Shown here one piece after another: positions 1 to 45,246 of a stretch of 45,246 nucleotides of DNA. The stretch is from a virus (taxonomy: Duplodnaviria; Heunggongvirae; Uroviricota; Caudoviricetes). Made by a program: the position numbers and the translations under genes. How positions within the stretch are numbered: position 1 is the first letter of the stretch; every line of letters begins with the position of its first letter. The notes below the pieces were generated by a model. That model was not told where the DNA came from. It searched no databases and was given only the letters and a program-made list of their open reading frames with translations. The DNA lies in the IMG/VR virus record IMGVR_UViG_2711768010_000017; one strand, 5' to 3'.

Positions 1-165
1 AAGAAATAGGGCTTCCACCTGGGAAGCCCTTTCTTTTTATAGTTCGGCTGTATGTAGGGTACAGCACGATGAATCTGTTAGAGGCGCAATAGTGACAGAT
101 TTGATTATCAATTCCTATTTTGTTCTAAGGATAAAACCTTAGGTTGTGATCATCCGCACAATCCC

Positions 166-408
166 TTAGTAACGCCAGCGGTCATAACGCTGATATTTCG
201 GCACTTTTGGTGCTTTAATCGCCTTAATAACCCACACCACCGCAATCGCCAGTAGTAACCACGGCAGCAACTTAATCATCAATGCCAGCATACCGCCGAG
301 GAACATAATGGCCGTCGCCACAACCAGCGCGGCGATAATGCCCAGCAACGAAACGCCGGTGACCATCAGCATGACAAAAAAGCCAATCACAAAAAGTAGT
401 TCCAGCAT
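166..408 (-). CDS. pspG: Phage shock protein G (small hydrophobic inner-membrane protein); the track ORF 166..618 is an upstream over-extension
   Basis: 80-aa very hydrophobic product MLELLFVIGFFVMLMVTGVSLLGII...KYQRYDRWRY from an internal ATG with GGGAGAG RBS; lies immediately downstream of dusA as in E. coli. Confidence 0.7.
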   Translation of the reverse strand: MLELLFVIGFFVMLMVTGVSLLGIIAALVVATAIMFLGGMLALMIKLLPWLLLAIAVVWVIKAIKAPKVPKYQRYDRWRY

Positions 409-443
409 GATGCTCTCCCAAATATGAAATCTCTTGCTGGCAT

Positions 444-459
444 TACAAGAATCATGCCA
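444..459 (-). promoter_or_regulatory. Candidate sigma54-type promoter for pspG (TGGCAT-N5-TTGTA on minus strand)
   Basis: Minus-strand TGGCAT gattc TTGTA about 35-50 bp upstream of the pspG ATG; one mismatch to the -12 consensus; psp genes are known to be sigma54 dependent. Confidence 0.2.
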
Positions 460-541
460 AAAATAATCTATTGATTTAACAGCAAAACGCCCCGCGACGG
501 TGCGCAGGGCGTGGTGAATTTGACTACTTTTTGGTGAAAAG

Positions 542-1579
542 TTAACGCTTATCCGCCACCAGTTTGAGCGCGTGTTCCAGCACATTAATGTCTGCACCCG
601 CTTTATGGGCATTTTCACTTAAATAACGCCGCCACTGCCGCGCGCCAGGAATACCCTGGAACAAGCCCAACATATGCCGGGTAATATGGCCGAGATACGT
701 CCCCTGGCTGAGTTCACGCTCAATGTACGGATACATGGCGCGCACTACCGCCACCGGATCGGCATCGGTATCCGAGGAACCAAAGATCTCCCGGTCTACC
801 GCCGCCAGAATACCCGGATTCTGATACGCCTCGCGCCCGACCATCACGCCATCCATATGTTGCAGGTGTGCTTTGGCCTCTTCCAGCGACTTGATACCAC
901 CGTTAATCGACATTGTCAGATGCGGAAAGTCACGCTTCAGTTGATACACACGCGGATAATCGAGTGGCGGGATTTCACGGTTTTCTTTCGGGCTTAACCC
1001 CGAAAGCCAGGCTTTACGTGCGTGGATGATAAACATCTCACACTCGCCTTTGCCGGAAACGGTGTTGATGAAATCGCAGAGAAATTCATAGCTGTCCTGG
1101 TCATCGATGCCAATACGCGTTTTCACCGTCACTGGAATCGACACCACATCGCGCATCGCTTTCACGCAGTCGGCAACCAGCTGCGCATTACCCATCAGAC
1201 ACGCACCAAACATGCCGTTCTGCACCCGGTCAGACGGGCAGCCGACATTCAGGTTGATCTCATCATATCCACGCGCTTCTGCCAGCTTCGCACACTGTGC
1301 CAGCGCCGCCGGATCGCTACCGCCGAGTTGCAACGCTACCGGATGTTCTTCTTCACTGTACGCCAGGTAATCACCTTTACCGTGAATAATCGCCCCTGTG
1401 GTCACCATTTCGGTATACAGCAACGTATTGCGGGAAAGCAGACGCAAGAAATAGCGGCAATGTCTGTCCGTCCAGTCGAGCATAGGAGCAATGCTAAACC
1501 GAGAACTCCAGTAAGCGCCAGTTTTTTCAGGCATCACGCTGGTTTGATTAGTTTTCTGTGTTTCAGGATTATCGTGCAT
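542..1579 (-). CDS. dusA: tRNA-dihydrouridine synthase A
   Basis: 345-aa ORF with conserved Dus core ([26 protein letters not shown]); the prophage integrase starts 88 bp beyond its 5-prime end. Confidence 0.9.
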
Positions 1580-1612
1580 TTTTGAACATTTCAGGCTATT
1601 TTTCTCGCGTTA

Positions 1613-1647
1613 GGTTCCCGCACAGGTTCCCACGCTTTATGGGAACC
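1613..1647. repeat. GGTTCCC direct repeats plus inverted copy (hairpin) in the dusA-int junction; candidate att/arm-type or promoter element
   Basis: ggttccc at 1613-1619 and 1625-1631, gggaacc at 1641-1647 forming a 7-bp stem with 9-nt loop. Confidence 0.3.
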
Positions 1648-1667
1648 CGAAATAACGAGGTCGTGTA

Positions 1668-2765
1668 ATGGCGTACTATAACATAGAGAAACGACTAAAA
1701 TCCGATGGCACACCACGCTATCGCTGTAATGTGATTATCAAAGAAAAAGGTGTTATCACTTACAGGGAAAGCAAAACATTCCCTAAACATGCTCATGCCA
1801 AAACATGGGGCGCACAGAAAGTGATGGAATTAGATCTATATGGCATTCCATCATCAAATGCTGTTGACGGACTTACAGTCCGTGACTTACTACACAAATA
1901 TTTAAATGACCCAAATGCCGGAGGTAAAGCAGGCCGTACTAAAAGATATGTGCTGGAACTGCTTATGGATAGTGACATCTCCGCGATCAAACTATCTGAA
2001 CTGACAGAAAATGACGTAATTGAACATTGCAGGCTAAGAAACAACGCTGGTGCAGGCCCAGCAACAGTCAGCCACGATGTTAGTTATCTTGGCAGTGTTC
2101 TGGATGCGGCAAAACCTGTATACGGAATCAATTACACATCAAACCCGGCGAAAAGCGCTCGTCCATATCTACTTAAACTCGGTTTGATTGGTAAATCAAA
2201 CCGTCGTAATCGTAGACCAGCATCTGATGAACTGAACATGCTCATTGAAGGCCTTCAACAACGATCTACTCATAAATGCTCAAAAATTCCGTTCGTTGAT
2301 ATCCTCAAATTTTCTGTGTGGTCCTGTATGCGAATCGGAGAAGTATGCCGGTTACGATGGGAAGATCTCGACCAGGAACAAAAATCTATACTAGTAAGAG
2401 ACAGGAAAGATCCACGTAAAAAGGAAGGCAACCATATGAAAGTTGCCTTGCTTGGGGAAGCCTGGGATATCGTCCAGCGACAACCCAAAAAATCAGAATT
2501 CATTTTTCCATATAACAGCACTTCTGTTACCGCAGGATTTCAGAGGGTAAGAAGCAAATTAGGTATTAAAGATCTGAGATACCATGATTTGCGTAGAGAA
2601 GGGGCAAGTCGCTTATTTGAGGCTGGTTTTAGTATTGAGGAAGTCGCTCAGGTTACAGGGCATCGTTCATTAAACGTGCTATGGCAGGTATATACCGAAC
2701 TGTATCCGAAATCTTTACATAATCGTTTTGAAGAACTCCAAAGGAGCAGAAATAAGACCTCTTGA
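1668..2765 (+). CDS. int: Tyrosine integrase of the dusA-targeting family
   Basis: 365-aa ORF with ATG preceded by GAGG RBS; C-terminal catalytic region HDLRREGASRLFEAGFSIEEVAQVTGHRSLNVLWQVY with R/H/R/Y-type signature; sits next to dusA 5-prime end. Confidence 0.85.
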   Translation: MAYYNIEKRLKSDGTPRYRCNVIIKEKGVITYRESKTFPKHAHAKTWGAQKVMELDLYGIPSSNAVDGLTVRDLLHKYLNDPNAGGKAGRTKRYVLELLMDSDISAIKLSELTENDVIEHCRLRNNAGAGPATVSHDVSYLGSVLDAAKPVYGINYTSNPAKSARPYLLKLGLIGKSNRRNRRPASDELNMLIEGLQQRSTHKCSKIPFVDILKFSVWSCMRIGEVCRLRWEDLDQEQKSILVRDRKDPRKKEGNHMKVALLGEAWDIVQRQPKKSEFIFPYNSTSVTAGFQRVRSKLGIKDLRYHDLRREGASRLFEAGFSIEEVAQVTGHRSLNVLWQVYTELYPKSLHNRFEELQRSRNKTS

Positions 2766-2767
2766 CA

Positions 2768-2783
2768 CTGTTTATCCATACAG
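2768..2783. promoter_or_regulatory. LexA (SOS) box 1: CTGT-N8-ACAG
   Basis: CTGTTTATCCATACAG directly after a TTGACA -35 hexamer (2762-2767), upstream of the dinI-like gene. Confidence 0.65.
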
Positions 2784-2795
2784 TTAAAAATAATA

Positions 2796-2811
2796 CTGTA
2801 TACAAATACAG
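2796..2811. promoter_or_regulatory. LexA (SOS) box 2: CTGT-N8-ACAG
   Basis: CTGTATACAAATACAG, 15 bp upstream of the dinI-like ATG at 2826; close to the E. coli LexA box consensus. Confidence 0.7.
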
Positions 2812-2825
2812 TGTAGGGGACTTTT

Positions 2826-3074
2826 ATGCGTATTGAAATCTGCATAGCCAAAGAAAAAATGACTAAAATGCCAACCGGTGCTGTGGATGCGTTAAAGGAA
2901 GAATTAACCCGACGCATCAGTAAACGTTATGACGATGTAGAAGTGATCGTAAAAGCCACCAGCAACGATGGCCTTTCTGTTACGCGCACCGCTGATAAAG
3001 ATTCAGCTAAAACTTTTGTTCAGGAGACTCTGAAAGATACCTGGGAGTCTGCTGACGAGTGGTTTGTTCATTAA
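2826..3074 (+). CDS. DinI-like SOS-response protein (prophage copy)
   Basis: 82-aa product [11 protein letters not shown]...[11 protein letters not shown] resembles E. coli DinI in length and conserved C-terminal TWESADxWF motif; preceded by tandem LexA boxes. Confidence 0.85.
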
Positions 3075-3105
3075 GTTCATCATCTCTGGACACCATTCAC
3101 TTGTA

Positions 3106-3135
3106 TTGACTTTAAGATCATTAAATTGTAATAAT
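3106..3135 (+). promoter_or_regulatory. Candidate sigma70 promoter for the membrane-protein/RT operon
   Basis: TTGACT (3106-3111), 18-bp spacer, AATAAT (3130-3135); predicted start near 3142. Confidence 0.35.
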
Positions 3136-3141
3136 TCAAAG

Positions 3142-3280
3142 GGATGGGGCAGGTTTTTCCTCTTGCGCATGCAAGGGCGGCTCTGATAATGAACAGTAAT
3201 ATTTTACTGTTGAGCTTATGCTCACTGATCCTGCCGGGCAGGATGTTCAACGGTTCCAATATATCCTGCCCCTTCCGCTT
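3142..3280 (+). ncRNA. Structured 5-prime leader or candidate RT-associated ncRNA (several stem-loops)
   Basis: GGGGCAGG (3145-3152) complementary to CCTGCCCC (3265-3272); local hairpins cttgc-gcat-gcaag (3162-3175), aacagtaa-tatt-ttactgtt (3192-3211), and perfect palindrome atcctgcc-g-ggcaggat (3228-3244). Confidence 0.25.
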
Positions 3281-3296
3281 TTAAAAAGGATCTTTT

Positions 3297-3848
3297 ATGC
3301 ATGACAATATTTGGTTTACATATAAAGCACGTATCCAAGCGCACCATCGACTAGAATGGCTTGAAAAACACTCTCAATTTATCCTCGTTTGGTATGCTAT
3401 ATTGAGTGCGGTACTTTCAATTGTAACGTTGCGATTTCCAAAGGTTCTAGGAGATAATACAGATGTCGTTGCGGCGATACTTTCAGTGGCTCTACTGGGT
3501 ATTTCTCTGATCGTATCTAACCTAGATTTTCGTGGTCGAGCAATAGCCATGAGAAGGAATTATATTGCACTACAGCGACTCTATTTTGACATTACCACCA
3601 GTCAACAGTTATCTCTTGAACAGAAAGAAAAATATTTTAATTTGCTCAATGAGGTTGAGAATCACCGTGACATAGATGATAAAATTTCAAGGGTAACTCA
3701 AGTTGGACTTAAGACGAGGATCCCCACACAAAAAGAAAAAATAATTGTTATTTTATGGATATTACTTCGAATATTTATTACTGCCGCACTTTATATACTC
3801 CCATTAATATATCTTTGGATTGACTATGACTGCAAGCAGAATTTTTAA
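3297..3848 (+). CDS. Membrane protein with three predicted TM helices; candidate effector partner of the downstream RT
   Basis: 183-aa ORF with AAGGA RBS; hydrophobic segments FILVWYAILSAVLSIVTL, VVAAILSVALLGISLIVSNL and C-terminal IIVILWILLRIFITAALYILPLIYLWI; AT-rich; overlaps RT start by 23 nt. Confidence 0.7.
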   Translation: MHDNIWFTYKARIQAHHRLEWLEKHSQFILVWYAILSAVLSIVTLRFPKVLGDNTDVVAAILSVALLGISLIVSNLDFRGRAIAMRRNYIALQRLYFDITTSQQLSLEQKEKYFNLLNEVENHRDIDDKISRVTQVGLKTRIPTQKEKIIVILWILLRIFITAALYILPLIYLWIDYDCKQNF

Positions 3849-5196
3849 AAAGTCATTCTCGAAAAAAAATCTTCTAAAAGTATACTCTGAAAAAATCAAA
3901 GAATCAGGAGCGATTGGCATAGATCGGATTCGCCCATCAAAACTTGATTTGACAATAAAAAATGAGATCACTTTCATTTTTGAAAAGGTTAATTCTGGCA
4001 ATTACAAATTTACAGCATATAAAGAAAAATTAATATCTAAAGGCGCTAACTCTACACCCAGACAGATTTCCATACCAACTGCTAGGGACAGAATTACTCT
4101 TAGAGCTCTCTGTGAATGCCTTACGGAAATATATCCTAAGTCCAGATTAAAACTACCACATACAGTAATTGACTCATTGAAAGAAGCATTAAACAACAGT
4201 CTATATGCTGAATATGCAAAAATAGATCTTAAAAGTTTCTATCCTTCAATTGAACATAAATTGATAATTAATGCAATAAAAAATAAAATTAGAAAAAAAG
4301 AAATTAGACAGTTAATAACATCATCATTAATCGTGCCTACTGTAAGTGGAACCACAGGAAGCAAAGGTATCCCTAATAATACCAGAGGAGTACCTCAGGG
4401 ATTAGCGATATCAAACATTTTAGCTGAAATATCACTATCTAATTTCGATGATGAAATCAATAAAATGCATGACATATGGTACATGCGATACGTTGATGAC
4501 ATTCTTATTTTAACACCAAAATATCAAGCAACAAAAATAGCTTCTCATATCATTGATAAGCTTCAATCATTAAATTTAAACCCACATCCATTAAATGAAG
4601 AGAACTCAAAATCCAAAGTAGGCAGCTTGGATGAAAGTTTCAACTTTTTGGGCTACCACATAAAAAATCGAGAATTATTGATAAAACATGAGAGCATTCT
4701 TAGATTTGAGTCATCCTTAGCAAAAATTTTTACTGCATATAGACACGCTCTACTACAAGCTAAAAATAAGCGCGATAAAGAACGAGCTGTTGCATATTGT
4801 CAGTGGAAACTAAATCTTAGAATTACGGGATGTGTGTTTGAAGGTAAACGATTGGGATGGGTATCGTACTTCTCACAAATAACGTCAACAGCTCAACTTC
4901 GAGCTGTTAATCATACGATCAATAATCTTATCCGCCGATTCGGCCTTTCATCAGAAATAAAACCAAAGTCTTTGATTAAAACTTTCTATGAACTCCGCAG
5001 GGGTAGAGCGGAGACTTTTAAATACATACCTAACTTTGACAATCTACATATATCTCAGAAACGAGAAATTGTTTCTATGTGGATAGGGAAAGAGAATGAA
5101 AAAAAACTTAGCAATAGTGAAATAGAGAGAAAATTTAAATTTAAAATTGCGAAATCAGTAAAAGAGCTTGAAGAGGACATTTCAGGGATATCATAG
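3826..5196 (+). CDS. Reverse transcriptase (defence-associated type, retron-like or UG/Abi-like; family unassigned)
   Basis: RT motifs in order: GIDRIR, RQISIPTARDRITLRAL, KIDLKSFYPSIEH, GVPQGLAISNILAEI, YMRYVDDILIL (YxDD), FNFLGYHI; about 200-aa C-terminal extension; first ATG at 3826 (track start 3820 is TTG). Confidence 0.85.
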   Translation: MTASRIFKKSFSKKNLLKVYSEKIKESGAIGIDRIRPSKLDLTIKNEITFIFEKVNSGNYKFTAYKEKLISKGANSTPRQISIPTARDRITLRALCECLTEIYPKSRLKLPHTVIDSLKEALNNSLYAEYAKIDLKSFYPSIEHKLIINAIKNKIRKKEIRQLITSSLIVPTVSGTTGSKGIPNNTRGVPQGLAISNILAEISLSNFDDEINKMHDIWYMRYVDDILILTPKYQATKIASHIIDKLQSLNLNPHPLNEENSKSKVGSLDESFNFLGYHIKNRELLIKHESILRFESSLAKIFTAYRHALLQAKNKRDKERAVAYCQWKLNLRITGCVFEGKRLGWVSYFSQITSTAQLRAVNHTINNLIRRFGLSSEIKPKSLIKTFYELRRGRAETFKYIPNFDNLHISQKREIVSMWIGKENEKKLSNSEIERKFKFKIAKSVKELEEDISGIS

Positions 5197-5260
5197 ATAT
5201 GTAATCCATTAAATCCTTTATATATAAAGCAATAAACACACTATTTAAATTCACAAATCA

Positions 5261-5294
5261 GCCGCAGTATCCTGCCATGACAAGTTGCTGCGGC
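5261..5294. terminator. GC-rich hairpin between RT stop and tfa stop (convergent terminator candidate)
   Basis: gccgcag (5261-5267) pairs with ctgcggc (5288-5294); loop contains TATCCTGCC. Confidence 0.3.
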
Positions 5295-5308
5295 ATATCA
5301 CAAAACGA

Positions 5309-5893
5309 TTACTCCATAACAGGGACCGCAGGCCACTCAATATCAGGTGCAGTTGATGTATCAACACGGTTCAGCAATACCCGATACTTTTTCCATGCTT
5401 CCAGCAACGAGATTTCTTCCTCCGTTGCAATTTCCAGATCTGCAGCATCCTGAAGCGGCGCAATATGCTCACTGGCTACCTGCATCAGGTTGTTTTTTGT
5501 TTCTTCCGCCTCCCGGATCCGGAACAGTTTTTCTGCTTCCGTATCCTTCACCCAGGCTGTGCCGTTCCACTTCTGAAACTCCCCTTCCGGGGATAACCAG
5601 GTAACATTTTCCGGTAACGGACCGAGTTCAGAAATAAATAACGCGTCCCCTGACGCTACGTCATAAACCGTTTTACCCCGATGGTCTTCAACGAGATGCC
5701 ACGATGCCTCATCACTGTTGAAAACAGCCACAAAGCCAGCCGGAATATCTGGCGGTGCAATATAGGTACTGTTTGCTGGCAGACCTGTATGAGGCGGAAT
5801 ATATGCGTCACCTTCACCAATAAATTCATTAGTTCCGGTCAGCAGATTATAAATTTTTATGGTCCGTGGTTGTTCACTCATTCTGAATGCCAT
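5309..5893 (-). CDS. tfa: Tail fiber assembly protein
   Basis: 194-aa product with Tfa-like N-terminus [24 protein letters not shown]; immediately downstream of the side tail fiber gene. Confidence 0.85.
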
Positions 5894-8800
5894 TATGCAA
5901 GCCTCACAATATAGTTAAATGCGATGTTTTTGACGGTGTTTTCCGCGTTACCCGCAGCGTTAACGGTGATGGTATGTCCATGTGAACCAATCGCAACGGA
6001 GTGCGTATGAGCACCAATACCGACAGTATGCGCGTGTGCACCTGCAGATGCTGCTGTGCCGGACAGTGAGTGGCTATGATTACCATCTGTACTGGTATTC
6101 GCTAACCACCCCGTAGACATACCTACTGAGCCTTGTACACCCCAGGTATTTTGACCTGAGCTTGTATAACCATATTGATAAGTATCTTTAAAAACACTGG
6201 GGTTAAATCGACGGCCATCTCTATGGCTGTGATTACCAGCTGCATTCGTGCTGCCACTTAAACTATGGGTATGCGCACCAGTGTTATTCGTGGATTTAGT
6301 GCCGTAATCAAACGACGATGTGGTTTTCGTCCCCAAATCCGTACTGGATGCGCTGGCGCTGTGGGTATGCGATTTAATGCCGTCCTGTTCCTGAGACAAT
6401 ACGGCCCGACCACTGGCAGGTTTGCCCTTAATCGTCCAGCCACGCATATCAGGGATCACACCTGACGGATAAACGGCTGCAAGTTTCGGGTAAGCAGATT
6501 TGTCAAAAGTCTGTCCCTGCATCAGGGCATAACCAGACGGAACGGTATCTGATGGCCACGGGATTGGTGCACCGACTGGGTAGCTTTCTGGTGGAAGATT
6601 TTTCGAGGTATAAACTTCTGCCCAGTCTTCCTCAAAACCATAACCGTCTCTTGAAGAACGGTAGAACAGACCACCATTTCTGTAATGCGCCTTCATCTGC
6701 AAGGTCCGGCAACTTCCGACTCCGGTATAGAAGTTAACCAGAATATAGCTGTTGCCAGAGCGGGTGACATTGTAAGCGCCTGATTCGGCATTCCATGGAA
6801 CGCCACCATCCGCATCGGCATATGTATCCGTTGCCCTTCTGGCAAAAGCAGCCACATGCGCGGCGGTTAAAGTAATATCTTTGGAACCATCAAACTCAAC
6901 ACCAGAAACCAGTCTTGGCGTTTGCAGCTTTGTTGCTGTCAATGCGTTACCGTTCAGACTTGCAGACAGTTTGGTTCCAATAACCAGTTCGCCGGTTGCG
7001 TTATCAATAACAAACGGTCTTAATGTATTCCAGCCACCATAAACATCACCTTGATTGGTAAGCAGCAGGTAAGTTTTAGCGCCATCATTACGCCATAATG
7101 CACCATACTCCCCACCTATCATTCGAATCTGATTACCACCACGCGCTACAATTTCGTCTGTGGCAAAAAGTTTTTTGCACGACAAGTTATCGTTAACGAT
7201 TAACGAATGAGACTCATAAAAACCACGCCCACTCTTAAAATCAAGGATAACGTCCGCCGCGATACATTCAGTCGCCGGATTTGTTGCCCCAAACTTATAG
7301 GTCGTATCATTAACAACGAGATCAGCACCAGGTGCGGATATTGACAGGCCATCTTCGAGAAACGCAAAAACAGGGAAAGCAGCGCCATCAACATAGAACA
7401 CAGAGCGCAAATCATCGCCCTTATTACTCATCATTATTGAGTGGATGGCTCGTTCATTGTTTTGATATTGCCAGAACATTCCATAAGCATAACGCCCCCT
7501 GTCAGTCCAGCCACCAGGCATAACAAATCCGTTAAACTCGCAGTTATTCATCGGATCGCCTGCGATTCGCGTTGCCGTGGTGATAATGACCCTTGATGCC
7601 AGTTCGCTTACTGAGCCAGCAGAACGCATAACAACAACAGGGTAATATTTTCCAGATGTTGCACCTGCAGGAGCGTTAACCCGCACATAACGCATACCAC
7701 GCTTATCAGCAAAGTCTGTTTTACTGACCGCGTTAATGTTGTTCAGGAAGCGTCCCTTATCGGGTATATCAGCGCCGTTCTGGTCTTTCTGCAGACGTTT
7801 CTCAGCATTGTCATTGGCTGCTTTTACTGCCTTTGGCGTTGCCGCCAGCGTTTCAGACGTGCTATTAGTCGCACTACTGAGCTGTACTATCCCCTTTTTC
7901 GTCGTGCTCGCATCCTCAAGCGCCACGGCGGATGCAATATCCTCTGCACGTTTTGCCGCTGTCTCGGCGCGCGTTGCCGCGGATTCCGCCGTACTTTTGC
8001 TCTGTGCTGCCGCCGTCGCACTGCCAGCAGCCTCTGTCGCCTTCGTGGATGCTGTCGTGGCGCTGCCCTTCGCTGCGGACGCTTGTCTGGTCGCCTCATC
8101 TTTTGAAGCAGACGCCGATGATGCCGATGACGCCGCCGAACTGGCGGACGATGCGGCAGCCGTTTTTGAGGATTCTGCGCTGGTCTCCGACGCTTTCGCG
8201 TTCGTCTCCGATGTCTTCGCTGCGGAAGCAGACCTCGCTGCTGCACTGGCCTGTTCAGTGGCTTCGCCAGCCTTCGTTGTGGCTGTTGAAGCGGACGATG
8301 CGGCGCTTTCTGCCGATTTTCCGGCGGCGCTAGCACTGGCTGAGGCCTGCCCGGCACTTGTTGACGCTGCACTGGCAGACGACGCAGCCGCTGTTTTTGA
8401 GCCTGCTGCTGCGGAGGCACTCTGTGCTGCTGCCGTTTCAGAGGACTTAGCGTTTGTCTCAGACGTCTTTGCCGCCTTCGCGGAATTTCCTGCCGCCGTT
8501 GCCGAGGAAGCGGCATTACTGGCGCTCGAAGCTGCGCTCGTTTCTGATAATTTTGCCGCCTCTTTTGAAGCCGACGCATCTCTGGCTGAGGTGGCTGCTT
8601 CTGACGCTTTCGTGGTCGCGGTGGATGCAGAAGTGGCAGCTGATTGTTGTGACGCTGCCGCATTCGTTTCTGACGTTTTCGCCGCACCGGCACTGGTGGC
8701 CGCCGCGCTTTTTGAGGACTCTGCAGCGGCAGCACTTTTTGATGCTTCAGTGGCCTTTGCTGATGCCGTTCCTGCGCTGGAAGACGCAGACTGAGCCGAC

Positions 8801-9291
8801 GAAGCGGCCTGTCCGGCTGACGTGCTGGCTGCTCGTGCTGAGCCTGCAGCATCAGTCGCACGGGTTGCCGCCTCACGGGCTGATGTGCTGGCATCGCTGG
8901 CTGATTTCTTCGCGGCTGCCGTGTTCTGTGCCACCGCGGACGCGTTACGCGCCACCTCTTCCACCATCAGTTCAAAGCGGCGCAGTGCCTCAGGACGGGC
9001 ATCATCCTCCGTCATGGCACCGAGAAAATCATTCAGCGTACCGGGTCGGGAATCTTCATACACGGTGATGGTCCCGGCATGTGACGGCGGGAATCCTTCC
9101 ACCAACAGAATAACGCTGTACTGACCGTACTCAACGTCCATGCTGTAACGCCCGGCTTCATCCGGATTTTCTGAGGCCAGCGTGTTCACCACCACCGTGG
9201 TGCTGTTACGTTTTGCTTTCAGCTGGATTGTGCAGTTCTGTACCGGTTTTCCTGTGCCGTCTTTCAGTACACCTGAAATCTTTACTGCCAT
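5893..9291 (-). CDS. stf: Side tail fiber protein with long Ala/Ser/Thr-rich repeat region and His-rich C-terminus
   Basis: N-terminus [26 protein letters not shown] as in lambda Stf (first ATG at 9291; track start 9297 is GTG); HxH repeats GAHTHS/GNHSHS near C-terminus. Confidence 0.9.
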
Positions 9292-9302
9292 ATTCACCCC
9301 AC

Positions 9303-9329
9303 AAAAAAGCCCGCCTGAACCGGCGGGCT
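9303..9329 (-). terminator. Rho-independent terminator downstream of lom
   Basis: 8-bp GC-rich stem agcccgcc/ggcgggct with 6-nt loop, followed on the minus strand by a run of six T. Confidence 0.6.
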
Positions 9330-9355
9330 GTCATAACACTGTGTTACCTGGCTAA

Positions 9356-10085
9356 TCAGAATTTATAACCGACACCCACGATGAAACCGTCAGTGCGCCA
9401 GTCGCCACTGCCGGAGCCTTCATAAGCAATATCAATGGCCACGGATTCGGTCGGGTTAAACTGCACGCCAGCTCCCCACGCCAGAGACGTGTTGCTGTGG
9501 CGACCGTCATCACTTCCGGTCAGCACATCGTGCGTTTTCCCCTTATTGTCAGTTACGCGGATATAATCCCCGGAAAAAGTCGACACACGGCTGTAAGCCA
9601 CACCCGCCATCGCATACGCGCTGAACCATTCATTCACGCGCACAGACGGCCCCGCCATCACGCTGAACCAGCGGTTACGAACGGAATCTTCATGCCAGCG
9701 GGTATCGCTGTAACGGGTCAGCTGGCGATTCTTGTCTCCTGCATAGCTGAATGACGTCACCANNNNNNNNNNNNNNNNNNNNNNNNNNNNNNNNNNNNNN
9801 NNNNNNNNNNNNNNNNNNNNNNNNNNNNNNNNNNNNNNNNNNNNNNNNNNNNNNNNNNNNNNNNNNNNNNNNNNNNNNNNNNNNNNNNNNNNNCCCCAGT
9901 GTGTCCGTAAACTCATAACGGTATTTCACGTTAATCCCGTTCAGATCATCACTGCCGGGAACGTTGGTCCGGGCATGAAGATACCCCGCGCTCAGCGTGG
10001 ACTGATGTTCAGACGCCCATGCAGGCGCACCGGATACGGCCAGACAAATGGCTGCGGACAAAATTGCTGCACAAACTTTACGCAT
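9356..10085 (-). CDS. lom: Lom/Ail/PagC-family outer membrane protein, interrupted by an assembly gap (N run 9763-9893)
   Basis: N-terminal signal peptide MRKVCAAILSAAICLAVSGAPAWA and C-terminal beta-barrel end GFIVGVGYKF; position between J and stf as in lambda. Confidence 0.7.
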
Positions 10086-10106
10086 AATTACCTCTCGCTT
10101 TTCTGC

Positions 10107-10133
10107 AATAAAAAAGGCGTCATTCCTGACGCC
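10107..10133 (-). terminator. Rho-independent terminator between J and lom
   Basis: Stem ggcgtca/tgacgcc with loop ttcc, followed on the minus strand by a T-rich run. Confidence 0.5.
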
Positions 10134-10155
10134 CTTTATTGGGGTTATAAATATT

Positions 10156-13100
10156 TCAACGAATACTGATGCCGGAAGCGGCTTTTTTGGTCACAATCAC
10201 CGTACAGTCGGTGATATTGCCTGCCCCCTGATTGCCTTTCTGGAAAATCTTAAACTCCAGAGTGACGCTTCCCCTGCCACTCGGCATATCAATAACTGCA
10301 CTGTAACTACCGGGAATGGCCCCTTTAGTTTCTCTGGATGCGATTAATACGCCGTTTTTGCGAACTTCAAAACCATAACCCGTGTATCGCGTGCCTCCTG
10401 GGTTATTTCCGCTCCCCGGATCGTCATACGCTATACCGTTAAAAATAATGGGCGGAATAATAATCTGGCGGTCAAAGTTATGATCATCGCTGATGGTGAC
10501 TGTAACCGTACCGTTTGGTGTTTCCGTGTTACCCCACGTACCGACTTTTTTCGGGAAGGCTTTTGATACAGCTTTAACGAAATCTCCTCTGACCTGGGTC
10601 GCCTCCAGCATGCCCTTAATCGTACAGTTCTGGTTAATCGTGACATTGTTGAGCGTCCCTGAATTTGCATTCACATTACCGCTGATATCCGCATTTTTAG
10701 CGGTCAGCTTTCCGTCTGGTGTCAGGGAAAATGCCGGCGGATTTCCACCGCTGGTAATGGTGGGAGCCGTCAGGCGTTTCAGGAACACGTCATTCATGAA
10801 TATCTGGTTGCCCTGCGCCACAAACATCGGCGTTTCATTCCCGTTTGCCGGGTCAATAAACGCGATACGGTTAGCGGCAACCAGAAACTGGCTCAGTTTG
10901 CCTTCCTCCGTGTCCTCCATGCTGAGGCCAATACCCGCGACATAATGTTTGCCGTCTTTGGTCTGCTCAATTTTGACGCCCCACATGGCATTCCACTTAT
11001 CGTTGGCGTCCTTCCACTCTTTCGAAAACTCCTCCAGTCTGCTGGCGTTATCCTCCGTCAGGTCGACTTTTTCCAGCAGCTCCTGGCCGAGATGGGATTC
11101 GGTTATCTGGCCTTTGAAAAAATCCAGGTAACCTTCCGCATCATCGCTCGCCCGACCGACAGCCTCCACGAATGCTGATTTGCCGACGGTGTTCACACTG
11201 CGGATATAAAAGTAATAATCATGGCCCGGCTTAATATTGATACTGGCGGCTATCCAGTACAGCCCCGTGCCAAGGTAGCGGGCTGTGGTTTCAACCTGCC
11301 TGATATCCGCAATCCGTTTTTCCGAGAACCAGAACTCAAACTGTACCGTCGGGTCATAAACCGCAAGATGCGGCGTGGCGGTTATCTGAAAATAGCCCGG
11401 CGTCAGCTCAATCCGCGACGGCGCTGCCGGTGCGGCAATCCGGAACGATACCGACGCCGGATCGCCCTGCTGCCCCCACGCATTTACTGCCCGGACTGTC
11501 AGCCTGTAGTTCCCCAGAGCCAGTTGTGTGAAGCGGTAAGTGGTTTCCGTCGTCCGGGCCGTGCTGACCAGCCGCTCACGGCCGTCATCCGCTGCCACGG
11601 TCAGGCGAAGCAGGAAGCTCACGCCCTTCACCACCTTCGGCGTGTCCCAGCGGGCCAGCACCTGGTATTCCCCGCTGTCTGCGGTGACTTCTGCGGTCAG
11701 GTGCTGCACCGCTGGCGGCGTGACACCATTTACCGTGCCGCTCTGGTCGCCGTCAAAGTGCGCCCCGTTATCCACGATGGCCTCTTTTTCCGGTACATGC
11801 TGCACGGCAGTGATGGCATACGTGCCGTCGTCGTTCTCACGGATACTCACGCAGCGGAACAGGCGCTGGCGCAGCGTCGGCAGCTTCAGCCCCCATACGC
11901 TGTATTCAGCAACGCCGTCAGGAACACGGCTCACTTTCACCTTCACGCCGTCGGTGACGGACTGAACCTCCACGCTGACCGGATTGCCACTTCCGTCAAC
12001 CAGGCTTATCAGCATGGTACCGGAGGATGGCAGCGTGATTTCACGGTCGAGCGTCAGCGTCCGGGTCTGGCTGTTTACCGCCAGCACGCGCCCGCCGGTG
12101 CGGATACCGGCATAGTCATCATCGCAGATTTCAATGACATCGCCCGGTACATGGCGAAGCCCTTCGGCACCCACGCTGAAGTCCACGGTCTGCGTTTCCA
12201 GCAGTTCTGTTTTAATCAGCCACAGCCCGGCGCGGTGTGCCTGCCCCCGGCTGGTACAGCCAAAAGCATCCATCTTCGTGACGTTACGACCGTAACGGGC
12301 AATGGCCTGCGTGTCCTCCACAAGCTCTGTCGCCGTCTCCCAGCCGTTATTCGGGTCAATCCAGTTCACCTCAACGGCATTATGGCGGTCCTTCAGGGCG
12401 CTGAAGCTGTAGCGGAACGGCGCACCATCATCCGGCATCACCACATTACTGCGGTTATAGGTCCACACCTTATCCGACGGTCGGTCCTGCACGAACGTCA
12501 GCGTCTGCCCGTTCCATACCGGCATACAGCGCATCGCCGAGCAGAAATCACTGAGCACATCCCACGCCTTGCGCTGTGTGGTCAGGTACGCATTACAGGT
12601 GATGCGCGGCTCCGTGCCGCCAAAACCGTCCGGCACCGACTGATCGCAATGCTGGCCGATGACATACAGCGCCCATTTGTCCACATCCGCCGCACCAAGA
12701 CGTTTCCCCATGCCGTAGCGCGGATGGGTCAGCATATCCCACAGACACCAGGCCATGTTGTTGCTGTATGCTGGCTTAAACGTTCCGTCCCAGATACCGC
12801 TGTATTGCCGCGTCTGCGGGTTATAGCTCGACGGCACCTGCAGAATGCGCCCGCGCAGATGATAATTACGGCTCACCTGCTGGCTGCCGAACTGCTCCGA
12901 ATCCACCTGCACGCCGACCAGTGCCGTGTTCGGGTAGCACTGTTTCACATCGATGATTTCGGTGTATGACGACCAGAGCGTTTTGTTCTGCAGCTGGTCT
13001 GTGGTGCTGTCTGGCGTCATCCTGCGCATCCGTATATTGAACGGGCGCGGCGGCAGGTTACCCACCACCACCGAGGCCAGATACTGCGAGGTGGTTTTGC

Positions 13101-13569
13101 CCTTAATGGTGATGTCTTTTTCCGTCACCCAGCCACCATTACGTTGTATCTGAACCAGCAGGCGGACTTCCGACGGATTCCTGTCCCCCTTTGAGGTGGT
13201 TTCCACCAGTGCCTGCACACCGAAGGTAAAGCGCAGACGGTCAATGTTTGCCGACGTGATGGTCCGGGTGATCGGCGTGTCGTATTTCACTTCCGTACCC
13301 AGTACCGTCTCGGAACCTGATGATTCAAATCCCTCCGGCGGTGTCTGTTCCTGCTCACCTGCCCGGAACACCACCGTGACACCAGAGATGTTGGTATTCC
13401 CCTCACTGTCCAGCACCGGTGTACTGTTCAGCAGCACGCTTTTTAATCCATCCACCGGACCTTCAACCGGCCCTTCGCTGATGGTATCGATCACACTCAG
13501 CAACTGCGTGGACTTCAGGTTGTCCTTTGCTTCGCGCGGGGTATGCCCCTTACTGCTGCCTTTACCCAT
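10156..13569 (-). CDS. Tail tip / host specificity protein J
   Basis: 1137-aa ORF, N-terminus [34 protein letters not shown] typical of lambda gpJ; downstream of I and K. Confidence 0.9.
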
Positions 13570-13629
13570 TCCTCACGCTCCATAAACGACAAAACCGCCC
13601 GGAGGCGGTTTCACATAAAACATTTTGCA

Positions 13630-14277
13630 TCAGCGACCAATCACCACAACCTGACCACCATCCCCTTCGTCTGCCGTGCTGATCTCCTGAGAAACCACAC
13701 GTGACCCCACGCGCATTTCACCGTACAGAACAGGCAGAACATTGCCCTGGGCAACCATGTTATCCAGTGAGGAGAAATAGGTGTTCTGTTTGCCGTTATC
13801 TGTACTGGCTGCCGTGGGCGTCCTGGCTTTCGGTGCCAGCATCTGCGCCACTCCGCCCAGGATCATACTGGCCCCTGCCGCATACATGCCCGATACAGCC
13901 GCGGCCCCCAGCCAGCCCACAGGGTTCCACCATGCCACCGCAATCAGCGCCGCCCCAAGCACCACCTGAAACACACCGCCACTTTTAGCTCCCGCCAGAC
14001 GCGGCACGATGTGGATCACGGCACCATTTGCCAGCGGCTCATTAAGACGGGCAGATAATTCATTTTCGCCTGCATCACGCCCGGCAATGCGCACCTGATA
14101 CCAGCCCTCATTCAGTTTCTGACGAAACGCCGGGATCTGCATGGCCAGCGCCCGGATGGCTTCGGACCCCGTTTTCACTCGAAGGTCGATGCGGCGGCCA
14201 AATCGTTGTAAATCCCCGTAAAGGCAGATGCGTGCCATGCCCGGTGACGCCAGAGGGAGTGTGTGCGTCGCTGCCAT
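13630..14277 (-). CDS. Tail assembly protein I
   Basis: MAATHTLPLASPGMARICLYGDLQRFGRRIDLRVKTG... and C-terminal SQEISTADEGDGGQVVVIGR match lambda gpI. Confidence 0.8.
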   Translation of the reverse strand: MAATHTLPLASPGMARICLYGDLQRFGRRIDLRVKTGSEAIRALAMQIPAFRQKLNEGWYQVRIAGRDAGENELSARLNEPLANGAVIHIVPRLAGAKSGGVFQVVLGAALIAVAWWNPVGWLGAAAVSGMYAAGASMILGGVAQMLAPKARTPTAASTDNGKQNTYFSSLDNMVAQGNVLPVLYGEMRVGSRVVSQEISTADEGDGGQVVVIGR

Positions 14278-14918
14278 TTGTCGGTATACCTCTCTCGTTT
14301 GCTCAGTTGTTCAGGAATATGGTGCAGCAGCTCGCCGTCACCACAGTAAATGGCGGCATGATTCGGCACCGATGAACCAAAACAGCACAGCAGCACATCG
14401 CCCGGCTGCGCCGCTGACAACGGCACCTGATACAGCCCTGTAGCCTCCAGATTATCCAGATAGAGATTCTGACCGTGACGCCACCAGTCATCCCCGCGAT
14501 GAAAATCCGGCATCTCAATCCCCGCCAGATGGTAAGCATCCCGGAACAGCGTGTAACAGTCCGTCACCCCGTGCTCAAAGCGCCGCCCGGTAAGATGTGG
14601 CACACAGCGGAACTTGTGAATCGCCCCCCGGCAGACCAGCCACCACGGCAAATCACTCTGCACCTGCAGCCGCCGGTCGGCCTCACTCAGCCAGGGCAGA
14701 CCACCGGGGTGGCTGTGGACCAGCGCCACAATCTCACCCTGCATCTCTGCCCGCAGCCAGTCCTCCGGCGACATCCGGAAATACTCCTCCGGCTCACCGG
14801 AGATATTCACGCAGGGAAAATATCTTTCCCCCTCCGGTGTTCTCACCACGAAGCCGCACGACTCCGCTGGCGCACATCGCCGGGCGTGCGCCAGAATCGC
14901 TGATTCTGTCTCTGTCAT
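14175..14918 (-). CDS. Tail assembly protein K (NlpC/P60-like and JAB-like motifs)
   Basis: 247-aa ORF with HSHP metal-binding-like motif and Cys/His peptidase-like residues; lambda gpK position between L and I. Confidence 0.8.
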   Translation of the reverse strand: MTETESAILAHARRCAPAESCGFVVRTPEGERYFPCVNISGEPEEYFRMSPEDWLRAEMQGEIVALVHSHPGGLPWLSEADRRLQVQSDLPWWLVCRGAIHKFRCVPHLTGRRFEHGVTDCYTLFRDAYHLAGIEMPDFHRGDDWWRHGQNLYLDNLEATGLYQVPLSAAQPGDVLLCCFGSSVPNHAAIYCGDGELLHHIPEQLSKRERYTDKWQRRTHSLWRHRAWHASAFTGIYNDLAAASTFE

Positions 14919-14923
14919 GGGAT

Positions 14924-15326
14924 TTACTGCGAAAGTTTGTTAATGGAAAGGAAGCCGCCAAAGTTGCCGACGTTATTGCGAAACTTACAGCCGCTCAGGC
15001 ATTTGCTGCATTTATCCTTCGTGATATCGGACGTCGGCTGATCATATTCATCCGCGACCGCCGGACCGTGATAACCGCACTCATCGCCGCGATAGGTCCA
15101 GGTGCAGGTGTTGGCCAGCATGATACGTCCCGGANCTCCCCTGAATGGGATACGGCTGATACTGTCGCCCCTGCCAGGTGACCGGCTCACCTTTTTCGTT
15201 CTGCTCATTACAGAAAAAATAACGTTCTCCACCGACCTCTGTCAGATCGATTTCCCAGAGCACCACCTGGGCTGACTGAGTGAGGCGTGTCGTCTCATGA
15301 TGTGTTTCCTGTGGAATATCCTGCAT
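14924..15326 (-). CDS. Minor tail protein L, apparently collapsed around an ambiguous base (n at 15135)
   Basis: Both ends match lambda gpL (MQDI.QET...PYPIQG and GRIMLANTCTWTYRGDECGY...GGFLSINKLSQ) but about 100 codons are missing at the n. Confidence 0.6.
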
Positions 15327-15335
15327 CAGAGACTC

Positions 15336-15665
15336 CTATGCCACGACCTGTTCAAAATCTGCCGTTATGGTTACCCACAACGCCCCCACGCTTGCCGACC
15401 ATTTACGACAAACCACCCTGATCGGCTTCCAGTCATAAGGTGGCGTCCACTGAAATGCGCGGACGCCACCGTGCCGTTCCAGAAAGGCTTTTAAAGATGG
15501 GTGTTCACATTTACGAACACGTATCGTCACGCTGTAAGTCGACAACTGGTTATTCAGTCCCGCCGCACGACGCTGTTCATAACCATCGCCCAGCTTCACT
15601 GTCACCACTTTCGGCTCTGATACCACATTCATATCCGGGCGCACTTTCCAGTGAAACGTCTCCAT
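15336..15665 (-). CDS. Minor tail protein M
   Basis: 109-aa product METFHWKVRPDMNVVSEPKVVTVKLGDGYEQRR similar to lambda gpM. Confidence 0.85.
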   Translation of the reverse strand: METFHWKVRPDMNVVSEPKVVTVKLGDGYEQRRAAGLNNQLSTYSVTIRVRKCEHPSLKAFLERHGGVRAFQWTPPYDWKPIRVVCRKWSASVGALWVTITADFEQVVA

Positions 15666-18600
15666 TACCGATATGCTCCACTTAACCGACCACCATCACG
15701 GGCCTGCTGTTGCATAAAGTCCGCTGCCGCTTTTTTCCCAAGGTCATAAACCACCTTCAGGGCAGCCGGACCTATCTGCCCGTTCGTGCCATCGTTATTG
15801 ATCTCGATGTTGTACTGCGGGGCAAACATCGCCATACCTGAACCACCAATATCCGCCACAACCCCCAGCTTACCGTCAGCACCACGACGCAGTGGCAGAA
15901 TGGCTTCAGGTCCCGCTTCCCCCATCACACCCGCGCCTTTTGCAAAAGCAAAAAACGTCGGACGGTTAACCACCGTGCCACTGTAACGACTCAAATCAGC
16001 AGACTGATAAATCCCCCCATTGGCATTCAGGGAAAGGCTGCTGAGATCAAATCCCAGTACACTGCCAATCCCTTTTATCGATTTCATCATGGTTGCCTGC
16101 GCCAGGATTTTCGCCATATCTGACAGCACAGAAGAGGTGAAGGATTTGAAATTGAGTTTGCCGGTAGTGACAAAAGTTGCCAGGCCATTTCCCATGTTGC
16201 TGAAGGCTGACGAGAACACCTGTTCTGCTGTTCCTGCCGTATTATCTGCATCCACGGTAAAATCCTGAAATGCACGCAGGACTCCGTTTTTCCAGTTACC
16301 CTGCACAACTTCAAGCTGTTGCCAGTAACGGCGATTCTCATTCAGTTGTCGGTTCAGGCTCTCCGTCAGCGCCTGCTCGGCCTTTCTGTAGTCATCCGTG
16401 TTATATGTTCCTTTCTGCTCACTATCCCGCCTCAACTGCTCCAGCTGTTGCTGGTATTTCTGGCGAAGACTCAGTTGTACCTGATATCGCTGCCGCTGCT
16501 GATCACCCATACCCACCGTGGCGATATCCAGGTCATGTTGCTGACGCTGAGCGCGCTCTTCTTCAGCCAGTTGACTGGTCAGCTGAATTGTTTTTTTCTT
16601 CAGCTCGTTGAGTGCCGTCTGTTTCTGAAGCTCCTGCTGTTTTACATCCAGCAGCGTCAGTGCCTGAATCAGTTCATCTTTACGGGCCAGCACACTCTTT
16701 TCATCTGCCGTCAGTTTTTTCCCGTCCAGGTCGCTGATGCGCTGCTGCAGAGCCAGAAGCTGTTTATGCGCTTCTGTCATCCTTTCCGTGGCAATGCCTG
16801 CTGACTGTCTGGCAGCAGCAATCTGTCCTTCCACCTGTGCCTGTTGCTGACTGTACTGCAGCAATAACCGGGTGGCCTCATCATTACGGGGTTCGCGTGT
16901 TTTTTTCTTACCGGATGCCAGGGCTTTCTCGTAACGTTCATTTTCACGTTGTATCGCCGCATCCCTGACAGCCTGATCGGCGTACTGCATGGAATTAATA
17001 CGCGCAATTTCACGCTGATGTCGTGCTGCTTCCGTTTCATTCATCCGGTTCAGTGCAGCATTTTCAGCATTACGGCGTTTCTGTTGCTCCTGATAATTCC
17101 GCTCTGCCTGCTCTTTTGCATCCTGCAAATCCTTCTGGCGTTTTTTCTCCTGAAGCTCGTTAAGACGCTGCTGATCGTACTCAACCTGAGAAGATGATGC
17201 CGTCCAGGGGAGTCTTTTCGCCCGCGACACTTTCTCCTGTAAAGCGGAAATCTGTTCATCCAGCGAGTCTTCACGACCAATATTCATGGCCGCATCCCAG
17301 AAACGACTCCATAAATCAGACAGATACTTCAGCGTACTGCCCAGCGCATTGAGGTTATTATCAATATCCGCAGTACGCCGACCGGTTTCCTCTGCCAGTG
17401 CAGACATGGCTATCCGTGCCGCATCACTGGACCGCCCCTGTTCCCCAAGGACGCGTATCTGCTCAAGCTGAGTGGCAGTAAGAAAATGCAGCTCATTGTC
17501 CAGAGCCTTCGCGGCATTTACAGGATCATCCTTCAGCCGCTTAAACTGATTTATGGTATCGCTGACCGACTGGCCAACCGATCGCTCCATCTGTGCGGCA
17601 GCTCTCGCCACCATACCGATATCGTTTCCACGAAATGCACCACTCCCCACCACCTGAGCCAGCGCACCGGCTGCAGCATGTTGCGTAATACCATTCCCGG
17701 AAATAGCACGACTGAGCGTCCACAGCTGCCCGGCAGTGACTCCGGCATAATGCCCCGTCAGCGACAACTGGCGGTTAAATTCTTCCCCCTCCTTCTGACC
17801 GTCATACCAGGCTTTACCCAGACCATAGACAGCCGCGGCAATACCGCCAATAACCCCGCCCAGCATCATGCCTTTCGGTGACATCAGTGTGTCTATCCAT
17901 CCGGCACGGTTAGCCAGCGTTATTCCGGACCCCCTCAGCGCCCCTAAATTGCCGCGGGCCAGTTCACCTATCAGAACGCCTATCTCCTGGCGGGCTGCTG
18001 CACTTTTCAGACCCAGCGAATGCGTGGCTTTTCCTGCCTGCTCCATTTTGCGGATATACACTTCTGCAGCACTGCTTACCCCCAGCTGGGCAGCCTTAGC
18101 ACGAAGCAACTCAGAAGATGAAAGATTCTGGCGGGTTGCCTGCTCTTTAAGCTGACGGATAAACGCCACTTTCTGTCGGGTAGCCTCTTCCTCAGCCTGT
18201 GTAAGAACACGGGTTTTCGCCGTAACCTCAGAAATCAGCGCCAGATAATCCTGCTGACCAATCCCGCCACTGTTTCTGGCCTGTCGGATCTGCTGCTGAA
18301 TACGCTGTAATTCCTGCAGCCCCGCACTGGCCTGTTTCACACTGTCAATCTGACGATAAAACGCAGCAGCCGCTTTATCCTGAGCCTCCGCCAGAGCCAT
18401 GGCCTGCGCCTGTTCCTCGCGCATTTTCTGGCTCAGTGCCTCCATGCGCTGGCGGGTTTTCTCCACCTCGCGGGACATGCGTTCATGAGCCTGTGCGTTC
18501 TTCTCCACCGTCTGCGCATGGACGGATGCGGCTGTTGCAGCCGAAGAAGCCGCCTGCGTTGTCTGCCGGGCGGCCTGAGTCTGACGCTCCATAAAACGCT

Positions 18601-18730
18601 GCATACGGGCAGAAGACCGTTCTGCATCGCTGGCTGCACCATTCAGAAGGTTTTTGATACGGGGAATTTCATTTTTAAACTCTGCCGCATCAATCCCCAA
18701 ATCAATGACCAGGTTGGCTATCTGGTCCAT
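15665..18730 (-). CDS. Tail tape measure protein H
   Basis: About 1020 aa, coiled-coil rich, C-terminal NNDGTNGQIGPAALK motif as in lambda gpH; first ATG (MDQIANLVIDLG) at 18730, track start 18760 is TTG. Confidence 0.9.
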   Translation of the reverse strand: MDQIANLVIDLGIDAAEFKNEIPRIKNLLNGAASDAERSSARMQRFMERQTQAARQTTQAASSAATAASVHAQTVEKNAQAHERMSREVEKTRQRMEALSQKMREEQAQAMALAEAQDKAAAAFYRQIDSVKQASAGLQELQRIQQQIRQARNSGGIGQQDYLALISEVTAKTRVLTQAEEEATRQKVAFIRQLKEQATRQNLSSSELLRAKAAQLGVSSAAEVYIRKMEQAGKATHSLGLKSAAARQEIGVLIGELARGNLGALRGSGITLANRAGWIDTLMSPKGMMLGGVIGGIAAAVYGLGKAWYDGQKEGEEFNRQLSLTGHYAGVTAGQLWTLSRAISGNGITQHAAAGALAQVVGSGAFRGNDIGMVARAAAQMERSVGQSVSDTINQFKRLKDDPVNAAKALDNELHFLTATQLEQIRVLGEQGRSSDAARIAMSALAEETGRRTADIDNNLNALGSTLKYLSDLWSRFWDAAMNIGREDSLDEQISALQEKVSRAKRLPWTASSSQVEYDQQRLNELQEKKRQKDLQDAKEQAERNYQEQQKRRNAENAALNRMNETEAARHQREIARINSMQYADQAVRDAAIQRENERYEKALASGKKKTREPRNDEATRLLLQYSQQQAQVEGQIAAARQSAGIATERMTEAHKQLLALQQRISDLDGKKLTADEKSVLARKDELIQALTLLDVKQQELQKQTALNELKKKTIQLTSQLAEEERAQRQQHDLDIATVGMGDQQRQRYQVQLSLRQKYQQQLEQLRRDSEQKGTYNTDDYRKAEQALTESLNRQLNENRRYWQQLEVVQGNWKNGVLRAFQDFTVDADNTAGTAEQVFSSAFSNMGNGLATFVTTGKLNFKSFTSSVLSDMAKILAQATMMKSIKGIGSVLGFDLSSLSLNANGGIYQSADLSRYSGTVVNRPTFFAFAKGAGVMGEAGPEAILPLRRGADGKLGVVADIGGSGMAMFAPQYNIEINNDGTNGQIGPAALKVVYDLGKKAAADFMQQQARDGGRLSGAYR

Positions 18731-19031
18731 AACGCACACCTCCGGAAATACCTTCCCCAAGATGCATCAGTTCTTCGTCCGTTCGCTCCGGTATCCCGTT
18801 CTCTTCCGGTAAAAGGCTGAAATCAGCCACCGCAGCATCACTGCTGCCGGACACCATTCTCACGATCAATGCCTTCAGCGAGGCAAACTGCGCATCCATC
18901 CACACATCACTGAAGCTCTGCATCCGGAAATAATCGCCCCACTGACCAAGCTCAGTGGCCGACATTTCCGACAGCATCCGCCGCCAGTCTGCCCGCCGGA
19001 ACTCCCGGGCAAGCCGCATGACAAACTGCAT
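18702..19031 (-). CDS. T-frame segment of the tail assembly chaperone (expected G-T fusion by -1 frameshift)
   Basis: ORF in the -1 frame relative to G, open across the G stop codon; lambda G/T arrangement. Confidence 0.55.
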   Translation of the reverse strand: MQFVMRLAREFRRADWRRMLSEMSATELGQWGDYFRMQSFSDVWMDAQFASLKALIVRMVSGSSDAAVADFSLLPEENGIPERTDEELMHLGEGISGGVRYGPDSQPGH

Positions 19032-19039
19032 TTCCCGCG

Positions 19040-19429
19040 TCAGGACTTTTCCGGCGTCAGCCCCTCATGCTCCAAATCCCCGGCATTATCAATGGCCCCC
19101 ATACCGCTCAGCGACAGAACCATCTCCGCCCCCGCACCCAGGGCATCATACGACCATGTTGTAATAACGGATGCGTAAAGCGTCTCAACATCCTGAGACT
19201 GTTCCGCATTCCACAGTGAGCGGGAAACCAGCCAGGCATTGATATCCATCCCCATCCGCAGAAAAGCAATCTGTCGTTCAGCCTCCGGCAGTTCTCCCTC
19301 CCCGGCATCAAACTTTGCCGTTCGCTGCTGAACAAACGTCAGATATTCAATTCTCTGCAGCCCGGACAGCTCACTGAGCACCACGGACTGTTTTTCATAA
19401 TTAAACGTGTCCTGTTTCAGAAACATCAT
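19040..19429 (-). CDS. Tail assembly chaperone G
   Basis: MMFLKQDTFNYEKQSVVLSELSGLQRIEYL similar to lambda gpG; GGTGGAGA RBS before ATG at 19429. Confidence 0.75.
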   Translation of the reverse strand: MMFLKQDTFNYEKQSVVLSELSGLQRIEYLTFVQQRTAKFDAGEGELPEAERQIAFLRMGMDINAWLVSRSLWNAEQSQDVETLYASVITTWSYDALGAGAEMVLSLSGMGAIDNAGDLEHEGLTPEKS

Positions 19430-19486
19430 GTTCTCCACCTGTAAAAAAGCCCCGAATAACCGGGGCAAATGATGAGTATCGTCCTG

Positions 19487-20230
19487 TTAACCTGCTGCGC
19501 TGACAGTCACCGTAGCCACTGCCACAAAATTCCCGTCAGCGGTCATGCCCACAATGCTGACACTGCCCTGCTTCACGCCTTTCACCGTGGCCACAAGCCC
19601 GTTCAGGGTCACCGTGGCAGTCTGTGGATCTGTCGAATGCACACTGATCGCTTTGTCACTGGCTCCGTCAGGTTTTACTGTAAAGGTCAGCGTGGTGGTT
19701 GCTCCCACTTTTACACTGGCAGATGCCGGTGCCACCGTCAGCCCGGTAACGCTCACTGTTTCAGTGCCTTCCTCTGCCAGATACGGACGCCCCACACCGC
19801 TGATTTTCACTGTGCGGGTCATCACGTCTTTTGAGGCAATGGTTTTACCCAGTGAACTCAGCCAGCCACGGAAAACATCAACAGTACCGTTGGGATATTT
19901 GATACGAAACGCGCAGACTTCACCGGAGTCGAACAACTGAACCAGTTTTTTCTGCCCGCTGTCACCCGGACGCCAGGCCAGCGTCGCCGAAGTATCACCA
20001 ACGGATTTCTGCCCCTGGGTTGTCGTTTTCCAGTCTGCATCTTCATCATCGAGATAAGTGTCATCTTCTGCATCAGCGGTCATTTCGCCAGGTTGCAGAT
20101 CCTTCACCATCGCAAGACGCAGCCAGTCAGTGTCCGATAAAGGGTTCGCAAACGCATCGCCCTTGCCGGTATACATCCAGAACGTCGTTCCCGCACCTTT
20201 CGTTTTTGCCAGTGGATTTGGTGTGGTCAT
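19487..20230 (-). CDS. Major tail protein V with C-terminal Ig-like domain
   Basis: MTTPNPLAKTKGAGTTFWMYTG... typical of lambda gpV; ATG at 20230 with AGGAGG RBS; Thr/Val-rich Ig-like C-terminus. Confidence 0.85.
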   Translation of the reverse strand: MTTPNPLAKTKGAGTTFWMYTGKGDAFANPLSDTDWLRLAMVKDLQPGEMTADAEDDTYLDDEDADWKTTTQGQKSVGDTSATLAWRPGDSGQKKLVQLFDSGEVCAFRIKYPNGTVDVFRGWLSSLGKTIASKDVMTRTVKISGVGRPYLAEEGTETVSVTGLTVAPASASVKVGATTTLTFTVKPDGASDKAISVHSTDPQTATVTLNGLVATVKGVKQGSVSIVGMTADGNFVAVATVTVSAAG

Positions 20231-20240
20231 TACCACCTCC

Positions 20241-20654
20241 TTAATTCGTGTACGTGATCTGGTACGTGATTTCCGCCATCGCCCAGGTGGCCATCTCATT
20301 ATCACGTTGATAGTTAAAACCGAGTGGGATCAGGGTGTCGATGAGTCCGGAAAGTGCTGGTACATCATTCAAGGCCGGGAAAATGGTGCTCTCCATCCAC
20401 ATATCCAGCTCTGAATCCGGTGCCTGTGCCCGGATGAAGACAGCAATATGCAGAACAGCCTGCCAGTCATCTTCATCCGTCATTTTTCCGGTGTACTGAG
20501 CATCACTCAGCCACACCGCCACGGCAGGCAGTTCCTGCGCATCAACAAATGCCGGAAGCCCGTCAAAAAACGTGGCGCTGTCTCCACACTGTTCCCGAAG
20601 GCGTGCCAGTACGACCTGGCGGATTTGTGTATGTCGGTTCATCGGGTCAGCCAT
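20241..20654 (-). CDS. Tail terminator protein U
   Basis: 137-aa product with GATFFDG...PAVAV...PDSELD.WMES motifs as in lambda gpU. Confidence 0.85.
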   Translation of the reverse strand: MADPMNRHTQIRQVVLARLREQCGDSATFFDGLPAFVDAQELPAVAVWLSDAQYTGKMTDEDDWQAVLHIAVFIRAQAPDSELDMWMESTIFPALNDVPALSGLIDTLIPLGFNYQRDNEMATWAMAEITYQITYTN

Positions 20655-21217
20655 AACCTCAGTTGTTGTTTCAGTGCATACCCCAGCTGTTTCGGCATTT
20701 CCGCAGCAATGATGCGGTCGCGGGCATCTTCAAATGCCTGTGTCAGCGGTCCGGACAGCGGGATTTTCACCACATCAATGGGGTAACGATTTTTGCCATC
20801 AATACGCCGCATCACATGCCAGCGACCATTCGCCAGTTGCTGAATAAACGCATCCCGGAAAAGATATTTACCCACCTTCAGCACACTGCCACGGTACTGC
20901 AGTTTTCCACCACGCCGGGCCAGTCTGACCCGGGCTGTCCCCAGCTTAATGGCGGGCAGATTGCCCCGGTTAACGCGGATCCTGGCCGTCATTTTTCCTG
21001 ACGGACTGGCTTTAAACACCCGGACACGCTGACGTACCAGTTTCAGGGGGATCCCTTTCACCTGGTTATCTCCCGCAACGGTATTCCCGGCAACCTGCCG
21101 GGTGGCAACCGAGACCGCTTTCTGTGCCACACGGTTTATCGCCCATGCGCTGGCCTGTGGCACCATACGGGTATCAAGGCTGTTCAGATTGCGGATGGCA
21201 TTCTCAAGCCCCTTCAT
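20639..21217 (-). CDS. Tail completion protein Z
   Basis: 192 aa, position and basic composition match lambda gpZ. Confidence 0.75.
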   Translation of the reverse strand: MKGLENAIRNLNSLDTRMVPQASAWAINRVAQKAVSVATRQVAGNTVAGDNQVKGIPLKLVRQRVRVFKASPSGKMTARIRVNRGNLPAIKLGTARVRLARRGGKLQYRGSVLKVGKYLFRDAFIQQLANGRWHVMRRIDGKNRYPIDVVKIPLSGPLTQAFEDARDRIIAAEMPKQLGYALKQQLRLWLTR

Positions 21218-21228
21218 CCCACACCTCT

Positions 21229-21504
21229 TTACTCAATAAAGATCATTGGCTTACCGTTAAAGCGTTCATGCCGTGTGACCGTCCATTGTTGTCCGTCATA
21301 AACAACGCGATCCCCGCGCCGTGGGCGGTATCCCGAAGAAAACACCACCAGAGAGACCGCAGGTCCGGACAGAGCATTCAGCTCTGCCAGTGTTTCTCCC
21401 GGGATCACAGTCATATCGACATCATTAATCGAGGCTGTCTTTCCCATCTTTCTGACCGTGATCGCATCCATACGCGCTGCCAGCCGGGAAAAGGGATCAG
21501 ACAT
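21229..21504 (-). CDS. Head-tail joining protein (FII-like)
   Basis: 91-aa ORF in FII position with C-terminal RRGDRVVYDGQQWTV resembling lambda gpFII. Confidence 0.65.
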   Translation of the reverse strand: MSDPFSRLAARMDAITVRKMGKTASINDVDMTVIPGETLAELNALSGPAVSLVVFSSGYRPRRGDRVVYDGQQWTVTRHERFNGKPMIFIE

Positions 21505-21820
21505 TGAGTTTTACCGGCACTTCTTCTGCACTGGTTCCGGCATCTGCCCAGACAACCCCGACCAGCGGATCAGAGCCGCTGTTAGTCAGCTGAACTTTTC
21601 CGGACTTCAGATAAACCTTCTTACCCGTTTTCATGTCATCCGTTTTCAGCTTAGGCAGCATAAACACACCTTCGGTCAGGCCGTCGCCTGTTTCACCCTG
21701 TGGAATATCGGTCAGTGCCACCGCAAAAACATCACCCACCTGCACCAGATCTCCGCTGCTGATGGCTGCACTGGCAACAATCGCCACCGTTTTTCCTTCT
21801 TCTACAAAATTCTTTGCCAT
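21497..21820 (-). CDS. Small head-associated protein (DUF2190-like, family from recollection)
   Basis: 108 aa from ATG at 21820 with GGAGA RBS; Gly/Val-rich; sits between capsid and FII. Confidence 0.45.
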   Translation of the reverse strand: MAKNFVEEGKTVAIVASAAISSGDLVQVGDVFAVALTDIPQGETGDGLTEGVFMLPKLKTDDMKTGKKVYLKSGKVQLTNSGSDPLVGVVWADAGTSAEEVPVKLNV

Positions 21821-21906
21821 AACTGTCTCCGCACAGCCCCGTTCAGGGGCTGATTTCAGGTACAAAAAAAGCCCTTACGGGCCATCAGAGTTGTTGTCTG
21901 CGACGT

Positions 21907-23865
21907 TTACGCCGTACATTTCACCAGACCGCGGTGATCAACTGGCGCGACACCGGCGTCAATACGCACTTTCGTTGTCACGCCATCCACACTGAAGCCC
22001 TCCATCTGATCAATATATGGCGTATCCACACCGTTGAGATAAGCCACTTCAATCGTATCGGAGCCTTTTGACGCAGCCAGGTAGAAGGTGGTCTGGCTGT
22101 TATCATCAAGACGAGGCTCTGCAATAACGGTCGCAAAATCTTTCACCGGGTTAATAATACCGGCGTTAATGTCGGCCCCCTTGACACTTGAGGAGCGAAT
22201 GACCTGGTTAGCAACAGACTCCATCGCCGTCGGTACCAGTACGAACGCAGGACGAATATTCAGATGACGCTCCCCCTCTTTCTGAACGCGCATCAACTGG
22301 CGGGCTTTATCCAGCGATGCCACGTCCATTGCAGCGCTATCCAGTACGTTTGCATGTTTCGCTTTATCGAACAGACTTACATTATCTGTGGAGATTTTCG
22401 GGTTAGACGTCAGAATGGCATAAACCAGATCGGCAATAGTGGATTTCGCCGCACGGCCCAGTTTCATCGGGACATCGGTCAGCATATTCAGATCATCATT
22501 GATAATGGCCTGACGGGTGATACTGAACAGCTCGCCATAGGTCGCCAGTGCAATAGTGGCCTGTTTATCTCCGGTGGTGACGTATTTATATTCCGCCCCT
22601 TCACGCACCTGACGCAGAGCACTGAAGCCCCCCATACCCACACGATGGGCAATTTTAAAATCAGACAACTGACCTTTCCGCGTCCACTGTTCATAGGTTT
22701 CAGGGGCATCTTCCCAGCCCTGCAGAATGGCTTTGTTCGCAACATCCAGCAGAATATTACCGAAGTCAGACGTACTGTGTGTGAACGCCGCACCGACCAT
22801 CTGCATCGGGTTATAACTGGAAACCCCAATACCCCGTTCAGTCAGTGACATACGGGCATATTCACGCAGGGTCATCCCGTTGTAGACATTATCACGTTCG
22901 GTTTTTTCAAATCCGGCACGCGCCATCAGCGCCTGGCGGATCCCGTCCCCCACAAAATTACCGTTTCCGGCATAAATATGAGCCGGGGTATTTTTATTGG
23001 ATGGCGTGGACTCGCGCCCCATCTCGTTCAACAGCTTTTCGCGGGCCTGCTCCAGCGAACATTCAGGATCGGCAAGACACTGAGCCTGCAGCGTCTGATA
23101 ACGCCCGCCAAACATGGCAAACAGATCATTAATACCGTTTACACGCGCTTTTTGCTCTGCCAGTACCTGCGCACGGATACTGTTTTCATCCACCACGGGT
23201 GCTGCTGCCTGCACTGGCGTCCGGGAGGCTGCAGGTTCATCATCCTGTACGCGTGGAGCACTGTTGCGTGGCGGAGTAATCATGTTTCGAATGGATTCCG
23301 GCATCTTTTTAAATTCCTCTGTACGTTTTGACTGAATACATGCCATTGCCTTAACGGCTGGCGTCACCTGATCAGCAAATCCCTGTGCCAGACATTCGGC
23401 ACCGGACATCCAGGTCTCATCCGCCAGCATGGCAGCAATTTCATCGGTGGTTTTCCCGGTTTTCTGTGCATAAGCGGGTAACAGAACCGCCTCAACCTTA
23501 TCGAGCAGGTCGGCATAGGTGCGCATGTCCTCCGCATCACCGCCCGTAAAGCCAAATGGTTTATGAATCATCATGAAGGTGTTTTCCGGCATAATGACCG
23601 GGTTTCCCACCATCGCAATGACCGACGCCATTGACGCCGCCACACCGTCGACATAAACGGTAATGGACGCACCATGTGTTTTCAGCGCATTAAAAATGGC
23701 GATGCCTTCAAAGACATCGCCACCCGGTGAATTAATATGGAGATTAATGTGGGTGATATCGCCCAGTGCATTCAGATCACTGATAAACTGCTTCGCTGTA
23801 ACACCCCAGAAACCAATCTCGTCATAAATATAAATATCCGCGTCACTCTGGTGACCAGCCTGCAT
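21907..23865 (-). CDS. Head maturation protease (ClpP-like) fused to major capsid protein (HK97-fold) in one reading frame
   Basis: N-terminal ClpP-like region (INSPGGDVFEGIAIFNAL, VAASMASVIAMVG), then scaffold-like linker and capsid-like C-terminal half without an intervening stop; ATG at 23865. Confidence 0.8.
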   Translation of the reverse strand: MQAGHQSDADIYIYDEIGFWGVTAKQFISDLNALGDITHINLHINSPGGDVFEGIAIFNALKTHGASITVYVDGVAASMASVIAMVGNPVIMPENTFMMIHKPFGFTGGDAEDMRTYADLLDKVEAVLLPAYAQKTGKTTDEIAAMLADETWMSGAECLAQGFADQVTPAVKAMACIQSKRTEEFKKMPESIRNMITPPRNSAPRVQDDEPAASRTPVQAAAPVVDENSIRAQVLAEQKARVNGINDLFAMFGGRYQTLQAQCLADPECSLEQAREKLLNEMGRESTPSNKNTPAHIYAGNGNFVGDGIRQALMARAGFEKTERDNVYNGMTLREYARMSLTERGIGVSSYNPMQMVGAAFTHSTSDFGNILLDVANKAILQGWEDAPETYEQWTRKGQLSDFKIAHRVGMGGFSALRQVREGAEYKYVTTGDKQATIALATYGELFSITRQAIINDDLNMLTDVPMKLGRAAKSTIADLVYAILTSNPKISTDNVSLFDKAKHANVLDSAAMDVASLDKARQLMRVQKEGERHLNIRPAFVLVPTAMESVANQVIRSSSVKGADINAGIINPVKDFATVIAEPRLDDNSQTTFYLAASKGSDTIEVAYLNGVDTPYIDQMEGFSVDGVTTKVRIDAGVAPVDHRGLVKCTA

Positions 23866-23878
23866 CCTGAACCAGGAA

Positions 23879-25387
23879 TTATTCTTCGGACTGGTCGTCG
23901 GTGTGCTGCGGCTCCTGTCGTTTCGTTGCGGCACTGCTGCCTCCTTTATCACTGGCCGGATCGGTATCAAATACCAGATCCAGCTTGCGGTTTTCATCAA
24001 TTTCGGCCTTGCGCCGACGTTTGACATCATCCGGATTACGACCACCTGCACGTACCCAGTCTGATTCTGTCGCCGCTCCACCACGAATCTGGATTTTCCA
24101 GGCCTCAGCCTCCTTAACAGGGTCAATCCACGGCATCACCGGTCCGGAATACACCGCGGTATACAGTGAAGAACGGTCAAGATCGCGGGGTAGCCTGATA
24201 ACACCGGATGCCACAGCCTGTTTCAGCCATGCACGATACATCGGGCGGGTGACGGCACCAATAAACCAGTCCTGCAGGATCAGGTAGCCATCAGTAGATT
24301 CAACCAGCTCCTGACGCTGGGCGCTGTAAGTGCCGTTATAGTTGCGCGCTGTACTGGAAAAACTCAGACGACTGCCCGCCGCCACGGCACGCAACTGACC
24401 ATTACGAAAAGTTTCAAGGTTAGGATTGGGGCGATCCGACTTCACCATTCCGATTTCTTCGCCGGGTTTCAGATCGTCGTAAATAATGCCTGGCTGAATG
24501 GTAAGCTCGCGTTCCTTATCCTTGCTGCCATTACCATCCGGTTCATAGCTCTGCCCGTCGCCTTTGCGGATGTACATCCCCAGAGCAGCGGCGATCCTTG
24601 CTGCAGTCAGCTCATAATCTTCATAATCTTTCAGGGCACTGAGGCGGATCAGCACACCGGACAACAAAGACGTCCCGCGCATCTGGTGCAGACGGCGAAC
24701 AAATTTAAGATGCAGCATTCGCTCTGCATCCACTTCTTTGGTTTCCATCTGCCGTCCGGATACGGGACGGCTTTTATACACCAGATATTTTTCGGGACGC
24801 CCCCAGTCATCAACAAACACGCCCTGATTCAGCCTGTTGCTCTCATCACTGGTCATGGGAATAAAGTCCGGCTCGAGCGCCTCCAGCCAGAAATGAACAC
24901 CGGCAGAAGGCGTCAGGCTGTTTATGCGCCCGGAAACCATCTGGGCAAACACCTCACCATCGCGCAGCCAGGTACGCAGCATCAGACGTTCCAGCATCGG
25001 ACGGGTAAACTGCCCGGTGACTTCCGGGCTGACAGACCATTCACTCCATCGGGTGCGAATCTCCGCAGCCAGGTCACGGGCAATGGCCCCATTGCGTAAT
25101 ACCGGATGTGGCTCGACAATAATCCCGTTTTTCCCCACCACCCGTTCTTCCAGCTTGTCAAATACACCAATAACCAGATCGTGGTTGTTATCAAGGTAAC
25201 GGGCCTGCTCACGTAACGACACGGCCCCGTACTGGCTTAACTGGTCGGCAGTTCGGTTTTCCCGCCGGCCTTTGTGTGTCCGCGTCGTTTTTACGGCCTC
25301 ATAAGCCTGGATCACCGCACGGGAACGCAGCCTTGCCGCTTTCCATCCTGGTGAAAAAACGCCAATCACATCATCAAGAATTGCCAT
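23879..25387 (-). CDS. Portal protein
   Basis: About 500 aa lambda-B-like portal; ATG at 25387 overlaps the stop of the upstream small gene (ATGA). Confidence 0.85.
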   Translation of the reverse strand: MAILDDVIGVFSPGWKAARLRSRAVIQAYEAVKTTRTHKGRRENRTADQLSQYGAVSLREQARYLDNNHDLVIGVFDKLEERVVGKNGIIVEPHPVLRNGAIARDLAAEIRTRWSEWSVSPEVTGQFTRPMLERLMLRTWLRDGEVFAQMVSGRINSLTPSAGVHFWLEALEPDFIPMTSDESNRLNQGVFVDDWGRPEKYLVYKSRPVSGRQMETKEVDAERMLHLKFVRRLHQMRGTSLLSGVLIRLSALKDYEDYELTAARIAAALGMYIRKGDGQSYEPDGNGSKDKERELTIQPGIIYDDLKPGEEIGMVKSDRPNPNLETFRNGQLRAVAAGSRLSFSSTARNYNGTYSAQRQELVESTDGYLILQDWFIGAVTRPMYRAWLKQAVASGVIRLPRDLDRSSLYTAVYSGPVMPWIDPVKEAEAWKIQIRGGAATESDWVRAGGRNPDDVKRRRKAEIDENRKLDLVFDTDPASDKGGSSAATKRQEPQHTDDQSEE

Positions 25388-25605
25388 CAGAACCTCGCCA
25401 GCCGGTACCCGGGATGCCCCCGTCGTCGTGTAATCAGAGCCGCAAGGCGGCGCTCCCACTCCTGCCGTCCCTGCCGGATCTCAGATAAGTTTTCCATGGT
25501 CATCTGCTGACCATTAAAGGTGACGGATTTTCCGTCCAGCACCGCCATTTCAGCTTCCGTATAACGCTGAATCATGGCTTCAATATCATTCTGGTTCATA
25601 ACCAT
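25387..25605 (-). CDS. Head-tail joining protein W-like
   Basis: 72 aa between terminase and portal ending ...TRRRGHPGYRLARF, resembling the lambda gpW C-terminus. Confidence 0.55.
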   Translation of the reverse strand: MVMNQNDIEAMIQRYTEAEMAVLDGKSVTFNGQQMTMENLSEIRQGRQEWERRLAALITRRRGHPGYRLARF

Positions 25606-27698
25606 CCTCCGGAAGTCAGCCAGGGGTTAACATCGTCAGTTACTGTTTTCTTCCGTTTTTGTTTTTTAACAGGCGTGGATACCGGTTCCGGTGAGGGTGA
25701 CGGTTCGGTACTGTCCGGGACACACTCCAGCCAGGTTTCCCGGCTCGCCCACTCCGGTGCATCCGGCCAGCGGATCTTTTCGTATCCATGCAGAATGACC
25801 AGAGCCTCGGCATACACCATCAGGTCAAAAGCTTCGTTGGCACCGCGACCCGGCTTACTCCATTTCCCGTCACTGCTCCGCTCTTCATACGTCAGTTCGT
25901 CGTAAAACCAGCTCCCCAGCCAGTCAGGGAAATGCACATAGCCGGGACCTGGCGAGTCACGCCATAACGCGTTATTCACCCGGTCTTTCAGTGCATCCGT
26001 CTGAAGAAGCCAGAGCGGCACATCACCTGCGGCCTGCGCCCGTCGGCCCGTTCGTCCGGTGTTATCAGGGAATGTACGGGTGATCAGTTTTGCGCGCCGG
26101 ATGCTGTCGCCCTTAAACAGGTAAATACGTTTACCAAGGCCATCACGACGGCAACGACGCCAGAATTTATAGGCATTATCAGTGACCCCGTCTTCACCGC
26201 CGGAGTCCACCGCCATTGCCATCAGTCGCATTTGTTGAGAAGGATCGGAGGCCAGCGGCCAGCTTTTATGAAAAACATCCGTCAGCAGGACATCCCAGTC
26301 TTCCGGATAGCTGGCCGGATCAATTCGCTGGCTCTCCCCGTCGCTGTCACCGCGCAATGACTGCGTGATGTTGTAACGATCAATAATCCAGCGTTCGCCA
26401 CGGCTGCCATAGCCCGTTACCTGAACCACAAAACGGCGATGACGTCCCGCCTGCACATCCACTGTCGCCACAAGGAAATTAACGCCATCCGGCACACTGC
26501 GGGAAGGAACTGGCTCTGCCCGCTGCTCAAGCAGTTCACTTTTTCGTTGCTCCATGCTGGCGCGGGGAAGATAAGGTAATCCCCAGTCGGTATTGATAAC
26601 CGTCTTGAGTGTTTCTTCACTTCCGGTTGTCTCGTATTCCTGTTCTGCAGTAAGCAGTTTGTAAACGAGTTGCGAGAGTGTCTGGTAAGCAGCTGCCGGA
26701 CCCTCCATCCAGAATGACGCAATACGTGAGCGTCGGGGATCACCATAACGACTGCCATCCGCATTGATGGATTCACCATCCCGCAACCAGACCCCACGTC
26801 CGTTCAGCTCACGTTTGTGTTCAGGCATAATCCGTCCTGAACAGGAAGGACACTGAATATAAGCCGCCTCACTTGCCAGCACGGGATCGGCAATATCACG
26901 GAAACCAGCAACCACATCGCCGCAGGGCTGAAAATACTCACCACAGTGTGGACAGGGCCAGTACCAGCGACGGCGATCGCCACGGTTATAGAGCGACAGT
27001 ATCCCCGTGGTTGGTGGAGCCTCATGCGGTGAAGTCCGTCGCCATTTCACATCCTTCACATCCCTGCCGGGGGAACTCTCCACAAGCGTCATACCACTGG
27101 ACATAAATGTTGTGGTACGTTTTGAGGCAAGAGAGAAAGCATCCCCCTCGCCATCAATATCTTCCGGAAAACGGTCATAATCCGTCAGCGCGACGCATTT
27201 ATAATCTGATGAGGACATGATATTGACTGACGGCCAGCCGATTTTCAGGTAGTTACCAGCAAGGAATGTTCTGTCATAAACGTTGTTGTCATTTTTGTTC
27301 GGACTCAGGCGACTGACCACTTCCGGGCTGACGCGAAACGTTCTGGCGAGTCGTTTTTTGGAGTGTTCGCGGGCTTTTTCCTCCGTCATCTGAATGATCA
27401 GCATATCAGCAGGATCGCAAATCACGTTGTAAATCACCCAGCCGTCAATCAGGCCGATAGTCTTGCCGGTTCGTGCCGGGCCAACAAATATCACTGCGTC
27501 GTATTCACGCGAGGCCAGGCAGTTCATCGGCTCAATAACATACGGTGCCACCAGCGGATCCCACGGGACTGAGTTCCCTGCCCCCATGGGCACCCGCATA
27601 TACTGAGCAACGGCATCAGCAACCCGCATTCGTCTCGGTGCGCGAAGGATATAACCTGAATCGGTTCGTGCTGCCTTTGCGGTTTCCTGATTCAGCAT
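25596..27698 (-). CDS. Terminase large subunit (lambda A-like)
   Basis: 700-aa ORF with ATPase-like motif VGPARTGKT and zinc-ribbon-like CPHC...CPSC; directly follows the small subunit. Confidence 0.9.
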   Translation of the reverse strand: MLNQETAKAARTDSGYILRAPRRMRVADAVAQYMRVPMGAGNSVPWDPLVAPYVIEPMNCLASREYDAVIFVGPARTGKTIGLIDGWVIYNVICDPADMLIIQMTEEKAREHSKKRLARTFRVSPEVVSRLSPNKNDNNVYDRTFLAGNYLKIGWPSVNIMSSSDYKCVALTDYDRFPEDIDGEGDAFSLASKRTTTFMSSGMTLVESSPGRDVKDVKWRRTSPHEAPPTTGILSLYNRGDRRRWYWPCPHCGEYFQPCGDVVAGFRDIADPVLASEAAYIQCPSCSGRIMPEHKRELNGRGVWLRDGESINADGSRYGDPRRSRIASFWMEGPAAAYQTLSQLVYKLLTAEQEYETTGSEETLKTVINTDWGLPYLPRASMEQRKSELLEQRAEPVPSRSVPDGVNFLVATVDVQAGRHRRFVVQVTGYGSRGERWIIDRYNITQSLRGDSDGESQRIDPASYPEDWDVLLTDVFHKSWPLASDPSQQMRLMAMAVDSGGEDGVTDNAYKFWRRCRRDGLGKRIYLFKGDSIRRAKLITRTFPDNTGRTGRRAQAAGDVPLWLLQTDALKDRVNNALWRDSPGPGYVHFPDWLGSWFYDELTYEERSSDGKWSKPGRGANEAFDLMVYAEALVILHGYEKIRWPDAPEWASRETWLECVPDSTEPSPSPEPVSTPVKKQKRKKTVTDDVNPWLTSGGWL

Positions 27699-28192
27699 TA
27701 CTCCTCCTGCTGTAATTCCTCCTCATCATCCGCACCTGCTTCAGTCACCCGCAGGGCTATCTGATCGCGCAGATCATCAATAATGGACTGAACACGGCTC
27801 ACAGCGGCAGGCTGCAGACCGCAGTCACGTTCCAGAATATCCGGTAATGTCTCCAGCACCTGCACGACCGCTTTTGCCCAGATGGCAAACTCCCGTCTGA
27901 CATCACTGGCCGGAATGAGTTGTGCCGTTTCCTGTTCGAACTTAAGACGCTCACGTTCAGACTGATACCAGGCTTTGCGCTCATGCGCGTCCATTTCGCC
28001 TTCTGCAACCGGCGGTGGCAATGCCAGAAATGCCGACACAATATCAACCACCCGATAAAGCTTGAGGTTGCTTTCATGCCCCCCTGCAACGGGTAGATTT
28101 TGCAGCCTTGCCGCAGCAGTCTGGCGATGTACACCTGACAGTGCCGCCAGTTGACTGATATTCAGCGTCAGATTTTTTAACTCTCGATCCAT
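27698..28192 (-). CDS. Terminase small subunit (Nu1-like)
   Basis: 164 aa, N-terminal HTH-like LNISQLAALSGVHRQTAAARL, acidic C-terminus; immediately upstream of TerL. Confidence 0.75.
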   Translation of the reverse strand: MDRELKNLTLNISQLAALSGVHRQTAAARLQNLPVAGGHESNLKLYRVVDIVSAFLALPPPVAEGEMDAHERKAWYQSERERLKFEQETAQLIPASDVRREFAIWAKAVVQVLETLPDILERDCGLQPAAVSRVQSIIDDLRDQIALRVTEAGADDEEELQQEE

Positions 28193-29007
28193 ACCCGCTC
28201 CAGAATGTTTTAAACATGCATCTCGCGAACAACTTTAGGCAAACGGTGTTAGTGATGAACAAAAAACAATCAAAATCGACACCATAAAAACAAAACCACT
28301 GTAATATCAATCTATTACAGTGGTGGTGATGACGAATGAAATTTCAAAAACTAGCCTTTTTCCGCGACGCTCCCGCCCCGTGGCAGGCCACTCCACCGGG
28401 AGGACCCGTCAGCCTGACAGACATGACGAACGTCTGATACAGCGCCTTGCATGAATGGCATCGGGATAATCCAGAAAGGAATAGCATCGTGCCCACAAGA
28501 ATCTGTGTGAGTATCCTGTTTCTTCCACCCCCGCACAGGACTGGCGAGCATGAGGGACAAACCCGCGAACCATAAACGCGGTAAAAACCCGGTGTGCATC
28601 GTTTTTGATTATTCCCGCACACTCTCGCAGAAGGAGTTCCCCGTCGGGCTACGGTCTCTGTTAATACGGGAATACGGCGACGATACAGCGCATGATGTGT
28701 CAGGCTTGAATACCTTTATCCGTTAAAAGGGATATCAGTTAAGTTATCCCGTGTAGGGTATAAGCCATTATCAAAGCCACTCTGTAGGGAGTGGCTTTTG
28801 TAATGGCAATAAAAAGCCCCGCGAATGCGAGGCTAAATCCAGGTATTTTTAATGACTGGCTCTTATTTCAACGCAGCCCCTTACCGCGCGCCAGATGCTC
28901 AACTTCAAGCATCAGCAATGAGATGTTTAATCTGGATTCACTCCAGAAGTGATCACCACCCTGTCTACAGAGCCAAATGTGAAGGATGATGAGTAAAATT
29001 ATCGCTA

Positions 29008-29490
29008 TCATCGAAGGCATTGCGTCCTGATATATTCCTGAAGCGTTCTCAGTGCTGTCTGGTCTCTGATGATTCCGTCCCGGATACCGAGAACGTTTCG
29101 TCCAGCAACTGGAGAGAGTTCGACGGTGGCATCATTGCCCATGCCGGAGGCGCTGGAGGTTTCGGCTGAGGATGGCACAGAGCATTTTCCTTTGACGAGC
29201 ACCCGACCACCATTATCAAGCTTGCGCCGAAGAGCATCATTTTCAGCTTTCGCATCAGCCAACTCCTTCGTGTATTTAGCATCGAGTACATCAGCAGCAC
29301 GCTGGCGTTGCTGCATGTCAGTAATGGTGGCGGTCGCCTGCTTCAGCTCACTGACTTTTTTATCACGCTGTTCTTTGTAGGCGATGGCGTTATCACGGTA
29401 ATGATTGACCGCCCACGACAGGCAGACGATGATGCAGATAACCAGAGCATAAATAATCGCGGCGACTCTGCTCACTGATCTATCCCCCAA
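29008..29490 (-). CDS. Spanin inner-membrane subunit (Rz-like)
   Basis: 160 aa with N-terminal TM helix and coiled-coil periplasmic domain; downstream of endolysin. Confidence 0.8.
29049..29255 (-). CDS. Spanin outer-membrane lipoprotein (Rz1-like), embedded in Rz in another frame
   Basis: [21 protein letters not shown] lipobox signal followed by a Pro-rich segment [16 protein letters not shown]. Confidence 0.6.
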
Positions 29491-30005
29491 CAGGCTAATG
29501 CGCTTTCCTGGTCACGACGAATAACCTGTCCATAGCAGTTATTTGAACGTATGCGGCAATCGCGCCCACCATCTTTTATCCACCAGCGAATCGCCTCGCA
29601 TGCACCTTTACGATCACCAGCATTCAGCCGCTTATAAAACGTCGACGGAAAACACTTACCGGGGCCAATGTTATAGGGACAAAATGACGCGATACCCGCT
29701 TTTTGTGGCTCGGTCAGTGGTACTTTAATATTGCGCTCCACCCATGCCAGCGCCTTATCACGCTCAATGGCGTTGACCTGGTCGCATTTTTCCTTCGACA
29801 GTTTCATACCGGGAAAAACGGGTTTTCCATCCACCATCGTGGCACCCCGACAGATGGTCCAGATGCCGGACCCATCGCGGTATGCCGTTGTGTGGTTACC
29901 TTCTTTTTCATCCAGAAACTGGTCGAGAATATCAGGCGCGGGCGCACCGACGGCAATCAGTGCCAGAACGGCAGCCGACAGGCCGTATCTGATTTTTGCG
30001 TTCAT
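29472..30005 (-). CDS. Endolysin (phage lysozyme with N-terminal signal-anchor-like segment)
   Basis: 177 aa; hydrophobic N-terminus [16 protein letters not shown] then lysozyme-like [20 protein letters not shown]. Confidence 0.85.
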
Positions 30006-30060
30006 GGATATTTATCAGGATTTATCGGTTTCTGCCCACGGACAGGTTTATCTGTTCCGG

Positions 30061-30484
30061 TCAGTGACTTAAGGTTGTGATTCCGGAGGAGTCTTCAGAG
30101 AACCAGTAATTCTTCCTGGTAGCTTTCCTTTGTAGGTTATCCAAACATTCTGCGNNNNNNNNNNNNNNNNNNNNNNNNNNNNNNNNNNNNNNNNNNNNNN
30201 NNNNNNNNNNNNNNNNNNNNNNNNNNNNNNNNNNNNNNNNNNNNNNNNNNNNNNNNNNNNNNNNNNNNNNNNNNNNNNNNNNNNNNNNNNNNNNNNNNNN
30301 NNNNNNNNNNNNNNNNNNNNNNNNNNNNNNNNNNNNNNNNNNNNNNNNNNNNNNNNNNNNNNNNNNNNNNNNNNNNNNNNNNNNNNNNNNNNNNNNNNNN
30401 NNNNNNNNNNNNAAACCAGTACCCGGCACTACCTGCTGAGGTGCCATAGGCGACACCCGTTGTTAACTTATCCATGGATTTCAT
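30061..30484 (-). CDS. Holin, split by assembly gap (N run 30155-30412); dual-start MKSM motif
   Basis: [25 protein letters not shown]-terminus with GAGGTGG RBS; only the 24-codon N-terminal piece and a C-terminal piece are resolved. Confidence 0.5.
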
Positions 30485-30551
30485 AACCCCACCTCGCAGA
30501 TGCGGGTGCTGTGTAATGGAAATAAAAAGGCCACCTGACGTGGCCACCAGA

Positions 30552-31604
30552 TTATTTCCCCACCAGCTCGTTTATCTCTTTCACTGTCTGATTAAACCGC
30601 TCTGACTCAAGCTCAACACCTAAGGCCCGACGCCCCAGCGCCATTGCTGCTTTTATTGTGGAACCGGATCCCATAAAAAAATCAGCAACCAGATCACCTG
30701 GTCGACTACTGGCATTGATTATTTGCCTGAGCATATCCGCCGGTTTCTCACACGGATGTTTCCCCGGGTAGAACTGAACGGGTTTATGCATCCAGACATC
30801 GGTATAAGGCACGGAGACTGATACGGAGAAATAGCGCCGGAGAGATTTAAACTCATCCAGCAATTCAGAATATTTACGATTCAGTGAATCATAAGATGCC
30901 ACCAGCTGGTGGTGTGGTTGTTCCAGTTGTTGTTCCTGAAACTTCTCTGCCGCTATACGGGAAAACAGTGCCTGTAACTTCCGATAGTCAGCCTCATTCG
31001 GCAACTGCCACTGACTGGCACCAAACCAGTGGGAAACCATATTTTTCTTACCTGTGGCTTCGGCAATTTGTTTTGCCGTTATACCCAGTTCGGCACGAGC
31101 ATCCCTGAAATACGATATCAGCGGTGCCATTATGTGCTGTTTGAGTTCCCTTTCTTTTGCCGCATAGCCGTCACTTTTGCCGCGATATGGCCCCTGGTAA
31201 TGTTCAGCAAACAGAACGCGCTCTGTGGCAGGAAAATATGCGCGCAGACTTTCTTTATTACACCCATTCCAACGTCCGGACGGCTTCGCCCAGATGATAT
31301 GGTTAAGCACGTTGAAACGTTCACGCATCATGATCTCAATATCAGATGCCAGGCGATGCCCACAGAACAGGTAAAGGCTTCCGGCAGGTTTCAACACCCG
31401 CCAGAACTGGGCCAGACAGTGGTCCAGCCACTTAAGGTAATCTTCGTCCCCTTTCCACTGATTGTCCCAACCGTTGGGTTTCACCTTGAAGTAAGGCGGA
31501 TCGGTAACAATCAGGTCAATGGAATCATCAGGCAGGGACTGAATAAAATGCAGGCAATCAGCGTTGATTAAATCAACACTGTTTATTTTTACAGTATTTT
31601 TCAT
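30552..31604 (-). CDS. DNA methyltransferase (N6-adenine/N4-cytosine, beta-class motif order)
   Basis: DLIVTDPPY near the N-terminus and FFMGSGST (FxGxG) near the C-terminus. Confidence 0.85.
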
Positions 31605-31754
31605 GGATCAGTAAGCGTAACTCTGGTAGGCTCACTCTGCTTTTGCGCTAAAGCAGTGGGCCGTGGTTCGCTTGTGACCAGTAAGCATGAGCGAATGGCT
31701 GGCAGGTGCTACCAACACCCACCAGCCGCCCATTTTCACAGCAGGAAACCGCCA

Positions 31755-31982
31755 TTACTGGCAGCGTCTGAATTTATTCCCGTACCCGCCGTTATCCTTC
31801 GCCAGACCCGCCAGAACTAACTGAGTCAGTATTAACTGGCACCGGGCTTCGCTTACTCCGGTAGTTCTCGTCATCATGCGTGGCGTTACCCACTTGTCAG
31901 CAGGTAAGAAATGAAGGACTGCGGCGGCGGTTTCTGTCATATCTTGCTGTTTTAGCATGTCTTTTTCCCTTCTGGTTAACAT
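31755..31982 (-). CDS. Small hypothetical protein (possible winged-helix regulator)
   Basis: 75-aa ORF between the lipoprotein moron and the methyltransferase; no confident family assignment. Confidence 0.3.
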   Translation of the reverse strand: MLTRREKDMLKQQDMTETAAAVLHFLPADKWVTPRMMTRTTGVSEARCQLILTQLVLAGLAKDNGGYGNKFRRCQ

Positions 31983-32077
31983 GACATACCAATAACTCTT
32001 GTCTAAAAAGCCAGCAAGATAAAAAGTCAGTATTCACGACCACCAGCGTGTTTACTGTACTGCACCAAGTTTACGGG

Positions 32078-32104
32078 TACAAAAAACCCGCTCAGTGGCG
32101 GGTT
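32078..32104 (-). terminator. Rho-independent terminator downstream of the lipoprotein gene
   Basis: cccgc-tcagtg-gcggg hairpin with A/T extension, followed on the minus strand by TTTTTTGT; near-identical copy at 32755-32783. Confidence 0.6.
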
Positions 32105-32181
32105 GCTATCACAGCTATATATTTACTTATTATGCCGTTACTAACATTTATCTTCGACATATAATCGAAAACAAGGTTTGC

Positions 32182-32598
32182 TTAAAACTCTGCTTTCATT
32201 TTATCCGGGAATTTTTTATTTGCAGCATAATAACTACCAAGTACATAAGCGTTCATTTGCTGCTCTACATCAACCCGACATGCCGCACTAGAACAAGCTC
32301 CACTGATAAGCCCAAAAGAACTCCCTTTAGCAGAGAGATCAGCTTTGATTTCCTCTACAGTGTTTTTCCCCATAGCAACTACACACCCTGTCACAATATA
32401 TCTAGCTTTCACATCATCCATGCTAAGGATAGTAGTTTTCGCAATTTTGCTGTATCCATCATTTTTATAAACATCCATGGCAAACGCACGGCAATCTGTA
32501 TAATACGGACTTGCTTTAACTTGCGAATACTCAGGTAATTTCATACCTGCACAACCAACTAAACAAAAACCTATCGCTGCTATTAATACCTTTTTCAT
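32182..32598 (-). CDS. Lipoprotein moron (function unknown)
   Basis: MKKVLIAAIGFCLVGCAG lipobox signal peptide; AT-rich gene flanked by duplicated terminator hairpins; alternative start at 32607. Confidence 0.7.
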   Translation of the reverse strand: MKKVLIAAIGFCLVGCAGMKLPEYSQVKASPYYTDCRAFAMDVYKNDGYSKIAKTTILSMDDVKARYIVTGCVVAMGKNTVEEIKADLSAKGSSFGLISGACSSAACRVDVEQQMNAYVLGSYYAANKKFPDKMKAEF

Positions 32599-32754
32599 TA
32601 CAGTCATAACCTAGAAGCATCATTGAAACTAATTTATTAAATAACCATCGAGTTTCTGGAATACAGACGTTAACCATCTCTCCAAAATCTAAAAGATAAT
32701 AAGAAAAAATGTTTAACGCACCAATCCATTTCATAGTTTCATGAGACATCAGGC

Positions 32755-32783
32755 ACAAAAAACCCGCTCAGCGGCGGGTTTTT
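32755..32783 (-). terminator. tR-prime-like terminator just downstream of Q (hairpin also has T-run on plus strand)
   Basis: acccgc-tcagcg-gcgggt hairpin flanked by A-run (plus 32755-32762) and T-run (32779-32783). Confidence 0.6.
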
Positions 32784-32886
32784 GACATTTACCAACGGTA
32801 GACATACAAGGCCCATCGTTGAGAAAATCTTATCCATATTTTTTGAAAAATGCAAGTATCACGTCGACATCTTCGGCGAAAATTAT

Positions 32887-33681
32887 CTATCTTGTCACTT
32901 TTCTCAATTGCGATTCAGCATACGCTTCTTCCTGCCAGCACTTTGTAACCAGTTTATTAATAACGTCTGCATATCCTTTGTACCACTGATAATCCGTCAG
33001 GTCCGGTACCAGTTTCTGGACATGATGCCGCGCCAGTGTGGTTGGTAAACGGCTAAACCGGTTGCCATTGCAACGCCCACAAATCTTATAAACAGGCACA
33101 CCATGAAGCCGGGTTCTTTTTTCATCCAGGACAATACCTTTACCCTTACACCCTCTGCACGCTGTGCTGACTTCTCCCTTACCATGGCAATGCTGACATA
33201 GTTCCTTCACCCACTCTTCCTTGATAACAGATTCCCCGCTTCTGGAGTGTTTCACCACTTCGCGCAATACATTATGAAATCCAGTACCAGCACAATGCTC
33301 ACAGCGAGCCTTACTTGCCGCAGACCTGGAATAATCAGCAAAGGCAAAATTCACAAGGTAAGGGATGATCTGTAACCGGGTTTCTTCACTCAATTTGTTC
33401 AATGTCGGGTTATCCAGTGCCATCGCGTAATTGAGCAGACCTTCAATCGCAAATTGAGGATCCTGAACACCAACTTTTGCCAGGAATAAGGCAAACCCAA
33501 GCGGTGCTTTCGACTGCACCATCCCCTGCGCAGCCATCACATCCGTAATCGTTAAACCACCTGAGCCTGTCGCCGGTGCGTCATCGCTCAATTTTGGAGA
33601 TTTTGGGGAGTAATATTTTGGTAAGGCTTCAAGGTTCATGCTCGTTCTCCACTTACGCCAATACGCCAATTGCCAGCGCAC
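32887..33681 (-). CDS. Late-gene antiterminator Q-like protein (zinc-binding)
   Basis: Cys-rich CEHCAGTG...CQHCHGKG...CRGCKGKG...CGRCNG; position immediately upstream of terminator and lysis genes; track start is GTG, alternative ATG at 33639. Confidence 0.65.
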   Translation of the reverse strand: MRWQLAYWRKWRTSMNLEALPKYYSPKSPKLSDDAPATGSGGLTITDVMAAQGMVQSKAPLGFALFLAKVGVQDPQFAIEGLLNYAMALDNPTLNKLSEETRLQIIPYLVNFAFADYSRSAASKARCEHCAGTGFHNVLREVVKHSRSGESVIKEEWVKELCQHCHGKGEVSTACRGCKGKGIVLDEKRTRLHGVPVYKICGRCNGNRFSRLPTTLARHHVQKLVPDLTDYQWYKGYADVINKLVTKCWQEEAYAESQLRKVTR

Positions 33682-34648
33682 GATCGATAAAACGAAATAT
33701 CAGCTCCAGCTGGGAGCCATACTTCTCTTCAAATGCCACGGTATCCGCATGCAGCTCGTCGTGATGCTTTCTGCACAAAGGCAACACAAAGAGGTCATGC
33801 GCTTTTGTACCCATTCCACCCTGACCGTGGCCTATCAGGTGGTGGGGATCATCAGCAGGCTTTCCACAACATGCACACGGCTGTGTCTTAACCCAGCGCG
33901 TGTACTTTTCATTAACCCAGCGGCGGCGTTTTGGGCGTAACATAAAAGACTCCGGCGACTCCGGATCCACTTTCAGCGCCAGCACCTTTTTTGCCTTATC
34001 CTGGATGATGCTGGTGGCAGGAACCGAAGGCACAAGGTCACTTTCCCGGGTGACAGACGGCACAACAGGCTTTGGTAATCTCAGTGCCTTACGGGCTGCA
34101 CTTTCCGGTAAGGCATCCGCCAGGTCATTACGAATCAGCCACCAGCACAGTTCCGGCATTGTCACAACGTGACTATCATCAAAACCGAGATCCCGACGCA
34201 CAACAGACAACACCCAGCGGGCACAGTTATCCGTTGCCATTGATTCCAGCCGTTCCGTGAACTGATCGCGCAGCTGGTTATCGCAGTGCCAGCACAGACG
34301 GATTGCGCCCGGAGCGTGTCGCATTGTGGTCATGTTCTCGCTGTGCCAGTCGGAATGAGGCCACTGGCAGCCTTTTTCACGAAGTAACCAGCTTTCAAGA
34401 CATTCCACGCCACCAGCACGACGGATCACTGCCTCATTGCGGAACACGGCCCGAACGGCAGGATCATCCGCCAGCGGTTGTGATGCCGCCGGAACGGCAC
34501 CACTGGCGAAAGATGAATAACGTTCCGGCTCAGGCTCCAGCAGAACACGCCCCTGCATAAACAGGGGCATCAGCTCTGAACCTGGCCTGAACAATACGAT
34601 CCCCATACGCGGGGCAATTTCAGGGGTCAGTAGTGCTCTCACGGTCAC
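33653..34648 (-). CDS. Nin-region protein with C-terminal Cys/His (HNH-like) motif, DUF968-like by recollection
   Basis: C-terminal CACCGKPADDPHHLIGHGQGG...CRKHHDELH; track start is GTG with GAGG RBS. Confidence 0.45.
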   Translation of the reverse strand: MTVRALLTPEIAPRMGIVLFRPGSELMPLFMQGRVLLEPEPERYSSFASGAVPAASQPLADDPAVRAVFRNEAVIRRAGGVECLESWLLREKGCQWPHSDWHSENMTTMRHAPGAIRLCWHCDNQLRDQFTERLESMATDNCARWVLSVVRRDLGFDDSHVVTMPELCWWLIRNDLADALPESAARKALRLPKPVVPSVTRESDLVPSVPATSIIQDKAKKVLALKVDPESPESFMLRPKRRRWVNEKYTRWVKTQPCACCGKPADDPHHLIGHGQGGMGTKAHDLFVLPLCRKHHDELHADTVAFEEKYGSQLELIFRFIDRALAIGVLA

Positions 34649-34649
34649 C

Positions 34650-35459
34650 TCAATGAACGGTATCGAGCAGCTTTAACAGCTCAGGGAATCGGGATTCGAA
34701 GAAATGCGGCTGCGTCTCGCGCGGATTTGCAGGACTGGTGATGTTCTTGCCGAACATGCAGCCTTTCGCCGTCAGCGACCAGAATTTTTTGATGTTGTTA
34801 ATCGCGGTACGGCTGTATCGTTCGCGTTGTTCAACGATCCCCAGCTTCACCATCTGGTGATATGCCTGATTAGCCGTCAGGCGGATACCATACTGCTTCA
34901 GCAGTGCACTCAGCGACAGCGTGGGGCGACTTGAGCCATCAGGCGCGTCAGCAGGAGCATCAATGGCATAGCGCGGTGCCAGATTCGGTAAGCCAACAGC
35001 CTCCTGAAGCTTCTGACAGGCTCCAAGCACTGATGAGTTAGACAGATTTAATTCCCGGCGCATAAAGTCCAGCAGGATCACGCCAGCCTGCATCTTGTCA
35101 GCAGCCTGTCCGGATAATTTTTCCGGTGCGCTGGTTACCATGTCGAAAGTACGGATCACCTTCAGATGGAATGACGGGCTGATCCACATTGCATAGGCAT
35201 ACACCAGTTCTTTGCAGACATACGTCCCCTGGTTATTTCCGCCATTAATGACGCTAACTGGTTGATTTTGTTCCAGAGGCGGAATTCCACCCTCGGTGAA
35301 AAGTTGTTCAATCAATTCACAGGTTTGCTTATTGGAGAGCCAGTATTTCGGGCGGTTTTTTTGTTCTCCCCCGGCTGCCCTGTGCAGATCGTTCAGGCTG
35401 TAACGCCCATAAGCATCACGACGAACTTCAATACCATCAATGACCATCAGATTATTCAT
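34650..35459 (-). CDS. KilA-N domain protein
   Basis: N-terminal MNNLMVIDGIEVRRDAYGRYSLNDLHRAAGG...KNRPKYWLSNKQT is KilA-N like; ATG at 35459 with strong AGAGGAGA RBS. Confidence 0.65.
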   Translation of the reverse strand: MNNLMVIDGIEVRRDAYGRYSLNDLHRAAGGEQKNRPKYWLSNKQTCELIEQLFTEGGIPPLEQNQPVSVINGGNNQGTYVCKELVYAYAMWISPSFHLKVIRTFDMVTSAPEKLSGQAADKMQAGVILLDFMRRELNLSNSSVLGACQKLQEAVGLPNLAPRYAIDAPADAPDGSSRPTLSLSALLKQYGIRLTANQAYHQMVKLGIVEQRERYSRTAINNIKKFWSLTAKGCMFGKNITSPANPRETQPHFFESRFPELLKLLDTVH

Positions 35460-35478
35460 ACTTCGTTTCTCCTCTTGA

Positions 35479-35868
35479 TCAGGCGGCTGCACCCGCCGGT
35501 TTCTCATACTTACTGATAGTGATCTCGACCTTCCCTTTCTGGATAACCGGTCCCCACTCCACCAGCATTCTTTTCACCTGGCTGTCGTCTTCCCACACCC
35601 CCGCGTGGGTCAGGGCGTCAAACAGCGCCTTGTTATAGTTGTCCAGATCGCGGATCCGGTTATCCGGAGGAAACAACACGATCTCCACTGAAGCAGGTGC
35701 CGACGTTGGTTTTGGCAGACGACGTAACTGCTCAACTATTGCTGCGCACGCCGCGCTCTGAAATTTTCGCCCCGCCGCGCTTATCAGGCTCTTACCAGCA
35801 AATGCCCCTTTGTTGGGGTGTCGCCAGTACGTGTTCACGCTGGGCGGGAAAGGCAGGATCAGCTTCAT
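35479..35868 (-). CDS. rusA: Holliday junction resolvase RusA
   Basis: 129 aa with RusA-like motifs (PPSVNTYWRHPNKG, DLDNYNKALFDALTHAGVWEDDSQV). Confidence 0.85.
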   Translation of the reverse strand: MKLILPFPPSVNTYWRHPNKGAFAGKSLISAAGRKFQSAACAAIVEQLRRLPKPTSAPASVEIVLFPPDNRIRDLDNYNKALFDALTHAGVWEDDSQVKRMLVEWGPVIQKGKVEITISKYEKPAGAAA

Positions 35869-36191
35869 ACTTTCAGGCCTCTCTCATGTAACCAGTGGGT
35901 TGCACGCAGCCTGGCGTTTTCCTCACCGGCAAGCAGTGAGCGGATAATCCCGACCGCCTCGCTGTCGTCGTCCTTCACCGCGGTATGAAGAGTGATACCC
36001 CGGGCCATGCCACGCTTTATCGTGATGACGCCTTTTTTCTCCAGTGCGCGAAGATGTTCCACCGCTGCATTCACTGAACGGTATCCCAGCATGGTTGCCA
36101 CCTCCTGATTGGTTGGCGGGAAGCCACGTTCTTTCTGGTAAGAAATCAGCATATCCAGCACCTGCTGCTGGCATTGAGTTAACGTCGTCAT
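35865..36191 (-). CDS. LexA N-terminal DNA-binding-domain homolog lacking the S24 peptidase domain
   Basis: LTQCQQQVLDMLISYQKERGFPPTNQEVATMLGYRSVNAAVEHLRALEKKGVITIKRGMARGITL aligns by eye with E. coli LexA residues about 3-70; only 108 aa. Confidence 0.7.
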   Translation of the reverse strand: MTTLTQCQQQVLDMLISYQKERGFPPTNQEVATMLGYRSVNAAVEHLRALEKKGVITIKRGMARGITLHTAVKDDDSEAVGIIRSLLAGEENARLRATHWLHERGLKV

Positions 36192-36841
36192 GCCGCCATC
36201 TCCCTGACCAGTTTTTCCGCCTGCTGGCGAACCTGCGCCAGAAACGCCTCACCACATGCCTCAAGTTCATCGCGCCCGATGTAGCTGATTGCCGGTCCCT
36301 TCCAGGTCTTGTCGAAAACAGCAATAGCACCAGCGAAGAAAGCGCCTGTCGGCACCTGCTTCTCGTCCTTCGGGATAAACCAGGCAGGCAGTTCAAAACC
36401 AATACGCCCGCGAATAAAAGCAATATGATCTGCATCTTCCGGCCACCACACTTCGCTGGTGGCAGCTTTGATCAGGAAAACATAGCGTCCGCCCTTATCA
36501 CGCATGGCACTGGCATGTTTCATGATGTAACGCATGCCGGTGATGTATTGCCCTTCATGCTGACTGGCGCGGCTGTACGGGGGATTACCAAAGGCAGCAC
36601 CTTTAAGCTCCGCAAGACGTTCAGACCAGTCATGCGCCAGCGCGTTGTCTTCCGCAGTGTAATAAGCGGCACATTTGGCGTTATCACCATCAGTGAACAG
36701 ATCCAGAACAAACGGGCCAAACAGGGTGTTAATTCCCCAGAAAATGTTATCCGGCGTGCGCCACTGATCGCCCACTTCCTTCAGTTCATGGGCTGGTTTG
36801 TTCCGCAGCTCCACCAGCGCCTGGCAATATTTATTACTCAT
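36188..36841 (-). CDS. Phage Dam-like N6-adenine DNA methyltransferase
   Basis: FGNPPYS (NPPY) motif; first ATG at 36841 (track start 36874 is GTG). Confidence 0.75.
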   Translation of the reverse strand: MSNKYCQALVELRNKPAHELKEVGDQWRTPDNIFWGINTLFGPFVLDLFTDGDNAKCAAYYTAEDNALAHDWSERLAELKGAAFGNPPYSRASQHEGQYITGMRYIMKHASAMRDKGGRYVFLIKAATSEVWWPEDADHIAFIRGRIGFELPAWFIPKDEKQVPTGAFFAGAIAVFDKTWKGPAISYIGRDELEACGEAFLAQVRQQAEKLVREMAA

Positions 36842-37329
36842 TAAGCCCCCACGTAATTCCCTGACAGATACCACTCTTCACCCGATGCAGCGCGCTTGCT
36901 GCTTTTCCGTAAGCACCGCTCACGACGCGCCAGAAAATTGTTTCGTTCTGGCTGGGAGTGGCTTTCACGGAATGCCGCCATCCACACCGTTGCAGCACGA
37001 CGGTATAAGCCCCTGGACTCCAGTTCTTCCGCCTGGCGGGTCAGGCACAAAATCACCCGGGGATCGTTAGTGCCGACATAGAAATTGCGCACAGGTCTGG
37101 TTTCACGAACTGGTTGTGGTTCCGGCTCCTGCGCTCTCTCAGTCAGGCGTGGGAAATGTCTGCGTGTATCTCCTTCATAACGGTGAGCCACACGCCCACT
37201 CTGACGTAACTTGCTTGCTGACTGCAGAACGCGCTGCCGTGAGTAACCTGCAAAAGCATCCGCAATGTCTCCGGAAGTACACCCCGGATGGGCTTCAATG
37301 AATTTCTGAACTTCATTCAAAAGACTCAT
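36841..37329 (-). CDS. Hypothetical early protein (PerC-like by recollection)
   Basis: 162 aa from ATG at 37329; central LESRGLYRRAATVWMAAFRE segment. Confidence 0.35.
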   Translation of the reverse strand: MSLLNEVQKFIEAHPGCTSGDIADAFAGYSRQRVLQSASKLRQSGRVAHRYEGDTRRHFPRLTERAQEPEPQPVRETRPVRNFYVGTNDPRVILCLTRQAEELESRGLYRRAATVWMAAFRESHSQPERNNFLARRERCLRKSSKRAASGEEWYLSGNYVGA

Positions 37330-37331
37330 GA

Positions 37332-38150
37332 TCACCCCCTGAATCCTGCCGGGATCTGGCTGTAGTCCACGTTGTCGTAACTGGCTTTGAAGTACGGGTC
37401 CTCGCGTCTGGCTGCAGATACCGCAGGAACTTCCCAGAATTCTTCGAAATGACGATCCGGACCAAAGAACGTGACAGCCTGTTTCACAAATTGTGTGCCG
37501 CTGTTACCCATCGCAGATACCCATCCCGCGTAGCGTTTCACACCTTCCAGCATGGTTTCGGGGTTTACTCCCTCATTCAAACGGGCTTTCCAGGCTTTGA
37601 AGGCTGCAGATTTTGAATTGCCACCAGCACGTTTGGGATATGCCAGCCATGCCTGCTCAAACTCCGGAGAGTATTCCGGTCGGTTTGAACGAACTCGCAC
37701 GGACTCATCAACTGATGCACCAACAGCTATTGGTTCATTGACTGGTTCTTTGACTGGTTCAAAAGAGTGACTGGTTCTGGGTGAATCTCCTGCACTACCC
37801 CCTGGTGCAACTCCTGCACTACCTGGTGAATTTGCTGCACCAGATAGTGAATTATTTGCACTACCCCCTAGTGAATCTCCTGCACCATCCAGATGAAGGA
37901 GATAGATATTACTTGAGTTACCTTTTTCACCTTTCCGGGTGACTTTTTTTACCAGCCCGGACTCACAAAGGGCCGCAATATGATTCATCACAGAACGTTT
38001 GCTAATTTCGCACTGGTCAGCAATATGCTGGTAGCTGGGCCAGCACTCACCCTGATCGCTGGCATTATCAGCCAGCTTGATCAGAACCAGTTTTCGCAAT
38101 GGATTACCCACTCGAATTTTCATCGCTTTAACCATCAGCTCCATACTCAT
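37332..38150 (-). CDS. Replication initiator (lambda O-like: N-terminal winged-helix, repeat-encoded linker)
   Basis: N-terminal LRKLVLIKLADNASDQGECWPSYQHIADQCEISKRSVMNHIAALCESGLVKK; linker GGSANNSLSGAANSPGSAGVAPGGSAGDSP encoded by DNA direct repeats. Confidence 0.55.
   Translation of the reverse strand: MSMELMVKAMKIRVGNPLRKLVLIKLADNASDQGECWPSYQHIADQCEISKRSVMNHIAALCESGLVKKVTRKGEKGNSSNIYLLHLDGAGDSLGGSANNSLSGAANSPGSAGVAPGGSAGDSPRTSHSFEPVKEPVNEPIAVGASVDESVRVRSNRPEYSPEFEQAWLAYPKRAGGNSKSAAFKAWKARLNEGVNPETMLEGVKRYAGWVSAMGNSGTQFVKQAVTFFGPDRHFEEFWEVPAVSAARREDPYFKASYDNVDYSQIPAGFRG
37741..37890. repeat. Iteron-like direct repeats inside the replication gene (candidate origin)
   Basis: Repeated units such as gtgaatctcctgcactaccc and actggttc recur 3-4 times within about 150 bp. 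Confidence 0.4.
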
Positions 38151-38383
38151 GCTGCACCTCCGAGATGCTTCATGTTTTTTCCGGAGCGAAAGGCTATAAG
38201 CGGCATACTGACGCGGTAATTACGGCCCAGCGGTTCACAAATCACCTTCTGGCATTCACGGTCAACCAGGCTAACACGTAGAACATGCCCTGCAGGCGTG
38301 GTGTACCACTGCCCAACTGTAGGAATTGATATTTTTTTACGCTGAAGCAAACGGCAAATATTGAGGATCAACGGATTAAGCAT
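38147..38383 (-). CDS. Hypothetical protein
   Basis: 78-aa ORF with ATG start, tightly packed between flanking genes. Confidence 0.35.
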   Translation of the reverse strand: MLNPLILNICRLLQRKKISIPTVGQWYTTPAGHVLRVSLVDRECQKVICEPLGRNYRVSMPLIAFRSGKNMKHLGGAA

Positions 38384-39212
38384 GACGATGCCCTCCGCTG
38401 ATATTCAGGAGACGGTGAATATGAAAATTAGCCTTATCCGCCAGACGAATACGTTCAGCTTGCAAGTTAAGAAGGGTTTCTACCAGAACCTGATGTGCCT
38501 GCGGATCCGAAAGAGTTACCTTGCGCAGAGCACGTAGTGCAGTTGTTACATAACTGAGTTTATGTAAGTCTTCATCATTCAGACGAGTGAGGGCTGGGAC
38601 AGTAGCCATGATGGCAGCCTCCTTGATCGGTGAAATACTTCCACCACCGGAAACGCCAATTTCGCTGGTGGTGAACTGAACGGGGTTGGCGTAACCGGTG
38701 ATCAAGGAAACCGGCGCATCTTTCGATGCCCCCGCCCAGCCCACCATAACTTTGATGTGAGCAAATGCGGACGATAAAAAAGACGCTGGCGCGTCATATA
38801 TCGCCTTGATCAATTCCAGGACGCCAATCCCGGCACCCGCTTTATAAGGTGCCTGAACAGTGTAACGTCCCGGAATGGCAGAATCAATGTGCTGGTGGTC
38901 CTTCACACTCAACAAAATCACGCCTGAATTTCCACAAAGGACTAAAGCACTCATGCGGGTAGTCTTTGCGAAGATAGATAACGCGCTGTGTTTCTGGCTC
39001 CCAACGAATAACATGAACATAAAGTCCTCTTCCGTCACGAAACCAGCGGTTAAGTTCCTGCACAACTCGCCCCCCACAGTCAGGTAAAGTTCTCTGTGGT
39101 TACTTACAGCCAGGTGATTTGGTAATCTGCATTCATGCCGTAACAACAGGTGTTCAGCGACGCTGACCACCAGCTGTTGCGACAAACGGTTATTTGCCGT
39201 TAAACTGTTCAT
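38376..39212 (-). CDS. Hypothetical early-region protein, no recognisable motif
   Basis: 278-aa ORF with ATG start overlapping the neighbouring gene ends; no Walker A motif. Confidence 0.5.
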   Translation of the reverse strand: MNSLTANNRLSQQLVVSVAEHLLLRHECRLPNHLAVSNHRELYLTVGGELCRNLTAGFVTEEDFMFMLFVGSQKHSALSIFAKTTRMSALVLCGNSGVILLSVKDHQHIDSAIPGRYTVQAPYKAGAGIGVLELIKAIYDAPASFLSSAFAHIKVMVGWAGASKDAPVSLITGYANPVQFTTSEIGVSGGGSISPIKEAAIMATVPALTRLNDEDLHKLSYVTTALRALRKVTLSDPQAHQVLVETLLNLQAERIRLADKANFHIHRLLNISGGHRHA

Positions 39213-39772
39213 GCGTTAGTTTCTCCACAGACACAAAACGCCACGACGCCCGGAGCTGCACACTCGCGGGCGTCACTCTTTTCTGGAGCGCAAAAGATTT
39301 TGTAGACCAGTGCTGCATGCTCCTGGAGCTTCGAAATTGACAGATACAACTCATCATTAATTGCTGTCTGCTCGTGTGGCTCCACTACCCCATCTTCGAT
39401 TGCCGAACGAATCTGCTTTGAGTAACTCCCGATCTGTTCGATGACTTCCAGCAGGCGCTGGTTTATATCGGCGTTCTCTACTTCCTCAATTTCAGGAAGC
39501 GATACAAACACCCCACCAGCAGACTGTGCGACAGCATCCGCAATGTAGTGAGTGCCAGCCGCGCGCTGTAAAATCATTGCCCATCCCAGCGGGAAAATCT
39601 GATCGCCATCTGCACGAAGGCGGTTGAATAAAGCGTTCTCTGTTACATCCAGCCACTCAGCAGCTTCAGCGTAACCCCCCGGCAACGCCGCGATAGTTTT
39701 TCTGACAGCTTTCACGTACCACTCAGGCTGTTTTTCTACTTTCCAGTGATGCTTACCCACGGTTAGCCTCAT
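39209..39772 (-). CDS. Hypothetical early regulatory protein (CII/YdaT-like position)
   Basis: 187-aa ORF directly downstream of cro; ATG start; acidic central region. Confidence 0.45.
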   Translation of the reverse strand: MRLTVGKHHWKVEKQPEWYVKAVRKTIAALPGGYAEAAEWLDVTENALFNRLRADGDQIFPLGWAMILQRAAGTHYIADAVAQSAGGVFVSLPEIEEVENADINQRLLEVIEQIGSYSKQIRSAIEDGVVEPHEQTAINDELYLSISKLQEHAALVYKIFCAPEKSDARECAAPGVVAFCVCGETNA

Positions 39773-39803
39773 CGTTCTGTGGTTAAAAATTGAAGGTGTT
39801 CTG

Positions 39804-40004
39804 TTAATCTTTCGGATAGATATCCGGTCTTAAGTCAGATTTCGTAATTGCACCTGACGTGCATTGCTCAAGTTTTTTAGCCAGCACAAAACTGGCTTTT
39901 TTATAACCATTGAAAACCAGCCGTAAGTAGCCTGGTGTTGAGCCAACTTTTCCGGCCAACTCACCCTGCTGTTCTTTGGTTAAAGAGTCCCAATACGCTT
40001 TCAT
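39804..40004 (-). CDS. Cro-like HTH regulator
   Basis: 66-aa product MKAYWDSLTKEQQGELAGKVGSTPGYLRLVFNGYKKASFVLAKKLEQ...; divergent from cI across a 90-bp operator region. Confidence 0.65.
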   Translation of the reverse strand: MKAYWDSLTKEQQGELAGKVGSTPGYLRLVFNGYKKASFVLAKKLEQCTSGAITKSDLRPDIYPKD

Positions 40005-40094
40005 ACAATATGTACCTCCGGTATACATATTACATGATTGAGATGAACCTTCAAGATACTTGTACCTTATCGGTACAAAGGTTTTAATTTCTTT
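40005..40094. promoter_or_regulatory. Immunity operator/promoter region (OR-like) with TGTACC-type palindromic sites
   Basis: atgtacctccggtatacat and cttgtaccttatcggtacaag palindromes between divergent cro and cI. Confidence 0.5.
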
Positions 40095-40769
40095 ATGAAA
40101 ACAGTCCATGACATCCGGCGGTCTAACGCCAGAAAACTGAGAGATGGTGTTGGCGGGAATTCTTCCTTTGCCACCATGATTGATCGCGAGCCAACCCAGA
40201 CCAGCAGGTTTATGGGAGATGGTGCAACTAAAAATATCGGTGACAGCATGGCACGGCACATCGAAAAATGTTTCGACCTGCCTGTCGGATGGCTTGATCA
40301 AGAACACCAGACAACGAACATCACAAAAAAACCTGACGTTTCAATCACTAACAAACAAATAACGTTAGTCCCTGTCATATCATGGGTACAGGCCGGAGCA
40401 TGGAAAGAAGTTGGCTATTCTGAGGTTGATTTGAGCACAGCAGAAACTTATCCCTGCCCTGTACCCTGTGGCGAAATGACTTATATCTTGCGGGTGATTG
40501 GTGATTCAATGATTGATGAGTACCGCCCGGGAGACATGATTTTTGTTGATCCTGAAGTCCCTGCCTGCCACGGTGACGACGTTATTGCATTGATGCACGA
40601 TACAGGCGAAACCACCTTCAAGCGGTTGATAGAAGATGGAACACAGCGTTATCTCAAAGCATTAAACCCAAACTGGCCTGAGCCTTACATTAAGATTAAC
40701 GGTAATTGCTCTATAATTGGTACAGTGATTTTCTCAGGAAAACCAAGAAGATACATAATAAAGGCCTAA
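40095..40769 (+). CDS. CI-type repressor (HTH plus S24 LexA-like autopeptidase domain)
   Basis: 224 aa; N-terminal HTH-like region ending LPVGWLD, C-terminal S24 motifs (VIGDSMIDEY, GDMIFVDP). Confidence 0.85.
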   Translation: MKTVHDIRRSNARKLRDGVGGNSSFATMIDREPTQTSRFMGDGATKNIGDSMARHIEKCFDLPVGWLDQEHQTTNITKKPDVSITNKQITLVPVISWVQAGAWKEVGYSEVDLSTAETYPCPVPCGEMTYILRVIGDSMIDEYRPGDMIFVDPEVPACHGDDVIALMHDTGETTFKRLIEDGTQRYLKALNPNWPEPYIKINGNCSIIGTVIFSGKPRRYIIKA

Positions 40770-40781
40770 TCAATATTTATA

Positions 40782-40804
40782 ACCTGCTTCGGCAGGTTTT
40801 TTTA
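40782..40804 (+). terminator. Rho-independent terminator after cI
   Basis: acctgc-ttcg-gcaggt hairpin followed by TTTTTTTAT. Confidence 0.6.
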
Positions 40805-40807
40805 TAC

Positions 40808-40836
40808 TTGACAATGTACCTTTGGGATACATAATG
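40808..40836 (+). promoter_or_regulatory. PL-like early-left promoter with overlapping operator
   Basis: TTGACA (40808-40813), 16-17 bp spacer containing atgtacctttgggatacat (operator-like), then CATAAT. Confidence 0.45.
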
Positions 40837-41273
40837 TATCTAAAAGAAACACAGCACAGGCAAGATTAAACAAAATTTGGTTGTAACACGGCGTATGGCA
40901 CATGCGTCGTTAGCGGTCTGGGGACGTTAAAGGGGACAATCCACTCCTTGCTCGGGCAAACAAACCAGGTAGCCGGAATGTGCAAGTCAATGATGATGCT
41001 GATAAGACGCCTAACCAGCGTGGCGATTCGGTTTGACGCCTGGGAAGAGACCAGGGTGCAACGATGAGGACATTTATGGAACCGCGACAAAGTGTGGTGC
41101 CGTAACTGGCTAAGTGCTCTCAGCGTTGTGGTGAATGCGCAGGCTGATGCGCGAAAGACATTGCAGCTAATGCGGAAAAGAGCTGTTCGGCGGGGCAATT
41201 AAACGCCCGTGAGAGTCTGAAATAACCGCAAGCCGGAGATCAGCACCGGTCACCACAACAGCCACTGCTTTGG

Positions 41274-41318
41274 CGGTACCAGTTTGTACACTTGCTTCCG
41301 GCTGGTACCGCTCTTTTT
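41274..41318 (+). terminator. Terminator-like hairpin in the early-left leader
   Basis: 9-bp perfect stem cggtaccag/ctggtaccg with 19-nt loop, followed by CTCTTTTTA. Confidence 0.4.
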
Positions 41319-41407
41319 ACAAAACAGAGAAGAGCATCACCGGACGACGGGCTCATAACCAAATCCATCCGGGCGGCTGCCACCGCAGGTGTTCTTCTCT
41401 GTTTTGT
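41319..41407 (+). other. Long inverted repeat (15-bp perfect arms, about 59-nt loop) in the early-left leader
   Basis: acaaaacagagaaga (41319-41333) and tcttctctgttttgt (41393-41407). Confidence 0.4.
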
Positions 41408-41455
41408 GGAGAAACCAACCGACCTTGCAGGGTCGATATGATTAGGAGCAGCAAA

Positions 41456-41818
41456 ATGGCTAGCGAACGCAGTACTGATGTGCAGGCATTTATTGGGGAG
41501 CTGGACGGCGGCGTATTTGAAACCAAAATCGGCGCAGTTCTCAGTGAAGTCGCTTCCGGTGTGATGAACACGAAAACCAAAGGTAAGGTCTCACTCAACC
41601 TGGAAATCGAACCATTTGATGAGAACCGTGTGAAAATCAAACACAAACTCTCATATGTTCGCCCGACTAACCGCGGGAAAATTTCCGAAGAAGACACCAC
41701 CGAAACGCCGATGTATGTCAATCGCGGTGGTCGCCTGACTATTCTGCAGGAAGACCAGGGACAATTACTGACTCTTGCCGGTGAACCTGACGGAAAACTC
41801 CGCGCAGCAGGTCATTAA
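41456..41818 (+). CDS. Hypothetical early-left protein (YfdP-like by recollection)
   Basis: 120-aa ORF from ATG with AGGAG RBS 7 nt upstream; track ORF 41270..41818 is an over-extension. Confidence 0.5.
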   Translation: MASERSTDVQAFIGELDGGVFETKIGAVLSEVASGVMNTKTKGKVSLNLEIEPFDENRVKIKHKLSYVRPTNRGKISEEDTTETPMYVNRGGRLTILQEDQGQLLTLAGEPDGKLRAAGH

Positions 41819-41883
41819 TATCGTTCTTAATTAACCGATTATTTATCTCATCACTGAATATCTTTATATAGTGAGGACTTATT

Positions 41884-42708
41884 ATGTCTCAGAACTTAGA
41901 CGCAACCGCAATTAATCAAATCCATGCCCTTATTTCTGCTCAGGGTGTTAATGAAATTATCAGTAAGATTGGTGCCGATGCTGTGGCATTGCCTGAGAAT
42001 TTCCGCATTCATGATCTGGAAAAATTAAATTTAAATCGTTTCCGTTTCCGTGGTGCGCTTTCCACTGCCAGCATCGATGACTTTACTCGTTATTCTAAAG
42101 ATCTTGCAGATGAAGGCACCCGCTGCTTTATCGATGCTGATAATATGCGTGCCGTCAGTGTTCTTAACCTGGGTACTATTGATGAACCAGGTCACGCAGA
42201 TAACACCGCCACTCTCAAACTGAAAAAGACAGCTCCGTTCTCTGCTCTGTTGTCTGTTAATGGCGAGCGTAACTCCCAGAAGTCACTGGCAGAATGGATT
42301 GAAGACTGGGCCGACTACCTTGTGGGCTTTGATGCTAATGGTGACGCCATTCAGGCAACCAAAGCGGCTGCGGCGATCCGTAAAATCACAATTGAAGCGA
42401 ACCAGACCGCTGATTTTGAAGATAATGACTTCAGCGGCAAACGCTCCCTGATGGAGTCTGTCGAAGCGAAGACCAAAGACATTATGCCAGTGGCATTTGA
42501 ATTTAAATGCGTTCCGTTTGAAGGTCTGAAAGAACGTCCGTTTAAATTACGCCTCAGCATTATCACTGGCGATCGTCCTGTACTGGTTCTGCGCATTATT
42601 CAGCTGGAAGCGGTACAGGAAGAAATGGCTAACGAATTTCGTGATCTGCTTGTTGAGAAATTCAAAGACAGCAAAGTAGAAACCTTTATTGGTACTTTCA
42701 CCGCCTGA
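41884..42708 (+). CDS. Hypothetical prophage protein (DUF2303/YfdQ-like by recollection)
   Basis: 274-aa ORF with GAGGA RBS; no catalytic motif recognised. Confidence 0.55.
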
Positions 42709-42884
42709 TTTCATTACTGCAAATGCCCCTGCGGGGGCATTTACGGAAGCGATAATTTTAACTATTGCCGCCCCTATAAAGAACCATTAAACAATAACGT
42801 GACGTAGCTATTGATAGTAAATGAAGCACTTGCAAAATAATTGCATTGCGTATATATACACACATGTGTTGTATTACAGCGATA

Positions 42885-43679
42885 ATGGTAAAGCAAATGA
42901 TTAACTCTGAAGCAATTGAGCAACTAATGTGGCTATGGTCCTTATTTGACATTAAATTCTTATCTATTCTTGCCGCTGCCTTCACTATATATTTTGGCGT
43001 GCAAAAAATATCAAAAAAGGTGACAGTGTCGTATTCAGCAAATGCAAGTAGAATATATGACATGCATATATCAACCATAATCCTGAATAATAAAAGAGAT
43101 AATGCAATTGCTATATCTTCAATCAATATGGAGGTTGAAGGTAAAGGGATACTACAAGTTATTAAATTTGACTCCCCTCTTCTTTTAAAGAACTATGATT
43201 CTTTAAAAGTTGAACCACCAAAATTTAGCAGCCTTTACAATAATGATGGCGTAGTTAAGTTAGATATTTCTGATAAGTTTCATTTTTATATAATCACGAC
43301 ATCTGGAGATGAAATTAAATGTATTTCTGAAAATAAATATGTAGCACCAAACATGGAAAACAAAATAGCTACAGACATAAGAAAATTTAATGGCATTGTC
43401 TTAACAAACAGAATGTCTTATATTTTTTTCTATGCAAATGACAACGGAGAGAAATACTGCATAATAGATGTTTCATTGTTCATAAATGGTGACAACCCAT
43501 TTCATTTTAATTTTTTAAAAGAAGATGAATTAAGAGATTTTTCTAGCATCCTTATTAGTTACGGATATCACCAACAGTTTAAAAGTTATGCATTGTTTAA
43601 AATAGACAACCATCTTGCTCCTTCTTTGGTTTTAAATAAATCAATGATAGAAAATAATATTATTGAAATGAATAAGTAA
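42885..43679 (+). CDS. AT-rich N-terminally membrane-anchored protein (candidate exclusion/abortive-infection moron)
   Basis: About 264 aa from first ATG; N-terminal TM helix LMWLWSLFDIKFLSILAAAFTIYFGV; strongly AT-rich compared with flanks. Confidence 0.55.
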   Translation: MVKQMINSEAIEQLMWLWSLFDIKFLSILAAAFTIYFGVQKISKKVTVSYSANASRIYDMHISTIILNNKRDNAIAISSINMEVEGKGILQVIKFDSPLLLKNYDSLKVEPPKFSSLYNNDGVVKLDISDKFHFYIITTSGDEIKCISENKYVAPNMENKIATDIRKFNGIVLTNRMSYIFFYANDNGEKYCIIDVSLFINGDNPFHFNFLKEDELRDFSSILISYGYHQQFKSYALFKIDNHLAPSLVLNKSMIENNIIEMNK

Positions 43680-43715
43680 CTCACCGGGTGCAGCCGGTTA
43701 TGATGGAGAAATGAT

Positions 43716-43997
43716 ATGAATACCTTGTTTTTACTGATGGCTGAATTCAATACCCCAAACATTGAACTCTCAGCAGTTAGTCAAAAATACTTTGGTATGA
43801 GTCCAGCCACAGCAGAAGCAAAAGCAAACGCTTGTAAGTTGCCTGTACCTACATATCGCATCGGTACATCACAAAAAGCAAAACGTTGCATCAATATTCA
43901 GGATCTTGCGGAATACATAGACAAAAGACGAGAAGAAGGACGTATCGAGTGGGAACAGGTCAGAACAGGCAAACAGAAGGGCAAAGAACATCACTAA
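43716..43997 (+). CDS. Small DNA-binding regulator (PrtN/pyocin-activator-like by recollection)
   Basis: 93-aa ORF with GGAG RBS; basic C-terminus; followed by a terminator. Confidence 0.45.
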   Translation: MNTLFLLMAEFNTPNIELSAVSQKYFGMSPATAEAKANACKLPVPTYRIGTSQKAKRCINIQDLAEYIDKRREEGRIEWEQVRTGKQKGKEHH

Positions 43998-44025
43998 AGA
44001 AAAAACCCGCCTAAAGGCGGGTTTT
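43998..44025. terminator. Bidirectional rho-independent terminator between convergent transcription units
   Basis: cccgcc-taaa-ggcggg hairpin flanked by A-run and T-run. Confidence 0.65.
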
Positions 44026-44044
44026 CAAAAAGCACCAGCTATGA

Positions 44045-44218
44045 TCATGCTGCTTTGCGACGACGAAGCTTACCCTGCTGCTCTTTACCAGAGACAGTAG
44101 CGTGAGTGAACGCATTAGGAGCAGCCTTCATCAGAACTTCAACAGCAGCACCCATACCTGCGAATGCTTTCATTGTGTCGAACTTAACCTGTGGCTTGGT
44201 TGCTTTTTGATCTTCCAT
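44045..44218 (-). CDS. Small basic protein (57 aa), below the ORF-track length cutoff
   Basis: ATG with GGAG RBS 7 nt upstream; product MEDQKATKPQVKFDTMKAFAGMGAAVEVLMKAAPNAFTHATVSGKEQQGKLRRRKAA. Confidence 0.4.
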   Translation of the reverse strand: MEDQKATKPQVKFDTMKAFAGMGAAVEVLMKAAPNAFTHATVSGKEQQGKLRRRKAA

Positions 44219-44257
44219 AGAAAACTCCAGAAGCTATACCGAAACAATTCCTGTTGT

Positions 44258-44677
44258 TTACTCATCATCAATAGATGATACGCAATATTTATTTTTAAAT
44301 TTAAGGTTCTTTGGCGTAACTTCATCAGATATATCAAAACCGTCCAGAATTCTATTGAATGTAGCTTCTGGCATATCATCATGAACGGAAATCTCACCCG
44401 ATCGCTGCTTTCTAACCATGTTATCCACTCGCCAAATTATAGCTTCAGCGTAAACAACATAACTTGGATGCTTGATAAAGCGATGATCACCAGAATTCAA
44501 GACGCAAGACGGATCGTGGGGGACACCATCCTTGATACTAGAAATATTAACAACTAAAACACAATAACAATCGTTAACGGGGTAATAAACAGGATCATTA
44601 CAAATCACATGAAGATGATTGCATGGCCCAGTTGGGGCAAGCACAGTTCCTTTCCTGTATGGCTGATAATCCGTCAT
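44258..44677 (-). CDS. Hypothetical 139-aa protein, candidate toxin partner of the upstream Panacea-like protein
   Basis: ATG overlaps the stop of the upstream gene (ATGA); Cys/His-rich segment CNHLHVICNDPVYYPVNDCYC; no recognisable family. Confidence 0.5.
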   Translation of the reverse strand: MTDYQPYRKGTVLAPTGPCNHLHVICNDPVYYPVNDCYCVLVVNISSIKDGVPHDPSCVLNSGDHRFIKHPSYVVYAEAIIWRVDNMVRKQRSGEISVHDDMPEATFNRILDGFDISDEVTPKNLKFKNKYCVSSIDDE

Positions 44678-45246
44678 GATAATTGCAAAGAAAATTCCTT
44701 AAGTTTCTGAGATTCTTCCATTTTGCCAATTATACGATTAGCCTCATCCTCGCTTTTACCCTCACTGATCAGCATTTCTTTCAGGTCTATAGGCTTACGA
44801 GAATTGCCAGGATTGTGCCACTCTGGACAAACGCTTTCTAAATGCGTCATGTTTGCGAGATCAAATCGGTTCATATGCCCATACAGAGAATAGATTTCAT
44901 CTAAAATCCGGATATCTGCACGGCTCAACTCATCAAAGACCTCGTCTGCATCCATTTCCCTCGGATCTGAACGCAACAACACATCATGCCCGTTCGTCTC
45001 TATCAGGTTGTACCAGTAGTCACCAATACCTTCAGCCTTACCACGAATCAAGTTCAGCGTATTCGACATGACTGGACCAAATTTCATAGAGTAAAGGCTA
45101 TCTTCGCCGATCATCCTGCCATGCTTCAAAATCGACTTGCGGTTAGACAGATAGAGCAGCTTCATCAATTTCAGATATGCCATGCGCCCACCTCGCTTAA
45201 GAAGTAGGTATGCAGCCATTTGAGCTACTTTTTCTTCGCAAAACAT
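44674..45246 (-). CDS. Panacea/DUF4065-like (SocA-like) protein, candidate antitoxin; 5-prime end at window edge
   Basis: MAYLKLMKLLYLSNRKSILKHGRMIGEDSLYSMKFGPVMSN resembles the Panacea antitoxin domain signature as recalled; ORF reaches the window boundary. Confidence 0.55.
   Translation of the reverse strand: MFCEEKVAQMAAYLLLKRGGRMAYLKLMKLLYLSNRKSILKHGRMIGEDSLYSMKFGPVMSNTLNLIRGKAEGIGDYWYNLIETNGHDVLLRSDPREMDADEVFDELSRADIRILDEIYSLYGHMNRFDLANMTHLESVCPEWHNPGNSRKPIDLKEMLISEGKSEDEANRIIGKMEESQKLKEFSLQLS

What the first reader, a model, noticed from the sequence alone, without database searches (positions are those of the whole stretch)
37741..37890. Iteron-like direct repeats within the O-like replication gene
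Three to four imperfect direct repeats (core ctcctgcactaccc / ggtgaat, plus repeated actggttc) lie in the linker-coding part of the gene whose N-terminus looks like a winged-helix initiator. This mirrors lambda ori iterons inside gene O and marks a probable replication origin.
Basis: partly seen in the sequence, partly recalled or inferred. Interest (0 to 1): 0.4.

Follow-up and report, generated by a model that had tools for sequence, protein, structure and literature searches.

The report
Probable phage replication origin inside initiator gene
Inside a prophage replication-initiator gene sit five evenly spaced palindromic DNA repeats followed by a 38-base stretch that is almost letter-for-letter identical in prophages of many bacterial genera, which together look like the phage's replication origin, a lambda-style arrangement in a different, untested protein family.

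Summary
The minus-strand gene 37332-38150 (272 aa) has a winged-helix N-domain, a disordered linker and a helical C-domain. It carries five copies, not three to four, of a 15-bp palindrome GTGMA-N5-TKCAC at 21-24 bp spacing (37781-37885). These are the only exact matches in the 45-kb window (0.35 expected). The 'actggttc' repeats are not iterons. They belong to a 38-nt element (37744-37781) directly after the last palindrome. Comparison with about 280 related loci shows a family-wide design: conserved N-domain, then 1-9 palindromes in a fixed register, then the 38-nt element, then interchangeable C-domains. The palindrome arms differ between lineages and track residues of the recognition helix. 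The same DNA unit occurs in other reading frames and in both orientations. In 80 species genomes chosen only by N-domain peptides, 98% of same-amino-acid codons in the 38-nt element are the identical codon, against 40% in the N-domain. The repeats are therefore DNA-level sites, most likely initiator-binding iterons next to an origin core. There is no lambda-like AT-rich tract, no homology to lambda O and no phage helicase loader. Nothing has been tested experimentally. Verdict: a new member of a known kind, of moderate interest.

The parts
37332..38150 (-). Replication initiator gene (272 aa). It is the homolog of SfV orf39 and mEp460 gp43 'replication protein', and of the HTH_36 protein of the Eru6 type in Stx phages.
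   Evidence: ORF. Pfam HTH_36, E 1.8e-11, 44.1 bits against a cut-off of 25. PHROG 270 'replication initiation protein', E 2.4e-88. 98-99% DNA identity to annotated phage genes. The Eru6 representative Stx2a_WGPS2 matches at 98.3% (PMC8951638).
37887..38150 (-). Coding region of the N-terminal winged-helix DNA-binding domain (aa 1-88). The recognition helix is around aa 50-64 (SKRSVMNHIAALCES) and the wing around aa 67-85.
   Evidence: AF2 model: pLDDT 82-94 for most of this range (71 for residues 71-80, 80 for 81-90), order H-H-H-H-E-E. Foldseek hits are only winged-helix proteins, including DnaD-N 2v79, 4pql and Orc1/Cdc6 2qby. Pfam HTH_36 covers aa 17-67.
37871..37885 (-). Iteron 1 (first in gene order, offset -107 from the junction): GTGCAGGAGATTCAC on the gene strand.
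37847..37861 (-). Iteron 2 (offset -83): GTGCAAATAATTCAC.
37826..37840 (-). Iteron 3 (offset -62): GTGCAGCAAATTCAC.
37805..37819 (-). Iteron 4 (offset -41): GTGCAGGAGTTGCAC, a perfect 5-N5-5 palindrome.
37781..37795 (-). Iteron 5 (offset -17): GTGCAGGAGATTCAC. It abuts the conserved element, and this position is invariant across the family.
37744..37781 (-). 38-nt near-invariant element CCCAGAACCAGTCACTCTTTTGAACCAGTCAAAGAACC on the gene strand, coding P-R-T-S-H-S-F-E-P-V-K-E-P. Proposed origin core (unwinding or helicase-loading site). It is also the mosaic joint between the N-domain/iteron module and the C-domain module.
   Evidence: It is the only stretch of the gene that matches Vibrio phages such as D67 and Stenotrophomonas phage BUCT709 in blastn. 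It is 33-37/38 identical in 67 of 80 (84%) species genomes chosen by N-domain peptides alone. Identical codon at same-amino-acid positions: 707/725 (0.98) here against 1595/4001 (0.40) in the N-domain. It is the least variable stretch among close relatives, with 11% variable sites.
37731..37743 (-). Continuation of the GAACCA(GTCA) repeats (…GTCAATGAACCA) beyond the conserved core. With the core this gives four GAACCA copies.
   Evidence: (period 12, 2.6 copies).
37332..37700 (-). Coding region of the C-terminal helical domain (about aa 151-272), an interchangeable module inferred to recruit the host replication machinery.
   Evidence: PHROG matches to 'replication protein', 'DnaD-like helicase loader' and 'primosomal protein' families over aa 135-272. 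The module is shared at 77-80% DNA identity with other initiators, for example phiP27 L17, which is followed there by DnaC-like and helicase genes. AF2 helices 162-225, pLDDT 59-79. No Pfam or PDB match.

Best explanation
The segment 37731-37885 is the replication origin of this lambdoid prophage, embedded in the linker-coding part of its own initiator gene. Shown: there are five 15-bp palindromes (extended consensus T-R-GTGMA-N5-TKCAC-Y-A), spaced 21-24 bp apart, about two helical turns. They are followed at a fixed 2-nt distance by a 38-nt element that is under DNA-level constraint across Gammaproteobacterial prophages. Inferred: dimers of the initiator's winged-helix N-domain bind each palindrome through the recognition helix, with one arm per monomer. 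The phased array assembles into an O-some-like nucleoprotein complex. This complex destabilises or presents the adjacent conserved element, whose repeated GAACCAGTCA motifs may be recognised as single strands. The C-terminal domain then brings in the host DnaB helicase and its loader and primase, because the phage operon encodes none. Rightward early transcription from the immunity region runs through the site. The N-domain plus iterons form one specificity module. The conserved element also serves as the homology at which this module is recombined onto different C-domains.
For: (1) The five exact palindromes are the only ones in the window, with 0.35 expected. (2) The design is family-wide. 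In 176 distinct linker DNAs, units start at -17, -41, -62, -83/-86 and -104/-107 from the junction. Spacings are 21 (195 cases), 22 (62), 23 (64), 24 (203) and 25 (5), and most arrays have 4-5 units. (3) Selection acts on DNA, not on the peptide. In 63 of 176 arrays at least one unit is in another reading frame, for example GTGCAGGAGATTCAC encoding VVQEIH instead of SAGDS. Units also occur in both orientations within one array. Across 495 class-A units the arms carry about 1.0-2.0 bits per position (8 of 10 positions at 1.87 or more, the two degenerate M/K positions at 1.0-1.2) against 0.4-1.0 bits in the centre. (4) Specificity co-varies with the protein: GTGMA with S(K/E)RSV(M/Q/I)NH, GTGAC with SKRS(V/A)MRH, GGKCA with RSTVKxH, TGCCR with SKSAVRxH, and TAGGC with DRSTVR(K/R)H. 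Recombinants P0066 and P0072 carry another N-domain with its own linker repeats on the window's C-domain. (5) For the 38-nt element, 98% of same-amino-acid codons are the identical codon, against 40% in the N-domain, in an unbiased 80-genome sample with locus G+C of 39-63%. Part of it is kept even where it is read in another frame (L242, L248). (6) The protein is a winged-helix initiator-type protein, placed where O sits in a lambdoid early-right operon. (7) Lambda's annotated iterons lie at the equivalent place in O, nt 349-433, spacing 20/24/23. Lambda-type O iterons have been shown to bind O and to be needed for replication (PMC7466680). (8) Unit number varies from 1 to 9 among near-identical proteins, as iteron arrays do.
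Against: There is no experiment for any member of this family. PMC8951638 states that nothing is known about the replication proteins of Eru-type phages. There is no lambda-like AT-rich tract. The conserved element is 45-47% G+C, and its 40-bp duplex stability of -51.8 kcal/mol is within 1 sd of the window mean of -55.4. The least stable flank lies on the other side of the array, at 37880-37939. The covariation is not corrected for shared ancestry. Among close relatives the arms are only modestly less variable than the centres and spacers (16% against 35% pooled; Fisher p 0.04). The element also encodes a conserved peptide, PRTSHSxEPVxEP, so part of its conservation is at the protein level. 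Variants with one or two units exist, and it is unknown whether they replicate. No small plasmid relying on this gene was found.
Confidence: 0.75

Rival explanations
1. The palindromes are genuine binding sites for the initiator's own N-domain, but they serve autoregulation or copy control (a roadblock to transcription through its own gene, or handcuffing). The origin proper would lie elsewhere in the prophage.
For: The binding-site signature does not say what binding achieves. No strongly AT-rich unwinding tract adjoins the array. In iteron plasmids the same sites are used for both initiation and control (established knowledge).
Against: No second cluster of sites exists anywhere in the 45-kb window, so an origin elsewhere would have no initiator sites. 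The fixed register to a DNA-constrained 38-nt element is unexplained by autoregulation alone. Lambda, P22 and L all place ori at this position.
Confidence: 0.1
2. The repeats are only a by-product of a low-complexity Gly/Ser/Ala/Pro flexible protein linker that grows and shrinks by replication slippage. They would have no function as DNA.
For: All five spacings in the window are multiples of three, and they encode a repeated peptide (GAGDSL / GGSANNSL / SGAANSP / GSAGVAP / GGSAGDSP). The linker is predicted to be disordered. Unit number varies from 1 to 9, as slippage predicts.
Against: Each unit is a palindrome, which a peptide repeat does not require. In 63 of 176 relatives a unit is kept in another frame with a different peptide, and units are inverted within arrays. 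The arms are conserved while the centre varies. Arm sequence tracks the recognition helix. Unit positions are fixed relative to the junction.
Confidence: 0.04
3. The 38-nt element is conserved mainly as a recombination linker (module boundary) that lets N-domain/iteron modules and C-domain modules be shuffled, or as a protein or RNA motif. It would not be an origin core. The iterons could still be the origin.
For: Mosaic joints fall exactly there. DNA similarity to other phages breaks at query positions 395-413. 88% of sites are variable immediately after it among otherwise close relatives. P0066 and P0072 are joined there. At least four unrelated C-domains follow it. It encodes a conserved peptide.
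Against: 98% identical synonymous codons across hosts with locus G+C of 39-63%, including the rare AGA codon, is purifying selection on the nucleotides. Occasional recombination alone does not explain that. Its distance to the last iteron is invariant. There is no RNA structure (z -0.57) and no Rfam family. The two roles are not exclusive: in lambdoid phages, from established knowledge, the conserved stretch to the right of the iterons is likewise where O-gene hybrids cross over.
Confidence: 0.2

Closest known systems
Phage lambda origin (ori-lambda) inside gene O, and the six-iteron origins of Stx phages 933W and P27
   Same: The origin lies in the middle of the initiator gene, just after the N-terminal DNA-binding domain. 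It has four to six tandem sites of about 18-19 bp with internal dyad symmetry at spacings of about 20-24 bp. Spacings are not always multiples of three, and sites are bound by initiator dimers. A further element lies directly downstream in the direction of transcription. The N-domain plus iterons are type-specific, and the C-domain contacts the helicase-loading machinery. Sources: for coordinates; PMC7466680.
   Different: There is no detectable sequence homology between the proteins: Pfam Phage_rep_O is not matched and hhalign gives probability 2.6%. The iteron sequence is different. The downstream element is not AT-rich; it is a 38-nt sequence-specific block. There is no P-like gene, since the next gene is PerC-like. 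There is no experimental evidence here.
Predicted origins in gene 18 of Salmonella phages P22 and L
   Same: These are O-position initiators, each carrying its own family of repeats inside its coding region, taken as the likely origin on sequence grounds (PMC8022706).
   Different: The initiator families and repeat types differ: four repeats of about 20 bp in P22, and six imprecise 11-bp repeats TGTCCAACGGA in L. Both are followed by a DnaB-type helicase gene, which is absent here.
HTH_36 proteins of Stx-phage replication-region types Eru5 and Eru6 (Stx2a_F403, Stx2a_WGPS2), SfV orf39 and mEp460 gp43
   Same: This is the same gene family. Stx2a_WGPS2 is 98.3% identical in DNA, and SfV and mEp460 are 98.7-99.0% identical. 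The Min27 'O' has the same N-domain and junction with class-B palindromes.
   Different: These records and papers annotate only a 'replication protein' or 'helix-turn-helix protein'. PMC8951638 states that nothing is known about the replication proteins of Eru phages, and neither Eru paper mentions iterons or an origin. I found no description of the palindromes or the 38-nt element in the searchable library. The SfV genome paper is not held.
RepA_N-type plasmid initiators of Gram-positive bacteria (for example pSK41 RepA; the Foldseek match 4pql is, from my memory, its N-domain) and DnaD
   Same: From established knowledge, not tested here: a winged-helix N-domain binds iterons that lie in the central part of its own gene, and a host-specific C-domain recruits replication proteins. 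The predicted N-domain here matches 4pql and the DnaD N-domain 2v79 among many winged-helix folds, and there is a weak Pfam DnaD_N hit.
   Different: There is no sequence-level membership. No RepA_N Pfam match was found, and DnaD_N scores 24.3 bits, below its cut-off of 27. The Foldseek E-values of 0.01-0.09 are generic winged-helix similarity. The hosts and elements are different.

Membership tests
Lambda-type origin (ori inside an O-like initiator gene) | Three or more tandem initiator-binding repeats of about 15-20 bp with internal dyad symmetry, spaced about two helical turns apart, in the middle of the initiator gene | tested here: met
   Five GTGMA-N5-TKCAC units at spacings 24/21/21/24, in codons 89-123. 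Lambda comparison.
Lambda-type origin (ori inside an O-like initiator gene) | A strongly AT-rich tract of about 40 bp directly after the last iteron | tested here: not met
   The 40-nt windows after the array are 42-45% G+C, with dG -51.8 against a window mean of -55.4 (sd 4.6). A sequence-conserved 38-nt element occupies that place instead.
Lambda-type origin (ori inside an O-like initiator gene) | The initiator belongs to the lambda O protein family (Pfam Phage_rep_O) | tested here: not met
   No Phage_rep_O hit at E<=0.01. hhalign of the N-domain alignment against lambda O gives probability 2.6%.
Lambda-type origin (ori inside an O-like initiator gene) | A P-like helicase loader or a DnaB/DnaC-type gene next to the initiator | tested here: not met
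   The downstream genes are PerC-like, Dam, a LexA-DNA-binding-domain protein, RusA, KilA-N, DUF968/HNH and Q. None is a helicase, loader or primase. Relatives do have them: BUCT709 a DnaB helicase, Min27 a large 'P'.
Lambda-type origin (ori inside an O-like initiator gene) | The initiator binds the repeats, and the fragment supports initiator-dependent replication | not testable with these tools
   This needs EMSA or footprinting and an ori-cloning assay.
Iteron-type origins in general | A cognate initiator with a winged-helix DNA-binding domain, encoded in cis | tested here: met
   Pfam HTH_36 at 44.1 bits against a cut-off of 25. AF2 N-domain pLDDT 82-94 for most of residues 1-88 (71 for residues 71-80), with winged-helix topology. 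Foldseek returns only winged-helix folds.
Iteron-type origins in general | Repeat sequence and initiator DNA-reading residues change together between lineages | tested here: met
   Five half-site classes each go with their own recognition-helix motif. A further GTGTA class goes with RKTAIGH. The result is not corrected for phylogeny.
Iteron-type origins in general | Repeats are constrained as DNA rather than as coding sequence | tested here: met
   Units in other reading frames in 63 of 176 arrays, and inverted units within arrays. The logo shows arms at about 1.0-2.0 bits per position (8 of 10 at 1.87 or more) and the centre at 0.4-1.0 bits.
Iteron-type origins in general | An adjacent DNA unwinding element | tested here: inconclusive
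   A DNA-constrained 38-nt element at a fixed 2-nt distance is a candidate, but it is not unusually easy to melt.
Pfam HTH_36 (PF13730) proteins | Score above the family's gathering threshold | tested here: met
   44.1 bits against 25, over aa 17-67. The precomputed Pfam assignment of nearly all database homologs is PF13730.
RepA_N / DnaD-type initiators | Sequence-profile match to RepA_N or DnaD_N above threshold | tested here: not met
   DnaD_N scores 24.3 bits, below its cut-off of 27, and there is no RepA_N hit. Only generic fold similarity to 2v79 and 4pql was found.

The most novel reading that the evidence does not exclude
The 38-nt block CCAGAAYCAGTMACTCTYYTGAAYCAGTCANNGAACC is a sequence-specific, portable origin core. 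It would be the unwinding or helicase-loading site, perhaps read as single-stranded GAACCAGTCA repeats by the invariant part of the initiator or by a host factor conserved in Gammaproteobacteria. It would be shared by thousands of prophage initiators whatever their iteron specificity, C-domain type or host (E. coli, Pseudomonas, Vibrio, Shewanella, Aeromonas, Stenotrophomonas). Together with the helix-to-half-site code (for example Asn to Arg switching GTGMA to GTGAC), this would make a whole family of phage origins predictable and re-programmable, including those of Stx phages of types Eru5 and Eru6.
Probability: 0.4. Interest if true: 0.6.

Novelty: new member of a known kind. Interest (0 to 1): 0.45.

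Why it matters
The principle of an origin made of iterons inside the initiator gene is textbook for lambda, so finding it here is expected rather than surprising. What is added is a concrete, testable origin map for a very common initiator family that has not been studied. The gene is present at 80% coverage or more in 897 of 5,426 complete E. coli genomes, and about 5,400 protein clusters are related to it. It is the replication protein of SfV, mEp460 and cdtI phages and of Stx-converting phages of the Eru6 type. [quoted passage not shown] The comparative data also give a simple recognition code (helix residues against half-site) and an unusually conserved 38-nt DNA element. Both can be checked with standard assays and used to annotate origins in prophages of many Gammaproteobacteria.

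Tried and rejected
(1) Lambda-like AT-rich unwinding tract next to the repeats: not present (composition profile; nearest-neighbour stability). (2) Promoter inside the element: no sigma-70-like site in 37300-38450 on either strand. One terminator-like hairpin, antisense to the gene at 37927-37942, is at chance level. (3) RNA explanation: no Rfam family (one sub-threshold miRNA hit, E 0.097). The fold of the repeat region is no better than shuffles (z -0.57). (4) Homology to lambda O: none. (5) Solved structures by sequence: none. (6) Identity of the C-domain: no Pfam hit even at E<=10. Only PHROG family names are available, and the AF2 model is of moderate confidence, so its partner remains inferred. 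(7) A small plasmid depending on this gene, which would have been near-proof of origin function: not found. Plasmid-database hits are mostly 25-140-kb records, the closest to the query being 33-45-kb phage-sized ones, plus a few chromosome-sized records. (8) Literature: two Eru papers, the Stx O-iteron paper, the phage L paper, an Sf101 paper and sequence-string searches gave no description of these repeats. The SfV genome paper could not be read, so prior mention there cannot be excluded. (9) The first related-loci run returned only relatives whose N-domain protein is 100% identical to the window's. That was useful for copy-number variation but not for diversity. Diversity came from a junction-pattern scan (biased toward the junction) and from the genome scan (unbiased), and only the latter was used for the conservation statistics. 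(10) My automatic unit-chaining failed for class E arrays (TAGGC type), whose last unit is not a 5-N5-5 palindrome. Those 29 single-unit rows undercount units.
Full report
THE OBSERVATION. Window 37741-37890 lies inside a minus-strand ORF, 37332-38150, of 272 codons. The repeat finder and TRF both report the repeats. There is a 39-nt family at 37781/37805/37847, a period-24 array of 4.6 copies at 37781-37885, and three copies of TGACTGGTTC(T) at 37739/37751/37768. Read in register, the repeat core is a 15-bp palindrome: GTGMA-N5-TKCAC on the + strand, or GTGCAGGAGATTCAC and variants on the gene strand. It has five exact copies, at 37781, 37805, 37826, 37847 and 37871, spaced 24, 21, 21 and 24 bp. 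These five are the only exact matches in the whole 45-kb window, where 0.35 are expected and no shuffle out of 100 reaches five. One-mismatch matches elsewhere are near chance: 9 outside the array, against 7.4 expected for the whole window.

THE GENE AND ITS SETTING. The protein matches Pfam HTH_36 above threshold (aa 17-67) and DnaD_N just below threshold. In PHROGs, aa 1-140 match 'replication initiation O-like' families. Aa 135-272 match 'replication protein', 'DnaD-like helicase loader' and 'primosomal protein' families. An AlphaFold2 model built on 29 homologs gives three regions:
- a confident winged-helix N-domain (residues 1-88, pLDDT 82-94 for most of it and 71 for residues 71-80, order H-H-H-H-E-E);
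- a disordered stretch at 91-157;
- a helical C-domain of moderate confidence.
Foldseek against the PDB returns only winged-helix proteins, among them the DnaD N-domain, 4pql and an Orc1/Cdc6 initiator.

The gene sits where O sits in a lambdoid early-right operon. In order, the genes are a cI-like S24 repressor (divergent), a cro-like gene, CII/CP76, an Ash-family protein, a 78-aa ORF, this gene, then PerC-like, Dam, a LexA-DNA-binding-domain protein, RusA, KilA-N, DUF968/HNH and Q. No helicase, loader or primase gene is present.

The gene is 98-99% identical in DNA to the annotated 'replication protein' of SfV (orf39), mEp460 (gp43), cdtI phage and several Stx2-converting phages. One of these is Stx2a_WGPS2, the type phage of replication region 'Eru6' (PMC8951638). 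That paper says nothing is known about the proteins that replicate Eru phages. Neither Eru paper mentions iterons or an origin. The gene is common: 897 of 5,426 complete E. coli genomes hold at least 80% of it, and 5,426 protein clusters are related at E<=1e-5.

WHAT RELATIVES SHOW. A blastn search showed the gene to be mosaic. Its C-domain part matches other 'O' genes, and its N-domain part matches yet others. One short stretch, window 37744-37784, matches Vibrio phages and a Stenotrophomonas phage at 90-97% identity, although nothing else in the gene does. Reading those genes gave the family design:
- a conserved N-domain (MSMxLMxKAMxIKxGNPxRKLVLIKLADNAxDxGECWPSY…);
- a linker with tandem repeats that differ from phage to phage;
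- a conserved junction PRTSHSxEPVxEP;
- unrelated C-domains after it.

At the DNA level every linker holds 3-6 tandem 5-N5-5 palindromes. The classes seen are GTGMA…TKCAC (the window and many others), GGGCA…TGCCC (Min27 'O'), GTGAC…GTCAC (Vibrio D67), TGCCR…YGGCA (Stenotrophomonas BUCT709 and others) and TAGGC…GCCTA.

I collected about 280 loci. Eighty are relatives whose N-domain protein is 100% identical to the window's. A further 120 are viral contigs found with the junction as a DNA pattern. The last 80 are species-representative genomes found only through N-domain peptide patterns.

DNA SITES, NOT A PEPTIDE REPEAT. Across 176 distinct linker DNAs the units start at fixed offsets from the junction: -17, -41, -62, -83/-86 and -104/-107. 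Spacings are 21 (195 cases), 22 (62), 23 (64), 24 (203) and 25 (5). In 63 of the 176 arrays at least one unit is in a different reading frame. For example, GTGCAGGAGATTCAC encodes S-A-G-D-S in the window but V-V-Q-E-I-H in Pseudomonas and Enterobacter prophages, where spacings of 23+22 replace 24+21. Within one array units also occur in both orientations: GTGAATCTCCTGCAC is the reverse complement of GTGCAGGAGATTCAC. A logo of 495 class-A units shows arms at about 1.0-2.0 bits per position (8 of 10 positions at 1.87 or more, the two degenerate M/K positions at 1.0-1.2), a centre at 0.4-1.0 bits and symmetric flanks (T-R … Y-A), so the site is about 19 bp long. A flexible Gly/Ser/Pro linker needs none of these properties, whereas binding sites for a dimeric protein show all of them.

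Among 34 distinct close relatives with five units, variable sites make up 16% of arm positions, 24% of centres and 43% of spacers. The arms-against-rest comparison gives Fisher p = 0.04, which is weak support.

THE SITES GO WITH THE N-DOMAIN. Half-site class tracks the recognition helix:
- GTGMA goes with S(K/E)RSV(M/Q/I)NH.
- GTGAC goes with SKRS(V/A)MRH.
- GGKCA goes with RSTVKxH and a distinct wing (ELNQSN).
- TGCCR goes with SKSAVRxH and wing GKGN(A/T)S.
- TAGGC goes with DRSTVR(K/R)H.
- A GTGTA class goes with RKTAIGH.

Database proteins P0066 and P0072 carry a class-B or class-D N-domain with its own linker repeats, fused at the junction to a C-domain identical to the window's. N-domain and repeats therefore travel as one module, as the N-terminal part of O and the iterons do in lambdoid phages. 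This covariation is not corrected for shared descent.

Unit number varies among near-identical proteins: 1 (242 aa), 2 (250 aa), 5 (272 aa), 8 (294 aa) and 9 (296 and 302 aa). Counts of 6 and 7 are seen in contigs.

THE SECOND REPEAT IS A DIFFERENT ELEMENT. It belongs to CCCAGAACCAGTCACTCTTTTGAACCAGTCAAAGAACC (window 37781 down to 37744), which starts with the last base of iteron 5. In the 80 genomes chosen only by N-domain peptides, the best match to these 38 nt is 33-37 identical in 67 loci (84%). The hosts include Pseudomonas, Aeromonas, Shewanella, Marinomonas, Vibrio, Xenorhabdus, Erwinia and Enterobacter, with locus G+C of 39-63%. The shuffled control gives a mean of 18.7 and a maximum of 22. 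Where the amino acid is the same as in the window, the codon is also the same in 707 of 725 cases (0.98) in this element, against 1,595 of 4,001 (0.40) in the N-domain. In a few Parashewanella loci the first half is kept while read in another frame, giving …HPEPVSFEPV…. The nucleotides themselves are therefore under constraint.

The element is not AT-rich, at 45-47% G+C. Its 40-bp duplex stability of -51.8 kcal/mol lies within one sd of the window mean of -55.4 (sd 4.6). It has no sigma-70-like promoter, no Rfam match and no unusual RNA fold. It is also exactly where mosaic joints fall.

HOW IT MOST LIKELY WORKS. Shown: a phased array of five palindromes sits in fixed register with a DNA-constrained 38-nt block, inside the gene of a winged-helix initiator whose reading residues co-vary with the palindrome arms. 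Inferred, by analogy with lambda: initiator dimers occupy the five sites. Spacing of about two helical turns puts them on one face of the DNA, and they build an O-some-like complex. The annotated lambda iterons lie at O nt 349-433 with spacing 20/24/23, and O binding and iteron requirement are shown in PMC7466680. The adjacent conserved block is then opened or handed to the helicase. Its repeated GAACCAGTCA motif suggests sequence-specific recognition, possibly as single-stranded DNA, as is known for the AT-rich region and O (PMC7466680) and for plasmid Rep proteins (established knowledge). The C-domain recruits host DnaB and its loader and primase, since the phage encodes none. Relatives with other C-domains bring their own DnaB, DnaC or large primase-like gene. 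I put 0.75 on 'this is the origin'. The specific role of the 38-nt block is less certain, at about 0.4 for origin core as its main role. Its role as a recombination joint is not exclusive of that.

COMPARISON WITH WHAT IS KNOWN. The design works like ori-lambda, but the locus is not a member of that family by sequence. There is no Phage_rep_O match, hhalign against lambda O gives probability 2.6%, there is no AT-rich tract, and there is no P gene. It also parallels the predicted origins in P22 and L gene 18 (PMC8022706). From my own knowledge, it parallels the RepA_N plasmid initiators too, whose iterons lie in the middle of repA. The fold similarity to 4pql (which I recall as the pSK41 RepA N-domain) and to DnaD-N is only generic winged-helix similarity.

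I found no published description of these palindromes or of the 38-nt element. The SfV genome paper could not be read.

VERDICT. It is an expected kind of feature in a family where it had not been mapped, hence 'new member of a known kind' with moderate interest. The part most worth following up is the 38-nt near-invariant element and the simple helix-to-half-site code.

Noticed in passing
window 37744-37781 (also L205-L284): A 38-nt stretch of coding DNA is 33-37/38 identical in prophages of Pseudomonas, Vibrio, Shewanella, Aeromonas, Marinomonas, Xenorhabdus and enterobacteria. 98% of same-amino-acid codons are the identical codon, including the rare AGA, against 40% in the neighbouring conserved N-domain.
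   Followed up: yes
L223, L243, L282 (genome-contig loci, gene starting at about 1501): In some genomes the initiator ORF shifts frame in the last iteron or the junction and ends as …HPEPVTLLNQ(S)*, leaving an N-domain-only protein of 118-133 aa. The window's own alternative frame (ORF 37727-37861, minus strand) reads the same peptide and stops at the same TAG. These could be pseudogenes, sequencing errors or truncated regulators.
   Followed up: no
proteins P0042, P0028, P0035, P0003, P0008, P0024, P0001; loci L055, L062, L097: Near-identical initiators differ only in the number of repeat units, from 1 to 9. The two-unit form is seen on 64 contigs. Whether one- and two-unit arrays are still functional origins is open.
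   Followed up: partly
window 36841-37335 (-) and 35479-37335: No helicase, helicase loader or primase follows the initiator. The next gene is a PerC-family regulator (the yfdN homolog), then Dam, a LexA-DNA-binding-domain protein and RusA. An O16:H48 strain and several other E. coli genomes match only the last 76 nt of the gene next to yfdN, so they appear to retain only a remnant of a related initiator there.
   Followed up: partly
L285 (phiP27, CDS L17 at 2393-3319 of the locus): The C-domain of the window's initiator is shared at about 78% DNA identity with an unannotated 308-aa phiP27 protein, which is followed by DnaC-like and helicase genes. The same C-domain module therefore occurs both with and without phage-encoded loader genes.
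   Followed up: no
proteins P0047, P0049-P0051, P0027, P0040: Some database proteins are fusions of this initiator's first 72-85% with RusA, Dam or PerC domains. This suggests deletions in decaying prophages that remove the C-domain and the intervening genes.
   Followed up: no
window 9763-9893, 15135, 30155-30412: There are runs of non-ACGT letters (masked or undetermined bases) in the window, inside the tail-fibre region and near a DNA methylase gene.
   Followed up: no
plasmid-database hits H92, H94, H95, H106-H115: Records of 28-104 kb (mostly 38-48 kb) filed as plasmids in E. coli, Salmonella, Klebsiella and, repeatedly, Arsenophonus nasoniae carry this initiator family. They look like phage genomes or phage-plasmids maintained extrachromosomally.
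   Followed up: no

Follow-up and report, generated by a model that had tools for sequence, protein, structure and literature searches.

The interval 40843-41455 of the window, i.e. of the whole 45,246-nucleotide stretch of caudoviral DNA analysed here, is supported as the non-coding head of a cI-controlled early-left transcript. It consists of five modules (A, A', B, T1 and D) that directly adjoin one another and are individually conserved in other phages; compensatory base changes were counted for A, A', B and D. The reading favoured here, tentatively and with somewhat less than an even chance of being correct, is that this leader is an early stable-RNA cassette with a tRNA-operon-like layout, fused to an attenuator (T1) and a structured 5' UTR (D). 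The features on which the argument is built are the following:

40095-40769, cI-like S24 repressor gene (Pfam PF00717)
40781-40805, plus strand, intrinsic terminator of the cI-like repressor gene: 7-bp stem (40781-40798), 4-nt loop, T-run
40808-40835, plus strand, PL-like sigma-70 promoter, TTGACA-16-CATAAT, agreeing with 11/12 consensus positions
40815-40831, no strand assigned, OL-type operator palindrome in the PL promoter spacer, TGTACC-N6-RTACA
40885-41059, plus strand, core A, structured RNA of about 175 nt (covariance model R1 and counted pair changes)
41057-41131, plus strand, A' spacer hairpin, GCAACGAUGAGgaCAUU ... AGUGCUCUCAGCGUUGU, ending where module B starts
41125-41259, plus strand, module B, tRNA-shaped scaffold (complementary arms, covarying D-like and T-like stems)
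41272-41318, plus strand, T1, terminator-like hairpin with a 13-bp stem and a 15-nt loop, then C-UUUUU (fold and conservation)
41319-41407, plus strand, D, three-way-junction RNA with a 20-bp closing stem
41408-41458, plus strand, junction, GGAGAAACCAAC, to the ATG at 41456, with a hairpin at 41420-41435 (UUGCAG-type loop) and the Shine-Dalgarno (SD) sequence AGGAG at 41444-41448
41456-41818, plus strand, first early-left ORF, YfdP-like, 120 aa (phrog_204, E = 1e-49, function unassigned)
41884-42708, DUF2303/YfdQ-like gene, next after the YfdP-like ORF

Promoter, operator and coding potential of the leader

A PL-like promoter carrying a cI-operator-like palindrome, as proposed earlier from the letters of the sequence, is indeed present behind the cI terminator, and the operator in its spacer is one of three exact sites of the motif TGTACC-N6-RTACA in 45 kb (40011-40027, 40061-40077 (cro/cI intergenic) and 40815-40831). 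With at most one mismatch on both strands, the motif yields 6 matches compared to 0.66 expected, a number reached by 0/100 shuffled sequences. Transcription from PL probably starts at about position 40842, as judged from the promoter sequence. An identical promoter is annotated in phage Ayreon. The sequence-only reading was right in placing about 620 nt of non-coding DNA between this promoter and the first early-left gene, whose ATG lies, however, at 41456 and not at 41457. As a whole, the leader folds more stably than 20/20 shuffled sequences (z = -3.9). In CPS-53 of E. coli K-12 the leader is deleted.

With respect to coding potential, the claim that no plus-strand ORF exceeds about 30 codons does not hold literally, as there are ORFs of 39, 36 and 49 codons, all with TTG or GTG starts and without an SD sequence, but none of them is conserved in frame. 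In diverged homologues the frame is kept in 0/19, 0/6 and 3/14 cases for the plus-strand ORFs, the latter three being ungapped alignments at 83-96% identity, and in 0/19, 0/17 and 0/15 cases for the minus-strand ORFs, which span 32-110 codons. No arginine-rich motif was found in the leader ORFs, and neither a small arginine-rich N-like protein downstream of PL nor any conserved ORF in 40843-41455 came to light, so that the frame-conservation test and a PHROG search both agree with the earlier statement that the leader lacks an N-like ORF. Two leader ORFs match PHROG families without assigned function; these matches lie in a single region, D, on its plus and minus strands alike, which suggests that the ORFs are overcalled. 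In mEp460, Ayreon and cdtI several leader ORFs are annotated as hypothetical proteins. Downstream of the leader, the YfdP-like first ORF matches no Pfam family and its N-terminus is not arginine-rich.

Core A

Core A comprises a hairpin H1, a long helix H2 with a variable tip, the strand GGUAGCCGGAAUGUGCAAG, an H-type pseudoknot and a hairpin with a GAAGAGA loop; since GGUAGCCGGAAUGUGCAAG served as a search seed, its invariance is partly a matter of ascertainment. The covariance model R1 finds a single copy in the window (139 bits, E = 3e-43). Of the cells in an alignment of 26 sequences, 96.9% pair, compared to at most 48% in slid controls, and 10 pairs are changed on both sides; in a second, independent set (21 distinct sequences) the values are 95.7% and 9, respectively. 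In H1, for instance, G-C is replaced by A-U in 12/26 sequences. These pair counts use the model as built, in which the register of H2, with its two invariant G-U pairs, is probably off by a few nucleotides; the Kp4866-6 variant favours the register CGG/CCG plus CCGG/CCGG.

Core A occurs in 1375 of 5426 complete E. coli genomes as well as in phage P1 and phiV10-like phages, and none of the 25 records listed annotates it. In the window it starts about 45 nt past the predicted PL start; in related loci it usually lies 7-125 nt downstream of a promoter-like site, and in 74 of 100 contexts it is separated from the first ORF by at least one terminator-like site. The P1 copy lies in mid-operon, immediately behind trnI and 97 nt upstream of ban, with no terminator between core A and ban.

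A tRNA slot occupied by module B

The spacer hairpin A' has a folding energy of -27 kcal/mol (z = -2.2), and at the tested position of 67 distinct copies from related loci there are 32 A-U, 26 C-G, 5 G-C and 4 G-U pairs and no non-pairs. In phiV10-like phages the promoter type, core A and A' are as here and are followed by a gene for tRNA-Arg, at whose 5' end A' stops exactly; this tRNA begins at GUGG, the position at which B starts in the window, and on its 3' side the same trailer (AAUCACGCC...) and a T1-type hairpin with U5 follow. Module B in the window is thus flanked as tRNA-Arg is in these phages. In addition, a P1 isolate carries a 95% identical copy of B directly after tRNA-Thr, and B is also found beside tRNA genes in the lytic phages swi2 and Taipeivirus UPM 2146.

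Module B itself has an acceptor-like stem of 9-10 bp (GUUGUGGUGA/UCACCACAAC) whose 10-nt arms are perfectly complementary, a D-like hairpin GCGC-AGGCUGAU-GCGC, a T-like hairpin GCCGG-AGAUCAGCA-CCGGU and a variable insert of 79 nt. The family has 24 distinct members of 87-203 nt with conserved ends and middles that are unrelated between members, the inserts spanning 31-145 nt in the members measured. In the D-like and T-like stems 96.6% of cells pair and 6 pairs are changed on both sides; the acceptor-like stem is invariant, so that covariation speaks neither for nor against it. ARAGORN detects neither a tRNA nor a tmRNA in the window, Rfam does not call B either, and the canonical D-loop and T-loop signatures are absent from B. 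A tmRNA call in phage swi2 looks spurious, its span ending at the 3' end of the adjacent tRNA-Met, and the frame GCA GCU AAU ... in the insert of the window's B, which resembles a tmRNA tag, is not kept in other B inserts. At three loci the B insert is a sense copy of nucleotides 243-282 of E. coli 16S rRNA in which helix changes are compensated (alignment scores of 45-50 compared to a shuffle maximum of 28); the window's own B insert has no similarity to 16S rRNA.

T1, D and the junction to the first gene

The stem plus T-run reported at 41274-41318 corresponds to a real and conserved hairpin, the stem of which measures 13 bp instead of 9 bp, pairing 41272-41284 with 41300-41312, followed by a C and by U5 at 41314-41318 (-21.2 kcal/mol, z = -5.0). 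Having a hairpin and an immediate U-run, T1 is predicted to be an intrinsic terminator, of uncertain efficiency given its 15-nt loop and only five U; it was missed by a terminator scan limited to loops of 8 nt. A hairpin of this type with a U-run of 4-7 precedes the D anchor in 77 of 79 distinct contexts, at a distance of 27 nt in 69 of them, and its stem sequences vary between phages while complementarity, judged by eye and not formally counted, is kept. No promoter-like site was found from T1 to the ATG, so that the first genes would rely on read-through.

Likewise, the 15-bp inverted repeat described at 41319-41407 is real and conserved but is part of something larger, namely 25-nt arms of 84% complementarity that close a three-way junction by a 20-bp stem. 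D folds at -44.1 kcal/mol (z = -7.6); its alignment of 21 sequences has 95.4% pairing cells, with slid controls at 53% or below, and 9 pairs changed on both sides. The covariance analysis that had been proposed for the hairpins of homologous phages accordingly finds compensatory changes for D by count. The internal strand GACGGGCUCAUAACC(A/C)AAUCC is nearly invariant, which points to a specific ligand or partner beyond an RNase III stem. At least 120 viral contigs contain D; in ST64B and Klebsiella phage Kp4866-6 it precedes the first early-left gene. After D, most related loci have the motif GGAGAAAC and a GC hairpin with a (U/G)(U/G)GCAG loop; taken alone, the corresponding hairpin of the window (41420-41435) has a stability at shuffle level (z = -0.2).

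Modular order and previous annotation

BLAST comparisons reveal a mosaic in which different phages share different sub-intervals of the query (100-691, 353-691, 502-691, 119-362 and 343-491 in query coordinates), and the modules behave as exchangeable cassettes whose order is fixed: promoter/operator, first module, A', a slot for a tRNA or B, T1, a second structured element, and finally the ribosome-binding site (RBS) with the first ORF. The alignments were gathered with exact-match seeds, which inflates the invariance of the seeds. The suggestion of an unannotated structured RNA in the leader is borne out for both hairpins flagged at the time; that the leader is a mosaic of separately conserved modules with a tRNA-operon layout had been missed.

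At the gathering threshold, Rfam 15 finds only C4, isrK and IS009 in the window, all of them outside the leader; with E up to 10, the interval 40700-41520 gives noise only, and 15 related loci give only tRNAs, C4 and isrK. The invariant 16-mers were not found in literature text, the supplement of the Pas sRNA preprint is without these sequences, and no description of the modules was found in the literature, the put-like candidate sites of King et al. 2011 lying outside the comparison. Module annotation is likewise missing from the records examined, in which current annotations place spurious ORFs on the modules.

Is the leader a put-like or N-dependent antitermination region?

In its placement the leader does resemble a put region, since core A lies just past a repressor-controlled promoter and T1 about 210 nt further on, an arrangement shared by most related loci. 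Put-like antitermination, which the sequence-only reading had considered consistent with the leader, nevertheless gains no support from the R1 model, the put signature or the put alignment. R1 has no match in HK022 (filters off, E up to 10) or HK639. The put signature, a regular expression (GAACGGCSCG ... GUCGG ... GGCG(U)GG..AGGAWGA) used instead of a model because the three-sequence put alignment is poorly registered, occurs only in HK022 putL and putR and in HK639 putL, in 0/248 related loci, and is absent from the window. Local alignments of HK022 putL and putR and HK639 putL to the leader have scores that 116, 486 and 539 of 1000 shuffles equal or exceed. Homology to HK022/HK639 put was rejected on the basis of these three comparisons, and the 9-mer CAUGCGUCG is not significant alone as a sign of it. 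Furthermore, T1-D occurs without core A in 78 of 114 loci by signature and in 77 of 88 further loci by model, in some of them about 80 nt past the promoter and with no large module; read-through can therefore not generally depend on core A.

As to N-type antitermination, boxA-like matches (YGCUCUUWA) are at chance level (30 compared to 29.2 expected). The sole match in the leader, at 41309-41317, has a mismatch, lies within the 3' arm of T1 and reads CCGCCCUUUUU in relatives; no boxB-type hairpin was found in the leader. Antitermination of the boxA/rrn type via UGCUCUUU in A' was rejected, as UGCGCUUCC substitutes for it with a compensating change in the partner strand and boxA is at chance.

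Proposed mechanism and alternative explanations

Under the favoured reading of the leader as a stable-RNA cassette with attenuator and 5' UTR, PL would fire upon loss of cI, and the transcript would undergo pre-tRNA-like cleavage both between A' and B and behind the acceptor-like stem, thereby freeing core A plus A' and B as stable early RNAs; cleavage at B may be by RNase P, to judge from the position of B. T1 would halt a fraction of the polymerases, and those remaining would make an early-left mRNA with D at its 5' end, the 20-bp stem of which would be long enough for RNase III-type processing or for translational control of the first ORF. The leader would thus both supply non-coding RNAs at the start of lytic growth and set the amount of early-left mRNA.

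An alternative that we hold to be unlikely is that core A acts in cis by binding the transcribing RNA polymerase, which would then pass T1 and later terminators and withstand Rho, core A being analogous in function to HK022 put but belonging to a different, larger family. In most contexts no other module stands between core A and the early promoter, 74 of 100 contexts have terminator-like hairpins behind it, neither an N-like ORF nor a nut site was found, and a long untranslated RNA is an obvious target for Rho; the sequence ACGGCG...CAUGCGUCG is moreover common to H1 of core A and stem I of putL in HK022 and HK639. As put is active even when untethered from the transcript (PMC9378689), processing at the tRNA slot would be compatible with such a function, and in the LLS phage paper (PMC12315714) a put-like mechanism is raised as a speculation for relatives of mEp460_4F5 that lack N. 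This is opposed by the failure of R1 to match HK022 and HK639, by the absence of the put signature from all related loci and an alignment at shuffle level, by the occurrence of T1-D without core A in most loci, and by the mid-operon position of core A in P1, 97 nt before ban with no intervening terminator. Somewhat less probable still is that the modules, chiefly B, act in trans as decoys or sponges, being produced as soon as infection or induction begins, with the link to early-left expression being incidental; they would neutralise host factors, for example RNA-binding proteins or nucleases directed at tRNA or rRNA. The constancy of B at its ends and the lack of relation among its inserts, the 16S rRNA copy serving as insert at three loci, the presence of B beside tRNA genes in the lytic phages swi2 and UPM 2146 and its place at the very start of the first transcript would all fit; however, no target is known, the window's insert is without 16S likeness, T1 and D are left unexplained, and variable inserts would also be expected from recombinational cassette exchange without any decoy function.

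Improbable, in turn, is a riboswitch-like core A that senses a ligand or protein and controls downstream expression by switching between H1 and the long-range pairing GCACAU/AUGUGC. Its very highly conserved unpaired strands and pseudoknot are aptamer-like, RNAalifold favours the alternative pairing, and some loci have an RBS and ATG, or a terminator, directly after core A. However, covariation backs H1, whereas on the alternative helix, which is invariant, it is silent; the window has no adjacent expression platform, as T1 lies about 210 nt downstream with exchangeable modules between; and the genes downstream of core A are unrelated across contexts (ban, tRNA-Arg, yfdP-like). Scarcely credible, finally, is that the leader encodes a small protein missed by annotation, be it an N-like antiterminator or another. 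ORFs of 36-49 codons (plus strand) and 32-110 codons (minus strand) do exist, several carry a hypothetical-protein annotation in mEp460, Ayreon and cdtI, and two match PHROG families. Yet every ORF loses its frame in diverged homologues, the TTG/GTG starts lack an SD sequence, an arginine-rich motif is absent, the PHROG matches lie on opposite strands of one conserved RNA, and base-pair covariation accounts for the conservation. A coding function of the leader was rejected on the frame loss together with the pattern of PHROG matches.

Implications

A wider and doubtful conjecture is that enterobacterial phages carry an unrecognised combinatorial system of early RNA cassettes acting against the host from the onset of infection, as decoys or as modifiers of polymerase or ribosome. 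In such a system, which is put forward with equal doubt, the B scaffold would show exchangeable cargo, including a mimic of 16S rRNA helix 11, conserved spacer hairpins would flank it and core A would form the head. If this holds, three new functional classes of RNA would have to be recognised, namely core A, B and D, and a quarter of E. coli genomes would carry one of these classes. The modules are part of the first RNA of waking prophages of a very common group found in E. coli, Shigella, Salmonella and Klebsiella, which includes Stx2c- and Stx2a-converting phages and P1-like phage-plasmids. Should core A modify RNA polymerase, it would be the second class of RNA antiterminator after put, far more widespread, and would explain delayed-early expression in N-less lambdoid phages; should B function as a decoy scaffold, phages would have a new strategy against their hosts and the engineered 'tRNA scaffold' a natural counterpart. 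The covariance-supported alignments represent three or four candidate RNA families.

Comparison with known systems

The put RNAs of HK022 and HK639 suppress termination in cis without protein factors, via the zinc-binding domain of the beta' subunit. Like them, the leader is a structured non-coding RNA that is made shortly behind a repressor-controlled early promoter in a lambdoid phage lacking N, and terminators follow it. However, put measures about 70 nt with two stems, as opposed to about 175 nt with four helices and a pseudoknot in core A, and the apical hairpin GCUC-AGGAA-GAGC of put has no counterpart in the leader. The nutL-N leader of lambda combines a boxA/boxB site with an RNase III-sensitive hairpin before the N start. 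It shares with the window a long structured leader from PL to the first gene and a long perfect stem immediately ahead of the RBS as a possible RNase III substrate, whereas in the window boxA is at chance and both a boxB-type hairpin and an N-like ORF are lacking; D, in contrast to the RNase III-sensitive hairpin of lambda, is a three-way junction with a nearly invariant internal strand and not a simple duplex.

With tmRNA and YrlA, the bacterial Y RNA, module B has in common acceptor-, D- and T-like stems around a large non-tRNA insert, but, unlike these RNAs and tRNA, it goes undetected by ARAGORN and Rfam. Its T-like loop is AGAUCAGCA instead of UUCRANY, the tag reading frame of tmRNA has no conserved counterpart in B, and the 3' end of B is ACAG in the window, CCA being encoded only in some relatives. 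Phage tRNA clusters, such as the P1 ban operon with its dicF-like region and three tRNAs, resemble the leader in that structured untranslated units are arranged head-to-tail behind an early promoter, and the tRNA region of the P1 ban operon itself contains core A and B; in the tRNA cluster of T4, the stable species 1 and 2 RNAs are co-transcribed. The array in the window differs from such clusters in being without a genuine tRNA and in being joined to the immunity region, with a terminator and a 5' UTR element placed before the protein genes.

Prophage setting and early-left promoter

The window is a lambdoid prophage of the SfV/cdtI/mEp460 type. Opposite in direction to cI lie cro, a CII-like gene and a P1-type immunity cassette.

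40095-40769 (+), S24-family cI-like repressor (Pfam)
38664-38751 (-), C4 antisense RNA (Rfam, 82 bits), in the immunity cassette
38776-38852 (-), isrK (Rfam, 64 bits), in the immunity cassette

C4 and isrK lie side by side and adjoin an Ash-family 'immunity region' gene. The stretch 38664-38852 (-) is a P1-type immI cassette, which this lambdoid prophage carries in its early-right arm. Elsewhere in the window, a full-length Rfam IS009 match (5352-5550, minus strand, 224 bits) lies within the tail-gene region, and a 277-aa ORF (42846-43679, plus strand; phrog_14996, of unknown function, no Pfam family) separates the DUF2303 gene from a PrtN-like gene and, having promoter-like sites of its own, may be an inserted moron.

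Beyond the cI terminator lies a strong promoter-like site (TTGACA-16-CATAAT, 40808-40835). No credible gene was found between this site and ATG 41456, where the YfdP-like first early-left gene starts; a DUF2303/YfdQ-like gene comes after it. As exact matches to the operator motif TGTACC-N6-RTACA occur twice between cro and cI, once in the promoter spacer (40815-40831) and nowhere else, the promoter is, judged by these motifs, almost certainly under cI control. When one mismatch is allowed, both strands together have six matches, where chance would give 0.66. The observation of a PL-like promoter with a cI-operator-like palindrome by the sequence-only reading holds. Promoter, transcription start and terminator assignments are predictions.

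The leader under this cI-type operator is non-coding and as a whole more stable than all shuffles (z = -3.9). The earlier statement that no plus-strand ORF exceeds about 30 codons does not hold to the letter: small ORFs exist on both strands, some of them annotated in relatives, and none retains its reading frame in diverged homologues. Two of them over module D (49 aa on the plus and 47 aa on the minus strand, window 41240-41441) match phrog_33599 and phrog_3651, both of unknown function and probably built from ORFs overcalled on conserved RNA.

Mosaic leaders and their modules

BLASTN of a 691-nt leader query against phage genomes returned 178 records, in which the shared sub-intervals vary from phage to phage, and reading of the matched loci resolved five abutting modules.

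Intervals of the 691-nt query shared with other phages (BLASTN)
whole query: cdtI, Ayreon and Stx2c phages (88-89% identity)
100-691: mEp460
353-691 and 502-691: other phages
119-362: phiV10-like podoviruses
106-283: P1
343-491: a P1 isolate
344-385 (40-nt piece): many unrelated lytic phages

Core A (40885-41059) was collected by scanning viral contigs with the 19-mer GGUAGCCGGAAUGUGCAAG (at least 120 loci). Its fold comprises hairpin H1 of nine pairs, the long helix H2, whose tip is variable, a stem of three pairs with the loop CACC, which pairs with a downstream GGUG as a pseudoknot, and a five-pair hairpin with the loop GAAGAGA. Among 26 representatives of less than 96% identity, 96.9% of cells are paired (slid controls 27-48%) and ten pairs are changed on both sides; because exact matches served as seeds for the alignments, invariance at the seeds is overstated. 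The covariance model R1, whose E-values are rough, has a single match in the window (139 bits). An independent H1-based pattern gave 22 true matches in species-representative genomes, with 95.7% pairing and nine doubly changed pairs. Enterobacterales account for 21 of them (Kosakonia, Phytobacter, Citrobacter, Klebsiella, Kluyvera, Enterobacter, Erwinia, Pseudescherichia, Superficieibacter and Escherichia), and the remaining one comes from a 1.7-kb contig assigned to Bacillota, which is probably mis-binned. Core A is present in 1375 of 5426 complete E. coli genomes, with 255 places plasmid-borne, and is annotated in none of the 25 records listed. Of 121 distinct contexts, 64 have a promoter-like site (at least 9/12) in the 200 nt upstream of core A, typically 7-125 nt before it; P1 is an exception, core A following directly after trnI (tRNA-Ile), 97 nt before ban. 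The otherwise well annotated P1 record has no feature over this full copy in the trnI-ban interval (L004 3010-3190). A divergent copy (117 bits) in Klebsiella phage Kp4866-6 (L161 709-870) reads AGCAGCC...GGACAACUGG where others have AGCGGUC...GGUAGCCGG, which suggests that the base of H2 pairs as CGG/CCG plus CCGG/CCGG and not in the modelled register.

The spacer hairpin A' (41057-41131) was gathered in 67 distinct copies from the related loci examined, with the strands ...ACAAC..AAG(N)GCAYU and RGUGC(N')CUU..GKUGUG; the next unit starts at the end of the 3' strand. The N/N' position is A-U in 32, C-G in 26, G-C in five and G-U in four copies and never unpaired, a pattern that marks the helix as selected, and the idea that UGCUCUUU is a boxA was therefore dropped. 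The window itself has GAGGACA (41068-41072) where relatives have GAGAGCA or GAGGGCA, giving an A-C mismatch within a stem conserved in other respects.

Module B (41125-41259) is tRNA-shaped. Its 10-bp closing stem (GUUGUGGUGA/UCACCACAAC) encloses AU and a D-like hairpin, next a 79-nt insert, and finally a T-like hairpin that directly adjoins the 3' strand. Family members, 24 of them distinct (87-203 nt), have near-identical ends and unrelated middles, and in a 'mini' alignment of both ends the D-like and T-like stems show 96.6% pairing and six pairs changed on both sides, the closing stem being invariant. Neither tRNA finders nor Rfam recognised B. In phiV10-like phages the order is promoter, core A, A' and a bona fide tRNA-Arg, which begins with GUGG, as does B in the window, and is followed by the trailer AAUCACGCCU.AGGACCGUGAU and then a T1-type hairpin with U5; the trailer follows B in several other loci but not in the window. 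From this order, with tRNA-Arg in its place, B appears to occupy a tRNA slot. In a P1 isolate B follows tRNA-Thr (L006 3001-3149), and in lytic phages it lies beside tRNA genes or within long unannotated regions.

The B insert of three phage contigs (L069 ~4580-4640, L096 ~1600-1665, L100 ~3960-4020) copies nt 243-282 of E. coli 16S rRNA in sense orientation (helix 11 region; identity 34-35/40, score 45-50 against a shuffle maximum of 28), with compensated helix changes (UAGGUG/CACCUA to AUGGUG/CACCAU). Unannotated RNA-rich regions of phage swi2 (L157 ~1296-1330) and Klebsiella phage UPM 2146 (L158 ~1324-1357) contain the frames GCA AAC GAA GAA AUG UAU CUG GCC GUA GCU UAA (ANEEMYLAVA*) and GCA AAC GAU AAU ACG UUC CUG GCA GUA GCU UAA (ANDNTFLAVA*), similar to the tmRNA tag ANDENYALAA; ARAGORN found no genuine tmRNA in these regions. 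A stretch of UPM 2146 (Taipeivirus; 400-3044), more than 2.5 kb without annotated gene, contains module B together with A'-type hairpins and several hairpins resembling T-arms (GGUUCGAUUCC); it has the look of a large non-coding RNA island in a lytic jumbo-type phage.

T1 and D occupy 41272-41407. The hairpin and T-run noted earlier are real, although the T1 stem has 13 bp (41272-41284 with 41300-41312, then C-UUUUU; -21.2 kcal/mol, z = -5.0) and not nine. Likewise, the arms of the perfect 15-bp inverted repeat extend to 25 nt, and D folds as a three-way junction (-44.1 kcal/mol, z = -7.6) of a 20-bp closing stem, a five-pair arm with the near-invariant strand and a variable arm. Scanning viral contigs with this strand, GACGGGCUCAUWACCMAAUCC, gave at least 120 contigs. 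The proposed covariance check of the hairpins in related phages yielded nine doubly changed pairs at 95.4% pairing for D (21 representatives); T1 stems vary with complementarity kept (GGCGGUACCAG, GGCGGCGUC, GUCGGCGUC, GGCGGUUAUCC and others), as judged by eye and not by formal count. In 77 of 79 contexts D is preceded, at a fixed distance, by a stable hairpin and its U-run of 4-7. On the 3' side of D follows GGAGAAAC; next come a GC hairpin, whose loop is (U/G)(U/G)GCAG, then an SD and finally the first ORF, whose identity changes from phage to phage; no promoter-like site was found from T1 to ATG 41456.

Module combinations and interpretation

In 74 of 100 contexts one or more terminator-like sites separate core A from the first ORF, but core A was present by signature in only 36 of 114 D-containing contexts and by model in only 11 of 88 newly collected loci. 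Terminators thus usually follow core A, but D does not depend on its presence. Other leaders begin with a module 'E' of about 75 nt (ACAGCGAACAGGCAGGACGCCCACGAAGUAGCCGCC-hairpin-GGAUGAUUCGCUG), and some reach from promoter to T1 in about 80 nt. Given these differing combinations, the modules are independent cassettes in conserved order. Module E, a conserved first module, directly follows the PL-like promoter where it occurs, in leaders without core A.

Loci with module E
SfV (L003): ~2620-2700
ST64B (L160): ~640-720
also L166, L168, L170 and L180, further related phage loci

The leader contains, in line with the sequence-only reading, unannotated structured RNA, in five conserved modules, four of them with counted covariation; their order is that of a tRNA operon, and a conserved terminator-like hairpin precedes the first gene. 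We tentatively read it as a tRNA-operon-like leader, in which the B slot would undergo RNase P/E-type processing, T1 would terminate transcription partially and D would act in processing or translational control. The main rival, in which core A would modify the polymerase as a new class of antiterminator, is unlikely. That A and B are decoy or anti-host RNAs is rather improbable, and would be compatible with a tRNA-operon-like leader as well as with an antiterminator.

Comparison with known systems

No Rfam family was found for the leader modules, nor any description in the literature, although most subscription journals lay outside the search and a prior description is possible. The use of put-like RNA by N-less relatives has been raised as speculation only (2025; PMC12315714). 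In comparison with putL and putR of HK022 and with the RNA annotated as putL-like in HK639, the put-like antitermination suggested earlier fails as family membership: R1 has no match in HK022 or HK639, none of the related loci has the put signature, and put-to-leader alignment scores are reached by 12-54% of shuffles; core A was therefore rejected as a put family member. Matches to nut/boxA are at chance level. A functional analogy of core A to put is weakened as well, because D often occurs without core A and some leaders have so short a way from promoter to T1. What core A H1 has in common with putL stem I is ACGGCG...CAUGCGUCG, in which the U corresponds to U28 of putL, the base seen by cryo-EM in contact with the zinc-binding domain of beta' (PMC9378689).

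Follow-up and report, generated by a model that had tools for sequence, protein, structure and literature searches.

What does an extremely AT-rich gene at the excision end of a lambdoid prophage do for its carrier? The question is raised by a gene, here called X, in a stretch of viral DNA of 45,246 nt (IMG/VR record IMGVR_UViG_2711768010_000017, hereafter the window), for which an original prediction from the sequence alone had proposed a membrane-anchored protein in the position where lambdoid phages carry exclusion or abortive-infection genes. Elements of this kind, AT-rich cargo genes that sit beside the excision module of a prophage and may serve in exclusion, are well known; neither the protein family to which X belongs nor its architecture has been characterised, and we found neither in the annotation and defence libraries searched. 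The reading that we prefer, to which we would give slightly less than an even chance, is that X may be a membrane-tethered prophage cargo protein used in phage-phage conflict, either as a self-contained defence or as a superinfection-exclusion protein.

Gene X and its reading frame

The open reading frame that contains X extends from 42846 to 43679 on the plus strand, and the gene was originally called at 42885-43679, with a product of 264 aa. There is indeed a gene here, but that start lies four codons too far upstream: the RefSeq/PGAP annotation (WP_047654657.1) begins at the ATG at 42897, the full-length match to phrog_14996 (E 2e-178) begins at residue 5 of the 264-aa product and ends at residue 264, and homologues share an N terminus of the form M-I/L-N. 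Because these three lines agree, we place X at 42897-43679 (plus strand), with a product of 260 aa.

The coding sequence has a GC content of 29.0% (GC3 26%) and is the lowest-GC stretch of 783 nt anywhere in the window (z = -3.0); by comparison, yfdQ has 45.5%, xis 41% and the window as a whole 49.7%. The earlier description of X as much more AT-rich than its neighbours is thus borne out, at 29.0% against 41-46% in the flanks. Isoleucine makes up 12.7% of the product, serine 9.6%, asparagine 9.2%, and leucine and lysine 8.5% each. A megablast search of 5,426 complete E. coli genomes found X, identical or nearly so, in 99 (nearly all at 99% identity or more), and in these 99 complete genomes the frame is intact. 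Since it is kept in 99 genomes, has homologues in other genera (Citrobacter, Klebsiella, Raoultella and Pseudomonas) and shows dN/dS ratios of 0.24-0.46, X is a real gene rather than a chance ORF.

A cargo cassette in a variable slot

The window is a segment of the E. coli chromosome with a complete lambdoid prophage integrated at dusA (542-1579, minus strand), and the integrase gene lies at 1668-2765 on the plus strand; E. coli strain A14 (NZ_CP028760), a natural lysogen like the O25b:H4 strain (NZ_CP015085), carries the locus in identical form, and its copy terminates in a dusA fragment. At the right end the plus strand carries, in order, the gene for an e14-type S24 repressor (cI, 40095-40769), its terminator, a promoter-like site, yfdP, yfdQ (41884-42708; DUF2303, Pfam E 8e-93, also annotated in RefSeq), X, the excisionase gene xis (43716-43997; PrtN family, phrog_1300) and a bidirectional terminator. 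The original prediction had put X in the early-left operon, in the sieB/rex slot. It does lie on the pL side of the immunity region and in the same direction as cI, but the slot is a different one: X stands 2.1 kb beyond cI, past yfdP and yfdQ, as the last gene before xis, a position that corresponds to the variable 'ea'-type, xis-proximal end of a pL operon.

X forms part of an AT-rich cassette of about 930 bp (approximately 42753-43683, plus strand), which consists of some 140 nt of private upstream DNA and the coding sequence, and which has yfdQ as the conserved gene on its 5' side. Its edges were located by pairwise alignment with a sibling dusA prophage, LR-46 (L045), that has the same xis/Panacea end as the window. 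The left junction falls at about 42753-58, directly 3' of the hairpin that follows yfdQ, and the right junction at about 43683, at the X stop codon, where the conserved xis leader CCGGGTGCAGCCGGTT (43684-43715, plus strand; also present in LR-46) begins, with a weak hairpin ACCGG-N6-CCGGT. The final 59 nt of the yfdQ module were found by megablast in about 2,600 of the 5,426 complete E. coli genomes, and the match to these other yfdQ prophages ends at window position 42757/8.

In LR-46 the slot is filled by yfdR, two hypothetical genes and a 3'-5' exonuclease gene, a block of 2.3 kb that the X cassette replaces in the window. Other contents include a PAPS-reductase/SspD-like gene, a gene for a DUF4365 protein and yfdS/T-like genes, and one prophage has an annotated anti-phage dCTP deaminase further toward the prophage end. 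The PrtN-type xis is present in 742 genomes and the complete xis-toxin-Panacea module in 193; among copies of X that are 93-100% identical (22 IMG/VR contigs) the order yfdQ-X-xis is always kept, and the DNA beyond xis is variable. Since sibling prophages fill the same yfdQ-xis slot with other genes, X is one of several alternative cargoes there. Of the features by which morons, autonomous cassettes of promoter, gene and terminator, are recognised, the cassette has a distinct base composition and sharp insertion boundaries; it has no terminator of its own downstream, the first strong one lying after xis. An IS element interrupts the yfdQ-X region in two genomes, E89 (IS1X2; NZ_CP121157.1, 4392488-4394284) and FCI1 (IS50R; NZ_CM172811.1, 4589066-4592825).

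Probable transcription with the excisionase gene

Downstream of the cI terminator (40781-40798) lies a candidate sigma-70 promoter (40808-40835, plus strand; TTGACA-16-CATAAT, 11 of 12 positions), recognised by consensus match only, which is likely to be pL and would drive yfdP, yfdQ, X and xis. The hairpin after yfdQ (42722-42743, plus strand; AAATGCCCC-TGC-GGGGCATTT, ΔG -19.4 kcal/mol, z -3.65) is strong, belongs to the conserved yfdQ module, LR-46 included, and is labelled 'terminator' in phage Ayreon. With a poor U tail, and standing 5' of yfdR in siblings as well, it is no boundary particular to X. Promoter-like hexamer pairs in the DNA 5' of X (42811-42886, plus strand; TTGATA-16-CAAAAT and TACACA-18-GATAAT, 9 of 12 matches) are not above chance, with 9 observed against 11.0 +/- 3.0 in shuffled sequence, and a comparison of the upstream regions of homologues, which share nothing, found no conserved promoter that accompanies the gene.

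X and xis lie on the same strand, 36 nt apart. The interval holds no convincing terminator, its hairpin (ΔG -8.7, z -0.72) being like those of shuffled sequence, whereas a strong bidirectional intrinsic terminator follows xis (44001-44026; ΔG -16.2, z -5.2) and closes the X-xis unit; an Rfam scan of 39500-45246 gave only sub-threshold matches, around this xis terminator. X and xis are thus most likely read on a common transcript. Sharing a transcript with the excisionase argues against strong constitutive expression of X in the lysogen, since with only a weak hairpin between the two genes a promoter active in the lysogen would express the excisionase as well. These signals favour a transcript that starts at pL on induction or infection and includes xis, perhaps supplemented by one from a promoter of X's own, and lysogenic expression of X is somewhat disfavoured.

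The same signals bear on what we regard as the main rival to the defence reading, namely that X is a delayed-early accessory gene of the lytic cycle rather than a lysogen-expressed defence, read from pL along with xis only once the phage has been induced or has infected a cell, with a product that acts on the host, whether in membrane or host takeover, in counter-defence or in the exclusion of competitors during the lytic cycle. In favour of it, X has a pL-like promoter upstream and own-promoter signals at the level of chance, and it precedes xis at a short distance on the same strand, with no convincing terminator in the interval; homologues of X lie 24-36 nt 5' of three unrelated types of xis, and sibling slots hold yfdR, an exonuclease gene and a PAPS-reductase-like gene. 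That siblings fill the slot with lytic-cycle enzymes (5'-deoxynucleotidase, exonuclease) also counts against a defence role for X. A lytic-cycle role is harder to reconcile with the many relatives that lie far from any xis, in the P2 hotspot, behind a TIR gene, beside QatA or umuDC, or in non-phage islands, with the P2 gpA-gpQ locus, whose known cargo includes exclusion genes expressed in the lysogen (PMC9122126), and with the private AT-rich upstream DNA that accompanies X. On balance we think this alternative unlikely, while still giving it appreciable weight; if it is correct, X would exemplify a membrane protein that comes into play when a prophage is induced.

Relatives of X and their neighbourhoods

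A phmmer search of 1.84 billion representatives returned 151 clusters (50% identity) at E <= 1e-3; a word-indexed search found only 11, in E. coli/Shigella, Citrobacter and Klebsiella. Family members are almost all 235-275 aa long and align end to end, and they are lower in GC than their flanks in every locus examined. A tblastn search of the 50,697 phage records of INPHARED gave no detectable relative of X in any isolated phage.

Relatives with 47-49% identity lie 24-36 nt 5' of two other, unrelated xis-int modules (L023-25 and L028), so that with the window the family stands directly 5' of three unrelated xis or xis-int modules. Members also occur in nin-like regions (L004-7, L026/27): the Klebsiella relatives (45%) follow an MT-A70 methylase gene in such a region of a podovirus-type prophage, and the 41% relatives of L026/27 directly behind RmrT/RmrA (PADLOC E ~1e-26 to 9e-26 and 6e-107, respectively). 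Relatives with 42% identity adjoin a gene for a DUF4145 protein, and several adjoin integrases (L049, L050-52), that of L049 being also beside an AbiLi-like ATPase (E 5e-25). One relative is about 1 kb from QatA (L032, E 1e-288), one lies 36 nt behind the gene for a TIR_2 protein (L044, E 1e-21), and others are beside umuDC/SRAP cargo, in non-phage islands or in uninformative surroundings.

In four Pseudomonas P2-like prophages (L002, L003, L036 and L037) a relative with 25-28% identity adjoins the portal gene and follows, at 41-49 nt, the gene for a 455-aa AAA_16/NB-ARC-like NTPase, for which PADLOC gave a weak match to a candidate only (PDC-S59, E 1e-7). These relatives occupy the gpA-gpQ locus, between replication gene A and portal gene Q, which is an experimentally shown hotspot of anti-phage systems (Rousset et al. 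2022, PMC9122126). When L036 (2479-4649) is compared with L037 (4584-6759), the two NTPases share 91% of their residues and the two X homologues 64%, a difference that would fit an interface under conflict and fast evolution of X, or else module swapping. In L003 an RnlA/RnlB toxin-antitoxin pair (352-1751) lies a few kb from the NTPase-X pair, in the same variable region.

As a raw count, roughly half of some 17 distinct contexts include an association with defence genes, and nothing defence-like was seen in L004-7, L023-25, L028, L031 or L033-35. The family is mobile, and its members occupy accessory positions in mobile elements. The exclusion or abortive-infection role originally suggested for X gains indirect support from these defence-gene neighbours and from the P2 hotspot positions.

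The pairings with NTPase and TIR genes suggest a second alternative, that X is the membrane effector of a two-component system, activated in some genomes by a sensor, a STAND-like NTPase or a TIR protein, and that here, as an orphan, it is either inactive or driven by another element, for example the DRT UG17 system of the same prophage or a chromosomal sensor. The pairing is operon-like, with gaps of 36-49 nt, both behind the NTPase of the four Pseudomonas prophages and behind the TIR gene of L044, and the effectors of TIR, CBASS and retron-type systems are usually TM proteins. Most members, however, among them all of the approximately 25 enterobacterial clusters, have no conserved partner gene; a TIR neighbour was observed in a single locus, and in the Pseudomonas pair the X homologue has changed far more than the NTPase, as would be unusual if it were a generic effector. 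We therefore consider an orphan effector improbable. The likeness of X to Thoeris-like TIR and STAND-AAA_16 systems lies in the position of some relatives directly behind a TIR or STAND-like NTPase gene; it differs from them in having no recognised SLOG, Macro or SAVED-type ligand domain, one TM segment rather than two or more, and no sensor gene next to it in the window.

Architecture and membrane topology

The hydropathy profile of X shows one hydrophobic stretch and no second, at residues ~12-35 with Kyte-Doolittle values of 1.6-1.7 over 19 residues, and the single N-terminal TM helix of the original prediction is supported both by this profile and by an AlphaFold2 model, in which a helix spans residues 4-39 and leads into an all-beta body. 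The codons of the predicted membrane-spanning helix, to which the charge bias of the family also points, are at 42930-43001. In the model, which was built from an alignment of 11 sequences (mean pLDDT 80, pTM 0.63), the helix is followed by a predicted Ig-like beta-sandwich domain at residues ~42-141 (43020-43319), which contains the motif N65-K-R-D68-N as well as P94, K98 and S111. A nearly invariant C142 (43320-43322) comes immediately after this domain, and a poorly modelled linker (residues 145-151) leads to a C-terminal beta/alpha subdomain at residues ~156-259 (43362-43673; all coordinates on the plus strand). An N-terminal membrane anchor of the kind found in Sie-type proteins is thus predicted for X and is a feature present across 135 family members.

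The remote-homology and structure-prediction checks proposed for X had different outcomes. No homology to proteins of known structure was detected, a profile of 71 family members matching none of the PDB sequences even at E <= 10, and the fold was recovered as a generic Ig-like sandwich only; no catalytic or pore-forming fold was recognised. The scores of X against Ig-like sandwiches carried on an N-terminal helix (archaeal type IV pilins, archaellins and FlaF/FlaG) indicate a shared fold class only, as does its likeness to the lamin Ig fold and to Spo0M/arrestin-like sandwiches, and the C-terminal subdomain is unmatched. A pilin-like reading of X was rejected, there being no pilin leader or cleavage motif and an acidic N-flank.

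The predicted helix has an acidic N-flank and a basic C-flank (QKISKK), and the family shares this asymmetry. Across the 135 members, the 12 residues on the N-side of the helix contain on average 0.54 K+R and 1.50 D+E, those on the C-side 2.33 K+R and 0.27 D+E, and the C-side is the more basic in 115 of the 135. According to the positive-inside rule the basic flank of a membrane helix faces the cytoplasm, from which we infer that the body of X is cytoplasmic and its short acidic N terminus outside. Neither the basic n-region of a Sec signal nor a lipobox is present across the 135 members, and the acidic N-flank rules out a classical signal peptide.

The opposite orientation (N-in/C-out) would make X a periplasm-facing Ig-like protein that blocks a receptor or injection step in the manner of the Sie2009/Ltp type, or that alters the envelope. 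An Ig-like sandwich on an N-terminal helix does resemble archaeal pilins, FlaF/FlaG and many extracytoplasmic domains, and the lactococcal sie genes sit at a similar prophage-end position; set against the strong bias toward a cytoplasmic body in 115 of the 135 members, the acidic N-flank, the missing n-region and lipobox, and the one single cysteine conserved family-wide, a periplasmic location seems quite improbable.

Conservation and selection

In the 135 full-length members N65 is conserved at 99%, P94 at 98%, S111 at 93%, K37 at 92% and C142 at 91%; K98, Y179 and G194 follow at 87% each and D68 at 86%. The family signature consists of the motif N-x-K/R-D-K/N together with a TM helix that is followed by a basic K-K-I/L-G-x-K, and X conforms to it in its length (the family range being ~240-270 aa), its TM helix with basic flank, the motif, P94, S111 and C142. 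Alleles that differ at 7% of residues give dN/dS ratios of 0.33-0.46 and nearer alleles 0.24-0.30, and X is under purifying selection. That X is functionless or silenced AT-rich passenger DNA, as the lack of a recognised domain and a GC content of 29% might suggest (such extreme values in E. coli usually mean H-NS silencing), is the least probable explanation of all, given a length and architecture kept across some 150 clusters and several genera, the near-invariant N65, P94, S111 and C142, dN/dS below 0.5 and a frame intact in 99 complete genomes.

A group of 350-aa proteins with 25-26% GC, encoded in low-GC prophages (13 IMG/VR contigs; for example L053 2578-3630, L054 4896-5918 and L055 4872-5924), may be a sister family. 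These proteins are X-like over the N-terminal ~100 residues only and have extra N-terminal hydrophobic segments; their genes come after umuDC/SRAP cargo in two of the three loci inspected (L053 and L054).

Comparison with known systems

Public sources all label X as hypothetical. Pfam gave no match above cut-off (one Ig-like match was sub-threshold, at 16 bits against a cut-off of 28), NCBIfam gave none, and the sole PHROG match was to the unannotated phrog_14996; a Pfam scan of 71 members added two isolated weak DUF matches only. The PADLOC-DB v2.0.0 library of 2023 contained no match to X at E <= 1, nor to five relatives at E <= 0.01-0.1. A literature search with the accession and the PHROG identifier found nothing, a survey of STAND proteins makes no mention of X-like TM partners (PMC13581612), and a preprint on defence hotspots does not cover lambdoid xis slots. 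GiPD474 (PMC12724215) was considered as a counterpart and rejected, being an ATPase-domain protein.

With lambda sieB and rexAB, X has in common a place on the pL side of a lambdoid immunity region and a predicted membrane location. It differs from them in not being adjacent to cI/N, in having one TM segment rather than several, and in showing no similarity to SieB or RexA/RexB in Pfam or PHROG. Membrane-anchored superinfection-exclusion proteins of prophages include the lactococcal Sie2009 family, HK97 gp15, P22 SieA and T4 Imm. Like these, X is a small, single, AT-rich accessory gene of a prophage, with a predicted N-terminal anchor and a place beside the integration/excision module; unlike them, it is larger (260 aa), has a body predicted to be cytoplasmic, and shows no sequence similarity. 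The cargo of the P2 gpA-gpQ locus is linked to X through the distant homologues in Pseudomonas, but the phage of the window is lambdoid and integrated at dusA, the validated systems of that hotspot are other proteins, and the Pseudomonas homologues have an NTPase partner where X of the window has yfdQ and xis as its neighbours.

A role for X in phage-phage conflict, as defence or superinfection exclusion, draws on its cargo signature, the mobility of the family, the defence neighbourhoods, which in the prophage of the window include a Panacea toxin-antitoxin pair near X and a DRT system at the opposite end, the divergence of X relative to the NTPase, purifying selection and the charge-based topology. 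X would on this basis be a horizontally acquired, single-pass inner-membrane protein with a cytoplasmic body of some 220 residues, made up of an Ig-like beta-sandwich and a small beta/alpha subdomain. The cytoplasmic domain might detect some part of a phage that is entering or developing in the cell, and the anchor would either keep X at the site of genome entry, giving exclusion, or damage the membrane once X oligomerises, giving abortive infection. A broader proposal, which we put forward as doubtful though plausible, makes the family a widespread class of anti-phage proteins that has so far gone unrecognised, single-pass 'tethered Ig-like' proteins that face the cytoplasm. In enterobacterial lambdoid prophages they would be able to act on their own; in Pseudomonas and other hosts they would be the fast-evolving partners of STAND-like NTPases or TIR proteins. 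Their site of action would be the cytoplasmic face of the membrane, either at genome entry or at the assembly of virions and the lysis machinery.

About 2% of complete E. coli genomes have the gene, ST131-type and Shigella sonnei strains among them. If it protects against phages, a compact single-gene family of 0.8 kb would be added to the catalogue of defence systems; one TM helix with a cytoplasmic Ig-like body would be a fold and architecture absent among characterised systems, and the yfdQ-xis junction of dusA and KplE1/SfV-like prophages would be marked as a cargo hotspot. Such protection would be of relevance to predicting host range in phage therapy.

Other cargo of the same prophage

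At the opposite end of the prophage from X, right after the integrase gene, lies a low-GC pair (3297-5196, plus strand) consisting of the gene for a 183-aa SLATT_5 protein with two TM segments (PADLOC RTasSLATT, E 2e-57) and an overlapping gene for a 458-aa UG17 reverse transcriptase (RT_UG17, E 1e-158), which by these matches is a DRT-type defence system. About 600 nt from X, the minus strand carries a 190-aa antitoxin with a Panacea/SocA domain (44674-45246; Pfam PF13274, E 2e-18, and RefSeq annotation) and a putative toxin of 139 aa (44258-44677; phrog_19071, without a Pfam domain), whose genes overlap by 4 nt; the pair (44258-45246) is probably a PanA-type toxin-antitoxin system placed between xis and the attachment site. 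The last position of the window is the start codon of the Panacea antitoxin gene.

Close to the lysis genes is a further AT-rich cargo gene, for a low-GC type II-like N6/N4 DNA methyltransferase (30552-31604, minus strand; PADLOC MTase_II, E 3e-152). The interval of some 690 nt from the cI terminator to yfdP (40770-41464) has no gene annotated in RefSeq, and siblings have in this place small or frameshifted ORFs, or a ParA gene (L045 and L048).
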